From assembly GCA_965223265.1 (NCBI GenBank), contig OZ244999.1, positions 7,264,001 to 7,328,000 on the forward strand: a stretch of DNA of 64,000 nucleotides. The letters are read 5' to 3'. Below, piece after piece: positions 1-64,000 of this stretch. Numbering within the stretch: the first letter of the stretch is position 1; the number at the start of each line of letters is the position of its first letter. Under the pieces are notes generated by a model that ran no database searches, was not told where the DNA came from, and was given only the letters and a program-made list of their open reading frames with translations. A program made the position numbers and the translations under genes. The stretch comes from Planctomycetota bacterium. GTDB taxonomy: Bacteria; Planctomycetota; UBA8108; SXIK01.

Positions 1-717
1 GTCGATCGACCCGGTCCAGACGAGAGCCCCCTCTTCAACGATCGCGACGTCGGTGCAGATTTCCTCGAGATCAGCCAGAATGTGGCTCGAAATCACGATC
101 GTCTTTCCCATACGCCCCAGCTCCGTAAGCAGCGATCTAATCTCGATGCGAGCGCGAGGATCCAAACCGCTCGCGGGCTCGTCGAGCACCAAAATCTCAG
201 GGTCATGGACTAACGTCTTGGCGAGTGAGAGGCGCTGCTTCATTCCCGTAGAAAGTGACGTTGTGAGCTCGTCTCGCACCTGGGTCAAGTCGGTGAGCGT
301 CAAGACGTCCTCAACGCGGCGCTTCAAGTCAGGGCCACGGCGATTGTAGGCGCGCCCGAAGAATCCGAGGTATTCCTCACACGTCAGGCCGCGAAAGACG
401 CCGAAAGCATCGGGCATGTAGCCGATGAACGGTCGGACCTCGCGGACGTCTTTCTTCAAGTCGTGGCCAAGCATCCGTACGTCGCCACAGTCGGGCTTGA
501 TCAACGTCGCCATCATCTTCAACGTCGTCGTCTTGCCGGCACCGTTTGGCCCGATCAATCCAAACACGCTGCCCCTAGGCACAACGAGATCGACGTTGTC
601 GACAGCAACTTTGCTGCCGTAGCGCTTCGTCACACCAGAGAGCACCACCGCGGCCTCATCGGTGCAAGCATCGCTGTCGGATTCATCGAGAGCTGTGCAA
701 ACTGCCTCGTCCGTCAA
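1..717 (-). CDS. ABC transporter ATP-binding protein (3' end runs off the window)
   Basis: Not in ORF track; translated by hand on the minus strand from a TTG at 717 (AGGAAA upstream). Walker [10 protein letters not shown], signature LSTGMKQRL, Walker [14 protein letters not shown]-loop SSHIL. No stop before position 1. Confidence 0.9.
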
Positions 718-927
718 TTTCCTACGCCTTCTGTCTTTGTACGCCTCTCTACGTCTTTGACCAAATCTCTCGAACGCGGTCAACTCCGTCGGGATAAGAA
801 GTACAATAGAACGTCGGGGACGTTGGATGTTTCTTTCAGAAACTTCGAAGATTATGTAGTCTGCTCTGCAATTTGTAAAATGTCCTGCCGTGCATCGAAA
901 TCGTCCGGGCTCCGAGAAAATGGATCC

Positions 928-1914
928 ATGAAGAAACTCTCGATCGACGATGTCGACCTAGTCCTCACCGAACCGGTCGATCAGGAGGTGCGTTGGATCG
1001 GTCAAGATGAGCTCATCGAGCAGGTCCTCGCCTCGTGGCTCGTCGTTGACGAAGCGGATTTACCGCTCTGCCCGCGACTCATTGGCAAGCCCGGGGTCGG
1101 CAAGACGACGCTTGGACAGGCCGCCGCGCGTGCAATCGACGCGGACGTCTACATCCAACAGTGCACGATGGACACTCGGCCCGAAGACCTGCTCGTGACG
1201 CCGGTACTGGCGCAGAGCGGGCAGATCTCCTATCACGCCAGCCCGCTCGTCTCCGCCATGGTGCGAGGCGGGGTCGTGATCCTCGACGAAGCGAATCGCA
1301 TGAGTGAGAAGTCGTGGGCCTCGCTAGCTCCCCTGCTGGACCATCGGCGCTACGTCGACAGCGTTGTTGCCGGCGTCCGCATCGAAGCGAGCCCCGAGTT
1401 TCGCGCCTGCGTCACCATGAACGACGATGCGTCCACCTTCGAAGTGCCAGACTACATGCTGTCGCGCATTCAACCGACGGTTCAGGTCGAGTTTCCGGAG
1501 CGCGAGGACGAACTCAGGATTCTCAAGTATCATCTGCCGTTCGCGCCGCGGGAGATCGTTGAACTCACCGTCGATTTTCTCCAGGGCGGCCACCAGTTCG
1601 GCCTCCCATATTCGACACGCGATGGAATCAACATCATGCGCTTCGCACTGAAGACGCACACCCAAGCCGCCAAGAAGAAAGGACAGCGCTCCGCGAGCTC
1701 GAAAACCCGCAAGCGCTCGACGTCGACGGAGGCCGACTGGAAGGCGACTTTCGATGCCGCCGTCCGTGCCGTCCTCGGACCAGATGCTCACGACTTCGAA
1801 AAGCACGCCCTCAAGCAGGAGGTCCCCAGCTACCTTGATCTGCGAGAGTTCTTTGACACGCTGAAGGAAGTCGACGACGAAGAACATGACGGCGACGAAA
1901 CCACTGGCTCTTGA
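928..1914 (+). CDS. MoxR/CbbQ-NorQ-like AAA+ ATPase
   Basis: Walker [10 protein letters not shown], Walker B VILDEANR, sensor-I-like VTMN. Start set at MKKLSID (928) rather than 463, which would overlap the opposite-strand ABC gene. Confidence 0.85.
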
Positions 1915-2031
1915 CGCAATCGCCGACACGCAGTGCAAACCGTGGCTGCGAGTCAACTCGAACGTTGACAAGAGAACTGCGCACGCGAAATCCGAAGTCG
2001 CAGATGTCGACCCGCAGGACGTGAGACGAAG

Positions 2032-4047
2032 ATGAAGGAGCTTCGCGTCAGCGACAATACCCTCTGGTGGGGCAACATCGCGTTCGTCCCGTCGATTCAC
2101 GGCCGCGCAGCGTTCGCCCGCGAGACACGTCGACTTTTCTTGTCGCAACGCTTCTCCGCCGTCGCGGTGGAGCTACCAGACTCTCTCATGGAGCAGGTGA
2201 TCGAAGGTGTCGAGCGCCTTCCCGAGATCCACATCGTCTCGTACGAGGAGACCGACGGGACCCGCTGCTTCTTCCCAATCGATCCTTGCGATTCGATCGT
2301 GGAAGCGATTCGTCTCGGGCTGCGGGAGCACTGCGAAGTCGTTTGTATCGACTGCGACGTCGACTCCTTCGAGCGACGTGAGGCGATTCTACCGGACCCC
2401 TACGCCGTGCAGTCGATCGGCTTGGCGCGTTACTACTTAGCCGTCGAGCCCTACCTCTCGCTCCCCGACCCCGGCTCGGTTGACGACCGACGCGAGCGCT
2501 TCATGGCGCTGCAACTGCGCGCGCTGATGGAGCGACACTCCCAACCCATCCTCTGTGTACTCGGTCTGTCGCATCTTCAGAGCGTCGCTCGTCACCTCGC
2601 AGAACGCGACAACAGTCGCGATGGAATCGACGCGGAGCGTGAAGCGTTGCTGCAGGGGTTGCCACCAGCACGCGTTGACCTCAACCCCGTCGCCGAGTCG
2701 TCGCTCTACCATCTCCTCGGGGAGCTACCATATATCACGCGCCGTTGGGAGGCTCGCCGAGGTGAGGTGACGCTCGAAGAGTTCGAGATCACTGAAGAGC
2801 TCAAGCTGATGCTGCTTGCTGCGCGCGATCGGTATCACGGGCGCCACGGTGAAGAGTATGAGCGCATCTCGACAGCCTCGTTTCAGATGATGCTCCAACT
2901 TCTACGCAATCTTTGCCTACGCGAAGGGCGCCTCACCCCGATGCTCTACGAGATCACTCTTGCAGCACGCGGCTTCGGAGGAAACGCTTTCGCGCTGGAA
3001 GTCATCGAGACCGCGAGGCGATACTCCGAGGAGGTCGACCGTGAGGCGTGGGATAGCGACACCGTTGACAGTGGCAATGAGGAGCTGGTTGAACGCGACG
3101 ATCCGGATCTATTCATGATCAACGATTTCGACGTCGCCGCAGATCGTGAAGGCGAGATCTCGAACCTCAGCCTCGCTGGTCACGAATTCCGCGAGAAATT
3201 TGACGGTGCCGTCGAGATGACGGAAGACCGCATCGCCTGGGATGGCAAGTTCGTCTCGGCTAAGAAACGATTTGAGGACGTAGCCAAGATCTGGAAACGC
3301 CTCAAGCTCGAACGACGCCCGACTCGCATCGAAAAGCGGCGCTGGCAAACGGCATGGGACCCGAATGAATCCTGTTCCTGGGAACCCGAAGATCGCCTCG
3401 TCGAACAATTCGCGGGCAGAGTTCGCCAGCGCGCGATCACCGAATGCAGCGTCGCGCAGGAACGCATAGAGGAGTTCACCACCTCGTTCAAAGATGGCCT
3501 ACACCTTCGAGAGTCGCTTCGACAACACCATCTGCGAAAGGTTTTTGTCAAAGAGTTGCCGCCGATCCGAGGTCGAGTCGGGGCGGTCGTGATCATCTAC
3601 GAGAAGCCGGATGCGGCCAAATTTCCGTGGCGTCTCACGTGGTTCTCGGAGCACGAATGGGAGAGCACGCTGTCGTTTTACGCGACCGACTACCGACGGC
3701 AGCTCATCGGTCCAGGAATCGGCCGCGCCGTATACGGGGGTCAACTTTTCCTCTACCCGCCGCGCCTGATCAAGGACGTTTGGCAAGACCCCGCGTTCGA
3801 CCTCGCCCGCGACGAGGCCGAGCGACTCGTTTTCGCTGGACTCCTTCACAGCCGCGATGGCTGTATCGCCTACACGGCGGCGTCGCCACCGACGACGCGC
3901 ATGAAGGCCTACGCCGCACGCCTCGGGCGAAAGATCCTGTTTCTGCCGCTATCAAGCTTCAGCCGCAGCACTCTGCAAAAACTGCGCACGTTTCACGTGC
4001 TTAACGGCAAGCCTGTTCGCGGTTACGCGCGACAATACATCCGCTGA
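2032..4047 (+). CDS. Hypothetical protein with TraB/GumN (TIKI)-like N-terminal motifs; probable partner of the AAA+ ATPase
   Basis: 671-aa ORF directly downstream of the ATPase. Motifs SIHG, AVAVELP, RRERFMA and LCVLGLSH resemble the TraB/GumN/ChaN superfamily; family call tentative. Confidence 0.6.
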   Translation: MKELRVSDNTLWWGNIAFVPSIHGRAAFARETRRLFLSQRFSAVAVELPDSLMEQVIEGVERLPEIHIVSYEETDGTRCFFPIDPCDSIVEAIRLGLREHCEVVCIDCDVDSFERREAILPDPYAVQSIGLARYYLAVEPYLSLPDPGSVDDRRERFMALQLRALMERHSQPILCVLGLSHLQSVARHLAERDNSRDGIDAEREALLQGLPPARVDLNPVAESSLYHLLGELPYITRRWEARRGEVTLEEFEITEELKLMLLAARDRYHGRHGEEYERISTASFQMMLQLLRNLCLREGRLTPMLYEITLAARGFGGNAFALEVIETARRYSEEVDREAWDSDTVDSGNEELVERDDPDLFMINDFDVAADREGEISNLSLAGHEFREKFDGAVEMTEDRIAWDGKFVSAKKRFEDVAKIWKRLKLERRPTRIEKRRWQTAWDPNESCSWEPEDRLVEQFAGRVRQRAITECSVAQERIEEFTTSFKDGLHLRESLRQHHLRKVFVKELPPIRGRVGAVVIIYEKPDAAKFPWRLTWFSEHEWESTLSFYATDYRRQLIGPGIGRAVYGGQLFLYPPRLIKDVWQDPAFDLARDEAERLVFAGLLHSRDGCIAYTAASPPTTRMKAYAARLGRKILFLPLSSFSRSTLQKLRTFHVLNGKPVRGYARQYIR

Positions 4048-4309
4048 CTTATAGCCCGCATTTCTCACAGAATCCGTAGCGAGGAGCCGCAAGTCATGTC
4101 GTGGCAAGGAAGACTTTGCGATTCGATCGCAGGCGTGCTTCCTGCACATTGAGGGTCGAATCGTGAAGTTTGACGTAGTTGAGTCCGACCGAGGAGGGAG
4201 GACGAAAGCGCGACTTGCGGCCCGCAGTAGGAACGGCACGGCGATTGAGTCCCCGCCAGAGCATGGCTTTCGCACGCAGACGCGTTGGCGCAGAATCCGG
4301 GTTCAACGT

Positions 4310-4618
4310 TCAGTTGGAATTTGGCCCGGGGGCCGCGTTGGAGCTCGGCGATTTCGCGCGCGGTTCTGCAGAACTTCGCGACTGACTACGTTCACCGCGG
4401 CCCTCACTTGCCCGGTCACGCCCACTAGCGTCGGTACTCGCTTGCAGCTCGATCTGCTGGTCGATCCAATCCTCGATCGTGGATCGACGAAACCGCCATT
4501 CCTTGCCGAACTTTGCCCCAGGAATCTTTCCCTTCTGTGCCCACTTGTAGATCGTTTGAGGCTTCAGCTTCAGGTACGCAGCTACCTCATCGATCGTTAA
4601 CATCTCGTCATCAAACAC
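4310..4618 (-). CDS. Helix-turn-helix DNA-binding protein (excisionase-like HTH_17 family)
   Basis: MLTIDEVAAYLKLKPQTIYKWAQKGKIPGAKFGKEWRF is the typical HTH_17 pattern; GTG start with AGGAG upstream; low-complexity tail. Confidence 0.85.
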   Translation of the reverse strand: MFDDEMLTIDEVAAYLKLKPQTIYKWAQKGKIPGAKFGKEWRFRRSTIEDWIDQQIELQASTDASGRDRASEGRGERSQSRSSAEPRAKSPSSNAAPGPNSN

Positions 4619-4890
4619 GGCTCACACTCCTCATCCTTGATAAGAGTGCTCCCCGCAACCCTGAATCGATTCGAGCATGGAGCTGCATCTGAATGCTGCG
4701 CAGGCTATCGGATTTCGTCGGCTATGCACCGCGTTTCGACAACGAGACGAGATCTCTCGTTCCCATGAAGCGGCTGCCCCAGAAAGCGGCGCGGTAACCC
4801 GATGGAGACTTGGACTGAGTCGACGGACGTTCTCGTAGCGAAGACCTGGTGCACCGAAAGGCCTCATCGACCGGTCAGTTTCAACCGGCA

Positions 4891-5445
4891 CTACGCAAGG
4901 CGAGACGATGCATCCAGAGGAAGCTGAGGATCCCATCCGAAGCGCCGCCATGTCAAGCGATTCCGGCGCAGAAACTCGGCAGCCCATCGGTAGTGCGCAA
5001 GCCACTCAGTGCATGGCGCACCGAGAACCACACTAGCTGCAAAAGCGGCCTCGATACTCGCTAGGCCGGGCGCTGGATCAGCGAACAACTTCGAGACGCG
5101 CGGGTACGCGGTGCGCAGACCGGAAGGTAGCGAACGTCGCGCTGGCGGAGCCGACTCGCTAAATCGGAGACGACCAAGAACCGCAGGCACTCGCGCCCAC
5201 GTCGAGTCGATCACCAAAATCGGGCGATCGTCCGCCAAGAGTGTTCGATCCTGCACCGCCAAAGGTGGTGCGTCGAGGGCGAGCAGGAGACCTCCATCGA
5301 CGAGTCTCGGCTGTGGATCGCGCGCTGGATGGCGAAGCTCGATGAATTCACAGCCCGCGGTGCCGACAAGGGGCGATAGGGTACACTTCTTCCGATTCTC
5401 TCTATTGTCTCGAACGAAGCAGAATCGAAGCGCAGGGGTTTCCAT
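4891..5445 (-). CDS. Tsr3/DTW-like aminocarboxypropyltransferase family protein
   Basis: Motifs ENRKKCTL, LVIDSTW, RSLP..LRTAYP and GLASIEAA; start set at METPAL. Confidence 0.7.
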   Translation of the reverse strand: METPALRFCFVRDNRENRKKCTLSPLVGTAGCEFIELRHPARDPQPRLVDGGLLLALDAPPLAVQDRTLLADDRPILVIDSTWARVPAVLGRLRFSESAPPARRSLPSGLRTAYPRVSKLFADPAPGLASIEAAFAASVVLGAPCTEWLAHYRWAAEFLRRNRLTWRRFGWDPQLPLDASSRLA

Positions 5446-5515
5446 GAGGCTATGATGCGCCGCAGATAAATCCATTCGGCTCGCCGCTGTTGGACACGCG
5501 CACGTCGGCGTAAAA

Positions 5516-8293
5516 ATGAGCATAAGTCGGTCGGTGACAATTGTCGCAGATTTTCCCGACGACCACACCGAGGCATTCGGATCTCCATCGCGTTATAGTT
5601 CTCCCCGGAGTGGAACGAAAAAACGCAGGGTGCGGTGCACGCCGCAACTCGAGGCAGAGCGAAGCGCATTGACCGCACCACGAGTCGAAGGGAATCAGCC
5701 GCCGGAATTGCCGAGGAGCGCCGGTAGGACACAGAGTCGCTCGTCGGCAACGACACCTCACGTTCTCCCATTGTCCTTACTGTGTTCGCGGCGACAGGGC
5801 TCGCTGCTCCCGCCCCCGAGTCGTGGCGCCAATGACGGAAAGCGGTCATCGCTCTCCAACGAGAGTCTGCTTTGGGTATTGGTACTGCTCGTTGCAGCCA
5901 CTGCCATCGATGCCGGAGAGGATCAGCCCGACGTCAAACGTGGTCGAACTCGTCAACCGGCTGAGGGCGCCGCAAGTCGTCCGGGAATCGAGCCTTCCGA
6001 GCCCGCCGGCGATTCACTTCGGATCGGTTCGGTCCGCTTCGCCGGCGCCAGAACGATCAACCCGAGTCGCCTCGAGCGCGTCGCTGGCCTTTCACCGGGC
6101 GATGCGTGGTCGCGCAGCCTCGGCGAAACGGCCAGGGAGCGCCTCCAGGCCTGGCCGTTCTTGATGGCCGTTTCGGGACCCTCCGTCGAACGACGTCAAA
6201 ATGGCGAGAGGCAGGTCGTAGACCTTGTCTTTCGCGTTACGGAGAGCCCGGTGGTCGCGGCAGTGAAGTTCAGGGGGAACCGCACGATCCGCGACCAAAA
6301 GCTGGGAGAACTCGCGCTCCCCATCCGAGCAGGGTCCCCCTTTCGGCAAGACCTTCTGCGCCAAAGTACCGCCGTAGTCGAACAGCTCTATCACCAGGAC
6401 GGGTTTCTGTTCGCGGGCGTGCGCGGTGAGATCACGCAGCGCGCAGACGGACGCTTGATCGTCACCATCGCGATTCGCGAGGGTCGTCGCGTCCTGCTGC
6501 GTCGGGTGATTCTTGCGGGGGCGAGCAAACTGCCACAAAGCGAGACCATGGCGTTCTTGTCGAATCGGCCACGGCGGCTCTTCGGCCTCTTGGAAGAGGG
6601 ATACTATCGCCCGGATTCGCTCAAGCATGACCTCGGCACGATCGTACAGCACTATCGCAGCCGTGGGTTTCTCGACGTGGGTGTTAGCTTCGAGGAGCTC
6701 CGCATCGCTCCAAACCTCGACAGCGTCGATCTCGTGATTCGAGTCGACGAAGGAAGACGCTGGAAATTCGAAGGCGTTGAGCTTCGTGGCAACCGCTTGC
6801 TCCCAACGTCGCTTCTCAAGAAAGTGGCGCGGCTCCCAGCCGGCGGATACTACTCGCGTGACGCTCTTGAGGCGGCCATGTCGCGCCTCTCCGTGTGGTA
6901 TCAAGATCAGGTCGGTCTGTTGCCGCAAATCGTCCCAGACCCGCAGCGCGACTTCACCTCGGGCAGCGTGAAGGTTGTCTTGCAGATCACGGAACGGGAT
7001 CACCTTTTCGTCGACGAGGTGAAGATCTCCGGGAACCGCCGCACACGAGAGCGCGTCGTTCGCCAGTGGTCACGACTCAAGCCTGGCGGACCGTTCACTG
7101 CGACTGACTTGGCGAAGTCGCTGGAGGACGTTCAGGACACCGGCCTATTCAAGACAGTCGAGGTCAACGTGTACGACGGCTCCAAGCCACGCACCAAGAC
7201 CGTCGAACTCCGCGTCGAGGAACACGACACGTTCGGTGAAATCGAAGCCGGAGGCGGTGCGTCGGCTGGTGCAGGTGAGGTGGCCTCGTTTCGGTTCGCT
7301 CACACCAACTTCGACTTGTTTCGCTTGCCACGCAGTTTGACTGACTGGCGCGGGGCGTTCACTGGGGGTGGACAGAGACTCGAGTTCTTAGCGATTCCCG
7401 GCAACAAGGAGTCGGTCTACGACTTCCGCTTCGTTGAGCCGTACTTCTTTCGCAGCAAACTGGCGTTGATGCTCGGCGTCAGTGGTAACGTCTTTTCGCG
7501 GCGTTCCTACGATGAACGCCATCTCATAACGACAGCTCGCGTTCGCGCCTTCTTCGACCGCGAGCGTCATACGTCGTTGTCGCTGGCGTACAACGTCGAC
7601 TTCGTCAAGATCGACGAATTCGAGCCGGCGACGCCAGCCGCAGTTCTCCGCGACGAAGGAACCACTCGCTTGGCCTATCCACGCCTGACGCTGGGATGGG
7701 AAGACATCGAAACGAACTATTTCTCAGGGCCGCGCGGCTTCGCGGCGTCATGGAATCTAGACTTCGCGGACAATGCAACCGGTTCGCAGCGGGACTTTTG
7801 GCGCACGGATCTCCGTCTCGACTATGCGCTCCGTCTGTTCGACAACCGACCGGACTATGCGCACACTCTGCACATAGGAGCTCGATTCGGCTGGATCGAA
7901 GATCGCGGTAGCGACGTCACACACGTCAGCGAGCGCTTCTTCCTCGGTGGGCCACGTAGCTTTCGCGGCTTTCGCTATCGCCGCTTGGGTCCAAGCCAAA
8001 ACGGCACTCCGGTCGGCGGCGCAGCCATTGTCCACGGATCGATCGATTACTCCATTCCGCTGGTGTGGCGAGAGATCCGGGCGGTCGCGGTGTTTGACTG
8101 GGGCGACATAGAAAACTCCCTCTCACGGTTGGAATCGCACCGCGTACGAACCGCCGTCGGCGGTGGTTTGCAGTTTCGATTTCAGGCTGGCGGCCTGCGC
8201 ATCCCGGCGGATCTCTACTGGGTGCAAGCCCTCTCAAGCGAGCGAGGCGATCGCGAACAGCTCTTCTCGTTCAAGCTGGGGGTGAATTTTTGA
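5516..8293 (+). CDS. Omp85/BamA-family outer membrane protein with POTRA repeats (true start probably ~5770-5870)
   Basis: Repeated POTRA-like units (VKFRGNR, VELRGNR, VKISGNRRTRERVVR), barrel motif FFLGGPRSFRGF, terminal Phe (KLGVNF), hydrophobic signal-like segment near 5860-5915. Confidence 0.85.
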   Translation: MSISRSVTIVADFPDDHTEAFGSPSRYSSPRSGTKKRRVRCTPQLEAERSALTAPRVEGNQPPELPRSAGRTQSRSSATTPHVLPLSLLCSRRQGSLLPPPSRGANDGKRSSLSNESLLWVLVLLVAATAIDAGEDQPDVKRGRTRQPAEGAASRPGIEPSEPAGDSLRIGSVRFAGARTINPSRLERVAGLSPGDAWSRSLGETARERLQAWPFLMAVSGPSVERRQNGERQVVDLVFRVTESPVVAAVKFRGNRTIRDQKLGELALPIRAGSPFRQDLLRQSTAVVEQLYHQDGFLFAGVRGEITQRADGRLIVTIAIREGRRVLLRRVILAGASKLPQSETMAFLSNRPRRLFGLLEEGYYRPDSLKHDLGTIVQHYRSRGFLDVGVSFEELRIAPNLDSVDLVIRVDEGRRWKFEGVELRGNRLLPTSLLKKVARLPAGGYYSRDALEAAMSRLSVWYQDQVGLLPQIVPDPQRDFTSGSVKVVLQITERDHLFVDEVKISGNRRTRERVVRQWSRLKPGGPFTATDLAKSLEDVQDTGLFKTVEVNVYDGSKPRTKTVELRVEEHDTFGEIEAGGGASAGAGEVASFRFAHTNFDLFRLPRSLTDWRGAFTGGGQRLEFLAIPGNKESVYDFRFVEPYFFRSKLALMLGVSGNVFSRRSYDERHLITTARVRAFFDRERHTSLSLAYNVDFVKIDEFEPATPAAVLRDEGTTRLAYPRLTLGWEDIETNYFSGPRGFAASWNLDFADNATGSQRDFWRTDLRLDYALRLFDNRPDYAHTLHIGARFGWIEDRGSDVTHVSERFFLGGPRSFRGFRYRRLGPSQNGTPVGGAAIVHGSIDYSIPLVWREIRAVAVFDWGDIENSLSRLESHRVRTAVGGGLQFRFQAGGLRIPADLYWVQALSSERGDREQLFSFKLGVNF

Positions 8294-8774
8294 GATCACC
8301 CCTGCCCTCGAATGTGTAGACGCGCTCACCACCGAAGAGGCGCCGCTTTGCGTCCCAAGGGAAATAGATCAGCGAAGTAAACTCGACGGCCTTGCCATCT
8401 TCGAACTCACCGAGCCACGGCGCTTTCTGAATCCCGCGCGACGTCGCCTCCTCCCAAACTCCCTGCGGCCCGATCACGATCTCACTGAGGTGAAACTCGA
8501 TGTCGGGAAACGCGGTGAGCAGCTCAGTATAGAATCGCTCAGCACCTTCGTGCCCGCGCCAAATGTGCCCAGTCGGCACAATCTCGTAGATGCAGTCCTC
8601 CGTAAGCGTGGCGAGCAAACCTGGAATGTCCCGCGCATCCTCGGCGATCGAGTGCTGCTTCCAAAGTTCTCGAATCTCGCCGTAGAGCTCTGGCGTCACC
8701 GGACGGCGAAGCATCTCAAGGGCGTGAGCGCGAATGCGCCCCGCCGAGCCCTTGCCTTTGGGTTCTTCAGTCAT
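8271..8774 (-). CDS. SnoaL-like / ester cyclase (NTF2-like fold) protein
   Basis: HSIAEDARDIPGLLATLTEDC and FYTELLTAFPDIEF patterns; 3' end overlaps the Omp85 gene by 23 bp. Confidence 0.75.
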   Translation of the reverse strand: MTEEPKGKGSAGRIRAHALEMLRRPVTPELYGEIRELWKQHSIAEDARDIPGLLATLTEDCIYEIVPTGHIWRGHEGAERFYTELLTAFPDIEFHLSEIVIGPQGVWEEATSRGIQKAPWLGEFEDGKAVEFTSLIYFPWDAKRRLFGGERVYTFEGRGDLKNSPPA

Positions 8775-8814
8775 AGGTCACGTACCTCCGCAACGCGCGC
8801 GCTCCGGCGCCATG

Positions 8815-9351
8815 CTATGGGCCGCTCGGTGGATCGATGAAATAGAGTCCCGCATAGATTTTGATGTCGACGCCCTTACCGGCCGCCTTCTGCTCTTCGA
8901 GCCACGGAAGGATCTCCGCACACGGAACTTCGTGAACAATGATGTCTTCGCTCTCGTCTCCCCCGCCCGCCGCCACTCGACGGATGCCGCGGGCGCGATA
9001 GAGCGACAGCGACTCCGTACTCATTCCAGCGGAAGGAAAACCGTCGGCAAGAAACTCCATCGAATCCGCCGCATAGCCGGTTTCCTCCAGGAGCTCACGT
9101 TCTCCGGCAGTTGCGAAGTCCTCGTGCTCGGCGCCGGGAAGATCTCCGACAAGACCAGCCGGTAGCTCGACCATCTGCCGGTCCACCGCCGCGCGGTACT
9201 GCTCGACGAGCACCAGCTCGTGGCGGTCGTTGACCGCCAGAATGATCACGATGCCCGAACTCCCGAGTCGCTCGGCGTACTCCCAGCCGTCGCGATCGAC
9301 GAAACGAACGTATTGGCCTTCGTGAAGAATCGTTCGTTTGCCTTCAGCCAT
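8815..9351 (-). CDS. NUDIX hydrolase (ADP-ribose pyrophosphatase-like)
   Basis: VLVEQYR, ELPAGLV, Nudix box AGERELLEETGY. Confidence 0.88.
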   Translation of the reverse strand: MAEGKRTILHEGQYVRFVDRDGWEYAERLGSSGIVIILAVNDRHELVLVEQYRAAVDRQMVELPAGLVGDLPGAEHEDFATAGERELLEETGYAADSMEFLADGFPSAGMSTESLSLYRARGIRRVAAGGGDESEDIIVHEVPCAEILPWLEEQKAAGKGVDIKIYAGLYFIDPPSGP

Positions 9352-9382
9352 TTCCGTTCACGTCCTTTGAACTCTTCTCAAC

Positions 9383-10003
9383 CTAGGCACCGCCCACGGC
9401 CCCGCTGCTCACGATGTGAACCCCAGCCGCCCGCAGCTCGTCGACCGCACTGGCGACGTCGCCGGGTTGCAGCTCCACGCCGCGGCAAGCGTCTTCGATG
9501 AGATAGGTCTCGAAATTCAGCTGCCGCGCATCGAGCGCCGTAAACTTGACGCAATAGTCCGTCGCTACGCCAGCAATGTAAACCGTGTCCACGCCGCGAG
9601 TCTCTAATCGGTCGCCGAGTCCGGTGGATTTCAAGTGGCCATTGTCGAAGAAGCCGCTGTAACTGTCGATGAATGAGTCCGTGCCCTTACGGAAGACTTC
9701 TTCGATGCGCCCCATGTCGAGCGCAGCGACGAACTCAGCCCCGCGCGTTTCTGCGACGCAGTGAACCGGCCAAAGAACCTGCTCAAGGCCGTTGAGGTCG
9801 ATGGTGTCACCGACGCTGTGGCCGGCGTGGTTGTCGGCAAAGCTGGCGTGGTCCGCCGGATGCCAGTCCTGAGTGGCTACGACCAGCTCAAAGCGCGACT
9901 GGAGGTCATTGACGACGTCGATGACCTCGTCCGCGTTGGGCACCGCGAGTGCACCGCCAGGCATGAAATCGTTTTGGAGGTCGACGAGAATCAGCGCGTG
10001 CAT
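9383..10003 (-). CDS. pncA: Nicotinamidase/pyrazinamidase
   Basis: ALILVDLQNDFMPGGALAV, TQDWHP, WPVHCV, KG..DSYSGF and GVATDYCV (catalytic Asp/Lys/Cys); start at MHALIL. Confidence 0.93.
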   Translation of the reverse strand: MHALILVDLQNDFMPGGALAVPNADEVIDVVNDLQSRFELVVATQDWHPADHASFADNHAGHSVGDTIDLNGLEQVLWPVHCVAETRGAEFVAALDMGRIEEVFRKGTDSFIDSYSGFFDNGHLKSTGLGDRLETRGVDTVYIAGVATDYCVKFTALDARQLNFETYLIEDACRGVELQPGDVASAVDELRAAGVHIVSSGAVGGA

Positions 10004-10120
10004 TCGGCCGAGGGTACGCAGAAGGTACGCCGAGCACAAGAGGGGTGCGACCGCGAACTGGGAGGGTGAGGAGAGCAGGAAGAGATGCAAGCCGAAACAG
10101 ACTGCGGCCGGCGGACCGAT

Positions 10121-10234
10121 GTGTGCGTGTGCGTGTGCGTGTGCGTGTGCGTGTGCGTGTGCGTGTGCGTGGGCGTGGGCGTGGGCGTGGGCGTGGGCGT
10201 GGGCGTGGGCGTGGGCGTGGGCGTGGGCGTGGGC
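10121..10234. repeat. Compound hexanucleotide tandem repeat (GTGTGC)8(GTGGGC)11
   Basis: Counted directly: 10121-10168 is 8x GTGTGC; 10169-10234 is 11x GTGGGC. Confidence 0.97.
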
Positions 10235-10244
10235 GCCTCTCAAA

Positions 10245-10311
10245 GTGGCAGGCACTCTCCGAGTGCCGTGGCCGGAGAGAAGACGGACGGCACTCGGAGA
10301 GTGCCTGCTAC
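10245..10311. repeat. Inverted pair of REP-like elements (REPIN-like)
   Basis: GTGGCAGGCACTCTCCGAGTGCCGT (10245-10269) and its inverted copy at 10287-10311 (1 mismatch, reads GTAG on the minus strand). Each has an internal palindrome GGCACTC-n3-GAGTGCC; 17-nt spacer. Confidence 0.8.
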
Positions 10312-10488
10312 TATGGTGCGCTTCTGCCGTGCCGTTTGCGCGTGCGCGCGGGCGTGTGGGACACGGGGTCACCGTGCGGCGGGCTTTTGACTCACCTCTT
10401 GCGGAGGCCTCTCATGCGTTTCATCGCTCTCGATGTCAGTCTTGGTTTGACTCGAGACTTGCGGGCTCCTCTGAGCGGTGTGCGGACT

Positions 10489-13400
10489 CTACCCGCCGCG
10501 CTCGCGCAGCGCCTCTTCGAGTCGCTGGCGCAGCTCGCGGTTCTGGATTTCAAGTTGCCGCAAAAACTCACGTCGCTCATCCGTCTGCAGTCGCTGGGTC
10601 GCTTCGAGACGCTCCTTCAGGTATCTGTTCTCTCTCAGCGCGCGCGACATGACAGCAACTTCGTCTTCCGATCGTCGGCGCTCAGCGACAAGCGGCGCGG
10701 CGCGCTCCATGAGCTTCGTGAGCTCGACCAAGTCCGCTTCGTGGCCGAGCCCTTCACTGTTCGCGGCGAGGAGGTCCCGCATCCCGGCGGCGACCGCACT
10801 CAGATCACTGCCGCGCGCCCAGTAGCTACTGCGGAGAATTTCCGCGAACTCGGCGATCAAGGCTTTGAGACGAAACTCGGCACTGGCGTCCGCGAGCGTG
10901 CCACGACGGTGGCGATCCTCGACGCCATGTTCGAGCTCCACTGCGCGTCGATCGTCCACCGCTAAATACCGCACCCGCACGGTGGCCAGCCTGCCAGTCG
11001 CTTCGGGGCGACATCTCAGCTCGTAGAGCGCCGTGACTTGATGTCCTGCTCCGACTTCGCCGGCGTCGACTGCGTCGTCGCGAAAGTCGCGGTCGGCAAT
11101 CGCTCGGTTCTCGTACCCAAGCAACCGGTAACGCGCGACCTTCGCGGCGTCGAACTCAATCTGGAGCTTAACGTCGCGAGCGATCGTCTCGAGCGTGCCT
11201 GTCAGGTTGTCGACGAAAGCGCGCCGTGCCGCCTCGAGTCGGTCGACATAGACGCAGTGGCCATCACCTCGGTCTGCAAGCTGCTCCATGAGGACATCGT
11301 TGTGGTTGCCCATACCGACGCCGATGCAGCTGAGAAGAATACCGCGGGCTCGGTGCTGACGCACGCGCTTGAGGATCGCGTCGACATGAGTTGCCCCGGT
11401 GTTGGCGACACCGTCAGAGAGCAGGATGACACGGTTCGTTCCTGTCACCTGCAGATGCCGCGCGGCCATCTCGTAGCCAAGCGTCAAACCAGCTTCCACA
11501 TTCGTGCTGCGCCCCGGTTGGAGCGTGCCGATCGCGGCGAAAATCGAGGCCGCGTTCTCGGCTCCGGTCGATTCGAGAACGGAACGTGCCGTCGTGTCGA
11601 ACGCTACGATGCCAATGGTATCTCCCTCGTCAAGCTCACCCACGAGTAGACGCAGCGACGACTTGACGAGCTCGAGTCGATTCTCGCGCGCCATGGAGCC
11701 CGAGGCGTCGATCACGAAGACCAACGACGCGGCACGACGCCCTCGCCGGTCCACTCTACGCCCTTGCACATCGATCTTAAGGAGCTCGTACTGTGGCTCG
11801 TGAGCGAAAGGACTCGGCGCCATCTCTGTCGTCACTGAGAAGACATCCGTCGACTTGGCGGGAGCGACGTACGGCTCGCGGAAGTAGTTGATGAACTCTT
11901 CGGTACGAATCGCCTCTGGGGGCGGAAGGAGGTTTCGGCTGAGGAGGTAGCTGCGCGTCAAGGTATAGCTTGCGGTGTCGACGTCGGCCGCGAAGGTCGA
12001 CAGTGGATCGACCCGCGTCTCGACAAACGGGTGCGTACCCCAGTAGCGAAAGAACATCTTGTCAAGTGACTCATCGGGCTTTCGGCGCAGTGCTTCGCAG
12101 TATTGCTGAACGCAGCGTTGAGCGTCACTGCAGCTGTCGAACCGTCGGCGGACCTCGTCTGAGTCGTCGAAATCCAACGGACTTTTCCGCTCGCTCGTAG
12201 CCCCGCTCGCCCCCCCGGCGCTCGTAACGAAACCCAACTTTTGCGTTGGCGAGCGCTGCGCCCGGTGCCGGCGAGTCGTCTCGAGCGACTCAAAGGAGTC
12301 GGCTTCGGCATTGGGACGACGCGAGATGGGTGTCACAATCGATGCGCTACGGCCCACAGCCTCAGGCGCGGCCGCATCCATACTCCACTCGCGAGCCTCG
12401 TCGCTATTCTTCCGGACCGTGGGTCGCGGCGGCGGCGAAACGTCGGTTTGGCGTTGGACTAGCTGCGGGGCTTGCTGGATCTCCTGAATCACCGATTCGG
12501 AGCGTTCCCAATCTAGTTGATCCTTGTCTTGCCGAGGCGCCGATGCTGGCGGTGAAGCAGACCAACGCTGAAACCCGTGCGCATCGCTAGATTCCTCCAA
12601 CCGCTTCGTCGCGGTGCCTTTAGCCTCTACCAGGAAAGCCAACTCTGTCGGCTGCGGTCCAACTCTCTGGAACGCCGCGGTAGCATCCGGCGCCAGGGTG
12701 TCGACAGGCTCGGACTGCGGTTCCTGCGGCGGCGTCTGGACTGAGCCCAGCGCCGAGGAGTTCGGCGGCGTCGGTCGGGCGGTCGACTTGTCGTCAGCGC
12801 TTCTGGAAACCGAAGATGTGAACGAGGATGACGCCACGTCCATCGAAATGTTGTCTTCGGGTGCTCCGTACCACAGGGCCCCGCTCCACACGAGCGCCGT
12901 CGCTGCAGCCAATACGGCGGCGGCCACGAGCACTCGACGCCAACGCGCCGCATGCGTAGGCGCAGGTCTGCTAACGCCGGCAACCGAACTTTCGTCTTCC
13001 GTGCCATCATCTTCCGTACCATCTTCTTCCGTGCCATCGTCTTCCGTGCCATCGTCGAGCATGGCTTCGGCGGCATCACGTCCTGCCGCACTGTCGCCGC
13101 AAGACACCCCTGCCACGGTCTTGGCTGCATGGCGTAATAGCCGCGCCCGAGCGTCACGATCGAGCGTCGCACCGTTCGCCGCGCGCACTTCACCAGCCGC
13201 GCTGCGACCGCCGCTCTCACCTACGTCACTCTCGACGAACTCGTCCAGCGCGGGCGCTTGCAACCTGGGCTCCAACACTGAGTGCCCGTCCCCCGCCTCG
13301 GCAACCAATCGCGCCGTCGCCCGCAAGAGCTCGACCTCGTCGCGGCACGCAGCGCAGGTCTCGAGATGCAAGTCGATTCTCTGCCGCTCGCCAGCAGAGA

Positions 13401-13521
13401 TCACATCGTGCTCGCCAAGAGCATACGCACTCAAAGCGAGCGACTCCCGGCCACGGCGGACGCATTCGGACGGCTCGCTCGGCTCAAATTCTTCGCCTGA
13501 GCTCTTTTGATCGCGGTTCAT
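10489..13521 (-). CDS. Anti-sigma zinc finger + TM + YfbK-like VWA domain fusion protein
   Basis: N-terminal LSAYALGE..HLETCAACRDE (HxxxCxxC), TM VLVAAAVLAAATALVW, YfbK-like STFAADVDTASY/IRTEEFINYF, MIDAS DASGS, LLSDG, YRLLGYENR..DAGEVGAGHQVTALYE. AAGGAG RBS before 13521. Confidence 0.85.
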   Translation of the reverse strand: MNRDQKSSGEEFEPSEPSECVRRGRESLALSAYALGEHDVISAGERQRIDLHLETCAACRDEVELLRATARLVAEAGDGHSVLEPRLQAPALDEFVESDVGESGGRSAAGEVRAANGATLDRDARARLLRHAAKTVAGVSCGDSAAGRDAAEAMLDDGTEDDGTEEDGTEDDGTEDESSVAGVSRPAPTHAARWRRVLVAAAVLAAATALVWSGALWYGAPEDNISMDVASSSFTSSVSRSADDKSTARPTPPNSSALGSVQTPPQEPQSEPVDTLAPDATAAFQRVGPQPTELAFLVEAKGTATKRLEESSDAHGFQRWSASPPASAPRQDKDQLDWERSESVIQEIQQAPQLVQRQTDVSPPPRPTVRKNSDEAREWSMDAAAPEAVGRSASIVTPISRRPNAEADSFESLETTRRHRAQRSPTQKLGFVTSAGGASGATSERKSPLDFDDSDEVRRRFDSCSDAQRCVQQYCEALRRKPDESLDKMFFRYWGTHPFVETRVDPLSTFAADVDTASYTLTRSYLLSRNLLPPPEAIRTEEFINYFREPYVAPAKSTDVFSVTTEMAPSPFAHEPQYELLKIDVQGRRVDRRGRRAASLVFVIDASGSMARENRLELVKSSLRLLVGELDEGDTIGIVAFDTTARSVLESTGAENAASIFAAIGTLQPGRSTNVEAGLTLGYEMAARHLQVTGTNRVILLSDGVANTGATHVDAILKRVRQHRARGILLSCIGVGMGNHNDVLMEQLADRGDGHCVYVDRLEAARRAFVDNLTGTLETIARDVKLQIEFDAAKVARYRLLGYENRAIADRDFRDDAVDAGEVGAGHQVTALYELRCRPEATGRLATVRVRYLAVDDRRAVELEHGVEDRHRRGTLADASAEFRLKALIAEFAEILRSSYWARGSDLSAVAAGMRDLLAANSEGLGHEADLVELTKLMERAAPLVAERRRSEDEVAVMSRALRENRYLKERLEATQRLQTDERREFLRQLEIQNRELRQRLEEALRERGG
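12995..13054. repeat. 4 x 15-bp in-frame tandem repeat encoding (D/E)DGTE
   Basis: Unit TCTTCCGT(G/A)CCATCN four times, within the linker of the VWA fusion gene. Confidence 0.85.
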
Positions 13522-13559
13522 ACGAGTTCTCCTTTGACGTCTTCCCCGCCAATGCCGTT

Positions 13560-14087
13560 TCACACAAGGCCGCGCTGCCGCAGATCTCGCGCCAAGCTCT
13601 TCAGACCGTGGTGCATGAGATATCCAACGTGGCCGACTGTGTGACCTGTAGCTGCGCTGATCTCGCGGTAGGTCTTCTGCTCGTGCAGCTTCAGAACCAG
13701 AACTTGCCGCTGCTTCGCGGGCAAACGCGAGATCGCTGCATGCACGGCTTCGGCGGTTTCGATTCCGGCGAGGGGACAATCGGCCGACGCGCGCCGCAGA
13801 GTCGAAGCCGCACGGTGCCTCTCTTGCATCCGCTTCTCCTTTCGCAGTTCGTCGACCGCGACATTGCGAGCCACGCGGTAGAGCCAGGCCGCCAAACTCT
13901 CGATTCCATTGAGCTCCCGTGCCTCTCTGGCAAGACGAAGAAACGTCTCCTGCACGACGTCCTCGGCGATACCCGGCGCGTAACGGCCGACGTACTGTAG
14001 CAGCGGACGCTCGTAGCGCGTCACCAGCGTCTCAAACGCGACGAGCTCTCCGGCACGATAACGATCGATGAGATCGCGATCCGTCAC
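13560..14087 (-). CDS. ECF-type RNA polymerase sigma-70 factor
   Basis: AEDVVQETFLRL, AWLYRVARN, LPAKQRQVLVL..TYREIS (regions 2 and 4). Confidence 0.92.
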   Translation of the reverse strand: MTDRDLIDRYRAGELVAFETLVTRYERPLLQYVGRYAPGIAEDVVQETFLRLAREARELNGIESLAAWLYRVARNVAVDELRKEKRMQERHRAASTLRRASADCPLAGIETAEAVHAAISRLPAKQRQVLVLKLHEQKTYREISAATGHTVGHVGYLMHHGLKSLARDLRQRGLV

Positions 14088-14180
14088 GAGATCCTTACCT
14101 AACGCGAGTTTTGCGAGATTGCATGGCCACCGCGACTAACCTCCGCGGCGGCGCGCCAGAGCGTCGAGCTCTGCCATCAA

Positions 14181-14207
14181 GACGTCTGCCGGGCTACCAA
14201 TGTTAGA
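14181..14207 (-). promoter_or_regulatory. Candidate ECF-type (autoregulatory) promoter
   Basis: Minus strand reads TCTAAC-N17-CGTC about 95 bp upstream of the ECF gene, matching the generic AAC/CGT pattern. Short motif that could occur by chance. Confidence 0.35.
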
Positions 14208-14295
14208 GATTTCGCGAAAATCCGTGAGCCCTCGCCAAGAGCATTCGGAGTCATTGCCCCTCCCAACCAGCGGATCGCATCCATATACTGCCAGC

Positions 14296-15960
14296 ATGAT
14301 GACGCAATCGCGCTTCGATGCTCATGTGCCAGGTACGTCGGCAGCAACCGCACTGTCGTCCTCCGAGGAAAGCCGCCGATTCTTCCAGACCCGACTCACG
14401 CTGCTTGCCAAAATCGCGAGCTCGCTCATTCTCCTACACGTCGTGCTCGCCAACGTCGTGCTGCTCGCAGTTGGGAGGTACACATGGGTCGACGTTGGAC
14501 GCGATCTCGGCAACTATGTCAGCCTCAGCTGCGGCCTGTTTTGGGCGACCCTTTGGCTGGTGTGTCGGCGCGGCGAGCGCTCGTTTCGAGCACTGCGCCT
14601 ACTCGATCCGATCGCAGCAGTTTCGTATTCAAGCGCCGTCGCACTTCAAGCATGGCTCGCCAAAGACAGCCCGTTCATCATTCACAACTCAATCCTGCCT
14701 CTAACCTACGCGGTGATCGCTCGTGCGGTGATCATTCCCTCGAGTGCGCAGCGCACCGCCTGGGTGAGCACTCTTTGCTTCGTGCCGGCGTTCGTCGTGT
14801 ACTACTTCATCCTGCACCGAGGCGGTGGTGCAGCGTGGCCCGACGTGGTCGAAAGACCTTCCTATGTCCTCGTCGTCGTGCGTGGCTTTTTTAGCGTCGC
14901 GCTGGCGACGATCGTCTCGCAGGTGATCTACGGACTCCAGAGGCAAGTGCATAAGGCCAGACAACTCGGGCAGTACCGCCTCGAGGAAAAGATCGGCCAG
15001 GGGGGCATGGGCGAAGTGTACCGCGCACGTCACGCTATGCTGCGTCGACCGACGGCGGTGAAGCTCTTGCGCCCGGAGATGGCCGGGGAGCAAAGCATCG
15101 CTCGTTTCGAACGCGAGGTACAGCTCACAAGTCAGCTCACACATCCCAACACGATTGCGATCTACGACTTCGGCCGCACGCCGGAAGGCACGTTCTACTA
15201 CGCCATGGAGTTTCTCGCCGGAATCAACTTGGACGATCTGGTGAAAGAGTTCGGCCCGCAGAGCCCTGGGCGAGTCATCTTCGTTCTAAAGCAGGTGTGT
15301 CTCTCGCTTGCCGAGGCACATGCAACGGGTTTGATTCATCGTGACATCAAACCCGCGAACATCATTCTCTGTGAACGCGGCACACTCCACGACGTCGCCA
15401 AAGTCGTCGACTTCGGCCTTGTCAAGGATGTTGAGACGGGCGCTAGCACCACCCTGAGCGGCGTCAACGCGATCACGGGGACCCCGCTCTACATGTCGCC
15501 CGAGGCGATCAAGTCACCCGAAAACCTCGATGCGCGCAGCGACATCTACGCGGTCGGTGCCGTTGGCTATTACCTTCTCACCGGTCGATCGCTCTTCGAC
15601 ACTGTGAATCTTATGGAAGTGTGCAGCCTGCAACTGACGCAGATGCCGGAATCGCCGAGCCAGCGTCTCGAGACTGCCGTTCCAGCTGACCTGGAAGGTC
15701 TGATCATGAGCTGCCTGCAGAAGGAGCGCGCCGATCGTCCCGCCTCAGCGAAGGAGCTCGCTGGCGAACTGAGTCGGTGTTCTGACGCCGCTGCTTGGAG
15801 CGAAGCGGAGGCCGAATCGTGGTGGAACGATCACCAGCCTCGGATCGGCGCAACCTTCAGCGAAGCTCCTACGATCGGCGATCCAGGCAGCGGTGACAGC
15901 TGGGAGAAGCCGACTTCACTTGGTGCGACCGTGACGATCGACGTGGACGGACGCCTGTGA
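14296..15960 (+). CDS. Membrane-anchored Hanks-type Ser/Thr protein kinase
   Basis: Several N-terminal TM segments, then GQGGMGEVY, AVKLL, HRDIKPAN, DFGLVK, GTPLYMSPE. Confidence 0.93.
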   Translation: MMTQSRFDAHVPGTSAATALSSSEESRRFFQTRLTLLAKIASSLILLHVVLANVVLLAVGRYTWVDVGRDLGNYVSLSCGLFWATLWLVCRRGERSFRALRLLDPIAAVSYSSAVALQAWLAKDSPFIIHNSILPLTYAVIARAVIIPSSAQRTAWVSTLCFVPAFVVYYFILHRGGGAAWPDVVERPSYVLVVVRGFFSVALATIVSQVIYGLQRQVHKARQLGQYRLEEKIGQGGMGEVYRARHAMLRRPTAVKLLRPEMAGEQSIARFEREVQLTSQLTHPNTIAIYDFGRTPEGTFYYAMEFLAGINLDDLVKEFGPQSPGRVIFVLKQVCLSLAEAHATGLIHRDIKPANIILCERGTLHDVAKVVDFGLVKDVETGASTTLSGVNAITGTPLYMSPEAIKSPENLDARSDIYAVGAVGYYLLTGRSLFDTVNLMEVCSLQLTQMPESPSQRLETAVPADLEGLIMSCLQKERADRPASAKELAGELSRCSDAAAWSEAEAESWWNDHQPRIGATFSEAPTIGDPGSGDSWEKPTSLGATVTIDVDGRL

Positions 15961-16052
15961 AGAAAGGTAGGAAGAGACGTAGGAAAAAACCAGTCGCCGC
16001 GGCACGTTGCAGAGTCACGCGGTCGGCACTTTAGCGCGTGTGGAGAGACCCT

Positions 16053-17252
16053 ATGATGGCACCGCTTTCACAAACTGATGTTGACGCGATGCAGCGCGCC
16101 ATCGCTGACGCCGGGCTCGATGGCTGGCTGTTTTACGACTTTCGAGGCAGCGATCCGATCGCGCGCAAGATTCTCGATCTCGACCCGGAGCTCACGACGA
16201 CGCGCCGTTGGTTCTACTTCGTCCCATCACTTGGCGAGCCGGTACGACTCGAACACGCGATCGAGTCGCAGGCGCTCGCCGCGCTGCCGGGTGATTCACA
16301 GACCTATCTGAGCTGGGAGTCGCTGCAAGAACACCTGGAGAAGCTGCTCACTGGGTGTCGACGCATCGCCATGCAGCACTCACCGCGATGCGAGGTGCCC
16401 TACATCGCGAGAGTGGACGGTGGCACTCTTGAGCTCGTCCGCAGTGCCGGCGTACAGATCGTCTCCAGCGCCGACTTGGTGCAGCAGTTTGATGCCACGC
16501 TGACGGACGAGCAACTGGCGTCCCATCGGCGCGCCGCGGCGACGCTCCGATCGCTGATCGACGTGGTGTTTTCGTTCGCTGCCGAGAGAGTCTCCGCGGC
16601 GGCGCAGGTCACCGAGCGTGATATCCTCGAGTTCCTCACTGGCCAACTAGACGCGCACGGACTCGTCTACGACCACGAACCGATCGTTGCGGTCAACGCC
16701 AACGCCGCGGATCCACACTTCGCCGTTCCGGCATCGGGCAGCGAAATCGTCCGGCGCGGCGACCTCCTTCTCGTCGACGTGTGGGCGAAAGAACGCGCCC
16801 CCAAGAGCATCTACGCCGACATTACATGGACCGCCGTGCTCGAAAGCACTGCTGCCGACGAGATCGCCGGTGTTTTCGCGGTTGTTCGAGATGCGCGAGA
16901 CCTCGTCGTCGACCACCTTCGCGATCATGTCCGAGCTGGGAAGAGCGTGCGCGGTTTCGAGCTCGACCGCATCGCTCGCGACCACATCGGGCGCTCTGGC
17001 TACGGCGACTACTTCATCCACCGCACAGGTCACTCGATCCACGAGGAAGGGCACGGTAACGGCGCCAACCTCGACGACCTCGAAACGCACGACAGTCGCG
17101 TGATCCTGCCGCACACACTGTTCAGCGTCGAACCTGGCATCTATCTGCCGGGTCGCTTCGGAATCCGCAGCGAGATCAACGTATACCACGCGGGCGACTC
17201 GATCGAGGTGACCGGCGGATCTCAGCAAACGGAACTGCTAACGCTCCTCTGA
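16053..17252 (+). CDS. Xaa-Pro peptidase (M24 family)
   Basis: DPH, LLVDVW..YADITW, HRTGHSI, FSVEPGIY, GIRSE metal-ligand motifs. Confidence 0.9.
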   Translation: MMAPLSQTDVDAMQRAIADAGLDGWLFYDFRGSDPIARKILDLDPELTTTRRWFYFVPSLGEPVRLEHAIESQALAALPGDSQTYLSWESLQEHLEKLLTGCRRIAMQHSPRCEVPYIARVDGGTLELVRSAGVQIVSSADLVQQFDATLTDEQLASHRRAAATLRSLIDVVFSFAAERVSAAAQVTERDILEFLTGQLDAHGLVYDHEPIVAVNANAADPHFAVPASGSEIVRRGDLLLVDVWAKERAPKSIYADITWTAVLESTAADEIAGVFAVVRDARDLVVDHLRDHVRAGKSVRGFELDRIARDHIGRSGYGDYFIHRTGHSIHEEGHGNGANLDDLETHDSRVILPHTLFSVEPGIYLPGRFGIRSEINVYHAGDSIEVTGGSQQTELLTLL

Positions 17253-17555
17253 GCCCGTAAGCAAAGAGGCGAAAGAGACTGCCTGCGCTCGGAATCGGGC
17301 TGACTCTCAGATTTTCTGAGCCACGACACCCGAAATTCCCCCCGGAACTTGAAGACGGCACGAAATGAGCCCGGATTTCTCACCAACATGGTTCGCACGT
17401 CCCGCGTCCGCGGCATTCACGGCGGAGCGATCTGCGTGCCGCAGCGATCCAGGCCGCTGCTGTCGAGTTGTTCTATATCCGTTATAATCGACCCTCAGTC
17501 TGGGTCACGCGGCGGCGCGTTAGGAAGCAGCAGGCGATCGAATGAGGTAGGTTCT

Positions 17556-20500
17556 ATGCGACAGCGCTCGCTCACGATCTCTCGTCACGCTTGGTTCGTG
17601 ATTCTGCTTGTGCTCGCGTCGACTGCAACATCGCCGACAAACGGTCAGGAAGCCGTGTCGCTGATCTCGAGAGGCGACGACGCTGTGTTCGCTGACGGCC
17701 CGTCGACGAACCCACGCACCAATCGAGATGGCACCGTGGTCGTCTTTCAGTCAGAAGCGCCCGACATCACCGTGGGCGACGGCGATCGTTTGAGCGACGT
17801 TTTCCTACGCATCGTACCAGTCAACCGCACGATTTTGATCAGTCAGGACGCGACGACCGAGGCCAAAGGTGATGGGAACAGCGTCAACCCGAGTATCGAT
17901 GGGCCTGGCAGTAACATCGTCTACGCCAGCGACGCGAACAATCTGAGCGGTTCCGACAACAACGACTTCCGAGACATCTACTACTGGACCTCCGAAGTCG
18001 CCCCTCCATTCCCGACGATTCTGATCAGCCGAGCGGCCGACTCGTCCATCGCGGCAGACGGCGTTTCCGACGATCCAGAGATCTCGGCCGACGGTGATTG
18101 GGTCGCTTTCAAATCGACGGCCACCAATCTGGTTCGTGATCGCGACATCGTGGACCCCTTATCCCTCATCTATGTACATCCTTTGACTGACCCTTTTGGC
18201 GTCGGCCGGGCTGAACTCGTTTCGCCCCCAGTCGGCGACCCAGCAAATGCTGATTGCGTTGATCCGGACATCAGCGGCGACGGAAACTTTGTCGTCTTCA
18301 GCTCGAAAGCCGACAACCTCGTTGAAGGTGACACCAACGGCGTCTCGGACGTATTCCTCGTCGATCGCCGACTCGGAACAATCGAGAGAATCAGCCGCGG
18401 CACGCGGCGCAGCCAAGCCAACGGCCCGAGCAGCAACCCACGCATCAGTGACGACAGCCGTTACGTAGCGTTCGATTCGAACGCTACCAACCTCGTCGGG
18501 CGAGACACGAACGACGCAACGGATGTGTTCCGCTTCGATCGTCTGACCGCCAAGATCAAGCGCGTTACGTTCACCGAGTCGGGCGAGCAGATTCCCGCCT
18601 CGCCCGAGCGCGGCAGCGTAATGACGAATGACATCTCCGAAGACGGTCGATTCGTCGCCTTCGATCTTGGGGCTACGATCACGTTCGCTGAGAACAACCG
18701 CCTGCGCGATGTCCACGTGCGCGACTGCCTGCTCGAACGCACTATCCTCGCCAGCATCACACGCGGTGGCGCGGCTGGCAACGGTGACTCGCGGCGCGGC
18801 AGTCTCTGCGCCGACGGTTCCTGTGTAGTGTTCGACACCTCGGCAAGCAATCTGTTGATCGGTAGTCCAATTGGAATCGCTGATACGAACGAGGTCGACG
18901 ACGTCTACCTTCGCACGAGCCTGCCGCTGGCCGGAGTGCCCGAAGCGGAGATGGCACATAACGCGATCCTGTTCTGCGCAGAGAACAGCCTCGTGGGCGC
19001 GATCAGCCTCGACGGTGTGGTGCGCGATGGAGGCCTGCTCCTCGAGCCGCCTGGACGACGTTTTGCAGTCGACGAGCGCAACATCCTCTGGATTCTCGAC
19101 ATCGACGGAACCATCCAAAGAGTGGAGGCTTCCACGTTTGGGTCCCTCGATCCAGAGCAGTTTCCGCCGATTCAAATTGGCGCCGACAACTACCTCGATT
19201 TCGTCGCCGGCGGTGGAGCTGCGTGGGTGGCCGGCGCTAACGGCGTCTTTCGCGTTGATAGCAGCGGCATCACCGCGGCCCACGAAATCGAGATCGCCGC
19301 TGACAGCGTCGCCATGGCGCTCGATCCGTCCGGCCGCCTTTGGATCGCGTCCTGGAGCGCAGAGCGCGGTCTCACAACCGTTGTCAAAGCGCGGGGCGAC
19401 CTCACACCTCCACGCCGCATCCGATACGCAAACTCCGAATTCAAGGAAATCGAGCAAATCGCCTTCGATTCGCGGGGGCAGCTTTACTTGCGCACGCCCG
19501 AGTTCCTCTGCAGTCTGTCACCTTCGGGAGGCGTGCTTTGGTGTCGGAACGTTCCTGGTGACGGGCTGGCGGTCAGCGGTAACGGTGAAATCTACACCGC
19601 CTCCGGCGACTTCATCCTCTGTTTCAATCCCAAAGGGGAAGTGCGGCTACGAGAACCGCTCCGATTTATCGAACCTGCCGACATCGTCCTCGATGGACTG
19701 GGACGACCCTGGATCATGATGGAAGGCGTTTCACGCCTGTTTCGTTTCGATCCCGAAACTCGACGCACCGACACTTTCCCGATCGGAACAAGGCTCAAGG
19801 ATCAGCTCCACAGTCGCTGGACACCCTACGCCGCCATGGTCGCCAGTCCTGACTTTGACAGCGACGGAGACGGCTTCCTCAACGGCGTCGAGGCGCGCAG
19901 CGGGTTCAATCCGTTCGACGCCACGAGCCCGGCCGCTAAGGTGGCCCTACTCCCCGTGATCGACGCGCGAGCCACCGTCGTCGACCAAAGCAGCGTGCGC
20001 TTGCAGTGGACAAGCCCGATCGTCTACGAGCGGTTCTACGTGTTCCGGGATGGTCAGCTGATCGACGGCGCGCCGTTTCCGTTCAGCGCGGGGCGTGACG
20101 GCGTGATCGACGCGAACGTCCGAGGAGGCGGCACACGAACCTACAAGATTGTCGGACAAGGCATCGGAGGTGCAAAACTTCTCGGCCAGGGTGGCGGCTT
20201 TCCAGAGCCGGGCGTTGAGCTGCCAGCGTCCCCGGAAGTAACCGTTTCGGTGACGCTCGGCGAAGGAGAACTCATTGGCTGCGTCGACTTTGAACAACTC
20301 GAACCGACCGCGGTTGCGTACAACCGCGACACAGATGAAGTGACCGTGGCGTTCGCCGGTGGCGATCTGGTGACGTTTCCATTCCAAGACCCCAATGATC
20401 TCGACGCGCAAAGTCTGATCCTGCGAACCCTGCCAGCCGCCTTTGCCAATCCCGACTCCGAGATCCGCGGCATGACCTACGATCCAGCAGACCCCTCCGC

Positions 20501-21548
20501 GCTCTTCCTCTTGATTCCGGACGGCACGGTCTTTCGCGCCCAAGACGAGAATGATCCGATCTTCGCGTTCGAACTTCCCGCGACGCCGGTGGCAGCCGGC
20601 TACTACGGGCTCGGATCCGTCGACGGCGAGTTCTTCTCGTTCGTCGGTCCGGGCGTTGACTGCTTCATCGGCTACAGACCCGATGATGCGTCCAGTCGCG
20701 ACATACCTCTGTCGACTGTGCTCGGCCTGATCGACGACGCGGGCGCGCCCCTGATCGCGCACGCGGCGGGGATCGATTCGTTCGACGAGCAGACGTTAGT
20801 CGTGGGCATCGGCCCTGAGGGCACCGACACGGTCTCCGTCGCCATGCGACTGACCGAGGAACTGACCGGCGCAAACTCCAACGTACAGGTCGACGCCCTG
20901 GGATCGACGTTCATCTCAGACCTGGCGTTCGCCCCTTCTCCATCCGTCGGACCGCCTCAGCTGCTCGTGATCGATCGCACCAATTCGCGTCTCTGCTTCC
21001 ACACGGCGAACTTCCCCGAATCGCCCGTCGTCAATGACATGTCACCGTCAAACGGACCCTGGGACGGGCCCTCACAAACCGTGACGCTGGCCGGCGAGAA
21101 CTTTGCTGGTGATACGTGGGTGAGCTTCGATGGCCTTTTCATCGAGGCTCAAATCACCAATGACTCCATCTCGTTCGAGGCGCCGCAGCTCAATGCCGAC
21201 CGCAGCGTGCCGATCGGAATCAACTCGTCGAGTGGACCTGCGATCGCCCCGCTCTACTACACCTACGGAATCCAACGGCCAGACAGCAACAACGATCGTT
21301 CGGTCGATATCTCCGATCCCATCTTCGTCTTAAGCTTTCTCTTTGAGGCGTTCGCCGAAGCGCCGCCGTGCGAGGACGCGGCCGATGCCAACGACGACGG
21401 CTCCGTCGACATCGCGGACCCTATCTTCGTCCTCAACTTTCTCTTCAACAACGGCGAGACACCGCCAGCACCCTACAGCGAAGATGGCTCGACCTTCGGT
21501 CTGGACTCCACTTTCGATGTGCTACCGCCGTGCCAGGCACAAGAATAA
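17556..21548 (+). CDS. Large secreted protein: TolB/PD40-like propeller repeats, further propeller-like region, IPT/TIG-like domain, C-terminal dockerin-like domain
   Basis: Signal peptide; repeated P.IS.DG..V.F.S.A.NLV.GDTN...DVF units; DSDGDGFLNGVE motif; VNDMSPSNGP..G...VTLAGENF; DSNNDRSVDISD...DANDDGSVDIAD. Confidence 0.8.
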   Translation: MRQRSLTISRHAWFVILLVLASTATSPTNGQEAVSLISRGDDAVFADGPSTNPRTNRDGTVVVFQSEAPDITVGDGDRLSDVFLRIVPVNRTILISQDATTEAKGDGNSVNPSIDGPGSNIVYASDANNLSGSDNNDFRDIYYWTSEVAPPFPTILISRAADSSIAADGVSDDPEISADGDWVAFKSTATNLVRDRDIVDPLSLIYVHPLTDPFGVGRAELVSPPVGDPANADCVDPDISGDGNFVVFSSKADNLVEGDTNGVSDVFLVDRRLGTIERISRGTRRSQANGPSSNPRISDDSRYVAFDSNATNLVGRDTNDATDVFRFDRLTAKIKRVTFTESGEQIPASPERGSVMTNDISEDGRFVAFDLGATITFAENNRLRDVHVRDCLLERTILASITRGGAAGNGDSRRGSLCADGSCVVFDTSASNLLIGSPIGIADTNEVDDVYLRTSLPLAGVPEAEMAHNAILFCAENSLVGAISLDGVVRDGGLLLEPPGRRFAVDERNILWILDIDGTIQRVEASTFGSLDPEQFPPIQIGADNYLDFVAGGGAAWVAGANGVFRVDSSGITAAHEIEIAADSVAMALDPSGRLWIASWSAERGLTTVVKARGDLTPPRRIRYANSEFKEIEQIAFDSRGQLYLRTPEFLCSLSPSGGVLWCRNVPGDGLAVSGNGEIYTASGDFILCFNPKGEVRLREPLRFIEPADIVLDGLGRPWIMMEGVSRLFRFDPETRRTDTFPIGTRLKDQLHSRWTPYAAMVASPDFDSDGDGFLNGVEARSGFNPFDATSPAAKVALLPVIDARATVVDQSSVRLQWTSPIVYERFYVFRDGQLIDGAPFPFSAGRDGVIDANVRGGGTRTYKIVGQGIGGAKLLGQGGGFPEPGVELPASPEVTVSVTLGEGELIGCVDFEQLEPTAVAYNRDTDEVTVAFAGGDLVTFPFQDPNDLDAQSLILRTLPAAFANPDSEIRGMTYDPADPSALFLLIPDGTVFRAQDENDPIFAFELPATPVAAGYYGLGSVDGEFFSFVGPGVDCFIGYRPDDASSRDIPLSTVLGLIDDAGAPLIAHAAGIDSFDEQTLVVGIGPEGTDTVSVAMRLTEELTGANSNVQVDALGSTFISDLAFAPSPSVGPPQLLVIDRTNSRLCFHTANFPESPVVNDMSPSNGPWDGPSQTVTLAGENFAGDTWVSFDGLFIEAQITNDSISFEAPQLNADRSVPIGINSSSGPAIAPLYYTYGIQRPDSNNDRSVDISDPIFVLSFLFEAFAEAPPCEDAADANDDGSVDIADPIFVLNFLFNNGETPPAPYSEDGSTFGLDSTFDVLPPCQAQE

Positions 21549-21558
21549 TCGAGCCACC

Positions 21559-22170
21559 CTACGACGAACGCCGGACGCGCTGAATCGTCTGTACGAGTTG
21601 AGCGCTCGACCTTTTGACCGTGCTGAGAGAGACACCAAGCTCGTCAGCGATCTCCTGATTCGTCAGCTCCTCGACGAACTTTAGAACGAAAAGCTGCTGA
21701 GTCGGCTCGTCGAGTTTGTCCAGAATGCGCGTCATGCTCCGGTACTCGTCCCCCGCCTCGATCTTGCGACTGAACGACGCCGTCGGACCAGCCAACTGCG
21801 CAAACGAAAACTTTCTGCTATCGTCGGCCGGCCCTTCCCGCACTTCCCGGTGGGCGTCTCGTTTACCGGTCTTGAAGTGGAACTCGTACAAGTCTTTGAT
21901 GCGATTCTCGATCATGCGGAACACTGTTCGGTGGACGCCACGGTCGTCGACCTTTTCGAGAAACGTACTGCTGCTCTCGACCAACGTGGCAAAGAAATCC
22001 TGCAGGACATCTTCGGGGTCAACCTTGCCCTCAAGCTTACGACCGAGCTTATAACGAATGAAGACGAGGAGGCGTGGTCCATAGTGACGCACGAACTCAT
22101 CCAGTCCCGCATTGGAATCAACGCGGATCCGTTCGATGATCGCCTGGGTGATGCGGCCTGTTGAGTCCAT
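21559..22170 (-). CDS. ECF-type sigma factor (kinase-associated type)
   Basis: KVDPEDVLQD, KRDAHRE insert, LTNQEIADELGVSLSTVKR; lies downstream of a Ser/Thr kinase gene. Confidence 0.85.
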   Translation of the reverse strand: MDSTGRITQAIIERIRVDSNAGLDEFVRHYGPRLLVFIRYKLGRKLEGKVDPEDVLQDFFATLVESSSTFLEKVDDRGVHRTVFRMIENRIKDLYEFHFKTGKRDAHREVREGPADDSRKFSFAQLAGPTASFSRKIEAGDEYRSMTRILDKLDEPTQQLFVLKFVEELTNQEIADELGVSLSTVKRSSAQLVQTIQRVRRSS

Positions 22171-22236
22171 GTAGCGGCAGGTTCCTCTGTTCGGCGATCT
22201 GGGACGGAGAACAGCCCGTTGAGCCGCGAATCGTGC

Positions 22237-24777
22237 TCAGGAAGAGCTGTTATCCACAGCATCCGCATCGGAATCCTCAAGCACGATCTTGAGCCGGAAT
22301 CCTTGGCGGTCCGAAACGTACCGGGTATGAGTGCTACGCCGCACCGAGAGTCGACAGGTGTCTGCGGTCAGCGCCCAGTTGCCACCGCGAGCAGCAATCA
22401 TATCCGGCCGGTCGTCGTCCTCGAAGTAGCACCAATCGCTGATATTTCCCACCATACCACGGACCCCGTAAGGAGAACAATCTTCAGGGAACGCGTCGAC
22501 ATCGACGACCCCAGAGGCCCCCTCGCGGGCATACAAATTGTTGGCGTACTCATTGTCAAAAACGTTGCCCCAACTGTAGTAGCGTGCGTCCACGCCCTTA
22601 GCCGCTTTCTCCCACTCCGATTCCGTCAGGAGGTCGTATCGATGGCCGTCGACTTGGGAGCGGTACTCGCAGTAGGCTTTCGCGTCAGCAAAAGAGACCC
22701 CGAAGACCGGAAGCCGCGGACTCCAAGCGTATCGATCGTCTGGGGGCGGGAGAACGTACTCATCGCCCTCGAGCTCCCAGAGATACCCCGCGCTCTCTGA
22801 GGCGCGCGGCGAGCGTTCCCGCGCCGCATCCGCGTCCGTCGAATGCAGGTGGTTGAGAAACTCGAGGTACTCGCCACAAGTCACCGGAAAGCGACCGACG
22901 CCGAACCCGGGCACGAACACGCGTGCCCGAGCCTTGAACGTCGACACGACCGTAGGGTCGCCGTACATCACAAATGAACCCGCCGGAACGTAGACGAATT
23001 CCTTGGGAATCGCACTCTCGGGGTAGAGCACGACGCGGTCGCGGACTTTCTGGTTGCGCCCCACCACGATTGGATAATTCGTCGGAGCGTACCCTTGCAT
23101 GGCGATCGTGACCAGGTAGCTGCCCATCGCGATGTCCGGAAGGTCCAGGTGTCCCTCCGCGCGCGCGACCTCCTCACGTGGCTTTCGGATGCCGTCTTCG
23201 TCATCGTAGCGATAAAGAGTAAATGACGCTCCTTCGGGCTCACTCCCCAGTGCGAGCGACCCATTTCCTTGAAGAATTCGATCGAAGCTGCCGTCGTTGA
23301 CCTGCTCGATCAAGCCCTGATAGAAAATCATGTCCGTCGTGCTCTGATCGCGTTCGGCACGTAGGAAGCGCTCCAGGTACAGCTCCCCCAAGGCGCGGCG
23401 AGCGCGAGCGTTGTCGGCGTCCGTCGCCAGGGCGGTTGAGAGAATCGCCTGCGCGCGCGTGAAGGTCTCCGCCATGCTGATCTCTGTCGATTCGATTTCG
23501 GTCCGCAGTGACAGCATGCGACGTTTCGTCTCCCGCGTCGGAAACTGACCGGCTTGTCGACTGGTGTCGTCAAGTTGCTGAGCCATCTGGTGGAGTCGCT
23601 GCTTTTCGCGCTCATGCTGACCGAGAATTTTCTGCGCTTGCGCCGTGAGCTTTTCGGATTCCTGGCGTCGCCGCTGCGCTTCGAGCGTTCCGTCAAGGTA
23701 GACCTGGATCTCCTCTGCCAACTCAAGCGCGGTCTGCTGCCGGTCGTCAGGGTGGTATTCGAGTGCCTTCAAGCAGATGTCCTCGAGCTCCTGCGGAATC
23801 CCTAGCTTTGGCGCGCGAACGGTCGGCGGGATGCAGAGGCCGAGTCGCGACTCCTCCAAGAGCTCCGACAACGTCGTTCCCGTTTTCGGTGGCAACAACG
23901 TGAGCATTTCGTAAAGCGTCGCGCCGAGCGCATACACATCGCTACGACGATCGATGAGATCGCTGCGCCCTTGCGCCTGCTCGGGGGACATGTAGAGCAG
24001 CGTGCCGCGCACTTGTCCTTGCTGAGTCATGAGCTCCTGGTCCGTGCGCACCGTCTCCACTTGCTCCTCCATGGACTCGAAACGATCAGGTAGGCCCATC
24101 ACCTTCGCGACACCCCAGTCCATCAACTGCACCTCGCCATAGTCGCCGATCATGATGTTGGCGGGTTTGATATCGCGGTGGAGCACGCCCTTTTCATGCG
24201 CGAAGTGAACCGCGTTCGCGACGCTAACGAAATTCTGCAGCAGGCGAGTCCGCGAGAAGCGTTGGCGAACATCGCGCTGCCCGATGTGGAGGTCACGAAG
24301 AATCTCTTTCAACGTCCGGCCGCGGAGAAGCTTGAGCGTGAAGAACACTTCGTTGCCCTGATTCACCGCCAGTTCGTGCACCGGCGGAATGCCAGGGTGC
24401 TCCAGCTGCCCCGTGATCTGCGCTTCCTCGATGAATCTCGCCAGATGCTCGCCGTCACGCCCAAGCTCCGCCCGGATAACCTTGATGGCGACCTGACGCC
24501 GAAGGTCACGATCGAACGCCAGGAAAACGCGGCCCATTCCGCCTTCTCCGATGACGCGCTGAATGACGTACTTTCCCTTCGTCTCCCCTTCATCCATCGA
24601 GACTGTTGCCTCGGTGGTTAGATCCCGCAGCTGAATCGACGGATCGTATCCCAGAAGCTCTTCAAGTCGCTCGGCGATCGTCACGTTGCGGAGATCTGCA
24701 GGTTCGCTCGCGCCGGGTCCGCGGGTTGATCTGGTTCCGAAACTGTCATCGCCCAAGCGCCGCTCTTCTTTCGCCAT
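22237..24777 (-). CDS. Ser/Thr protein kinase fused to a PEGA-like and an FGE-sulfatase (SUMF1-like) domain
   Basis: GEGGMGRVF, HRDIKPAN, MDWGVAK, GTLLYMSPEQ; C-terminal PVTCGEYLEF, LLTESEWEKAAKG, SPYGVRGMVGN, RGGNW, GFRL. Confidence 0.9.
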   Translation of the reverse strand: MAKEERRLGDDSFGTRSTRGPGASEPADLRNVTIAERLEELLGYDPSIQLRDLTTEATVSMDEGETKGKYVIQRVIGEGGMGRVFLAFDRDLRRQVAIKVIRAELGRDGEHLARFIEEAQITGQLEHPGIPPVHELAVNQGNEVFFTLKLLRGRTLKEILRDLHIGQRDVRQRFSRTRLLQNFVSVANAVHFAHEKGVLHRDIKPANIMIGDYGEVQLMDWGVAKVMGLPDRFESMEEQVETVRTDQELMTQQGQVRGTLLYMSPEQAQGRSDLIDRRSDVYALGATLYEMLTLLPPKTGTTLSELLEESRLGLCIPPTVRAPKLGIPQELEDICLKALEYHPDDRQQTALELAEEIQVYLDGTLEAQRRRQESEKLTAQAQKILGQHEREKQRLHQMAQQLDDTSRQAGQFPTRETKRRMLSLRTEIESTEISMAETFTRAQAILSTALATDADNARARRALGELYLERFLRAERDQSTTDMIFYQGLIEQVNDGSFDRILQGNGSLALGSEPEGASFTLYRYDDEDGIRKPREEVARAEGHLDLPDIAMGSYLVTIAMQGYAPTNYPIVVGRNQKVRDRVVLYPESAIPKEFVYVPAGSFVMYGDPTVVSTFKARARVFVPGFGVGRFPVTCGEYLEFLNHLHSTDADAARERSPRASESAGYLWELEGDEYVLPPPDDRYAWSPRLPVFGVSFADAKAYCEYRSQVDGHRYDLLTESEWEKAAKGVDARYYSWGNVFDNEYANNLYAREGASGVVDVDAFPEDCSPYGVRGMVGNISDWCYFEDDDRPDMIAARGGNWALTADTCRLSVRRSTHTRYVSDRQGFRLKIVLEDSDADAVDNSSS

Positions 24778-24978
24778 GGTCGTTCGAGTTTGAGTCACCC
24801 CCCCCGACCATGGCAAGAAAAAACAGAACCCTCACGAACCGCGTCCAATCAGCACGGTAAAGCGTCACTCACCGAGTTGCAGCGGCATGGTCCACGCCCC
24901 CGGGAGGAAGGAGCGTGACCATGTCGCACGCGTGAAATCGTAACGGGGGTTGCCCGTCTGCGATTGAAGCTGGACCGG

Positions 24979-26211
24979 TTAGGGCGCGGGCCCTCGGTTT
25001 GGAAACGGTTGCGGGATGGCGGGTCCACCGACAAACAAGTAGTCGAGCAAGTAGATCGGATCGGCGATATCGTTGTCGCCGTCGGCGTTGACGTCAGCGG
25101 CCTGTACGGATGAGACGTCTGCTGACGAAAGAAAGAGCCAGCGGAGAAGAAAAATCGCGTCACTGATGTCGACAATGCCGTCTCGGTTCACCTCGCCGCG
25201 AAGAAAGAAAAACTCCGCTTCGACGCTGGTAACAATCGAAGTCGTCGCGAAGTCAGAGGCAGCAACGATCAATCGACCGCCGTCTGCCCCACTACCGACG
25301 GCGAACGCCTCCGAGCCTGGTTGAAAGGCCAGGTAGGTCGCCGAAAGGACGCCGCTCTCAAATGGAAACGACACGAACTCCTCGGCGAGTGGAGCGTCGC
25401 TCGAGAGATCGACCGAGACCACGCGCCCGACGGGCGGCACGACCGAAAAGCCGACGTCAGTGAAAAAGAGGACGTCGCGCACGATGATCATGTTGTTGAT
25501 GTTCGGAATCTCGCGAACAACTTCGACTCCATCGTCGAAAGCGATCGTTTCGCCGCTCAGAGCTGTCGCCACCTGGGAGGCACTGAAGCGAACAATGGAC
25601 TCCGAGCCAAGAAGCCCCGCGGTTCCACAGTAGAGGTTGCCGTCCTGGTCGAACGCCAAGGGACCCGAGAAGCCAGGGATCCCTTCGACGATGACCGGGT
25701 TTGCCTCATCGGGGTCGTGATCGAGAAGATAGACTTGATTCGTGATGAACTCTGGATCCGGTGCTGAAACAAATGCGTTCCCGGCTGCGTCGTGAGCGAC
25801 TGCGTAATTGAAGCGAAGTCGATCGACAACCTGCCGCGCGCCGCCACCGAGAGGAACGGTGTAGATGAAGTGATCCGGGTCCGAGCTCTCACCGATGATC
25901 AGGTGGGTACGATCGGGCGACAGAGCCATGAAAGAACCGAAGACCGGGGGGTCGAAAGAGGTCAGTACGTCGTCGCCGTCGCTGCCGTGAACCGTGACGC
26001 TAGCACCGTCGAAGACCACAGGGTCTCCCTCTGGGGTGAAGGCGAGTCCACCGACGAAACGCGTCGGATCAAAGCTAAAATCGTCTCGAGCGATGAACCC
26101 TTCGCTAACCAGCGCGATGCTCTCCGCAGCGATGCGAGCAGTCGCGAGAGAGAAAAAAAGCAACACCCAAGGACGAAAGCGGCGCACAAAAACGAAAGTG
26201 CGAGAAACCAT
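24979..26211 (-). CDS. Secreted beta-propeller-like protein with C-terminal dockerin-like domain, cobalamin-riboswitch controlled
   Basis: Signal peptide; GGLAFTPEG, MALSPD and GPLAFDQDGNLY blade-like repeats; FLRGEVNRDGIVDISD...DVNADGDNDIAD; GAAGGAGG RBS. Confidence 0.78.
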   Translation of the reverse strand: MVSRTFVFVRRFRPWVLLFFSLATARIAAESIALVSEGFIARDDFSFDPTRFVGGLAFTPEGDPVVFDGASVTVHGSDGDDVLTSFDPPVFGSFMALSPDRTHLIIGESSDPDHFIYTVPLGGGARQVVDRLRFNYAVAHDAAGNAFVSAPDPEFITNQVYLLDHDPDEANPVIVEGIPGFSGPLAFDQDGNLYCGTAGLLGSESIVRFSASQVATALSGETIAFDDGVEVVREIPNINNMIIVRDVLFFTDVGFSVVPPVGRVVSVDLSSDAPLAEEFVSFPFESGVLSATYLAFQPGSEAFAVGSGADGGRLIVAASDFATTSIVTSVEAEFFFLRGEVNRDGIVDISDAIFLLRWLFLSSADVSSVQAADVNADGDNDIADPIYLLDYLFVGGPAIPQPFPNRGPAP

Positions 26212-26342
26212 GATCCCTCCTTCACCGAAAAGGGAATCCCTTGGGGGTCGAAGGATCTTGGGCACGACCGCTTGCCAAGCACACGCCGTGGACGCGGTCT
26301 TACCCTCGAGCCTTCCACCCCCGAAGGCAGTCGGGGCTTCAC

Positions 26343-26669
26343 TCAGGCAGGTCTCCTGGCTTCCGGATCGTCCCTACTCCTTCAGCCTTCCCGCGACACC
26401 AACCTTTTTTCGCCGTTCACACCGAGTGAGCGGGTGAAGAGATCCGGAGTCGCAGTGGCCTGGTCCGCTCCTTGAGCATCGACCAGTCAGCTCGCCCCAA
26501 TTTGCGACGTAGATCACCGCAAACTGAGGATTGATCGCCGAGAAGAAGAGGTCCCCGGTCACAGTGGCGGGGCCCGCGCCGGTTTTTCACCGGCTTCCCT
26601 CTTCGTGAGTCGAACGTCGACCCACTTCGGACCGCTACGGCCGCAAACGCGGTTGCAGCGATCGCCTGA
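26343..26669 (-). promoter_or_regulatory. Cobalamin (AdoCbl-type) riboswitch
   Basis: Minus strand has AAGAGGGAAGCCGGTGAAAAACCGGCGCGGGCCCCGCCACTGTGACCGGGGA, a second GCCACTG, GGGAAGG and the B12 box AAGCCAGGAGACCTGCC. Flanking TCAGGC/GCCTGA can close P1. Confidence 0.92.
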
Positions 26670-26679
26670 ATCGAGCAGG

Positions 26680-26708
26680 ACCGTACTCCCTCGGCGGCAA
26701 AAAATCAA
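26680..26708 (-). promoter_or_regulatory. Candidate sigma-70 promoter of the riboswitch leader
   Basis: Minus strand TTGATT-N17-TACGGT ends about 10 nt before the riboswitch P1 strand. Confidence 0.5.
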
Positions 26709-26827
26709 GCGTGTCACTTTGATCTCGAGTTGAGCGATTCGCGACGACGCTCGAAGCGCCGGAGCGTCGAGTCAAAGACGCGACCCAGGCGGGATGCGGC
26801 GCTCGCATCACGGCAGAGGACGACCGC

Positions 26828-29620
26828 TCACCCTTCGGAGCTCCGGCGCACCTCGAGATCGAAAACGCTCTCCTCAAGCTCGAGCTCGACGCGAAGGAAG
26901 CCCTCGACGTCGACGCTGTCAGGCGACGTGTTAACCTCGACGCTGCTGGGTCGCGGAGGCACGTACAGTTCATAGCGGCCGGGCTGAAGACCGACGAAGC
27001 GAAACTCTCCGCGCTCGTTGGTGACAGCTGATCGTCGCAGCTCACGCCCCTTCGCGACGACGAACAGCAGGCGATGCTCCGCCTCCCTCTCGCCCTCGAG
27101 CACCAACTTCCCGGCAAGTGACAGTCCGTCATCGAGGGCCACTTCCCGCCGGACGACCTCGTCCCCCGGAGGAAGTATCTCATCGTACGGTCGGTAACGC
27201 TTGTGCCGGACCCGCAGAGCCAGCTGCGCTGCTGCGGGCACGTCGAGTTCAAACGCGCCACGCGAGTCCGTCGTCACCGCACCAACAATGTCATCAGCAC
27301 TGTCCACCTGAGTGGTGAACACGGTAACCTGAGCGGCGCGTACAGGTGACCCGTCACTGGCGCTCTTGACAACACCCAAAATCTGGCGCGCTGCCCGCAG
27401 CACCAGGCGCTGTTCGAGGCGCTCGCCGAATGCAAGATCGACGCGTGACGTCGCCGACAAGTAGCCAGGCGCCTCGATCGAAAGTGCGTACCCACCGGCG
27501 CGTAGCGCTCCGATCTCGAAACGCCCGTCAGGCGACAACACCGTGCGCTCGAAAACGGCGCCCGGCTCATGTCCGTCACGAGGAGCGTCGTGTCGGAGTG
27601 TCACCGTAAACTCTGCCATCGGGCGACCGCTCTCCGACGCGACGACAACCAGTGACAGCCGCGCCTCCTCATCAAGCCGAACGACGGTTTCACCGTCGAT
27701 CACCGCAACCGCTGCGGAGACCACCATCTCCGCCGCGCTCGCCTGCACGAAGTAGTCTCCGGGCGGCAACCCGGCGAAGCGAAAGTTGCCGTCGAGATCG
27801 GAGACTGTGGTCGCGACCGTTAGGCGCGGCCGCGCGTGCCACAGTGCAGCAGCAGAATTCGCCGCATCGTCGAGTGACAAATACGAAAAGAGTTTGACGC
27901 GAGCCGCCGCGACTGGTTGGAAGTGGCGATCAACAACTCGTCCGTAGACGGATCGATCGACGGGGTAGAGTTGCAAGTGAACCCTGGGCGCACTCCCGCG
28001 CGCACTCCCGGGCCCACCGTCGCCACGAACCGACAGCTCCTCCCACGCTTCCTCCTCACCGTCCGTCGCGACGACGAGATAGCGCCCCGGTTTGACGCCG
28101 TCGAAGCGAAAGTCCCCGCCGGCGTCAGTGCGGCTCCTTCGCGTGGCTGGGTGCCACTGCACGTCGCGCCCGCGAACGTGGCGCACGCTTTCCGCTGTCT
28201 CGTGTCGTGAAGCGGCGATGAGTTTGACTCGGGCGGCGGCGGCCGGTCCGTCGCCCTTCATCACGCGACCGCTGATCGCTCCACGCGCGAGGTCGGGGCG
28301 GAGCTCCGACTCGGGTTCTGCGAAGCTACTCAGCACGATGGCTTGCACATCCGCACCACCGACCGGATCGTCCGCTGCTTCTGCGACGACGCGTTCGGCA
28401 AGGAGCGCCGGAACGATCTCCTGGTCCCCGGCGTCGCTCTCCTCACCTGGCTCGGTCTCGAACCAGAATCTGGCCGGACGGTAGCCAGCGCGCGTCACCA
28501 CCACGCGTGCGGCCCCGGCGCGGAGTCCTTCAAGCCGCCAGTAACCTTCTCCATCCGTGATCGTCACGGCAGCGCCCCGAGACCACGCGGCGTCGGTTAC
28601 TTCCGACGTCTCGAACATCGCCTCGAACCCGAGGTCGGTCACCTCGACGCGAGCACCCTCGACACCAGCGCCGCCAGCATCGCGAGCAACGACGCGACCG
28701 AAGAGCGTTCCTTGCGGCGGCACCGCCATGGTTACGTCGACGGCTGGCGCAACAACGATCGTCGTCGATAGCACGTGCCTGGGGCCACCTCGAAACTGGC
28801 GCGAGGAGCCAACCTCCAGGAGATGTTCGCCCTCGGGAACAGCAAGCGAAAAGCTGCCGCTCTCGGTAGCCGCCGCCTCCGCAGCTGGAACCAGGAAGGC
28901 GCCGCTCCAAATCGACCGGGCGGCAGCTTCGTCGACGGAGAGGACTCCGCCCACACCGCCAAGCCGTGATGCTCGCACCATGAAACCTGTTAACGGCACA
29001 CCATCGGTGCGAACGACGGCGCCTTCGATAGTCAGAGCCGGCTCGAGGTTGACAGTCACTGGCGACGGCAGTTTCCCGAGGCGGACGGACGCGATCACAC
29101 GCTCGTACTGCCACCAGCCGGGCGCCACGACCGCGACGAGATAACTCTCCGGCGGAAGGTTCGCAAACGAGAAACTGCCGTCGGAGGCAGTGATCACTGT
29201 CGGCGTGCTGCCTCGCAGTTCCTCGCCGAGTCGGTCGAGACTGAGTTCAAGTTCACTGAGCGGCCTGGTCCCATCTTCGGACTCAACCTCAAAGAACTCG
29301 CTGCGGAGCTCCGTCCAGACTTCGTGGAGACGGGACAAGGCGAGCAAGTGCACCATCGCTCCCGGGAACGGCCGCGCATCAGCCATGACGCGGCCCTTCA
29401 GCACCGCCCGCGCCCGACGGGACGGACGCGCGCTCTCCGGCCGATCGCTCTGCGGCAACGCGCTCTCTCGCTGAGGTTGCTGCGATGGCCCGGACCGTGG
29501 GGCGTCCACGGCATTGGCGAAAAAAACGATTAGCCCAGCAGCGACAAGTAGCACAGAAGCAGCGGACAACAGCGCTGCGGCGCGCGTTAGATTTCGAGAC
29601 CGGTCTCGCGACAAGCTCAT
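26828..29620 (-). CDS. Membrane-anchored protein with multiple carboxypeptidase-regulatory-like beta-sandwich repeats
   Basis: N-terminal TM; many repeats of G.V......V.GA.V ... T...G.F.F.GL.PG.Y.V. Confidence 0.8.
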   Translation of the reverse strand: MSLSRDRSRNLTRAAALLSAASVLLVAAGLIVFFANAVDAPRSGPSQQPQRESALPQSDRPESARPSRRARAVLKGRVMADARPFPGAMVHLLALSRLHEVWTELRSEFFEVESEDGTRPLSELELSLDRLGEELRGSTPTVITASDGSFSFANLPPESYLVAVVAPGWWQYERVIASVRLGKLPSPVTVNLEPALTIEGAVVRTDGVPLTGFMVRASRLGGVGGVLSVDEAAARSIWSGAFLVPAAEAAATESGSFSLAVPEGEHLLEVGSSRQFRGGPRHVLSTTIVVAPAVDVTMAVPPQGTLFGRVVARDAGGAGVEGARVEVTDLGFEAMFETSEVTDAAWSRGAAVTITDGEGYWRLEGLRAGAARVVVTRAGYRPARFWFETEPGEESDAGDQEIVPALLAERVVAEAADDPVGGADVQAIVLSSFAEPESELRPDLARGAISGRVMKGDGPAAAARVKLIAASRHETAESVRHVRGRDVQWHPATRRSRTDAGGDFRFDGVKPGRYLVVATDGEEEAWEELSVRGDGGPGSARGSAPRVHLQLYPVDRSVYGRVVDRHFQPVAAARVKLFSYLSLDDAANSAAALWHARPRLTVATTVSDLDGNFRFAGLPPGDYFVQASAAEMVVSAAVAVIDGETVVRLDEEARLSLVVVASESGRPMAEFTVTLRHDAPRDGHEPGAVFERTVLSPDGRFEIGALRAGGYALSIEAPGYLSATSRVDLAFGERLEQRLVLRAARQILGVVKSASDGSPVRAAQVTVFTTQVDSADDIVGAVTTDSRGAFELDVPAAAQLALRVRHKRYRPYDEILPPGDEVVRREVALDDGLSLAGKLVLEGEREAEHRLLFVVAKGRELRRSAVTNERGEFRFVGLQPGRYELYVPPRPSSVEVNTSPDSVDVEGFLRVELELEESVFDLEVRRSSEG

Positions 29621-30024
29621 CTCCCAAGGAAGACTGGTCCGTTCGGAATGCGGCTCCGTCTGACGACGAGGCTGCGGACGTCGTGGCCGTCTCGCCGGGG
29701 CACTCAGCTTTCCTTCGGCCCTGGCGGTCTGACGACTGACGAACGCAATGCTCAGCGTGCAAGTCGGCCGGGAGGCGTCTCCGATCGCGTGAGAATCGAG
29801 CCAGAAATGTGTTTCGACACCTGGCACTCAAACGCGGTGCATGTTGAGACACGAACACCTGCGACTATTTTAGCGCAGTTTTGCTGGCATGCGCTGCATC
29901 GTCATGTTTTTCTCTCATCGCATTCGGTGCACTTGAGCTCGTGTCCCATGTCAACGAATCAGTCGTCCAGCCGTCGAAAGAGGGAACGGATCACTGTCTC
30001 GGGACCGTCAAAGTCGGACGAAAA

Positions 30025-32082
30025 ATGAACGCCAAGCCAAAGACATTCTACATCACAACCGCGATCGACTATCCGAACAGCAGCCCACACATGGGTCACG
30101 CTTATGAGAAGGTCGTCGCAGATTTCTACGCTCGCGCTTACCGCTCATGCGGCTACGACACGCGGTTTTTGATTGGCCTCGACGAGCACGGCCAGAAGAT
30201 TCAAGCGGCGGCAGAAGCTGCCGGAAAAGCGCCCCAGGAATTCGTCGACGAGAAAGCGGTTGTCTTCCGAGATCTATACCGTCTGCTCAACATATCCAAC
30301 GACGACTTCATCCGCACCTCCGAACGCCGCCACCGCAGCTTCTGCCAAGAACTCTTCCAACGCGTCGACGCCAAAGGTGACATCTACAAGGGCCACTACG
30401 AAGGCGAGTACTGCATTTCGTGCGAGCGGTACTATACCGAATCGGAGCTGAATGACGGGCTTTGTCCGGTTCACGAGCAGCCGGTCACGACGGTCAAGGA
30501 AGAGTCGTATTTCTTCAAACTCGGTAAGTTTCGTGAACAACTGCTCCATCACCTGACGTCAAACCCCAACTTCGTTCAGCCGCAAGAGAGGCGCAACGAA
30601 GTTGTGGCGAGGCTCAAGGATGACGTGCGGGACCTCTCCATCTCCCGTTCGACGTTTGATTGGGGAGTCACACTGCCGACAGATCCGTCGCACGTGCTCT
30701 ATGTTTGGTTCGACGCGCTGTCGAACTACATCTCCGCGCTCACCGCACCGAACGACGTATTCGATCGTTACTGGCCGGCCGACTGCCATGTGATCGGCAA
30801 AGACATCAACTGGTTTCACTCGGTGATTTGGCCGTCGATGCTGCTCTCGGCTGGATATCCCTTGCCGAGACAGGTTTATGTCCACGGTTTCATTCTGGAC
30901 AAGGATGGCCGAAAGATGGCGAAACAGCTCGGCAACGTCGTCGATCCGCTTGAGGTCGTCGAGGAGTATTCCGTCGACGTGCTGCGCTTCTATTTCCTAC
31001 GCTGCTTCGCGAGTGGCCACGACGGAAAGTTCTCTATCGACGAACTCAGAGATCGATACAACTCCGAGCTCGCGAATGAGCTCGGCAACCTGGTCCTGCG
31101 AATCGTCAAACTGGTGACGACAAGACTTGGCGGCGAGATCGAGACCTCGGGGCGACCGCTCGAGCTCGACGACACGGCCATGATCGAACAATTCATGACG
31201 CACGTTGACGCTCGGGAGCATCACCGCGCGGTCGACGTCCTGTGGAACTATATCAAGCGGACGAACGCCTATTTGAATGAGCAAGAGCCGTGGAAGCTTA
31301 AAGACGAAAAGCCACTGACGCGAGTTCTCGCGACAGGACTTGAAGCCCTGCGCACGATCTGCGAGCTTCTCGTGCCGGTGATGCCCAACTCGGCGACGCA
31401 GATCGCGGCGGCCATCGGTGCGGAGGTTCGCGGCCTCGAGGACCGACAAACACAGCCAGCGAAGTACCGCGTGACGCTCGGGGAACCGTTGTTTCCACGT
31501 CGCGATGACAAGGCCGACAAGACCGACGCAGGGAGCGCGCCAAAGAAGGCCAAGAGCGACGCCAAGAAAGAGGCAAAGAAGAAGGGCGGCGGTGCGCCGC
31601 CGGCGACGGATCCTTTCGGCAAGCTCGAGCTGCGCGTTGGCGTGATCAAAGACGTGCGCCCTCACCCCGACGCGGATGCACTCTACGCACTGCGGGTCGA
31701 CCTCGGGGAGGAAACCGAACGCTCGATTTGCGCCGGTCTCCGCGAGTATGTCTCGCAGGAAGAACTCGAGGATCGACGCGTACTCGTCGTCGCCAACCTA
31801 AAGCCCGCAAAGCTCCGAGGCATCGAGAGTCGCGGTATGATCCTTGCGGCGGACACTCCGGACGGTCGCGTGGTTCCGGTAAACCCAGGCGAGGCTCCGG
31901 TCGGAGACCTGATCAGTGTCGAGGCAATCGAAACACGCCCGAAAAAGAAGCTCTCGAAGAGTGATTTCGAGAAAGCTCCTCTCCTTGTGAAGGACGGACG
32001 CGTCATCTACGGCGACCAAGTGCTGCGCTCGAGTACCGGATACATCACCTGCGAGGCTGAAGACGGGTCGACGGTACGCTAG
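30025..32082 (+). CDS. metG: Methionyl-tRNA synthetase with C-terminal tRNA-binding domain
   Basis: FYITTAIDYPN..PHMGHAY, GLDEHGQKI, CISC...CPVH knuckle, YVWFDALSNY, IGKDI..FH, KMAKQ; C-terminal LRVG..HPDADAL..NLKPAKLRGIESRGM. Confidence 0.96.
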   Translation: MNAKPKTFYITTAIDYPNSSPHMGHAYEKVVADFYARAYRSCGYDTRFLIGLDEHGQKIQAAAEAAGKAPQEFVDEKAVVFRDLYRLLNISNDDFIRTSERRHRSFCQELFQRVDAKGDIYKGHYEGEYCISCERYYTESELNDGLCPVHEQPVTTVKEESYFFKLGKFREQLLHHLTSNPNFVQPQERRNEVVARLKDDVRDLSISRSTFDWGVTLPTDPSHVLYVWFDALSNYISALTAPNDVFDRYWPADCHVIGKDINWFHSVIWPSMLLSAGYPLPRQVYVHGFILDKDGRKMAKQLGNVVDPLEVVEEYSVDVLRFYFLRCFASGHDGKFSIDELRDRYNSELANELGNLVLRIVKLVTTRLGGEIETSGRPLELDDTAMIEQFMTHVDAREHHRAVDVLWNYIKRTNAYLNEQEPWKLKDEKPLTRVLATGLEALRTICELLVPVMPNSATQIAAAIGAEVRGLEDRQTQPAKYRVTLGEPLFPRRDDKADKTDAGSAPKKAKSDAKKEAKKKGGGAPPATDPFGKLELRVGVIKDVRPHPDADALYALRVDLGEETERSICAGLREYVSQEELEDRRVLVVANLKPAKLRGIESRGMILAADTPDGRVVPVNPGEAPVGDLISVEAIETRPKKKLSKSDFEKAPLLVKDGRVIYGDQVLRSSTGYITCEAEDGSTVR

Positions 32083-32219
32083 TCGCCCCCCGTAGCGCGC
32101 GCCGATGGCGACTGAGACGATTTAGGTATTCGCCGCGACACGGCCGCTTGCCGATCTGAGTACAAGGCGTGCCCTTCGAGAAGGGTGCCTTTCGTCCCCT
32201 TGGCAGAATAGCTCGAGCC

Positions 32220-34217
32220 GTGAAGAAGTACGTATTCAACGTCTATCTCGGTGGCCAGCTCGTCCACTTCAATATTCCGATCCGCGGCACTGTCTCTCTC
32301 GGCCGGAGTCAGTCGAACGCGATTCTGCTGCCGGATGCGACGATTGGCCTCCAGCATTTGTCGCTCGAGGTGTGCGTCTGCGAGACGAAACAGCGGATCG
32401 TCGTACGAGATCACGGCGGGCCAGGCGGGACATTCGTCAATGATGAACCGATCGAGGAACGAGAAGTCGCGGCCGGCGATCTCATCAAGGCCGGGCCTTA
32501 CGTCATTGAGATCTGCGAACTCTACAAGAACCACGTTCCCCAGTTGCGCGACGACCCCTCCCAAACCGTCGTGTTTGCGGGAGATCCGTTCAGTGACCAG
32601 GGCAGCGCGGCGGCGAGGCTCCAGGCGCTTCACGACCTCTCCATGAGCCTGCCTGACCTGCCGACTCCAGTTCTTCTCGAACGGGCGGCTCTGACGGTGC
32701 AGCGAGGACTGAAGTATAGCCACCTCTGCGTATTGCTGAACGGTCAGGAAGAACTCCTCTCGTGCACAACGTGGAACGCAAAAGGCCCGTGCAATCGAGA
32801 CGAGATGCCAGTGAGTCGCACGCTCATCAGCCGCTGCCTTGCCACCGGCAACGCCGTTATCTCCGAGAACGTCCGTCTCGATCGGCGCTTCTCGAAATCG
32901 CAGAGCCTCCGACTTCAAGGAGTCGCTTCGGCGCTCTGCGTACCGCTACGCGCGCACGAGCAACAACTCGGACTCATCTATTGCACGCGCCGCGAGCCGG
33001 GCAACCCGTTCAATCACGAGGACCTTCAATACCTTATGGTCGTCGCGAGTCAGATCGCCGTTTGTCTAGGCCACCAGCGCACGATCAACCGCCTGAAATC
33101 GAGTGCGAGGACACTCTCGTCGATTCTCGACCATCTACGTCACGGCATACTCGTCTGCGATGCGGACTTCAACGTACTATGCGCCAACAGCCCCGCCCGC
33201 GAGATCTTAGGCCACAGACGCATCATTGGCTTACCGGTGAGCTCTGTTCTGTCAGACTATCAACACAACTTCGACGAAGTTCGAATGTCAGGCGCCACGG
33301 AATTCCAAGTCTGTCTACCGTCCGAGGAAGAACAAGCTCAACGGTTTATCGCCGCGATTCACCCGCTGCCTGATCAGTACCACGCCGACTGGAGCTGCCT
33401 GATCACGTTCCACGATGACTCCGAACGTCGCGAAGCTGAGCACGCAAAGATCGCGTTCGTCAACCAGTTGGCACACAAGCTACGAACGCCTCTAACGGTG
33501 TTTCTCGGCGTTCTCTCGCTCTTAGAGGAGCAGCTCGGTGTTACGTCGAACAAGGAAATCGACTGGTTGCTGCGGACCGGAGGCGACAGCTGCGACGAGA
33601 TGACCCGAATCATCGAGCGATTCATGTCGTTTGCTTCCATCAACCTCCATGATGGACTCGAACCACGCGACGAATTCTATCTCGATTTACAGACTCTCGT
33701 CGATCAGGCGATCGATCATGCGCGCAACCTCCCAAGCGTCCAAGACCTTCGAATCTCAGTAGATCTCTGCAACTCAGCGTACGAAGTTCGGATCGACAAC
33801 GAACAGATCGTTCAGTGCTTTACGCAGATCATCGAAAACGCCGGCAAGTTCGCAGGCAAAGGCGCGCACCTGGTCGTCACCTCCGCTCTGGGTGAGTCCG
33901 GCGAGTTGCAAGTGCGATTCGCAGATGATGGCGTCGGCATCCCCACGGAGGAACAGGAGCTCGTGTTTGCTCCTTTTCATCAGATCGACCCGGACAACAC
34001 GGGTCAGATTCCGGGGATGGGATTAGGTCTCTGGTGGGCGCGCGAGGTGCTCCGCGCACACGGCGGTGACGTCGAGCTCAGGAGCGCAGCCGACGGCGAG
34101 AGCGCTGAGAATCCTGGCACAGAGATTTTCATCACCATCCCGGCCAGACGTGTCGTCGACTCGGTCGTCGAGCGGCAGTCAAACGACGACACCATTCACG
34201 AGCTTAGTGACACCTAG
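32220..34217 (+). CDS. FHA-GAF-PAS sensor histidine kinase
   Basis: FHA-like LGRS...H..GTFVN; GAF SALCVPL..LGLIY; PAS-like GILVCD..NSPAREILG; H-box AHKLRTPL, N-box ENAGKF, DDGVGIP, GMGLGL. Confidence 0.88.
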   Translation: MKKYVFNVYLGGQLVHFNIPIRGTVSLGRSQSNAILLPDATIGLQHLSLEVCVCETKQRIVVRDHGGPGGTFVNDEPIEEREVAAGDLIKAGPYVIEICELYKNHVPQLRDDPSQTVVFAGDPFSDQGSAAARLQALHDLSMSLPDLPTPVLLERAALTVQRGLKYSHLCVLLNGQEELLSCTTWNAKGPCNRDEMPVSRTLISRCLATGNAVISENVRLDRRFSKSQSLRLQGVASALCVPLRAHEQQLGLIYCTRREPGNPFNHEDLQYLMVVASQIAVCLGHQRTINRLKSSARTLSSILDHLRHGILVCDADFNVLCANSPAREILGHRRIIGLPVSSVLSDYQHNFDEVRMSGATEFQVCLPSEEEQAQRFIAAIHPLPDQYHADWSCLITFHDDSERREAEHAKIAFVNQLAHKLRTPLTVFLGVLSLLEEQLGVTSNKEIDWLLRTGGDSCDEMTRIIERFMSFASINLHDGLEPRDEFYLDLQTLVDQAIDHARNLPSVQDLRISVDLCNSAYEVRIDNEQIVQCFTQIIENAGKFAGKGAHLVVTSALGESGELQVRFADDGVGIPTEEQELVFAPFHQIDPDNTGQIPGMGLGLWWAREVLRAHGGDVELRSAADGESAENPGTEIFITIPARRVVDSVVERQSNDDTIHELSDT

Positions 34218-35820
34218 TCGACAACCATGCGTCAATAAGTGACGGCGCCGCGCCGACCCGCTCGTAGAGCACAAATGGCTCGGACACGGCACGAAGCTCG
34301 GGTCCAACAACGCGCCCGGCCCCACCGCCGTCGTCGCCAACACCTGTCCACTCCCCCGACGGGAAGAAGAGCAGCGGTTCACGCGCAATCCCATTTGCCG
34401 TCGGGAACAGGAGCGGCCCGAAGACCCACGCATCGGCGGCCTGCCAGGCGCGACGATCCGTTGGCGCGTCAAAGAACACCGGCCGCAGCTGCGGCCTGAG
34501 GCGGGACGCTGCGGCAGCCCGATCCGGTTGGCGCTCAAACTGAGCCGCCGCTTTGACGAAGCAAAACCAACCAGCCAGCGCCTGAAACTCGTGCGGCGTT
34601 AGAGAATGGAGATCTCTCTCTCCATCCGCGTCGACCTCAAAACACAGCGTCGGTCGTGCCAGCGCCAACGACCTGAACGACTCAGCTCCCACGACGCCGG
34701 GCAGGGCAGTCAGAGGCAGAACGACACAGACTCGCCGGCCGGCAAGCGCGCCGCGAAACGTTCGCACGCGTGCCCGGTCAAGATGGGCAGTTTTTCGGAG
34801 GACGACTTCGTCAACCTCGGGCGTTGGTAGACTCCAATCGCCGCCGCCGCGAACGTTCTGTGGCGCGAGCTCCCGCACGCCGCGATCGCGAATCTCGAGC
34901 AGAATCTTCGGTTCGGCGCCAAATCCGCGCAGCTGCGCACTGATACGCCGCGCGACGCTACTGGCGCGGCGCTCGTCGTCTCCACGCACAAGCAATCGCC
35001 CCGCGTCGACTCCGTCAGACAATGCTTCACCATCATCATCTCTTGGCTGCGCCGAGAAACGACGACCACTCAAGCGGCGCCAAGTTCGCCGCGGAGGACC
35101 TTGGCAGAGGCGAATTTCCATGACTGCGCCGCGGCTCTCAACCCGAAACGCCCCTGAGTCAGGCGCGAACACCGCAACGCCACTCTCGCCCTGCGCGCTG
35201 AACGCATATCCAGCGGACGAAAACACCAAGGAGACATCGCGGAAACGCGCTGCATCTGGCCGTTCGTCGCCCGAGAAAAGCGCCGCGTCCACTCCATAGA
35301 GAATCTCGTCGCGCTGGGGCACCCAGTCGCATCTCAGCCCACGCGTTACCGCCGCCGCGGCAAAACGTACCGACAACGTCTTATCGGCCTCACTCCACAC
35401 GGTCTCGACGGACACGCGGTGGGAGCCGCCACCGCTGACGGTGAAATCGTGCCGCGAGGCTGCCGTCCGGCCGCTCGCCTCGGCCGCCACGACCAGAGTG
35501 CTAAGATCTACCCACGGTCCATCCTCGCGAAGTTCAAGCGCGCTGCGATCCCGGACCGCACGCATGGCGAGAATCGGCCGACCCGACGCGAGAACCGACA
35601 GCCTAAAGGGAGCCCGCTCAAGGTAGATCAGGTACGGGCCGAGGCGCCGACGCGTGATGTCGTCGAGACCAGACCTCGGACTCTCATCGGAAGCGGCGTC
35701 GAGCACCCAAAATGGCAAGAAAACGCTGAGAATCGCGCCAAAGATCGAGAAGCCTCTAAAAAGCAGCAGTTCAACGACTAAAGTTATGGGAACTCGCGTT
35801 CGACGCACCCCCGATAACAT
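34204..35820 (-). CDS. Hypothetical exported protein with degenerate GH31-like N- and C-terminal segments
   Basis: PFRLSV and EILYG near the N-terminus and LRPVFFDAP.D..AW....W.FG..L...FFPSGEW at the C-terminus resemble GH31; no recognisable catalytic motif; start uncertain. Confidence 0.5.
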   Translation of the reverse strand: MLSGVRRTRVPITLVVELLLFRGFSIFGAILSVFLPFWVLDAASDESPRSGLDDITRRRLGPYLIYLERAPFRLSVLASGRPILAMRAVRDRSALELREDGPWVDLSTLVVAAEASGRTAASRHDFTVSGGGSHRVSVETVWSEADKTLSVRFAAAAVTRGLRCDWVPQRDEILYGVDAALFSGDERPDAARFRDVSLVFSSAGYAFSAQGESGVAVFAPDSGAFRVESRGAVMEIRLCQGPPRRTWRRLSGRRFSAQPRDDDGEALSDGVDAGRLLVRGDDERRASSVARRISAQLRGFGAEPKILLEIRDRGVRELAPQNVRGGGDWSLPTPEVDEVVLRKTAHLDRARVRTFRGALAGRRVCVVLPLTALPGVVGAESFRSLALARPTLCFEVDADGERDLHSLTPHEFQALAGWFCFVKAAAQFERQPDRAAAASRLRPQLRPVFFDAPTDRRAWQAADAWVFGPLLFPTANGIAREPLLFFPSGEWTGVGDDGGGAGRVVGPELRAVSEPFVLYERVGAAPSLIDAWLSTRCH

Positions 35821-35893
35821 TCGTAAACTCCACTGCCATGGGTGTTTTCGTGTCTTGGCGGGGCTCTTTTTGGCTGGTAAACAACACCGCCTT

Positions 35894-35902
35894 TGGTACA
35901 CT
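35894..35902 (+). promoter_or_regulatory. Candidate extended -10 promoter upstream of shc
   Basis: TGgTACACT in the relatively AT-rich divergent intergenic region, about 410 bp before the shc start. Confidence 0.35.
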
Positions 35903-36310
35903 CGTGCGGTCAAGTGCGGCCCGGTCTTCACGACGAAACTAACAGACGGAGTCTTCCGGAGGAAGAGATTCCGGGGCCGCGGAGAGGTCTGATCGCGGTG
36001 GTTCATCCGAGCAGAAGGATCGGTTCCTGTTAGTATCATGTCCGCCTGCGCCGGCCACGAGGCGTTAACGCACAACGCACGCCAACCGCGGTTTTCCGCA
36101 GCGATTCGACGCCGTGCAGAGGCGACCACAACGATGTGAGGGCTACACAACTGAGGCACGCCAACATGGCTTGTGGGCGCTGGCGCTGCCCGACTCCCCA
36201 CGCCGCGGCCCACATTCGTTGACTACGTTCCTACAAGTGCGATCGTGGTTGCACTTGGCGGATTTCGGTTTCACCCGCACAGTTTTTCCCTGAGCTTCCG
36301 AGACGAAAAC

Positions 36311-38692
36311 GTGCAGCTGACAGAACTCGCGGGCGCGGACGACGCGTCCGGATCGACCCTGCCGCCGAAAACAAGACTCGACGCTGCCATACAAGCAACG
36401 CGGGGTTTCCTACGCTCGATCTTTCGGCGCGGTGACGATTATCAACCCGAGGACGTGCTTTGGAGCCGCAAGACCGTCCGCGCGCGCGACGAAGACCGAG
36501 ACGACGAGACGCGGCTGGGCTACTGGATTGGCGAACTCGAGGCGGACACAACTCTCGAGTCGGACTATATCCTCTTTCTCTACTTTCTCGATAAAGAGGC
36601 CTACCGCGACAAGATTCGCAAGCTCGCCAACTTCATTCGAACGCAGCAACTTGAAGACGGTTCGTGGAACATCTTCCACAACGGCCCGCCGGAGATCAGC
36701 GCGTCGGTCAAGGCGTACTTCGCGCTGAAACTCGCGGGCTACGCCGTCGATGAACCGTTCATGAAGAAGGCCCGTGACGCAATTCTTCGCATGGGTGGCG
36801 CAGAAAACGTCAACAACTACACGAAAATCTATCTTTCGTTTCTCAATCAGTTCAACTGGAAAGAGATCCCTGCAATCCCACCGGAGATCATCCTTCTGCC
36901 GCGCTTCTTCTACTTCAACGTCTACGAGATTTCGTATTGGTCACGCGCGATTTTGATCCCGCTGTCGATCCTCTACGCGAAGAAGCCCAATCACAAGCAG
37001 ACCCCGGAAGTCACCATTGAAGAGATCTTCGCCGGCTCGAACGGCAACAACGGTCGCACCGACGAGGCGAGCGATCGTGTTGCCGCTGATCATATCGGCG
37101 CGCCGGCAGCCGACGCCGAGGCGTCAATGGCCGTGGCGAGGGATGCGGACAGCTCTCAGGCGGAGCAGGGACACCCGGCGATCGGATCGAACGGCGCGAG
37201 TTTCAACGACGCCATCGATTCGAGTTCTGCGACCAACGGCGGCCTGAAGATCCCGAAGGACCCCAATCTTCTTTCGTGGCGTAACTTTTTCGTTCTCGTC
37301 GACAGGATCCTGCGCCTGATCGAAAAGACACCGCTCAAACCCCTGCGCGGCATCGCGCTCAAGAAGGCAGAAGCGTGGGTCATATCGCGCTCAGAGGACT
37401 CCGACGGACTCGGCGCGATCTTTCCCTCGATGGTGAACAGCGTCATGGCCATGCGCTGCCTCGGTCATGACGAGAGTCATCCATGCTTCGCAACCAATCT
37501 GAAGAAGCTTCAGGAGCTGGAAATTGAAGACGGTGACTGCATTCGGCTCCAGCCTTGCCTGTCGCCGGTATGGGACACGGGGCTCGTCATCAACGCGCTT
37601 GTGGAAGCGGGCGCAGCGCCCGACGAGCCGGAGATCATCGAGGGCGCGCGCTGGCTGCTCACCAAAGAAGTTCGCAAGCCTGGCGATTGGAATCAGCGCG
37701 TTCGCGGGGTTGAGACCAGCGGTTGGCCTTTTCAATTCCGCAACGAGTTTTACCCTGACGTCGATGACACCGCCGCCGTCCTGCTGGCTCTCGAACGATG
37801 CGACCACACGAAGGTTCCCGGCCTCGAAGACTCCATCACGCGGGGGCTGAACTGGACGTTGAATATGCAGTGCAGCAACGGCGGCTGGGCCGCTTTCGAC
37901 GTGGACATCGACCATGCGCTCCTCACGCACGTGCCGTACGCCGATCACAACGCCATGCTCGATCCCGCTTGCGCCGATATCACCGGAAGAGTTCTCGAGA
38001 TGCTCGGCCGCTTTCCAGACTTGAGATCCAACCCCGTATACCGAGACGCCATCGCGCGCGGCGTCAAGTATCTCGTCGACTCCCAGCTTGCCGACGGCTC
38101 ATGGTTTGGCCGCTGGGGCGTCAACTATATCTACGGCACGTGGCAGGCGGTGAAGGGGCTGATGGCGGTCGGAGAAAACCCTCAAGCGCCGCACGTCCGC
38201 AAAGCTGTCGCCTGGCTAGTCGAACACCAAAACAGTGACGGCGGGTGGGGCGAAACTTGCGACTCCTACCGTGATGTCAAACTCAGCGGCCGTGGCACGA
38301 GCACGGTGTCGCAGACGTCCTGGGCAGTGATGGCCCTGGTGGCAACAGGCAGCGCTGACTCGCCCGCAGTCGAGCAAGGCGTTGATTTTCTCCTCCGTCG
38401 TCAGAAAAGCGATGGAACTTGGGACGAGGACGAATTCACGGGGACCGGATTCCCAGACGTGTTCTATCTGCGCTACCACCTCTACCGCGTGACGTTTCCG
38501 CTCTTCGCTTTGGGATACTACCGCAACGTCAAGTATTCCCAGAAGCCCATCGCAGCTCCAGCGAAGACGATCCCGCTCGCCAGAGCCAAGCCGAGGGGCT
38601 TGGATCTTCTTTCCCTACGCTCACTGCGGGGGAACCTCTTCCGCGGCGGCTCGAAACCTGAGACGGACGGCCAGTCAGTCACTAGCAGCTGA
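36311..38692 (+). CDS. shc: Squalene-hopene cyclase
   Basis: GYWIGELEAD, QW repeats (QLEDGSW, QCSNGGW, QLADGSW, QNSDGGWGE, QKSDGTW), QPCLSPVWDT, catalytic YPDVDDTA, GTGFP..FYLRYHLY. Confidence 0.96.
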   Translation: MQLTELAGADDASGSTLPPKTRLDAAIQATRGFLRSIFRRGDDYQPEDVLWSRKTVRARDEDRDDETRLGYWIGELEADTTLESDYILFLYFLDKEAYRDKIRKLANFIRTQQLEDGSWNIFHNGPPEISASVKAYFALKLAGYAVDEPFMKKARDAILRMGGAENVNNYTKIYLSFLNQFNWKEIPAIPPEIILLPRFFYFNVYEISYWSRAILIPLSILYAKKPNHKQTPEVTIEEIFAGSNGNNGRTDEASDRVAADHIGAPAADAEASMAVARDADSSQAEQGHPAIGSNGASFNDAIDSSSATNGGLKIPKDPNLLSWRNFFVLVDRILRLIEKTPLKPLRGIALKKAEAWVISRSEDSDGLGAIFPSMVNSVMAMRCLGHDESHPCFATNLKKLQELEIEDGDCIRLQPCLSPVWDTGLVINALVEAGAAPDEPEIIEGARWLLTKEVRKPGDWNQRVRGVETSGWPFQFRNEFYPDVDDTAAVLLALERCDHTKVPGLEDSITRGLNWTLNMQCSNGGWAAFDVDIDHALLTHVPYADHNAMLDPACADITGRVLEMLGRFPDLRSNPVYRDAIARGVKYLVDSQLADGSWFGRWGVNYIYGTWQAVKGLMAVGENPQAPHVRKAVAWLVEHQNSDGGWGETCDSYRDVKLSGRGTSTVSQTSWAVMALVATGSADSPAVEQGVDFLLRRQKSDGTWDEDEFTGTGFPDVFYLRYHLYRVTFPLFALGYYRNVKYSQKPIAAPAKTIPLARAKPRGLDLLSLRSLRGNLFRGGSKPETDGQSVTSS

Positions 38693-38695
38693 ACC

Positions 38696-39490
38696 ATGAC
38701 CCGGGAGCGCGCCAAGCAGAAGGTCGACTGCGCGATCTTCGTGGCGCTGCGCGAAGAGATGCGACCGCTGACGCCGCTGCTAAAAAAGCGTCAGGCCTGC
38801 CGTGCAAGCGACGGCAGGCGTTTCACGTGCGGCACCGTGGGACCACACACGGTCTCCCTCTGTCGCACTGGAATCGGCAGCGAACTGGCAGAAGCGCGCG
38901 CGCTCAGTCTCATTGAGACCGTCACGCCCAGGCGCGTCTTGGCCCTCGGATTCGCCGGTGGACTCCAGCCCCACCTACGTCCCGGACACCTGGTGCTCGC
39001 TGAGAAGGTATCGAATGCGGCAGGATTTGACAGCGACGTCCCAAGGGCGCCGCACGGCTGGGGGCCACCGCGGTACGTTCGTGAGCGACCCATAGCCATC
39101 CCAACCATGACCGTCGTGTGGGGCCATCTCATCAGCGTCGATCGAGTGCTCCGCGGACAGAAGGAGAAACGCGCGGCCGGCGCCGCATTGGCCGCCGACG
39201 CCGTCGACATGGAGTCGGCCGCGATCGCCGCGGTCGCCGCAGCCAACTCTATCCCGACGCTTTGCGCGCGCGCAATTCTCGATCCGTGCGACTTGGAACT
39301 GCCGTTCGACTTTGGTCAAATCGTCACCCCGGATGGCCAGACACGGCCGTTCAAAGCTCTCTTGACACTTGGCACTCGCCCCAGCACCTGGCCGTCGCTC
39401 GCGGCGTTGAGATCCGCCGCAGGTCAAGCGGCAACCGCCTTGGCGCAGGCACTTCCCGCGCTGCTGGACCTCCTGGAGCCGGAGTCGTGA
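38696..39490 (+). CDS. hpnG: Hopanoid-associated nucleoside phosphorylase (HpnG-like, PNP/UDP family)
   Basis: VALREE, TGIG, GFAGGL, AVDMESAAIA, RAILD; starts 3 bp after the shc stop. Confidence 0.72.
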   Translation: MTRERAKQKVDCAIFVALREEMRPLTPLLKKRQACRASDGRRFTCGTVGPHTVSLCRTGIGSELAEARALSLIETVTPRRVLALGFAGGLQPHLRPGHLVLAEKVSNAAGFDSDVPRAPHGWGPPRYVRERPIAIPTMTVVWGHLISVDRVLRGQKEKRAAGAALAADAVDMESAAIAAVAAANSIPTLCARAILDPCDLELPFDFGQIVTPDGQTRPFKALLTLGTRPSTWPSLAALRSAAGQAATALAQALPALLDLLEPES

Positions 39491-39590
39491 GCGACCGTAG
39501 GTGTTAGCAACCAATCAATGCCGCGGCGTCGGCATCGGCGCCGAACCAGGCGCATGTCGGCCCGCGAGCGGGTCTAGCTCCCCTGCAGTA

Positions 39591-40133
39591 ATGAACCGAC
39601 AACCGCAGACACTCGAGCCCGTCACGAGACTCAGACGTCGCGCGACCCTCCACGCCGTTCGCGCACCCGAGCTCGATCGCTATCTCGACCGAAGAAACAT
39701 CGACCTCGTCATCACCGACGAAGTCCAGGCTCTCCAGGTGAGGTTTCGCCGTGCACTCGAGGTCTTCGAGCACCGCGTCGAGTCGGCGCTGGCAACAACA
39801 GCTCGTGCTCTGCGTCACCGGCTCCTACTGATTCTTGTTGCCGCCCTCGTCACGGCCATCAGCGCCGCCGGAGTGGAATGGTCCTCTCGGCTCCAGCCGG
39901 TTTTGCTTGGCGTCAGCGCCTTGACGATCGCGCTCCTCGCCGGCGACATGTGGTTCATCCACCAAGATCAACGCCAGCTACGGCACGCAGCTCGTGTGTT
40001 GGAGCAGTTCGATCCAAGTTCATGTGAAACCGCCGCAAAGGCCTTAGCCCTAGCCGACGAGATCCTGGGCCTCGCGCGCGCGCTCGGCGCAGTCGAACCA
40101 CGCACGTCGGACAGCAGCGATGCCGACGCTTAG
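39591..40133 (+). CDS. Hypothetical membrane protein (two TM segments)
   Basis: Two hydrophobic segments; same strand as shc-hpnG; start uncertain. Confidence 0.55.
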   Translation: MNRQPQTLEPVTRLRRRATLHAVRAPELDRYLDRRNIDLVITDEVQALQVRFRRALEVFEHRVESALATTARALRHRLLLILVAALVTAISAAGVEWSSRLQPVLLGVSALTIALLAGDMWFIHQDQRQLRHAARVLEQFDPSSCETAAKALALADEILGLARALGAVEPRTSDSSDADA

Positions 40134-40296
40134 CAGCCCGTTGAAAAAGTCATTCGGCCGAGAAACCGGCCTCTTCACGCCCAGCTCGACCGCGTCAATA
40201 CTCGAAAATCTCGGAGATTACCTGCGTTTGCCGCGGCCGATCTGGACGCGAAGAGACCAGTTTTCGGCTCGAAGCACTTTTTCAACAGGCTGTTAG
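40131..40296. mobile_element. MITE-like element, copy A
   Basis: Terminal inverted repeats TAGCAGCCCGTTGAAAAAGT / ACTTTTTCAACAGGCTGTTA; near-identical inverted copy at 61375-61541. Confidence 0.85.
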
Positions 40297-40306
40297 CCTC
40301 GAGTTT

Positions 40307-40484
40307 GGCCTGTCTGAAAACATGCTTCGAGATGAAGACCGGCCGCTTCGCGTTCAAATCAGCCGCAGCGAACGGAGGAAATCTCCAGCCTCTTCCATGA
40401 GATGTACTGGCGGCTCGCCGCGGCTGATCTGGGCGTAAAGAGGCCAGTTTCTCAGCCGATTGACTCGTTCAACAGGCGGTTTAG
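40307..40484. mobile_element. MITE-like element, diverged copy B (inverted relative to copy A)
   Basis: Shares GCTTCGCGT, AATCTCC, GCTCGCCGCGG, TCTGGGCGT, AGAGGCCAGTTTCTC and TTCAAC colinearly with copy C. Confidence 0.75.
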
Positions 40485-40546
40485 GTTCGATTCACTCGAG
40501 CCGGGCAGGCCGCACCGCTCGCGACGCGGCCTGCTCCAACGCCGAG

Positions 40547-41398
40547 TTATTTGCCGGGCAGGTCGTTGTAGAGCCGACTCGCCTGCGCCAACCACTCGAC
40601 ATGATCGGCCGAGTGATCTGGCGGACTCGGGAGCGCCATGAGTTGATCAAGCGCGGCGCGGGCACCGTCGAAGTCGCCGATCTCAAGCAAGGCGCCGGCG
40701 TAGGCGAGGTGATTGCCACCGAACTGGGGACATTCCTCTGTCGCCTGGCGTAGGTACGCCATTCCTTCTTCGGCCGTACCAATGGAAAGCAGCGGGTACT
40801 CGCGCGTTGCGACGAGCAACTCGCCGAGTTCGCGCGCCGGCCCGCAGTGATCCAGGGTGGAATCGAGGTAGTACGCCATGCTGAGGTGCTCTTTAGTTCG
40901 TAGCGCGAGCTTGTCCGGCTTCATTCTCCGGATCTCGAAGAGACGCTTCAGGTTGAGTCCGTAATAGTAGTAGGACTCGGCGTGAACGCTCGACTTCGCT
41001 TTCGACACCGCCTCCTTGCCCCACCAGACCCCCTGCTTCGCGTAAGCTTCCTGCTCGCCGCGCGTCGAATGGTTCGCTAGCCAAGCGCAAGCTCGAGCGC
41101 CGCGCCACAGCGCGCCGTAGTTGTTGACGCTGGAGATCGAGTGAAGGCTCGTCTCGCGCGAGAGCTTGACGCCGGCCGGAGTTCGTGGCTCCGCGTACTG
41201 CTGGTCGATCTCCTTCATGCGCTTGGCGAGCGCCGATTCGGTCAATGCCGCGGGCTCGTAGGGGAGGCTGGGATTGACAATCGATTCCAGCTCGACGATC
41301 GGAGGCGTGTCGCTACAGCTGACGGCGACAGCCATCAGGGCGCCCAACAGACCAATCCCCACACAGCTCCCAAGCTCACTTCGCATCAAACGCATCAT
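40547..41398 (-). CDS. TPR-like helical lipoprotein (TatT/BstC-like)
   Basis: Lipobox-like AVSC after a hydrophobic stretch; LWRGARACAWL, ESYYYYGLNL, D.TLDHCGPARELG, YLRQA...P.FGGNHLAYA.AL helical repeats. Confidence 0.65.
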   Translation of the reverse strand: MMRLMRSELGSCVGIGLLGALMAVAVSCSDTPPIVELESIVNPSLPYEPAALTESALAKRMKEIDQQYAEPRTPAGVKLSRETSLHSISSVNNYGALWRGARACAWLANHSTRGEQEAYAKQGVWWGKEAVSKAKSSVHAESYYYYGLNLKRLFEIRRMKPDKLALRTKEHLSMAYYLDSTLDHCGPARELGELLVATREYPLLSIGTAEEGMAYLRQATEECPQFGGNHLAYAGALLEIGDFDGARAALDQLMALPSPPDHSADHVEWLAQASRLYNDLPGK

Positions 41399-42530
41399 AC
41401 TTTCCCTCCACACTTCTGAGCCATTTCTGGCGTAACTCCACAAATCCTCGCACACCCATCGTCTTCACGAGTGGCTTCGCCTTCGGGCGCTTCGACAGGG
41501 AAAGCAGCGCTTCTTTGAGTCGCCGCCTCTGCTCAGAGGTCAATCCTCTGCCAGCCGTTTCACCCTGCAGCTGAGCCGCTCGCAAGCCACCTCGCGCGTG
41601 GCGTGCCAACGATTCGCTCCTCGTCGTCTCTTCAGACTGACCTTGATCCTTCTTCTCTTCGATGGCGCTGCATGACTCGGGTCTGAGTCGGCCCTGCAGC
41701 GCCGTCTTCGCTCCGCCACCGGTGCCAGGACCGGTGCCCTGACGCTGATCCTTCCTGAGAGGACGTGCCGGCAGCGAAAAGAAGACGAAAATTGATTCCG
41801 GATAGTATTCCGACTCGAGAAGTTTCTCCACTTTTTTCCCCGGTGAAACCTCCCCAAGCGCGGCGAACTCGCGACCCGTCAGCACCACTGCGTCGACCCT
41901 ACCGCGATGGAGGCGACGCAGCGCGCGCGACACCCTCAGCGTCGGCCGGATCTGCCACGCATCGATCGCCGCCTCTTTTCCCAGCACGACACGTCGCAAA
42001 AACTCGGGCTCGTAAAGTGGACCACCGGCTACCTTCTTGCCGGCAAGGTCTTTGAGGCGCCGAAACGAACCCGCGCGAACGACGGCGACGACGCGATCCC
42101 CTGGCTCCGACTCGAGCTGCGCGTCGAGACCGAACTGACGTCGGTAGCGGAGATAGAATCCAAGGCTGACGAGTCCAAACGCCGGTTTTTTCTCCTCGAT
42201 CACTTTGGCCGCGCTTTCAGGCACGTTGTGGTAGGAACCCTCGAGCGATTCGATACCGCTCTGGGCTGCAAGGTCAGCCGAAAAACGCCGCATGAATCCC
42301 TCAGCTTCGGCGGTCGATCCGGGATATCCCGGTTGCACGATGATCCACCTCACAGCGTCCGCGGCGTTGGCGTGCGAACTGACAAGCGCGACGGTGATCG
42401 CCAGCGCCAGCACCACGGCTCGTAGCCGCGTTCTGCTTCGGTGGCCCAGGCGCTGGCCAAAGCTGGCGCGCGGGCAGAAGGGACCACCTTGCCTCGAACC
42501 CTCGTCAAAGTACCTGATCAAGCAGCTCAT
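41376..42530 (-). CDS. Periplasmic substrate-binding protein (PhnD-like fold, BstB-like)
   Basis: Signal peptide ending ANA-A; QPGYPGSTAEA, LKDLAGKKVA, LHRGRVDAVVL, LKEALLSL..MGVRGF. Overlaps the next gene; alternative GTG start at 42554. Confidence 0.68.
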   Translation of the reverse strand: MSCLIRYFDEGSRQGGPFCPRASFGQRLGHRSRTRLRAVVLALAITVALVSSHANAADAVRWIIVQPGYPGSTAEAEGFMRRFSADLAAQSGIESLEGSYHNVPESAAKVIEEKKPAFGLVSLGFYLRYRRQFGLDAQLESEPGDRVVAVVRAGSFRRLKDLAGKKVAGGPLYEPEFLRRVVLGKEAAIDAWQIRPTLRVSRALRRLHRGRVDAVVLTGREFAALGEVSPGKKVEKLLESEYYPESIFVFFSLPARPLRKDQRQGTGPGTGGGAKTALQGRLRPESCSAIEEKKDQGQSEETTRSESLARHARGGLRAAQLQGETAGRGLTSEQRRRLKEALLSLSKRPKAKPLVKTMGVRGFVELRQKWLRSVEGKYDAFDAK

Positions 42531-42550
42531 GACGTAACCCCTTGATGATC

Positions 42551-45469
42551 TCACATGGCTGATGCGCTCGACTGCCGTTTCTCGGCGCCTCGCGCTGCGT
42601 TACTCGAAACCCAACCGAGCCGCGACAGCACCTCGACGACCGCGGGAAGCAGAAAGACCGTGGCGCACAAAATCGTCAAGCATCCACACATCATCAACCA
42701 TCCCAGGCTTGCAACTCCACGATGATGAGCCAAGGTCAAGGAACCGAACCCAGCCATCGTGGTGATGAACGAGAGACAGACCGCGGAGGCGGTCGTACGG
42801 CTCATCTCGGCGGTCGAGCCGCATTCGCGATGGCGATGCATCATGTGAACACCACCGTCGACGCCGCAGCCGATCAGAATCGGCAGTGCGAAAAAGTTCG
42901 CAAGATTGAACTCAAGCGACAATGCCGGCATAAGCTGCAAGAGCCAAAAGAGACCGAACCCAACGGGCAGGAGGGCGAGGACCGTGCGCACCACGCTGCG
43001 GAAATCAACAAGGAGAAAACAAGCAACGATTAGCAGCGAGTACACCGCCGCGGTGAGGAACCCCTCACGCATGAGACGGGCCGATTCGAAGACCTGCAGT
43101 GGCGTTCCAGTGACTTCAGGGCTGACCTCGGCAGTAGCGCGGACAAACTCGGCCATGTTGTCGCGCTGCCAGATGTCCTTGCGAGGGTAGGCGTAGAGGA
43201 GGAGACGACCGTGCTCGGAGACGAACCTCTCTCGCACCAGTTCAGGCAAGGTCGCAATCTCGAGAGCCGGCGGACGCAAAAGGCGCGAAAGTTTCCGGCG
43301 CAGCGCCAACATTTCCGCGAACCACGTCTGCTGAAACGACTCGAGGCGATCTTTCACGGCCTGTGCATCTGCGCCGGCGTCTGCGACGACATCAAGCACC
43401 GTTTCGATGGACTCGATCCAATCGCTTAGCTGCGCGATCAGTGTGTGCCGCGCCGGCTCCATCGCTCGCAAGTCGCCATCCGTTGACATCGATCGCGTCG
43501 CTGCTGCGGAGGCACCCGACCGCAGCGCGTTCGGCGTCGGAGACGAGTTCTGCTCGTCGACTCCCGCGGTCCGCGCCAGTTGGCTTACCGCCGTGTCAAG
43601 GCGATCGATGAGTGTTTCAAGTGCCGAAGTGAGCGCGGTGACGTCAACGTCAGCCGCACCTGGTCTCTCCTCAAGCGACTCAACCACCGCCGCCGCCGGA
43701 TCGAGCATAGTTCGTCGCAGCGTCTGATCCGGAGCGATGAAGTCGCGCACGCTCTCCGTCTGTCCGACGATGCCGGCATCCCGGAGCGCCTGCAGCTTGT
43801 TGCGAATCGCATCGAGCTCGGTGAGAGATTGGGCAATGTAGACGGCCTGCCACGTGGAGGCGTCCGACTCCTCGGCAAGTAGCCGCTCGTACTTCACCGA
43901 CTCGAGCTCCTGCGATTGAAGCTCCAAGAGGTTGAAGTTGTACTCGACGCCGCGAAAACGTGTGGCACCGAAGAGGGTAGGGATCAAGAGCAGGAGAATC
44001 ACCGCATAGCGATAGCGTGGCACAAGCTCTAGCCCGGGCATGCGCAGAGGCGTCGGAGGGTGCAGCGTTCGCCGCCGCGCCAGCGCCCGGTCGGAGACGA
44101 CGATCAGCGCCGGCAGCAACGTCAGCGTGGTGAAGAGGCACACCAGCACACCAGCGCCAGCAACGAAACCCAGTTCTCTGAGTCCCTTAAAGTGGACGAG
44201 CATCGCGGTGCCAAACGCCCCTGCCGTCGTCACGCCACCGGTAAAGATGCCGACGCCTGTCGTCTCGAGCGTGTTCGTAATGGCTCGACCGATCTCCGAC
44301 GAGCTGCGCAGTTCGTCTTGATACCGAGCAACCAAGTGGATGCCGAAATCGATTCCGAGCCCTACCAACATGGCGGCAAAGACGATCGATAGGAGTGTGA
44401 GGTAGCCAATCGTCAGCGCAACGACACCGAACGTGATCGCAATGGACGTGACCAAAACGACCGCTGCGAGCAGCGGACGCCGAAGGCGACGGAATGTGAT
44501 AGCGAAAAGGAGCACAACCGTGAGCAGAGCGAGAACCGTGGCGCGCCGCATATCTCGATCGGTCGTCGTCATCTCGTCGGCCTGCAGCACCGGACGCCCG
44601 GTCAGTCCCACCTCTGCACCCGGAAACTGCGCGCGAACACGATCGAGTGCAGCGCGAATTTCTCGGAGGGGCTCCTGGATCACCGCCAAAGTCTCGTAGT
44701 TCTTCTCAGGCATGATCAGCACAAAAGCCAATTCGCCGTTGGTGCTGAACAGATAACCGTTGTCGCGCGGATGCTGGGTCTGTGTCAGCTCTTCCCCGAG
44801 TCTTGCGCTCAAGCTCTTACTCGACACCCCGGCTACAGCAGCTTGCAACGAGTCAAGATAAGCACCCAGGATCCTTCCGCCCCATTCGAGTCGGGCGTCT
44901 CCTGGCACCGAATCGCTACCGCCATCACTCATCAACTCCGAAGCAAGGAATTCTGTGAACCCAGCGAGCGTGGTGAGATGCGCGAAACGCTCGAGGAGGG
45001 GAGCGTCGCGCGTCAGCGTCTCGGCGAGCCCAGCCAGGTGTTGATTGTCGTAGCGCGCTAGCAGAAGGAGCGAGTCGCCGAACGCGTCGGAAGCGACCCG
45101 ATGGTAAACGCGATGGACGTGCTGCGGCAGTTGGCTGAGCTCTGCCGAGATGGCGTCGGCGATGCGAGCCGCACGCGCTGGATCGTCCGCGACTTGGATG
45201 ACGACGTAGAGAAACTCCTGATCGCCGAACTCGTCGACGAAATTCATGTAGCGGCGGTGGTAGTCCAAGTCGGTCGAAACCAGATCGTTCTGATCGGTTC
45301 GAATCTCGAGCTTGAGGATTGCTGCCGTGACTGCACCAGCTGCCACCATCGCGTAGCCAACGATCACGAGCCACGGGTGACGGGCGACCCACCGACCGAC
45401 ACCGCGAAGAGCGCGGGGCGCCCATCTCTGCCGCCGTGCTGCGTCCGGGGTTGTCGGCGGTTGCACCAT
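42551..45469 (-). CDS. hpnN: RND/MMPL-family lipid transporter (HpnN/BstA-like)
   Basis: Two TM bundles with large periplasmic loops; GLTGRPVLQADE, GLGIDFGIHLVARYQDE, LRELGFVAGAG, LPILIGCGVDGGVH, FGSLTLAHHRGVASLG; near shc. Confidence 0.8.
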   Translation of the reverse strand: MVQPPTTPDAARRQRWAPRALRGVGRWVARHPWLVIVGYAMVAAGAVTAAILKLEIRTDQNDLVSTDLDYHRRYMNFVDEFGDQEFLYVVIQVADDPARAARIADAISAELSQLPQHVHRVYHRVASDAFGDSLLLLARYDNQHLAGLAETLTRDAPLLERFAHLTTLAGFTEFLASELMSDGGSDSVPGDARLEWGGRILGAYLDSLQAAVAGVSSKSLSARLGEELTQTQHPRDNGYLFSTNGELAFVLIMPEKNYETLAVIQEPLREIRAALDRVRAQFPGAEVGLTGRPVLQADEMTTTDRDMRRATVLALLTVVLLFAITFRRLRRPLLAAVVLVTSIAITFGVVALTIGYLTLLSIVFAAMLVGLGIDFGIHLVARYQDELRSSSEIGRAITNTLETTGVGIFTGGVTTAGAFGTAMLVHFKGLRELGFVAGAGVLVCLFTTLTLLPALIVVSDRALARRRTLHPPTPLRMPGLELVPRYRYAVILLLLIPTLFGATRFRGVEYNFNLLELQSQELESVKYERLLAEESDASTWQAVYIAQSLTELDAIRNKLQALRDAGIVGQTESVRDFIAPDQTLRRTMLDPAAAVVESLEERPGAADVDVTALTSALETLIDRLDTAVSQLARTAGVDEQNSSPTPNALRSGASAAATRSMSTDGDLRAMEPARHTLIAQLSDWIESIETVLDVVADAGADAQAVKDRLESFQQTWFAEMLALRRKLSRLLRPPALEIATLPELVRERFVSEHGRLLLYAYPRKDIWQRDNMAEFVRATAEVSPEVTGTPLQVFESARLMREGFLTAAVYSLLIVACFLLVDFRSVVRTVLALLPVGFGLFWLLQLMPALSLEFNLANFFALPILIGCGVDGGVHMMHRHRECGSTAEMSRTTASAVCLSFITTMAGFGSLTLAHHRGVASLGWLMMCGCLTILCATVFLLPAVVEVLSRLGWVSSNAARGAEKRQSSASAM

Positions 45470-45652
45470 CTCGATGAGCAGCCTCGTGCGGTTGTCGGAA
45501 TCAGAAAACGGCGTCGAGACGTAGCTGCGCACCGCTCCAGGACAGGCGAGGAACTACGTGGCGCTCGCGCTGCCGGTCACGTATGATACTCCCTTTCGCC
45601 TCTCGTTCAATCGACGCACCACGTGCCAGTCGAAGCGTAGAAAACTCCAGGC

Positions 45653-45708
45653 ACAGCCCGCTCAGAGAGTCATTCGGGCTGCGAAGAGAGTCTTCGAGTC
45701 GAAAACTG
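45653..45708. repeat. Possible degenerate remnant of the MITE family
   Basis: CAGCCCG..AGTCATTCGG and CTTCGAGTCGAAAACTG each match one end region of copies A/C. Confidence 0.45.
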
Positions 45709-45820
45709 TTCGTCGGGGATCGCTCGGAGCGACGCTGCCCAGCGCCGCTCCTTGGCTTTGACCCTACTGGCAGCCCCAATCCCGACGCGCGTTGTCGAGA
45801 CTCAAAACCGGAAGAAACTC

Positions 45821-47044
45821 ATGTCGTTCTCCACCATCGAAACTGCCGTGAACGCCATCAAGAATGGCGACCTTGTCATCGTCGTCGACGCGGAAGATCG
45901 AGAGAACGAAGGCGACTTCATCTGCGCTGCAGAGAAGATCAATGCCGAAAAAGTCAATTTCATGGTTAAGAAGGGAGGCGGTCTACTGTGCGTGACGATG
46001 CTTCCCGATCGCGCGACGGAGCTGGACCTACCCCTCGCGCCCATCACACCGGGACGCTACGCACCGCTGAACCGCACCGCCTTCACCACCACCGTTGACA
46101 AAATCACCTGCAAGACGGGTGTCTCCGCGGCAGAGCGCGCCGAGACGATCGCAGCTATCGTCGACGAGAAAACGCGCCCCGAGGATCTAGCGCGACCAGG
46201 GCACGTGCATCCGATCATCGCACAGGAGGGAGGCGTCCTGCGGCGCGCCGGACACACCGAAGCGTCTGTCGATCTGGCCAAGCTGGCGGACTGTCGCCCG
46301 GTCGGTGTCTTGATCGAGATCCTCGACGACGACGGCAGGATGGCGCGACGCGACCGTCTGCTTGAAGTCGCGGCCGAGCATGATACCCCTATCGTTACGA
46401 TCGCTGATCTTATCCGCTACCGACGTCGGCACGAGAAACTCGTTCACCGCATCGCGAGCGCAGATCTGCCGACGCGCTTCGGCAAGTTTCGCGTCTATGG
46501 GTTCGACGTCGCCCACGACACACAGCAGCCAATCGCTCTGGTCATGGGAGACGTCACGAAAGCCAAAGCGCCGCTGGTGCGCATGCATTCTTCTTGCTTT
46601 ACGGGCGATCTGCTTTCGAGCTTGCGCTGCGAGTGCGGCGATCAACTGCACATCGCGCTCGAGATGATCGCAGCCGAAGGCGCCGGAGTCGTCGTCTATC
46701 TCCCCCAGGAAGGTCGCGGCATCGGCCTGATCGAAAAGATCAAGGCTTACGAGCTGCAGGACGGTGGTCTCGACACCGTCGAGGCGAACGAAGCCCTGGG
46801 CTACCGCGCGGATATGCGCGACTATGGGGTCGGCATCCAGATCCTTAAAGATCTCGGACTCAGCGAGATCCGGCTGCTGACGAACAACCGGAAGAAGACG
46901 GACTCGTTCATCTACTACGGCTATGACTTGACCGTGGTCCGGCAAGAGCCTCTTCTAGCACCACCGCGCCCGGAGAGGCGTAAGTACCTCCAGACCAAAC
47001 GTGACAAACTGGGTCACGATCTGCCAGCCGACGAAGAGGAGTGA
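45821..47044 (+). CDS. ribBA: Bifunctional DHBP synthase / GTP cyclohydrolase II
   Basis: DAEDRENEGD, TGVSAAERA, RPGHVHP, RAGHTEA; RMHSSCFTGD..RCECGDQL, QEGRGIGL, LLTNN. Confidence 0.96.
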   Translation: MSFSTIETAVNAIKNGDLVIVVDAEDRENEGDFICAAEKINAEKVNFMVKKGGGLLCVTMLPDRATELDLPLAPITPGRYAPLNRTAFTTTVDKITCKTGVSAAERAETIAAIVDEKTRPEDLARPGHVHPIIAQEGGVLRRAGHTEASVDLAKLADCRPVGVLIEILDDDGRMARRDRLLEVAAEHDTPIVTIADLIRYRRRHEKLVHRIASADLPTRFGKFRVYGFDVAHDTQQPIALVMGDVTKAKAPLVRMHSSCFTGDLLSSLRCECGDQLHIALEMIAAEGAGVVVYLPQEGRGIGLIEKIKAYELQDGGLDTVEANEALGYRADMRDYGVGIQILKDLGLSEIRLLTNNRKKTDSFIYYGYDLTVVRQEPLLAPPRPERRKYLQTKRDKLGHDLPADEEE

Positions 47045-47177
47045 CGGCAGCGACGCCGCACGAAACGTGGGGCGGGACAACCCACCGGCGTGAATAAGCG
47101 GGCCCGCTCGACGTCCAACAGAGACCTGCGCGGGCAGGCCACTCCGGGGCTCTGGAGGAGGAGGCAGAACTCAGTCC

Positions 47178-50100
47178 ATGTCGTCAAGAACGAACACGCG
47201 GCGTTACTCGATCATTGGCACGGCAGCACGCGTTGTGGTCGCCCTCACTTTCGTCGCCGCGTCGGTGCTTGCCGGCACCTATTTGGCGCTGCCTCTCCTT
47301 GGCCTTCGCGGCGACCTCAACGCACTCGTGGCAGGAATCGTGCGCTCAGCGTTCAGCGTTCCGGTGAGTATCGGTGCCGTCGTGACCGAACCCCTAAGCC
47401 ACCTATCGATCACACGCCTGCGCACCGTGGCTCTAAACGCGCAGGGCAAAGTCAACTTCGCCACCGACGAAATCTCGTTTCACTACGACCCGTTGGAGTT
47501 GATTGCCGGAAACTTGCAAAAGATCGAAATCCGCGGCCCGACCATGTACTTGAATCTCGACGCTGACTTGAACGGAGTCGCACAGATGCCGACTCTTCCA
47601 GCCGAGGATGGCGTCGGTAGACCACCCCCACCACCCGGGACCCGACTCCTGCCGTTTTCCAGCCAAGAAACGATTCTCCACAGCGGTGACGTCACCCTAC
47701 GAGTGGGCGGTCGTGAGCTGCACCTCGAAAACCTTTCTGTGCATGTTCACAACCTTGGCGCAGCCCACGACCAACGCTTCAGCGTTCGGCTGGCGGCTTT
47801 CGGCGCTGCTCTCAAAGTGGATGGCCGCCTCGACGTCACCACTGGAAGCGACGGAGCGCGCCGTTACACATTCGTCGACACGACCGTTTCAGTTGAGCGT
47901 CTCGCCCTCCGGCGTCTGATCGAATGGCTCGCAAGCGCGGAGGTCGTAGCGGCGGCAACGAGCGAGACGGAGGCAGCGCGGCCGGCAGAGTCCGAGACGC
48001 GTTCCGCATCGCGAACGGCGGCGGACGCCGGGCCGGCTGCGGATGCGGACAATACAGACTCAGAATCAAACTCAGACTCAGAATCGGAATTGGCGTCAGT
48101 CTCGGTGTCGGCTTCGGACTCCACGCTAGGCATCGCTGCGTCCACGCTCTCGGCTCGCCGACGCGCAGCACCGCTCTCGGGCCTCTCCCACCAACTGCTG
48201 GACCTTCTTCAGCAGGCGTCCGGCAGCGTCCAGGTTGAAGGCGCACTCCGAGGCACGTGGCCGGATCGAGTGGAACTCACACTCACGTCTCGTGGCCATG
48301 ACCTCGAAACCCGCTACGCAGACGCGCTCACCGTCTCGGACGGCGCTGCGAACTTGACGCTTGAGTGTGTCGCCCTTGGGGGACTCGATTCGGTTAGGTT
48401 CCGGCTTGAGAGTGGGCTTTCGGGGCAGCTCGAGTCGAGCGCGCTGGTGACACAGCAGCAGGCCCGGCTGTCCGCGAACGGGGACGTCTCTCGCACATCG
48501 TCCGCGGGAGCGGCAGGCTATCGGTTGAACCTCGAAGACTTCGAAGCCGAGTTGATCAGTCACGTCCTGGGCGGCGGGCAGAACGCTCAGAGTGAAGAGA
48601 GACGAACTGAACCGTCACGCACACGCGGACGCCTGTCCCAAGCCACGTTTGATACGACGCAGAGTCGTCTCGCCGTCGCGACTGTCGACATCGCCTCGTC
48701 ACCCGTGCCGGCAGCCCACATTCTGGCGCACCTGCCAGAATCACTGCGACCGCGTCACTGGGGAGTCGAAGTCGGCGACACGCGCGTATCCGTTGATTTC
48801 CAAGCGCGTGACGTTGAACTCGATGAGCTGGGGCTCGCAGGAAAGCTCATGGCGAATCTCGCCTTCGAGCCCACGGACATTCGGTGGGCGCGCCGCGAAA
48901 CAGAGGCGCGGGGCGTCGGTCTCGACGTCGGTGTCGAAATCGTCTCCATGCGCGAGCGCAGCGACCTCAGAGTCGAAACAGTCAACAGCTCTGACGATCC
49001 GGGACACTTGCAGCTGCGAGGCCAAGCCGCGCTTCGTTTCGAGGAAGCGCTTGTTGGCGACGTCTACCTGCCGACGAGCATGCGCCCGTGGCAACTCGAC
49101 GTTCGCAGCACCTACGGAACCGGCGGTGACAGCGCGGCGGCAATCGAGATCGAAAGCGCGCGTCTCGAAGCCGCACCGTTCGGCACCGTTTTCGTGACCG
49201 GGCACGTAATCCCGGCGCCAGCCACGAGGGACGGTGGCGACGCCCGAGAGCCAGCAGTCGCATTGGAAGTGCGCACGGGGAAGCTCGACGTTTCGCGACT
49301 TTTTTCGACTCTCGTCGTCGAACCGCACACCCTGACCTATCCGTGGCTTGCCGAAGCGGAACTCGACGGGCGCGGCGCCGTCGACGCTGAAATCCTCGGT
49401 ACGTTCAAGGCTCTGCGGGCCACCGGCCGCGTCCGACTGGAAAAGTCACACGCCAAGGTCGCGTCACTCGCCGCAACGGGGCTGAACGTCGATCTTCCGT
49501 TCACGATTCGCCCGCTTGCAGAACAGCCGCCGAAGTCGGGCTTCATCAAGGCGAAACTGTTCAACGTCGCAGGCGTTCGCTTGAACGACGTGTCAGTGGA
49601 GCTACGACACCGCGCCGGAGTCTACGACGTTGCACAGCCCGTGACCCTGCCACTCTTCGGCGGCAGGTTGAACCTGTCGCGCCTGACGCTGTTCGGCGGG
49701 CCGGGACGCGACGTGCCGACGTGGCGGGCCGAACTGAGTGCTGAAGATCTTGATCTCGAGGAGATGACACAGTTCGCCGGGTGGCCGACGATCCGCGGCA
49801 CAATGAACGCCGTGGCGCGTCCGCTTCACTTTCGGCAAGGCCATCTCGACTGGAGCGGCCATCTGGAGCTCCGCGCGTTCGGCGGTCGCATCCGCTTTTC
49901 CGATCTGACGCTCGATGATGTACTGCAGCCGTACGCGAGCCTCCAACTTGGCGAGGGTTCGATCGAGAACGTCCGTTTGCGTGAGATGGGCGAGACGTTT
50001 CACTTCGGCATCATGAGCGGGATACTCACCGGAAGAGCGAAGAACTTTCAACTCACCGCGGGCGAGCTGTCGGCGTTCGATCTCAAGCTTCACACAATAC

Positions 50101-50465
50101 CCACGCCAGGAGTCGAACAGTACGTCGACCGACGAGCGGCGGACAGTCTCCGGCGCACACTCAGTGGTCCGCTCGGCGCCGTCGAAGAAGGTCTCTTCTC
50201 GAAGTTCTACTATCAAGATTTTGGATTCTCCGCCAGCCTGCGCGATGGTGCGCTCTATCTCCAGGGCGACCATCGCGAAGGCGATACGGAGTACATCATG
50301 TTAGGACGCTGGTACCAGGTTCCCAGCATCAGTATCATCAACAGCAAGCCAGGGCGCCCCTACGACTGGGAAGCGATCGTCGCGAATGTTCGTTCGATCT
50401 ATGAACGCAAGCAAGAGTCGTCCTCGAAGACCCGACGCTCGGCACCAGACGCACCAACGAAATGA
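47178..50465 (+). CDS. AsmA-like / YdbH-like intermembrane bridge protein
   Basis: N-terminal TM anchor, long beta-rich body, LPLFGGRL, LDLEEMT, AFGGRI, F.YQDFGFSASLRDG; followed by a YdbL-like gene. Confidence 0.68.
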   Translation: MSSRTNTRRYSIIGTAARVVVALTFVAASVLAGTYLALPLLGLRGDLNALVAGIVRSAFSVPVSIGAVVTEPLSHLSITRLRTVALNAQGKVNFATDEISFHYDPLELIAGNLQKIEIRGPTMYLNLDADLNGVAQMPTLPAEDGVGRPPPPPGTRLLPFSSQETILHSGDVTLRVGGRELHLENLSVHVHNLGAAHDQRFSVRLAAFGAALKVDGRLDVTTGSDGARRYTFVDTTVSVERLALRRLIEWLASAEVVAAATSETEAARPAESETRSASRTAADAGPAADADNTDSESNSDSESELASVSVSASDSTLGIAASTLSARRRAAPLSGLSHQLLDLLQQASGSVQVEGALRGTWPDRVELTLTSRGHDLETRYADALTVSDGAANLTLECVALGGLDSVRFRLESGLSGQLESSALVTQQQARLSANGDVSRTSSAGAAGYRLNLEDFEAELISHVLGGGQNAQSEERRTEPSRTRGRLSQATFDTTQSRLAVATVDIASSPVPAAHILAHLPESLRPRHWGVEVGDTRVSVDFQARDVELDELGLAGKLMANLAFEPTDIRWARRETEARGVGLDVGVEIVSMRERSDLRVETVNSSDDPGHLQLRGQAALRFEEALVGDVYLPTSMRPWQLDVRSTYGTGGDSAAAIEIESARLEAAPFGTVFVTGHVIPAPATRDGGDAREPAVALEVRTGKLDVSRLFSTLVVEPHTLTYPWLAEAELDGRGAVDAEILGTFKALRATGRVRLEKSHAKVASLAATGLNVDLPFTIRPLAEQPPKSGFIKAKLFNVAGVRLNDVSVELRHRAGVYDVAQPVTLPLFGGRLNLSRLTLFGGPGRDVPTWRAELSAEDLDLEEMTQFAGWPTIRGTMNAVARPLHFRQGHLDWSGHLELRAFGGRIRFSDLTLDDVLQPYASLQLGEGSIENVRLREMGETFHFGIMSGILTGRAKNFQLTAGELSAFDLKLHTIPTPGVEQYVDRRAADSLRRTLSGPLGAVEEGLFSKFYYQDFGFSASLRDGALYLQGDHREGDTEYIMLGRWYQVPSISIINSKPGRPYDWEAIVANVRSIYERKQESSSKTRRSAPDAPTK

Positions 50466-50500
50466 CGCCATGCGCTTGAGCGAGCTTTCAGGAAGGAGGC

Positions 50501-51265
50501 GTGATGAGATCCCATGCTCTGTTCAAGTTCTGCGTTCACCCTTCGGAATCACCTAGGTCGACCATCTCCGCGGGGTCTCTGAGTGTGTGCGCACTCTTGG
50601 TCGGCTGCAGCATCAACATCCATATCCACTTCCCAGAGAAAGAGCTCGAAGACGCTGCCGACCAGATCGTCGAAGAAGTGCGTCCGACCATCGCGGTGAA
50701 CGACGTCGATTCCGAATCGAGAGAATTCGAACCACCGATTCTCGATCAACCGGTCGCACCAGAAGAGAGCGAAGAAGAGGTCAGAGTCGCTCCGGACCAA
50801 GAGCGCAGCGTGTGGGTCAGCTGGATTCTGGGTCGAAGGGCGCACGCTCAAGCGGCGACTGAGAAGATCAAAATCAACATCTCGTCGCCGAAGATCACGA
50901 AGATTAAGTTGTCGCTGAGAAAGCGCTTCCCGAAGCTAGTGCCGCACTACAAAAGCGGCAAGATCGGCGAAGGGTTTGACGGCTTCGTCGCGCTACGCGC
51001 AAAGAAACTCGGCCTCAAAGAGAAACGCGACCTCACCAAACTTCTCGCTGCAGAGAACATCGATCGGCGGAACCTCTACACGGCGATCGCGGTAGAGAAC
51101 GAAATCGATAAAAAGGACATTGGCAAAGTCGGCGAAGTCTTTAGCCGGTCGTGGCAAAAGAAGTGTCTGCCGGGATGGTGGATCGAACCAGTGAAAGGCA
51201 AGTGGGAGAAGAAGAAGAAAAAGAAAAAGAAGGACTCGAGCGTTCGCGCGGAGACTCAAGCCTGA
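50501..51265 (+). CDS. Lipoprotein with YnbE-like N-terminus and YdbL (DUF1318)-like domain
   Basis: LLVGC lipobox, INIHIHFP...EDAADQIVEEVR, GKIGEGFDG, AENIDRRNLYTAIA, PGWWI..GKW. Confidence 0.75.
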   Translation: MMRSHALFKFCVHPSESPRSTISAGSLSVCALLVGCSINIHIHFPEKELEDAADQIVEEVRPTIAVNDVDSESREFEPPILDQPVAPEESEEEVRVAPDQERSVWVSWILGRRAHAQAATEKIKINISSPKITKIKLSLRKRFPKLVPHYKSGKIGEGFDGFVALRAKKLGLKEKRDLTKLLAAENIDRRNLYTAIAVENEIDKKDIGKVGEVFSRSWQKKCLPGWWIEPVKGKWEKKKKKKKKDSSVRAETQA

Positions 51266-52255
51266 ATGAGTCTATCGCGCTTCCTGTCGCTCTACTGGTT
51301 TCTCATCCTCCTGGTCGTCGCCATCATCCTCGGAACACTGGCGCCGAATGCGGCGCACGTCGTCCGCAGCTCCGGATTTGTCATTCCCACGCTCGTCGGC
51401 GTGACGCTCTTCATCTCCGGCTTTACTCTCGACACCGGGCGCTTGATTCAGCAAGCGACCAACTTTCGCGCGATCGCGCTAGCGACGACGGCCACGTATC
51501 TCGTAGCGCCTCTGGCGGCCTACCTTCTTGCCGGGCTGTGGGCACCCGCATCGGTGGAAAAGAGTCAGCACTTTCTACCGGCACTGATGATCATGGCAGC
51601 GCAGGCGAGCACACTGGCAACGTCGATTGCACTCACCATGGTCGCCGCTGGCAACAAAGAGCTCGCCCTGATTCTGACACTCGCCTCGAGCCTCCTCACC
51701 GTGGTGCTGACTCCGATCATACTCGACGTCAGCCTCGGAGCAGTTGTCGCGTTCGACACGTCGCAAATGATCCGAGACATCGGGCTCGCTGTGGCGCTAC
51801 CCGTTTTTCTCGGTCAGATCGCCCGCCGTTTCCTGTGGAATCTCGCCGCGCCGCTGAAGCGTCCCCTGCGCGTTGTTCCCCAACTGATCATTCTTGTGTT
51901 CGTTTACACAGGATTCGCCAGCGCCGCTACGAAGCTTCAACAAGAGCCGGAGCTGGCGGCACTTTTTTTCGGCGCATGCGCCTCGCTGCATGTCCTTCTT
52001 TTGACCTGGAACTTCTCAGCAGCCCTCCTCTTCAAACTGCCGGCGTCGGACCGAACCGCTTTGGTCTTTTGCGGTTCCCAAAAGACGCTGCCGAACGGCA
52101 TCTTGGTGTGGACGAAGTTTTTTCCAGCCAACCCATACGGCGCCGTGCCTCTCGTCCTCTATCACCTTTGCCAACTCGTCATCGACACGCTACTCGTCCC
52201 TCTTTTCGAGAAGCAGAATGCCGGATCGTCGACGCCACCGCGGCAAACATCCTGA
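51266..52255 (+). CDS. Bile acid:sodium symporter family transporter
   Basis: About 10 TM segments; STLATSIALT..AGN, LTP, FCGSQKTL..G, PLVLYHLCQL. Confidence 0.85.
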   Translation: MSLSRFLSLYWFLILLVVAIILGTLAPNAAHVVRSSGFVIPTLVGVTLFISGFTLDTGRLIQQATNFRAIALATTATYLVAPLAAYLLAGLWAPASVEKSQHFLPALMIMAAQASTLATSIALTMVAAGNKELALILTLASSLLTVVLTPIILDVSLGAVVAFDTSQMIRDIGLAVALPVFLGQIARRFLWNLAAPLKRPLRVVPQLIILVFVYTGFASAATKLQQEPELAALFFGACASLHVLLLTWNFSAALLFKLPASDRTALVFCGSQKTLPNGILVWTKFFPANPYGAVPLVLYHLCQLVIDTLLVPLFEKQNAGSSTPPRQTS

Positions 52256-52961
52256 CGACGCGCGGCTGTTCTCCGTCTCGCAGCATGAAGCGCTGCGAGA
52301 CGCCGTGAGTGATCTGTCCTGGCTGCTGACGAGAGACTATGCGACCCCCTCGGCGGTCAAACTCGTCGGTGACCGCTACTCGCTGACCTCGAGGCAGCGA
52401 AACGCGGTCGGCAGGAGCGCCTGCTCCGACGAGTCGCTGGTGACTCGCGCCGCCTCCGAACGTCAGTTGCCCGCGCCGGGTGTCCGTCGAATCCACGTCG
52501 ACGCATACAACGTTCTGATCACCGTCGAGAGCCTGCTGGCAGGAGCCTACTTGTTTCGGGGCCGGGACGGCTGCATTCGAGATGTAGCGAGCCTGCACGG
52601 CACGTACCGTCTTGTCGAGGAGACGCCGCGAGCCCTAGAAGAAATCGGCGCACTCATCCGTCGGCTCGACATCGAAGAAGCGGTCTGGCTTCTCGACGCA
52701 CCCGTGTCAAACTCCGGTCGACTCGCCAGCCAGCTACGAGAGCTCGCAGCGCAGCGGGGTTGGCAATGGTCGGCACACGTGGTGCAGAACCCAGACCGCG
52801 AACTCGTCGCGGCGACATCGGAGCCAGTGGCCAGCACTACAGTGGTCGCGTCGTCAGACAGCTGGGTCCTCGAGCGCTGCGGCGCCTGGTGCAATCTCGT
52901 CGCCCATTTGATCGACGCTCACGCGGGCGATGATCAAGTCATCGATCTCGCTCCGGCTTAA
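52218..52961 (+). CDS. DUF434-family protein
   Basis: MPDRRRHRGKHP, DLSWLLTRDY, LVGDRYSL, VDAYNVLITVE, DGCIRD, LDAPVSNSGRL. Confidence 0.78.
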   Translation: MPDRRRHRGKHPDDARLFSVSQHEALRDAVSDLSWLLTRDYATPSAVKLVGDRYSLTSRQRNAVGRSACSDESLVTRAASERQLPAPGVRRIHVDAYNVLITVESLLAGAYLFRGRDGCIRDVASLHGTYRLVEETPRALEEIGALIRRLDIEEAVWLLDAPVSNSGRLASQLRELAAQRGWQWSAHVVQNPDRELVAATSEPVASTTVVASSDSWVLERCGAWCNLVAHLIDAHAGDDQVIDLAPA

Positions 52962-53071
52962 CAGCCTGTTGAGAATTCGAGCTATGACGGAGCTGGTGCC
53001 GGTTGCCGAGGAGATACTCGCGCCGACTCTTTTCTTTGGGCCACCTGCGTCAGGCTTGCTTCACGGGCCGA

Positions 53072-53194
53072 CTACTTCGACGCTTTCTCTTCCTTTTTGC
53101 GCCGGCGGCGCTTGCTCTTCGGAGAGGGGCGCGTCTTTCCATTCGTACCGCGGCAAATCTTGCTGCGCCGACCGCGAGGATCACCTCGTCCCAT
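53072..53194 (-). CDS. thx: 30S ribosomal protein THX-like (bTHX/PSRP4 family), 40 aa
   Basis: Not in ORF track. Translates to MGRGDPRGRRSKICRGTNGKTRPSPKSKRRRRKKEEKASK; AGGAG RBS 6 nt before ATG; matches the MG(K/R)GD...R.KI.RGT.GK.RP pattern. Confidence 0.8.
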   Translation of the reverse strand: MGRGDPRGRRSKICRGTNGKTRPSPKSKRRRRKKEEKASK

Positions 53195-53341
53195 GTCTCA
53201 CTCCTGGTTCTATTGGCTAGTGCAGCGATCAAGGATCGCGCCGATGAGTTCGAAAAGTCGATCGGGCGGAACACCGCACCGACGAACGGTGCCGCGCACC
53301 GAGTCACGCAGCTTAGCCCTGCCGACGGCGCCGCGCAACCG

Positions 53342-53695
53342 TCAAAGAAGCTCCCGAACGTTTTCGGGCGGCCGACCCAGCACCGCCTTGCCGCCGCGCA
53401 GCACGATGGGACGCTCGATGAGGATCGGATTTTCACTCATCAGCTGCAGCCACTCGTCCCGCGTCATGTCGGCGGTCGGCGCGACTCCGAGCTCCTTGAG
53501 CCGCGGTTCCTTCTTGCGCAGCAGTTCCTGGGGCTCAAGGCCCAAGCGCTGGCAGATCTCATCGAGCTGCTGCGGTGTTGGCGGATCTTTGAGGTATTCG
53601 ATGACCTCGACTTCGGCGCCTTCGGCCTCGAGGAGCGAGAAAGTCTGACGGCTCTTGCTGCAGCGCGGATTGTGGTAGATCGTCACCTTCGGCAT
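53342..53695 (-). CDS. arsC: Arsenate reductase family protein (glutaredoxin-dependent ArsC type)
   Basis: TIYHNPRCSKSR, EYLKDPP, PILIERPIV, GRPPE. Confidence 0.85.
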   Translation of the reverse strand: MPKVTIYHNPRCSKSRQTFSLLEAEGAEVEVIEYLKDPPTPQQLDEICQRLGLEPQELLRKKEPRLKELGVAPTADMTRDEWLQLMSENPILIERPIVLRGGKAVLGRPPENVRELL

Positions 53696-53828
53696 GTGTC
53701 ACCAATCCCGGTCGCCTCTTGCGTCGCCGTGCTAGCGGCGACCAAACCTGCTCGCCGCGCATGGTAGCCGATCGGCGGCCTCCGCACCAGGCGTCGTCGA
53801 TAACAGAAGGTCGCGGACACGGCGGCGG

Positions 53829-55379
53829 CTACTTCTCGCCCCGATCCTCGTGCAGCTCCTGGCGGCCGTCCAGCCGCACATAGGTATCCTCGTCGATTCT
53901 GCGCGCCCGACCAGCGCCGGCCAGGTACTCGAGCGCCGCACGCGTCGTTCGCTCGGTGAGCTCGAGCATGCGACCATGGACTGAGGGATAGATCACCGCG
54001 GCAATCTCGCCAACAGTGCGTGGTGTCCTGTCCAAGCGCTGAAAGCACTGTTCGATGCGCCGGTGCCGATGCTTGAGCGTCCCCTCGATCAGCTGCGCCG
54101 GCGCTTCAGAGGGCGAGCCGTGCGATGGATAGAGAACCTTAGCGTCGAGGTCACCGATGCGACGCAGCGAATCAAAGTAGTCGGCAAGATCTCCGCCAGG
54201 TGAACCGACGTACATGCTGACGATTGTCGAAACGAGATCACCGACAAGGGCGGAGCCGTGGCGTCGATCGTAGAGCGCGATGTGACCGGCGGCGTGACCG
54301 GGTGTGAACAGAACCTCAAGTTCCCAGCTGCGGCGCCCGTCGGGACTGCGTCCGAGTGCGATCCGGTCCCCGTCCGCGAGCACCCGGTCGACTGGCCGTT
54401 TGAGAAGCTCTGCGGTTGTCGCATGGGCCCAGACCGGAAGCTCGAATTGAGCTGCGACAGCGTCGAGTGCGCCGACATGATCGGGGTGGTGATGCGTCAG
54501 GACAACGGCAAGAGGCGTGTGGCCACGCGCGACGCGGCGCTCGATGACCGCAAGGAGATGTCTCCGCGGCGTCGGTTCTCGAGGTGCGGGGTCGACCACG
54601 ATGAACTCTTCGTCACCGACCAAGAAGGCATTCGTCGGTGTCGTCTCGGGAAGAGGTGGTGTCTTCAGCGGCACGATCTCGTACCCGGGCGCAAACGCCA
54701 CCGCACGATCAGACTCGTCGAACTCGGACGGGCAGGCGCGGAGCGTCTGGATCGCCTCGTCGAGCGGCCGCGATAAAAACTCCTCGAGCACCGCGACGAT
54801 GGGCGCAGCCAGTTTGATCTCTCCTCCGCGCCACGCGGCGAGCGCCGCCGAAGGCCGAAACCAGCCGCCGCTGGTGAGCTCACCGTCGACGATGGACGGC
54901 GCCGCCGGCCGGCGCGTCAGAAAGAACGTTGTGTCATAACGACGCCGCGAGAACTTCGGCGTCACAAGCCGAGTCAGTGTTTCGACGTCTACGCGCGCCA
55001 ATTTGTAGCCTGCAGACTCGACAAAATCCCAAAAGAGAGAGGCATCTGCGTCCACCGCAAGTAGCTTGTGCCGCAGCTCAGACAGCGCAGCAGCGGTGAC
55101 CTCGCACAGCTGAGGCTCGTCGAGGAGGAGCACGCCGGTCTCCTCGAACAACTCGCGGATGGCGCACGCAAGCACAAGATCCTCGTCAGCCCGCGTCAGG
55201 CCAAGCCGCCCGGCGTCTTCGTTCTCGGTGCAGCCGCCGGGAAACGCGTAGCAGCCCGCAAACGCCCTGAGGCGCGCAGAGCGCTCAACAAGGAAGACCT
55301 CAAGGTCATCGGCGTGTCCCGACAACACCGTCCCGCCCGCGAGTGGGCGAATCAGAACTACCAGCGCGGAGCGAAGCAT
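53829..55379 (-). CDS. NUDIX + metallo-beta-lactamase-fold hydrolase fusion
   Basis: FPGG...CAIRELFEETGV and RRYDTTFF; then VVDP, LTHHHPDHVG, TPGHAAGH, VGD, PSHG; winged-helix-like tail. Confidence 0.88.
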   Translation of the reverse strand: MLRSALVVLIRPLAGGTVLSGHADDLEVFLVERSARLRAFAGCYAFPGGCTENEDAGRLGLTRADEDLVLACAIRELFEETGVLLLDEPQLCEVTAAALSELRHKLLAVDADASLFWDFVESAGYKLARVDVETLTRLVTPKFSRRRYDTTFFLTRRPAAPSIVDGELTSGGWFRPSAALAAWRGGEIKLAAPIVAVLEEFLSRPLDEAIQTLRACPSEFDESDRAVAFAPGYEIVPLKTPPLPETTPTNAFLVGDEEFIVVDPAPREPTPRRHLLAVIERRVARGHTPLAVVLTHHHPDHVGALDAVAAQFELPVWAHATTAELLKRPVDRVLADGDRIALGRSPDGRRSWELEVLFTPGHAAGHIALYDRRHGSALVGDLVSTIVSMYVGSPGGDLADYFDSLRRIGDLDAKVLYPSHGSPSEAPAQLIEGTLKHRHRRIEQCFQRLDRTPRTVGEIAAVIYPSVHGRMLELTERTTRAALEYLAGAGRARRIDEDTYVRLDGRQELHEDRGEK

Positions 55380-55387
55380 GTTGAGCC

Positions 55388-56656
55388 TCAGCGGAAGCGG
55401 CGACGAAAGAGCGCGAAGATCTCCTTTGCACGCTCGATCTGTGCGGAGCGTTCGGAAGTTTGAAGCGGCGCGGACGGCGGTGAGGCGCCCTCACCATGAC
55501 ACTGGGAACAATTCCTCGAGGCGTCCGATTCGGCCATGACCAGTTCGGTCATGACATGAGTCAGCTCGCGCGCCGACTTGGCGGCGACGCCCGCCTCACC
55601 CACGGCCTCACCAGGAATCTTGGAGGCGATCTCCGAGACACACTCCGAAGAGCTCTGGCGCCATGGAGGCTCGCCGCGACGCCACCTCGTGCGGTCAAAC
55701 TGCCACACCGCCCAGCGCCGCCCAGCGCCATAGCCTTCGAGGATCAAACACTCACTTGGCAGGGGCAAAAAGAGAGGCCTACCCTCAGGCGACTGGGCAA
55801 CGCGCAGGCGCAGGATCGCCCGCACGTCGTCCGCGCCGCTCACGTCGCGTCGCCGCAGCGCGATCGTCCACCGCAAGTCGGCAGGGTTGAGCAGGTGCTC
55901 GGCGGGAAGCCGCGGAAAATTGATCTCCCAACTGCCTCTGGTTAGTGGCGGGGGCGCTGGCGATACGAACGTTGGCGCGGCGATCTGCAAAGCGGTGGCG
56001 CTCACGACCTCTGCCGCCTTCTCCAGAGTGAGACGTCGAAGTCGATCGAGGTCAGGCGCCGCTGTGTTCAGGTCGGTTTCGAGACCGTTTTCGCTCTCGG
56101 GATGAAGCCCTGCACGCAGTGGCCCCTGCGACGCCAGCAGATGCGCGAAAGCAAGTACGTCGCAGTGAAAGAGAAGCGACGCGCCATTGGCCCCGGGCGA
56201 CCCGGCGACGGCACGATCGGACGCCAGATCGTCACCGATTTCTGCGAGGAGCGCGGCGAGCTCGGCGAAGTCTTCGGGACTGTACTCGCCGGCCCAAGGG
56301 GTCGGACGGTCTGCCGGGGCCGGTGCGTCCTCCGACGATGAGCCAGCGTCCATTGGACTTGGGCCACCGACCGCCGCAGCCGCCGCGGCAGCGCCCTCTT
56401 GAAGTCGCTGGCGACGCCGAAACGCGCGCTGAAACCATCGATTCCGTGCGTCTGCCGCATTGTCAGCATAGATTGGTAACAGCCACTGCGACGACGGCGA
56501 CGGCGACGATGGCAACCGCGGTGGAATCTCGTAGCACGAGGCGAGAAGAGTCACGCTCAACGAAATCGCCGCGGCTCTCAGCCACAGGCAAGCAGGAGCA
56601 AGACGAGCCAGGCGGCGCCGGCACAGCTGAGGTGGAGACGTTCCGGATTCCCTCAT
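55388..56656 (-). CDS. Hypothetical lipoprotein with a single C-terminal CxxCH motif
   Basis: LLASC lipobox; NCSQCHGE near the C-terminus; stop lies 8 bp before the next gene; start uncertain. Confidence 0.55.
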   Translation of the reverse strand: MRESGTSPPQLCRRRLARLAPACLWLRAAAISLSVTLLASCYEIPPRLPSSPSPSSQWLLPIYADNAADARNRWFQRAFRRRQRLQEGAAAAAAAVGGPSPMDAGSSSEDAPAPADRPTPWAGEYSPEDFAELAALLAEIGDDLASDRAVAGSPGANGASLLFHCDVLAFAHLLASQGPLRAGLHPESENGLETDLNTAAPDLDRLRRLTLEKAAEVVSATALQIAAPTFVSPAPPPLTRGSWEINFPRLPAEHLLNPADLRWTIALRRRDVSGADDVRAILRLRVAQSPEGRPLFLPLPSECLILEGYGAGRRWAVWQFDRTRWRRGEPPWRQSSSECVSEIASKIPGEAVGEAGVAAKSARELTHVMTELVMAESDASRNCSQCHGEGASPPSAPLQTSERSAQIERAKEIFALFRRRFR

Positions 56657-56750
56657 GATCTTCAGAAACAGCGGCTGGGAAACGATAAAAAGAAGTCCGG
56701 TGTACCGGGAAAGAGCCGATCGCCCCTGAGAGACTGAGGAGTTCGCTTTC

Positions 56751-57608
56751 ATGACGCCACGAGCACGGAGGAGCCTCTCGCCCGACGAGTTCGTTCTCTC
56801 AGTCATCATTCCCGTTTACAACGAGAGAGAGACTGTCACCGAGCTCATCGCTCGCGTCAAGGGGGCGCCGTTCAAGAAGCAGATTGTCGTCGTCGATGAC
56901 GCCTCCTCGGATGGCACGCAAGAGCAGCTGCAACAACTCGACACGGCCGGAGAAATCGATCATCTCATTCTGCACGAGCGGAATCGAGGCAAAGGCGCCG
57001 CTCTCCGCTCGGGCTTCGCCGCCGCGCAGGGTGACGTGGTCTTGATCCAAGACGCCGACCTCGAATACGACCCGGCGGAATACCCCAAGCTTCTACAGCC
57101 GTTCTTCGAGGGCCGCGCAGACGTCGTTTACGGCTCACGTTTTCTCACCGGCATGGCGCACCGCGTCCTGTTCTTCTGGCACATGCTGGCCAACAAGAGT
57201 TTGACGCTCCTCTCCAACATGTTCACGAATCTCAACCTGACCGACATGGAGACTTGCTACAAAGTCTTTCGGCGGGAGGTGATTCAGGCGATCGAGCTCA
57301 AGGAGGACCGCTTCGGTTTCGAGCCGGAGGTCACGGCCAAGGTAGCGAAGCTTCGTTGCCGCATTTACGAAGTCGGCATCTCCTACGACGGACGGAGCTA
57401 CGGCGAAGGCAAGAAGATCGGCTGGAAGGACGCGGTGTCCGCGTTTATCTGCGTTCTACGCTACAACCTCTTCTATCGCCCCTCGAAGAGCATCGACGAA
57501 ATCCTCGGCACGTCGGCAGGCGGCGACGAACAGCAGTCGGATAGCGACTCCAGCGCTACCGGCGACGAAAGCGGCGTCACCGCGTTCGATACCCGGACGG
57601 CGAACTGA
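56751..57608 (+). CDS. Glycosyltransferase family 2 (DPM1-like)
   Basis: [56 protein letters not shown]. Confidence 0.93.
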
Positions 57609-57756
57609 TCGGCCATCGTCGCATCCCAGCTCGCGCAGCGCTGGGTAGCCTTGATCGGCCTCGTTGCCGCGGCTACCATGGCCCAGCCCACGAGCTCCCC
57701 ACGGCATTCACAGCGTGTTGAGCTCGGTCACAGCTGAATATGGAGATGGTGTCCCG

Positions 57757-58716
57757 ATGAAAACACTTGTTTCATGCACACTCTGCCTTGGGCTTCTTGG
57801 CGCGGTTCTCGTCGCAGGCTGCCAGCCGAGCGACAGTGGCCGGCCCCAACTCGCCTTCGTGACGAACAACCCGAGCGACTTCTGGAAGTTCGCGCGCGCC
57901 GGCATTCGCAAAGCGGAAAAAGAGTTCGGTGTCGACGTGGAGTTTCTAACCCCAGGCGATGGCACGGCAGGACGTCAGCGAACGCTCATCGAGACGGAAA
58001 TCGCCCGCGGCAAGCAGGGTATGGCGGTGAGCGTTCTCGATCCCAAGGGTGCAATCGACTTGTTGAACGAAGCCGCCAAGAAGATGCATGTTGTTACGCA
58101 AGATTCCGATTGCCCCGAGTCGAACCGGCGCGCATACATCGGCACGAACAATGTCGACGCTGGTCGCGTCGCGGGCGAAGAGATCGTCAAGGCGCTTCCT
58201 GAAGGCGGCAACGTTGTTCTTTTCGTGGGCAAGCTCGACGTGGCGAACGCGCGCGAACGCCGACAGGGCATCATCGAAGCCACGAAAGATCACGGCGTCA
58301 AGATCTTAGAGACGTTTACCGACGAGGGGGATCGACCGCGAGCGCAGCAAAACGTGCGCAATGCGCTGAACAAGTACCAGGACGTGGATGCTTTGGTCGG
58401 GCTGTGGGAATACAATCCGCCGGCAATCATTCGCGTCGTCAAGGAGAAGAAGCTCGAAGGCAAGATCAAGATCGTTGGCTTCGACGAAAACGATGCCACA
58501 CTGCAGGCGATCGAAGACGGCGTCGTCGAATCGACCGTCGTCCAGCAGCCCTACGAGTTCGGATACCAGTCAATCCGCACGCTCTCTCGCCTGATTCGAA
58601 ACGAAGACCCAGAGATTCCCGCGAATGGCCTTCTCTATATCCCCGTGAAAGTCATCAACAAGTCGAACGTCAAAGAGTTCCGCAAGTCTGTGGCGGAGAT
58701 GCTTGCCGAAGGTTGA
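57757..58716 (+). CDS. Sugar ABC transporter substrate-binding lipoprotein (RbsB-like)
   Basis: VAGC lipobox, DSD, YIGTNN..AG, ARER, IVGFD, VVQQPYEFGY. Confidence 0.9.
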   Translation: MKTLVSCTLCLGLLGAVLVAGCQPSDSGRPQLAFVTNNPSDFWKFARAGIRKAEKEFGVDVEFLTPGDGTAGRQRTLIETEIARGKQGMAVSVLDPKGAIDLLNEAAKKMHVVTQDSDCPESNRRAYIGTNNVDAGRVAGEEIVKALPEGGNVVLFVGKLDVANARERRQGIIEATKDHGVKILETFTDEGDRPRAQQNVRNALNKYQDVDALVGLWEYNPPAIIRVVKEKKLEGKIKIVGFDENDATLQAIEDGVVESTVVQQPYEFGYQSIRTLSRLIRNEDPEIPANGLLYIPVKVINKSNVKEFRKSVAEMLAEG

Positions 58717-58785
58717 CACGGACGACCTGAGCCTCCCGCGCCGCCGGTGCCCAGCTGCCTTCTCTCATCATCTCATGTCGATCTG

Positions 58786-60351
58786 ATGCCAAACTCTTCG
58801 GAGCCATGTGACCGAGCGGCAACGATGGGTGGCCGTTCGCGACCACCCGTCCTGAGAGTGTCGCGCGTCGACAAACACTTCCCCGGGGTGCAGGCACTCA
58901 AAGCCGTGTCACTCGAGGTATTCGCCGGTGAGGTGTTGGCGCTCATAGGCGAAAACGGCGCTGGCAAGAGCACGTTGATAAAGATCATCGGCGGCATCTA
59001 TCAACCCGACAGTGGCACGCTGGAGATTGAGGGCCGCGAGGTGCAGTTCCGAAGCGTCCAAGAGTCCCAGCGCGCTGGCATCGCGGTCATCCATCAAGAA
59101 CTCAACCTCGTCGAAAACTTAAGCATCGCTGAGAATATTTACCTTGGTCGACAGCCCCGGCGCACGCGCTGGGGCCTGCAGGACCGACGCGCGCTCGAGC
59201 GCGGCGCGGCGAATGCGCTCGAGCGCGTTGGCCTGGATGTCTCCCCATCGACGCGACTCGATCGACTCAGTCCGGGCCAGAAGCAACTCGTCGAGATCGC
59301 CAAATCGCTGTCACAGGACGCGAAGCTGCTGATCTTTGATGAACCGACGAGTTCTTTGTCGACGCGCGAATCAGAACGCCTCTTCGCACTCATCGACGAG
59401 CTCCGAAATCGTGGCCTGGCCGTCGTCTATATTTCTCATCGGCTCGGCGAGATTTCGCGACTCTCGAAGCGTGTTCAAGTGCTGCGAGACGGTGAGGAAG
59501 CGGGCTTTCTTCACGGCGACGAAATCACGCACGAGGCGATGGTGCGTCTTATGGTCGGTCGACAAATCTCCAGTCACTTCGGACACGAACGCAGAGAGAC
59601 GTTGTCGCGTCGTGTCGTTCTCTCCGTGCGAGATCTTCGGCTGCCCAGCGTACCGCATGCTGTCTCGCTTGACGTCCACGAGGGCGAGATCCTTGGCCTC
59701 GGCGGCTTGGTCGGAGCCGGTCGGAGCGAACTCGTCCGTGCGATTTTCGGCGTCGACCCGATCGAGAGCGGCGAGGTCTACGTCGATGGCGAGCCTGTCC
59801 CGTGTCACTCGCCGCGGCAAGCCATCGCCGCGGGAATCCTGTTGGTACCGGAGGATCGTAAGACGCAAGGACTCATCGTCGACCTGAACGTGGGCGACAA
59901 TGTTACACTTGCCGCCTTGGCGCGGCTCGGCAGGTTCGGGATCCGCCGCCCGCGCCGTGAAGCCGACGCGGCGGCGGCGGAGGTGACGCGCCTCGGCGTA
60001 CGCCCGGCGCGTTTGAGCACGGTTGTGAAGAACCTCAGTGGAGGCAACCAGCAAAAGATCGTTCTCGGCAAGTGGCTGTCGATGGGAGGACGCGTCCTCA
60101 TCCTCGATGAGCCGACGCGCGGCGTCGACGTCGGTGCGAAGGAAGAGATCTACCACCTGATGTCGGAACTGGCTCGCGATGGGCTCGGCATCCTCATGGT
60201 GAGCTCGGAGATGGAAGAGCTCATCGCCATGAGCGACCGGATCGTCGTGCTTCACGAGCGACGTTTGGCTGGCGAGCTCTGCGGCGACGAAATGACCGAA
60301 GAGAACGTGTTGACCCTCGGCACAGGCGGCTTTTTGGGTGCTCGGCCATGA
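58786..60351 (+). CDS. Sugar ABC transporter ATP-binding protein (RbsA-like, double NBD)
   Basis: GENGAGKST, FDEPT, ISHRL, GAGRSE, PEDRK, LSGGNQQK, LDEPTRGVDVGAK. Confidence 0.93.
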   Translation: MPNSSEPCDRAATMGGRSRPPVLRVSRVDKHFPGVQALKAVSLEVFAGEVLALIGENGAGKSTLIKIIGGIYQPDSGTLEIEGREVQFRSVQESQRAGIAVIHQELNLVENLSIAENIYLGRQPRRTRWGLQDRRALERGAANALERVGLDVSPSTRLDRLSPGQKQLVEIAKSLSQDAKLLIFDEPTSSLSTRESERLFALIDELRNRGLAVVYISHRLGEISRLSKRVQVLRDGEEAGFLHGDEITHEAMVRLMVGRQISSHFGHERRETLSRRVVLSVRDLRLPSVPHAVSLDVHEGEILGLGGLVGAGRSELVRAIFGVDPIESGEVYVDGEPVPCHSPRQAIAAGILLVPEDRKTQGLIVDLNVGDNVTLAALARLGRFGIRRPRREADAAAAEVTRLGVRPARLSTVVKNLSGGNQQKIVLGKWLSMGGRVLILDEPTRGVDVGAKEEIYHLMSELARDGLGILMVSSEMEELIAMSDRIVVLHERRLAGELCGDEMTEENVLTLGTGGFLGARP

Positions 60352-61352
60352 AAGCGCGGAGATCCCCCAGCGCCGACAACTCAGAGCGCCGGTTCTCGGA
60401 CGTCACCGTGCAGGTTTGGGGCATGGCGGCTCTTCTCCTCGGTCTGGTCGTGATCTCGTGGCTGACCGATCCACGTTTTCTCAGCGCCTACAACCTGCAG
60501 ACGATGAGTCGTGAAATCGCCATCTTGGCGCTTTTCGCCATCGGCCAGGGGATCGTCATCATCGCCGGAGGCATCGACCTCTCCGTGGGCTCGATTGTTT
60601 GCTTCGTTGGTCTCAATACGATCACGTTTCTGGCGCCGGAGTACGGCTACGGCTGGCCCGTTTTCGCGGTTCTGGCCGCAGCGCTATTCTTCAGCACCTC
60701 CCTCGGTGCGCTGCACGGTGTTCTCGTTTGCCATCTAAGACTGCAACCGTTCATGGTGACCCTATGTTCCTTGTTGATCTACCGCAGCCTCGCCCGCGGC
60801 GTCAGCGACGACCAGACACGAGCCTATCGCGCGGTCGACCTCGAACTGTTCAGCTCACTCGGCCGCGACATGGTTCTTCACGTCCCCGTTCCCGTGTGGA
60901 TCCTCTTGGGGACCGGGATCGTGTTGGCGATGTTCATGAACTTCGTCGTCTACGGGCGGTACCTGTTCGCCATCGGCTACAACCTCGAGGCCGCCCGCTT
61001 CTCCGGAGTGCGCACGCACACTCTCCGGGTCGCCACCTTCGCGCTGAGCGGGTTTCTCGCCGGACTTGCGGGGATTCTCGAGGCCAGCCAGATCGGTAGC
61101 GTCGCACCATCGACCTCAGGGTTAGCCTATGAGCTCCACGGCATCACCGCCGCGGTGCTGGGTGGCTGCGCGCTGCGCGGAGGCCAAGGCTCGATCATCG
61201 GCATCATCATCGGCGCCGCAATTCTCAAAGTCATGCAGCGGATGATCGTCTTCCTTGGACTTGGGACCCACTGGACCGACGCTGTGATCGGCTCAGTGCT
61301 CCTCGTCGCGGTGGTGACCGACTCGCTGGTCAAGCGACGGCGAGGAACGTAG
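60348..61352 (+). CDS. Sugar ABC transporter permease (RbsC-like)
   Basis: GGIDLSVGS, PFMVTL, GRYLFAIG.N.EAARFSGV, YEL..ITAAVLGG; ATGA overlap with the ATPase gene. Confidence 0.92.
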   Translation: MKARRSPSADNSERRFSDVTVQVWGMAALLLGLVVISWLTDPRFLSAYNLQTMSREIAILALFAIGQGIVIIAGGIDLSVGSIVCFVGLNTITFLAPEYGYGWPVFAVLAAALFFSTSLGALHGVLVCHLRLQPFMVTLCSLLIYRSLARGVSDDQTRAYRAVDLELFSSLGRDMVLHVPVPVWILLGTGIVLAMFMNFVVYGRYLFAIGYNLEAARFSGVRTHTLRVATFALSGFLAGLAGILEASQIGSVAPSTSGLAYELHGITAAVLGGCALRGGQGSIIGIIIGAAILKVMQRMIVFLGLGTHWTDAVIGSVLLVAVVTDSLVKRRRGT

Positions 61353-61374
61353 GCTGTAGGGGCAGCCTGCTAAG

Positions 61375-61541
61375 CTAACAGCCTGTTGAAAAAGTGCTTC
61401 GAGTCGAAAACTGGTCGCTTCGCGTCCAGATCGGCCGCGGCGAACGTAGGTAATCTCCGAGATTTTCGAGGCTCGCCGCGGTCGATCTGGGCGTGAAGAG
61501 GCCAGTTTCTCGGCCGAATGACTTTTTCAACGGGCTGCTAA
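61375..61541. mobile_element. MITE-like element, copy C
   Basis: CTAACAGCCTGTTGAAAAAGT...ACTTTTTCAACGGGCTGCTAA; reverse complement of copy A with few differences; GCTAAGCTAA spans both junctions. Confidence 0.85.
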
Positions 61542-61542
61542 G

Positions 61543-63327
61543 CTAAGTGTCTTCCTTCGCCGACGTGTTGCGTCGACTACGGCGACGCGGGCGACGCCTG
61601 CGTGGGCGACTCGATCGGTCCGCCGCGCCTTCGGCGCCACCTTCAGTGGGCTTCGGCCGCTCCGCTGCGGCTCCGGAATCACCCCCAGAGGCAGCTCGAT
61701 CCGAGTCTGACTTCGTCTTTTTGCGTCCGCCGCGTCGACGACGAGGACGCCGCTTCTTCTCCCCTCGTTCGTCTTTCCCCTTCTGTCCCGAGCTTGAAGC
61801 TGGACGCGCGGCGGGAGTAGGAGTCGGCTTATCTGGAATGAGACTCTCGTCGATGTCGAAATAGTCAGTCTTAACGAAGTCGTCCTCGATCTCATCGAGT
61901 CGCAACAGCTTCGGTTTCTCTGTCACCGGGCGAGGACGCGACCACTGGCTGGCGGCAGCGGCACTCTCACTCTCCGACTCCGGTGCCGCCTCCTCGGGAT
62001 CACGCGGGCGCCGCCGCTCGTCCGGTGGCGGCGTTTCCGTGGCTGGCCGCGACGACGACGATCGCTTCCCGCCGCGTCCACCACGACGTCTCTTGGCGGC
62101 AGGCGACCGCCGGCTCGCTTCGCCACGTTCCGTCGATTCTCCAGCCTCGCCAGATCGAGATCTCGAACGACGGCGACGGTGGCGTGCGGGGCCGACCCGC
62201 TCGACCTCGTGCGCCATGCTCATGATCTTCTCCCAGCTCTGCATCTCCCGCGAGCCGACGAGAGAAATGGCCAAACCAGCGTTCCGCGCCCGCCCTGTCC
62301 GGCCGATCCGATGGACGTAGGAATCTTGGTCGTCCGGAATCTCATAGTTGATCACCATGCCGACCTTCTCGATGTCCAACCCCCGCGACGCGACATCAGT
62401 GCACACGAGCACGCGAACATCTTTGGAGCGAAATGAATCCAGTACTTTAAACCGTACATCTTGCTCCTGGTCGCCGTGGAGGGCACCGGCACTGTAGCCG
62501 TGGCCCCAGAGCATGCGGTCGAGATCGATCGTTTGACGTCGCGTGTTGCAAAAAATGATCGCTTGGCCATCCGGATGATCGTCGAGAACCTTGCACAGCT
62601 CCTTAAACTTGTCTCGCGAACTCGTCTCTATGTACTGCTGCACAATCTCACCGGCAGCCGTCGAGCCTTCGCTGGTCGAAAGCATGACAGGATCTCGCAT
62701 GTACTTCTTGAGGAGACCTTTAATCTCGTTCGGAATCGTCGCCGAAAAAAGCAAAGTTTGCCGCTCCGACGGCGTAGCTTGCAGGATCGACGAAACGTCG
62801 TCAATGAAACCCATGTCCAGCATGCGATCGGCTTCGTCGAGCACGACGAGCTCACACCACACGAGGGAAAGGAGCCGTTCACGCAGGAAGTCCAGTACAC
62901 GCCCAGGCGTGCCAACGACGACCTGTGAACCGCTGCGCAGCTTCATGAGCTGCTCACTGGCGTGAACGCCGCCGACGAGCAAGACAACGCCGAGCCCGCG
63001 TGACGCGCCCAAGGCCTCGACCACTTGAGCAACCTGCTGCGCTAATTCTCTTGTCGGTGTCAGGACGAGCGCCTGCGTCGCAACGCGCTGAGTGTCGATG
63101 CGGTCGACGAGCGGCGCAGCGAATCCCAAGGTCTTCCCGGTGCCCGTCTCGGCCTTACCGACGACGTCGCGCTTCTCGAGAATCGGGCCGATGCAGAGAT
63201 CTTGGATCGCGGTTGGCGAATGGATGCCCATATCGGCGATCGCCGTAAGAACATCCTCCGACAGTCCGAACTCCGAAAAAGTCTTCGGCCCCTGATCTAG
63301 TTCATCCATGTTTGAAGGGCTTCGCAT
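61543..63327 (-). CDS. DEAD-box RNA helicase with long Arg-rich C-terminal tail
   Basis: AETGTGKT, PTRELA, GTPGR, LDEADRMLDMGF, SAT, TDVASRGLD, HRIGRTGRA. Confidence 0.95.
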   Translation of the reverse strand: MRSPSNMDELDQGPKTFSEFGLSEDVLTAIADMGIHSPTAIQDLCIGPILEKRDVVGKAETGTGKTLGFAAPLVDRIDTQRVATQALVLTPTRELAQQVAQVVEALGASRGLGVVLLVGGVHASEQLMKLRSGSQVVVGTPGRVLDFLRERLLSLVWCELVVLDEADRMLDMGFIDDVSSILQATPSERQTLLFSATIPNEIKGLLKKYMRDPVMLSTSEGSTAAGEIVQQYIETSSRDKFKELCKVLDDHPDGQAIIFCNTRRQTIDLDRMLWGHGYSAGALHGDQEQDVRFKVLDSFRSKDVRVLVCTDVASRGLDIEKVGMVINYEIPDDQDSYVHRIGRTGRARNAGLAISLVGSREMQSWEKIMSMAHEVERVGPARHRRRRSRSRSGEAGESTERGEASRRSPAAKRRRGGRGGKRSSSSRPATETPPPDERRRPRDPEEAAPESESESAAAASQWSRPRPVTEKPKLLRLDEIEDDFVKTDYFDIDESLIPDKPTPTPAARPASSSGQKGKDERGEKKRRPRRRRGGRKKTKSDSDRAASGGDSGAAAERPKPTEGGAEGAADRSSRPRRRRPRRRSRRNTSAKEDT

Positions 63328-63502
63328 CGCCTCACCCACCCCGTTGACGAGGGCGGCGTCGAAGGCTTTGGCTCTACTTCGCCACCGTTCGGCTGGCGAA
63401 AGAGGGCTATTCTATCGGTGGAGTCGAGAAAAGAACAGCCACTCCAGCAGACGCCGGCGACCGACCTCACCGCCCCGGCAAACGGGCTCTTGCTTGGAGA
63501 CT

Positions 63503-64000
63503 TCAGTTTGTCGCATCCTCTTTTGGGACAACATCTTGAATCGCCTCTGAACGGCCAAAGAGAAGGTAGACGGCCGCCAAGGTTTGTCGCGCCTCGCGAT
63601 CAGCTTTCCCCGCATCTCGCACCAGCGCTTCAGCCAGAGGCACCGCCCGCGGATCTCGCAACCGCGCGTAAGCGCTGAGCAGGAGCTGGCGGGTGCGTCG
63701 ATGGCGGGGGAAGTAGGCAAGTGCCCGCTGGTAGTACGCCGACGCCTCCCTCAGTCGCTGTCGCGACGTCGCCGACGACTCCGGCGTCGACTTCACCAGT
63801 TCAGAAACCTCATGGGAATGCGCGCCCGGGTCGAGAGCGAGCGCTCGCGCCACGCTGTAGCGGAACGCGGCCGCCTCGAAGAGCGGCACGAGACTGATCA
63901 AGAAGGCGGTTGCAAGAAGCCTCGCCGTCCACGTCCAGCGACCGTCTCTGACGAGCGGTCTCCCCAGTGCCGTGAACTCCTGCCGCGATGACACAAGTCT
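63503..64000 (-). CDS. C-terminal part of a membrane protein with TPR-like repeats (5' end outside window)
   Basis: Frame is open to the window edge; a TM segment followed by ARALALDP and YQRALAYFP helical repeats. Confidence 0.55.
   Translation of the reverse strand, partial: RLVSSRQEFTALGRPLVRDGRWTWTARLLATAFLISLVPLFEAAAFRYSVARALALDPGAHSHEVSELVKSTPESSATSRQRLREASAYYQRALAYFPRHRRTRQLLLSAYARLRDPRAVPLAEALVRDAGKADREARQTLAAVYLLFGRSEAIQDVVPKEDATN

What the first reader, a model, noticed from the sequence alone, without database searches (positions are those of the whole stretch)
36311..45469. BstABC-like three-component lipid transport operon attached to a hopanoid (not sterol) cyclase
Seen: shc with the hopene-type DVDDTA motif and an hpnG-like gene converge on a tightly packed operon of RND/MMPL transporter, periplasmic PhnD-like binding protein and TPR-like lipoprotein. 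Known: this architecture matches BstA/BstB/BstC, described for sterol trafficking in Methylococcus capsulatus and linked to oxidosqualene cyclase loci. Characterised hopanoid export instead centres on HpnN, with HpnM as the usual associated periplasmic protein. Inference: this may be a hopanoid relay from inner to outer membrane using Bst-type carriers, and a possible evolutionary link between hopanoid and sterol transport.
Basis: partly seen in the sequence, partly recalled or inferred. Interest (0 to 1): 0.85.

Follow-up and report, generated by a model that had tools for sequence, protein, structure and literature searches.

The report
Bst-like lipid carriers beside hopanoid cyclase
A planctomycete keeps a membrane pump, a periplasmic binding protein and an outer-membrane lipoprotein that resemble a bacterial sterol transporter next to its hopanoid-making genes, so they are likely the missing carriers that move hopanoids to the outer membrane.

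Summary
Window 36173-45532 has shc (DVDDTA motif) and an hpnG-like gene converging on three packed genes. These are an HpnN-like RND/MMPL pump, a PhnD-fold periplasmic protein and a TPR lipoprotein.

The two small proteins are distant homologues of the sterol carriers BstB and BstC. BstB is the best PDB sequence match (E 6e-18) and BstC likewise (E 1.4e-7). Both are also the top fold matches, and the profile comparison with true BstB gives 99.9% probability. All three proteins fall far below the Bst and HpnN equivalog cut-offs, so they are not members in the strict sense.

The genome has no oxidosqualene cyclase over cut-off and no squalene epoxidase match, but it does have hpnH. It has no MlaC, MlaA or DUF2147 family match, the families of the carriers proposed for Pseudomonadota.

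In 401 Planctomycetota genomes, 48 carry the BstB-like gene. Of these, 46 have a squalene cyclase and 19 (9 of 17 families, four gene orders) have it within 6 kb.

Best reading is a hopanoid relay from inner to outer membrane (about 0.6). The cargo is untested. I found no paper describing this. It is a new variant of a known kind.

The parts
36173..38692 (+). Squalene-hopene cyclase (shc). This is the maximal ORF; another in-frame GTG lies at 36311.
   Evidence: TIGR01507 scores 690.4 bits against a cut-off of 431.1. Pfam finds SQHop_cyclase_N and _C. DVDDTA lies at ORF residues 529-534. The OSC model scores only 214 bits against a cut-off of 851.
38696..39490 (+). hpnG-like nucleosidase/phosphorylase, 4 nt after shc
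   Evidence: PF01048 scores 102.9 bits. TIGR03468 HpnG scores 116 bits, below its cut-off of 187. It is kept next to shc in all 8 own-order loci, in L053 and in 5 of 7 MAG loci.
39501..40133 (+). Small ORF of no known family, with two hydrophobic stretches that I read as membrane helices. It lies between hpnG and the BstC-like gene.
   Evidence: No Pfam or NCBIfam hit. Translation. tblastn finds it at the same place, at 30-37% identity, in L031-L037 and in L015, L017 and L018.
40547..41398 (-). BstC-like all-helical TPR lipoprotein (283 aa), probably anchored in the outer membrane and facing the periplasm
   Evidence: NF045602 BstC scores 44 bits against a cut-off of 350. PDB 7t1s BstC has E 1.4e-7 by sequence. 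The model has pLDDT 86, and its top fold match is 7t1s with TM 0.75. Cys28 is invariant after a hydrophobic stretch.
41376..42530 (-). BstB-like periplasmic binding protein of the PhnD fold (384 aa). It has a signal peptide and a disordered insert of about 70 residues.
   Evidence: PF12974 scores 37.7 bits against a cut-off of 27. NF045601 BstB scores 84.8 bits against 350. PDB 7t1m has E 6e-18. The top fold match is 7t1m, E 1.5e-17, TM 0.81. hhalign against true BstB gives 99.94%.
41550..41756 (-). Low-complexity insert (residues 259-327) inside the BstB-like gene
   Evidence: pLDDT is below 50. The stretch is absent from the true BstB clade in hhalign. Its length varies in alignment A1.
42551..45469 (-). 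HpnN-like RND/MMPL inner-membrane pump (972 aa from the ATG; the ORF is open up to 45532)
   Evidence: TIGR03480 HpnN scores 507 bits (cut-off 752), NF052374 344 bits (cut-off 1100) and BstA 278 bits (cut-off 1400). The best solved relative is HpnN 5khn, E 2.4e-54. A crude hydropathy scan finds at least 10 hydrophobic segments and two long loops. It is the only such gene in the genome.

Best explanation
The three genes encode a hopanoid export relay.

- The HpnN-like RND pump takes hopanoids from the inner membrane, driven by the proton gradient. The hopanoids are made by the neighbouring shc and hpnG, together with hpnH elsewhere in the genome.
- The secreted BstB-like protein carries them across the periplasm in a hydrophobic cavity.
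- The BstC-like lipoprotein receives them at the outer membrane.

Shown here: gene order, homology and predicted folds, the signal peptide and lipobox, lack of a sterol pathway, and conserved linkage and co-occurrence with the cyclase.

Inferred: the cargo, the direction of transport, the hand-over between the proteins, and the outer-membrane location of the lipoprotein.
For: Homology
- BstB (7t1m) and BstC (7t1s) are the best solved relatives by sequence and by fold.
- BstB and BstC are the only NCBIfam hits for the two proteins.
- The profile comparison with the true BstB clade gives 99.94% probability, E 2.3e-37, over 253 columns.
- By alignment, 14 of the 19 residues said to line the BstB cavity are identical or hydrophobic in the window protein.

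Pump
- It is closest to HpnN.
- All 6 planctomycete pumps scored prefer the HpnN model over the BstA model.

Pathway
- shc is over its cut-off, and hpnH scores 543 bits against a cut-off of 225.
- There are two SQS_PSY genes.
- There is no OSC over cut-off and no squalene epoxidase match.
- There is no MlaC, MlaA or DUF2147 match, so none of the carriers proposed for Pseudomonadota.

Comparative
- 48 of 401 sampled Planctomycetota genomes hold the BstB-like gene.
- 46 of those 48 hold a squalene cyclase, against 99 of the other 353.
- 47 of the 48 hold an HpnN-like pump.
- The cyclase lies within 6 kb in 19 of 48 genomes, in 9 of 17 families.
- The linkage occurs in four gene orders. In 7 loci the order is BstB-BstC-shc on one strand. 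One locus has shc-hpnG-RND-BstB-BstC all on one strand.
- A BstC-like gene follows the BstB-like gene in 44 of 48 loci, and 3 of the 4 misses are cut by contig ends.
- Pumps paired with these carriers group apart from canonical HpnN on a quick tree: 18 of 20 in one group, SH-aLRT 93.
Against: - No binding, localisation or expression data exist. No RNA run was listed.
- In 15 genomes of family f57 and 2 of f13 the module is not near the cyclase. In G168, G008 and G176 it lies 0.38 to 5.7 Mb away on the same contig.
- Two carriers of the module showed no cyclase: G040 (93% complete) and G295 (84% complete).
- 99 of 145 cyclase-bearing genomes lack the BstB-like gene at E <= 1e-5. The 12 HpnN-like pump loci sampled from such genomes have no such neighbours. 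The carriers are therefore not general to hopanoid producers.
- In a large non-planctomycete clade the same pair sits with other MMPL pumps and TonB-dependent receptors. A cyclase appears in only 1 of 80 loci. The family as a whole is not tied to hopanoids.
- BstC cavity residues map poorly (5 of 15 kept) in a 22%-identity alignment.
- Related genomes are not independent, so the counts overstate the support.
Confidence: 0.6

Rival explanations
1. The machinery and the outward direction are the same, but the cargo is another hydrophobic envelope lipid, or a broad range of them. Candidates are squalene, carotenoids or other planctomycete lipids. Linkage to shc would then reflect shared regulation of envelope lipids.
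For: - The BstB/BstC family is large: 615 representatives at E <= 0.001.
- Outside the phylum it is mostly not next to a cyclase, which appears in 1 of 80 loci.
- In families f57 and f13 the module is not beside shc.
- G040 has the pump and the BstB-like gene but showed no cyclase.
Against: - Linkage to shc is kept through at least four different gene orders in 9 families.
- 46 of the 48 genomes have a cyclase.
- The pump's closest characterised relative moves hopanoids.
Confidence: 0.22
2. The system works inward, or maintains the membrane. It would retrieve or scavenge lipids from the outer membrane or the medium, as Mla does for phospholipids.
For: - BstB has the fold of uptake binding proteins.
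- Relatives in other phyla sit beside TonB-dependent receptors.
- TatT, a fold relative of BstC, belongs to an uptake system.
Against: - The partner here is an RND/MMPL pump, not an ABC or TRAP importer.
- HpnN is described as needed to place hopanoids in the outer membrane (Doughty 2011, as cited in PMC10942540).
- No TonB-dependent receptor was seen in the module in the planctomycete loci. I looked only for the six query families.
Confidence: 0.08
3. It is a sterol transporter like BstABC.
For: BstB and BstC are the only characterised relatives of the two small proteins.
Against: - No OSC over cut-off. The best match is shc itself, at 214 bits against 851.
- No squalene epoxidase match.
- All three proteins are far below the Bst cut-offs.
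- The neighbour is a hopene-type cyclase.
- Uptake of foreign sterols is not excluded.
Confidence: 0.03
4. The two small proteins do not work with the pump. They would be, for example, a solute-binding protein and a TPR scaffold with unrelated roles that merely share an operon.
For: - In families f26, f30 and f95 the pair sits without the pump nearby.
- No interaction could be predicted.
Against: - The pump lies directly upstream on the same strand in 29 of 48 loci.
- 47 of the 48 genomes have the pump.
- The same three-part order is found in the non-planctomycete clade, in 10 of 80 loci.
- BstABC is the precedent (PMC10942540).
Confidence: 0.05

Closest known systems
BstA/BstB/BstC sterol transport system of Methylococcus capsulatus (eLife 2024, PMC10942540; PDB 7T1M, 7T1S)
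   Same: - The three-part layout and gene order are the same: RND/MMPL pump, PhnD-fold periplasmic protein, TPR lipoprotein.
- BstB and BstC are the best sequence and fold matches.
- Both sit next to a triterpenoid cyclase locus.
   Different: - Identity is only about 20-26%.
- Scores of 85, 44 and 278 bits fall far below the equivalog cut-offs of 350, 350 and 1400.
- The neighbour is shc, not osc or sdmAB, and the genome shows no sterol pathway.
- The pump is nearer to HpnN.
- The BstB-like protein has a disordered insert of about 70 residues and lacks a 4-residue stretch that holds two cavity residues.
HpnN, the hopanoid RND transporter (Rhodopseudomonas palustris; Burkholderia multivorans, PDB 5KHN/5KHS)
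   Same: - It is the best solved relative of the pump, E 2.4e-54.
- TIGR03480 is the pump's top family.
- Both are linked to shc and hpn genes.
   Different: - The pump is below both HpnN cut-offs: 507 bits against 752, and 344 against 1100.
- On a quick tree, canonical planctomycete HpnN (L167, L168) lies apart from the pumps paired with carriers.
- Canonical HpnN loci have no BstB/BstC-like neighbours.
HpnM/HpnS (MlaC- and MlaA-like) and HpnT (DUF2147), proposed hopanoid carriers of Pseudomonadota (bioRxiv 2025, PMC12324291)
   Same: The proposed role is the same: a periplasmic shuttle plus an outer-membrane lipoprotein that work with HpnN. Both proposals come from microsynteny with shc and hpnN.
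   Different: - The folds are unrelated.
- This genome has no MlaC, MlaA or DUF2147 match.
- The main text of that paper does not mention Phosphonate-bd, TPR or Bst proteins.
TatT/TPAT lipoproteins (Tp0956, PDB 3U64; 8G52/8G53) and the TPR domain of PTPIP51 (7CC7)
   Same: They are the next-best fold matches of the BstC-like protein. The TatT relatives are described as lipid binders in PMC11713862.
   Different: - The matches are weaker than BstC (E 3e-5 to 9e-4).
- PF16811 was not hit by the window protein at E <= 0.01.
- TatT works with a TRAP importer, not an RND pump.

Membership tests
BstB (NCBIfam NF045601, equivalog) | Whole-protein score at or above the curated cut-off of 350 bits | tested here: not met
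   84.8 bits. A true member, P0219, scores 407.8 bits.
BstB (NCBIfam NF045601, equivalog) | Bilobed PhnD-type fold closest to 7T1M | tested here: met
   7t1m is the top Foldseek match, E 1.5e-17, TM 0.81 on the target. hhalign against the true BstB clade gives 99.94%.
BstB (NCBIfam NF045601, equivalog) | Hydrophobic cavity in domain A (19 residues listed in PMC10942540, section 9) | tested here: inconclusive
   By alignment, 14 of 19 are identical or hydrophobic, 3 are polar and 2 fall in a deletion. No coordinates were available to measure a cavity.
BstC (NCBIfam NF045602, equivalog) | Whole-protein score at or above 350 bits | tested here: not met
   44.2 bits.
BstC (NCBIfam NF045602, equivalog) | All-helical TPR-like lipoprotein with a fold closest to 7T1S | tested here: met
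   7t1s is the top match, E 2.8e-6, TM 0.75. The lipobox Cys is invariant.
BstA (NCBIfam NF045600, equivalog) | Whole-protein score at or above 1400 bits | tested here: not met
   277.6 bits, lower than the HpnN models.
BstABC system | Co-location with sterol genes (osc, smo, sdmA/B) in a sterol producer | tested here: not met
   No OSC over cut-off and no squalene epoxidase match in the genome. The neighbour is shc.
BstABC system | Selective binding of 4-methylsterols | not testable with these tools
   This needs purified protein.
HpnN (TIGR03480 / NF052374) | Score at or above 751.85 bits (TIGR03480) or 1100 bits (NF052374) | tested here: not met
   507.1 and 343.6 bits. Only 5 of 401 Planctomycetota genomes hold a pump over the cut-off.
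HpnN (TIGR03480 / NF052374) | RND/MMPL pump genetically linked to shc and hpn genes | tested here: met
   MMPL scores 137 bits. The pump lies about 4 kb from shc here and is linked to it in 9 families.
HpnN (TIGR03480 / NF052374) | Required for hopanoids to reach the outer membrane | not testable with these tools
   This needs genetics and membrane fractionation.
Squalene-hopene cyclase (TIGR01507) | Score at or above 431.1 bits, and a DxDD motif | tested here: met
   690.4 bits. DVDD lies at residues 529-532.
HpnG (TIGR03468) | Score at or above 187.1 bits | tested here: not met
   116.2 bits. Its place directly after shc is conserved, so the role is plausible but membership is not shown.
Phosphonate-bd superfamily (PF12974) | Pfam gathering score of 27 bits | tested here: met
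   37.7 bits.

The most novel reading that the evidence does not exclude
The pair of a PhnD-fold carrier and a TPR lipoprotein is a widespread, old periplasmic shuttle for polycyclic triterpenoids and other bulky lipids. Hopanoid transport with an HpnN-type pump is its main use in Planctomycetota. The sterol-specific BstABC of methanotrophs is one small, derived offshoot. Bacterial sterol trafficking would then have been built from a hopanoid system.
Probability: 0.3. Interest if true: 0.8.

Novelty: new variant of a known kind. Interest (0 to 1): 0.63.

Why it matters
How hopanoids cross the periplasm is an open question. Only the inner-membrane pump HpnN has been characterised. The carriers proposed in 2025 (HpnM, HpnS, HpnT) are confined to Pseudomonadota.

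This locus offers concrete, testable candidates for a different phylum. It also shows that the two 'sterol-binding' folds described in 2024 belong to a much larger family: 615 representatives at 50% identity, of which the true BstB clade is 5 of the 143 examined.

The locus links hopanoid and sterol trafficking through homologous parts. It also gives a genomic marker, the pump-carrier-lipoprotein trio beside shc, for annotating such systems.

Tried and rejected
- Interaction of the BstB-like and BstC-like proteins (complex prediction): no verdict, score 0.00. This is not evidence either way.
- Expression: no RNA holder was listed. The 4 runs of one study are kept as contigs of unstated kind.
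I then used the narrower clade A4.
- Tree of the pump with BstA: not possible, because no tool gave a BstA sequence. The best 120 of 522 pump relatives held none named BstA. I used HMM scores and a tree anchored on canonical planctomycete HpnN instead.
- Measuring the cavity on the models: no coordinates are returned, so only residue mapping was possible.
- BstC cavity mapping from the pairwise alignment: judged unreliable.
- Idea that the cyclases of families f13 and f26 (genus g162) are OSC: rejected, at 226-248 bits against 851.
- Idea that the ORF beside the BstC-like paralogue is a second BstB: rejected, hhalign probability 0.14%.
- Promoter and terminator scan: not above shuffled sequence.
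- Earlier scan notes: nothing on this place, on this sequence or under the first word search. The second word search returned notes that do not bear on this locus.
Full report
WHAT IS THERE

The window is G000:C1:7264001-7328000 of a single-contig genome of 9.18 Mb, 91.65% complete. Its nearest relatives are Planctomycetota MAGs.

On the + strand lie three genes.
- shc: ORF 36173-38692. TIGR01507 scores 690 bits against a cut-off of 431. DVDDTA lies at residues 529-534.
- An hpnG-like nucleosidase: 38696-39490. TIGR03468 scores 116 bits, below its cut-off of 187.
- A 210-aa ORF of no family, with two hydrophobic stretches: 39501-40133.

Converging on them from the - strand are three more genes.
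- An RND/MMPL pump: 42551-45469.
- A Phosphonate-bd protein: 41376-42530.
- A TPR protein: 40547-41398.

These three are tightly packed. A 20-nt gap separates the first two, and the last two overlap by 23 nt. ribBA is transcribed divergently upstream of the pump. The consensus promoter and terminator scan found nothing above shuffled sequence.

HOMOLOGY OF THE THREE PROTEINS

Pump
- Its best family is HpnN: TIGR03480 507 bits, NF052374 344 bits, against BstA 278 bits. All are below their cut-offs.
- Its best solved relative is Burkholderia HpnN 5khn, E 2.4e-54.
- A crude hydropathy scan shows one N-terminal segment, two long loops and two clusters of hydrophobic segments. This is the layout expected of an RND pump.

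Middle protein
- It has a hydrophobic N-terminus ending in ANA|AD.
- BstB is its only NCBIfam hit, at 84.8 bits against a cut-off of 350.
- BstB (7t1m) is its best PDB match by sequence, E 6e-18.
- BstB is also its best match by fold. The model has pLDDT 77, and Foldseek gives E 1.5e-17 and TM 0.81 on the target. ArrX, PtxB and PhnD follow.

Third protein
- An invariant Cys follows a hydrophobic stretch (AVSC), which I read as a lipobox.
- BstC is its only NCBIfam hit, at 44 bits against a cut-off of 350.
- BstC (7t1s) is its best PDB match by sequence, E 1.4e-7.
- BstC is also its best match by fold. The model has pLDDT 86, and Foldseek gives E 2.8e-6 and TM 0.75. Two TPAT/TatT-type structures, the PTPIP51 TPR domain and TatT follow.

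THE FAMILY AROUND BstB

A full HMMER search with the 17-sequence profile A1 found 615 representatives at 50% identity with E <= 0.001. Of these, 391 reach 1e-10 and 82 reach 1e-30.

I took 143 of the best 150 (those of 200 aa or more) and clustered them on a FastTree. I then scanned one member from each of ten clusters. Only P0219 passes the BstB cut-off, at 408 bits. The other nine score 79-163 bits.

True BstB is therefore one five-member clade in a much larger family. The profile comparison of the window's clade with that clade gives 99.94% probability, E 2.3e-37, 253 aligned columns and 26% identity. The window's clade carries a disordered insert of about 70 residues that BstB lacks.

The eLife paper lists 19 residues lining the BstB cavity, plus E118, Y120 and N192 (PMC10942540, section 9). 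I used P0219 as a stand-in. Its numbering is the paper's plus 2, an offset I inferred from matching residues.
- 14 of the 19 are identical or hydrophobic in the window protein: P67, F79, M80, F83, L120, S122, L123, F248, L345, L354, V355, M358, V360, F363.
- 3 are polar: Q66, E245, S246.
- 2 fall in a 4-residue deletion.
- E118 maps to D145 (D or E throughout A1), Y120 to V147 (mostly F in A1), and N192 to T218.

This is mapping by alignment, not a measured cavity. The paper itself says the binding site is not verified by experiment.

The same exercise for BstC, from a 22%-identity pairwise alignment, keeps only 5 of 15 residues. I regard it as unreliable.

NO STEROL PATHWAY, BUT A HOPANOID PATHWAY

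- The OSC model's best match in the genome is shc itself, at 214 bits against a cut-off of 851.
- The squalene epoxidase family gave no match.
- hpnH is present, at 543 bits against a cut-off of 225. There are two SQS_PSY genes.
- The pump has no close paralogue.
- The genome gave no MlaC, MlaA or DUF2147 match. These are the families of the carriers HpnM, HpnS and HpnT proposed for Pseudomonadota (PMC12324291, section 7).
- These blanks are in a genome that is 91.65% complete.

IS THE LINKAGE CONSERVED?

First survey: seven Planctomycetota MAG loci found through conserved peptides. tblastn with the window proteins gave these counts.
- BstC-like gene: 7 of 7 loci.
- Pump: 6 of 7. The seventh contig starts at the BstB-like gene.
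- shc: 5 of 7. One contig ends too early. One has 2.2 kb of further sequence without shc.

Second survey: 401 genomes drawn from the phylum.
- 48 hold a BstB-like gene at E <= 1e-5, counting the window's own genome.
- 145 hold a squalene cyclase family gene over cut-off.
- 106 hold an HpnN-like pump at E <= 1e-80. Only 5 of these are over the HpnN cut-off.
- Two of the seven MAG loci are the same contigs as G200 and G232, so the two surveys overlap.

Of the 48 genomes with the BstB-like gene:
- 46 have a cyclase, against 99 of the other 353. The exceptions are G040 (93% complete) and G295 (84% complete).
- 47 have the pump. The exception is G198.
- 19 have the cyclase within 6 kb, spread over 9 of 17 families.
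- 3 have it far away on the same contig.
- 24 have it on another contig.

Nine cyclase matches were not listed by the tool, so adjacency may be undercounted.

I fetched 48 stretches of up to 20 kb around the hits and scored their ORFs with HMMs.
- A BstC-like gene follows the BstB-like gene in 44 of 48. Three of the four misses are cut by contig ends. L039 is a real miss.
- The pump lies directly upstream in 29 of 48.

Five arrangements occur.
1. Own order (f1-f3, 8 loci plus the window): ribBA, then pump-B-C, converging on hpnG-shc.
2. f26, f30 and f95 (7 loci): B-C-shc on one strand, with gaps of about 100-200 nt before shc (about 700 nt in the f95 locus). No pump is nearby.
3. f102: shc-hpnG-pump-B-C, all on one strand.
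4. f79 and f91: shc divergent from pump-B-C.
5. f57 (15 genomes of about 4 Mb) and f13: pump-B-C with no cyclase nearby.

Linkage that survives such rearrangements argues for selection rather than mere inheritance of one gene order. Related genomes are still not independent samples.

NOT ALL HOPANOID PRODUCERS USE THESE CARRIERS

I fetched 12 HpnN-like pump loci from genomes that lack the BstB-like gene, covering 9 families. None has a BstB- or BstC-like neighbour, even at E 0.01. In two of them (L167, L168) a pump over the HpnN cut-off sits next to shc and hpnG.

On a quick IQ-TREE of 37 pumps, 18 of the 20 paired pumps fall in one group of 20 rows (SH-aLRT 93). I kept 5 of the 15 pumps from family f57. 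That group also holds one unpaired pump and the Syntrophotalea pump P0099. The two f13 pumps lie apart. The canonical HpnN pumps group with pumps from a non-planctomycete clade on the other side of the midpoint root. The tool flagged one long-branch join and uneven letter make-up in many rows.

OUTSIDE THE PHYLUM

The tools let me see context only through one metagenome scan. I ran it with a 21-member non-planctomycete clade, A4. It found 344 relatives, and 80 loci were kept.
- The B-C pair is present in 56 of 80 loci. Another 23 have under 800 nt of room beyond the BstB-like gene. One has room but no pair.
- A pump of the HpnN/BstA type lies upstream on the same strand in 10 loci.
- The three such pumps that I scored match the HpnN and BstA models about equally, at 393-408 bits each.
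- In other loci the pair is flanked by a divergent HAE3-type MMPL pump and TonB-dependent receptors.
- A cyclase appears in 1 of 80 loci. Only 17 of the 80 are 9 kb or longer.

The module is therefore a general lipid-handling design. Its tie to hopanoids is a feature of the planctomycete lineages.

The protein atlas names its nearest clusters as BstB-like in Pseudomonadota and Myxococcota, and TPR/TatT-like in Planctomycetota, Acidobacteriota and Myxococcota. These are leads only.

MECHANISM

I commit to an export relay. The pump extracts hopanoids from the inner membrane. The BstB-like protein shuttles them across the periplasm. The BstC-like lipoprotein accepts them at the outer membrane. 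This mirrors the model proposed for BstABC (PMC10942540, PMC11713862).

Shown here: the parts, their homology and folds, their export signals, the lack of sterol genes, and the conserved linkage. Inferred: the cargo, the direction, the hand-over and the location of the lipoprotein. I put this reading at about 0.6.

The main rival is the same machine with another or a broader lipid cargo, at about 0.22.

LITERATURE

What I read:
- PMC10942540: outline, sections 9 and 13, and passages found by term.
- PMC11713862: passages.
- PMC6606645: passages.
- PMC12324291: abstract, sections 7 and 18, and a term search.
- PMC12414744: passages.

What they say:
- The eLife paper describes a BstB cluster of 16 sequences and a BstC cluster of 13. 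Its abstract says similar transporters are widespread. In what I read, it does not link them to hopanoid cyclases.
- The 2025 preprint on hopanoid transport names HpnM, HpnS and HpnT. Its main text does not contain the words phosphonate, tetratricopeptide or PhnD. It mentions Planctomycetota only for the distribution of SHC.

Searches with the terms BstA/BstB/BstC/sterol, HpnN/hopanoid/planctomycetes, hopanoid/HpnN/periplasmic/lipoprotein/cyclase, and TatT/hopanoid found no paper that describes this system. Supplementary tables are closed. Table S3 of the preprint, which lists families near shc, could contain these families. Doughty 2011 and Kumar 2017 were seen only as cited by these papers.

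VERDICT

The locus is a new variant of a known kind: a Bst-type three-part lipid transporter with an HpnN-like pump, attached to hopanoid rather than sterol synthesis. The arrangement recurs in at least 9 planctomycete families.

Noticed in passing
window 41550-41756 (-), residues 259-327 of the BstB-like protein: A disordered, low-complexity, charged and Gly-rich insert of about 70 residues sits between the last strand of the fold and the C-terminal helices. Its length varies among relatives and it is absent from true BstB. Its purpose is unknown.
   Followed up: partly
window 39501-40133 (+): A 210-aa ORF of no family with two hydrophobic stretches lies between hpnG and the BstC-like gene. 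It is kept at the same place, at 30-37% identity, in own-order relatives.
   Followed up: partly
window 45752-47044 (+): The riboflavin gene ribBA lies divergently upstream of the pump in the window and in all 8 own-order loci, and near the pump in 5 of 7 MAG loci. I found no reason for this steady neighbourhood.
   Followed up: no
L159:8422-9261 (-) = G000:C1:3568422-3569261: A second TatT/TPR lipoprotein, 34% identical to the BstC-like protein, stands alone. The ORF beside it is not BstB-like.
   Followed up: yes
L003:1459-3522 (-) = G000:C1:3744165-3746228: A second, divergent cyclase-like gene of 687 aa (SQHop_cyclase_C 113 bits; TIGR01787 105 bits, below cut-off). It may belong to the 'SHC-like' clade of unknown function that PMC12414744 mentions for the PVC group.
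   Followed up: partly
L100, L102, L125, L130 (metagenome loci): In a large non-planctomycete clade the BstB/BstC-like pair is flanked by a divergent HAE3-type MMPL pump, TonB-dependent receptor-like barrels and an fn3 protein. This suggests a different, perhaps uptake-related, use of the same carriers.
   Followed up: partly
P0255 (871 aa): A long protein carries a BstB-like domain at residues 609-817, so it is a possible fusion. No name or context was available.
   Followed up: no
L167 and L168 (G184, G053): Other planctomycete families have a pump over the HpnN cut-off directly beside shc and hpnG, with no BstB/BstC-like genes. The phylum therefore holds two different hopanoid-linked transport layouts.
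   Followed up: yes
L039 (G040): This genome is 93% complete and has the pump and the BstB-like gene. No BstC-like gene follows, and no cyclase match was found in the genome.
   Followed up: partly
L032 (G232:C108): About 3 kb separates the BstB-like gene from the pump, which are otherwise adjacent. This may be an insertion.
   Followed up: no
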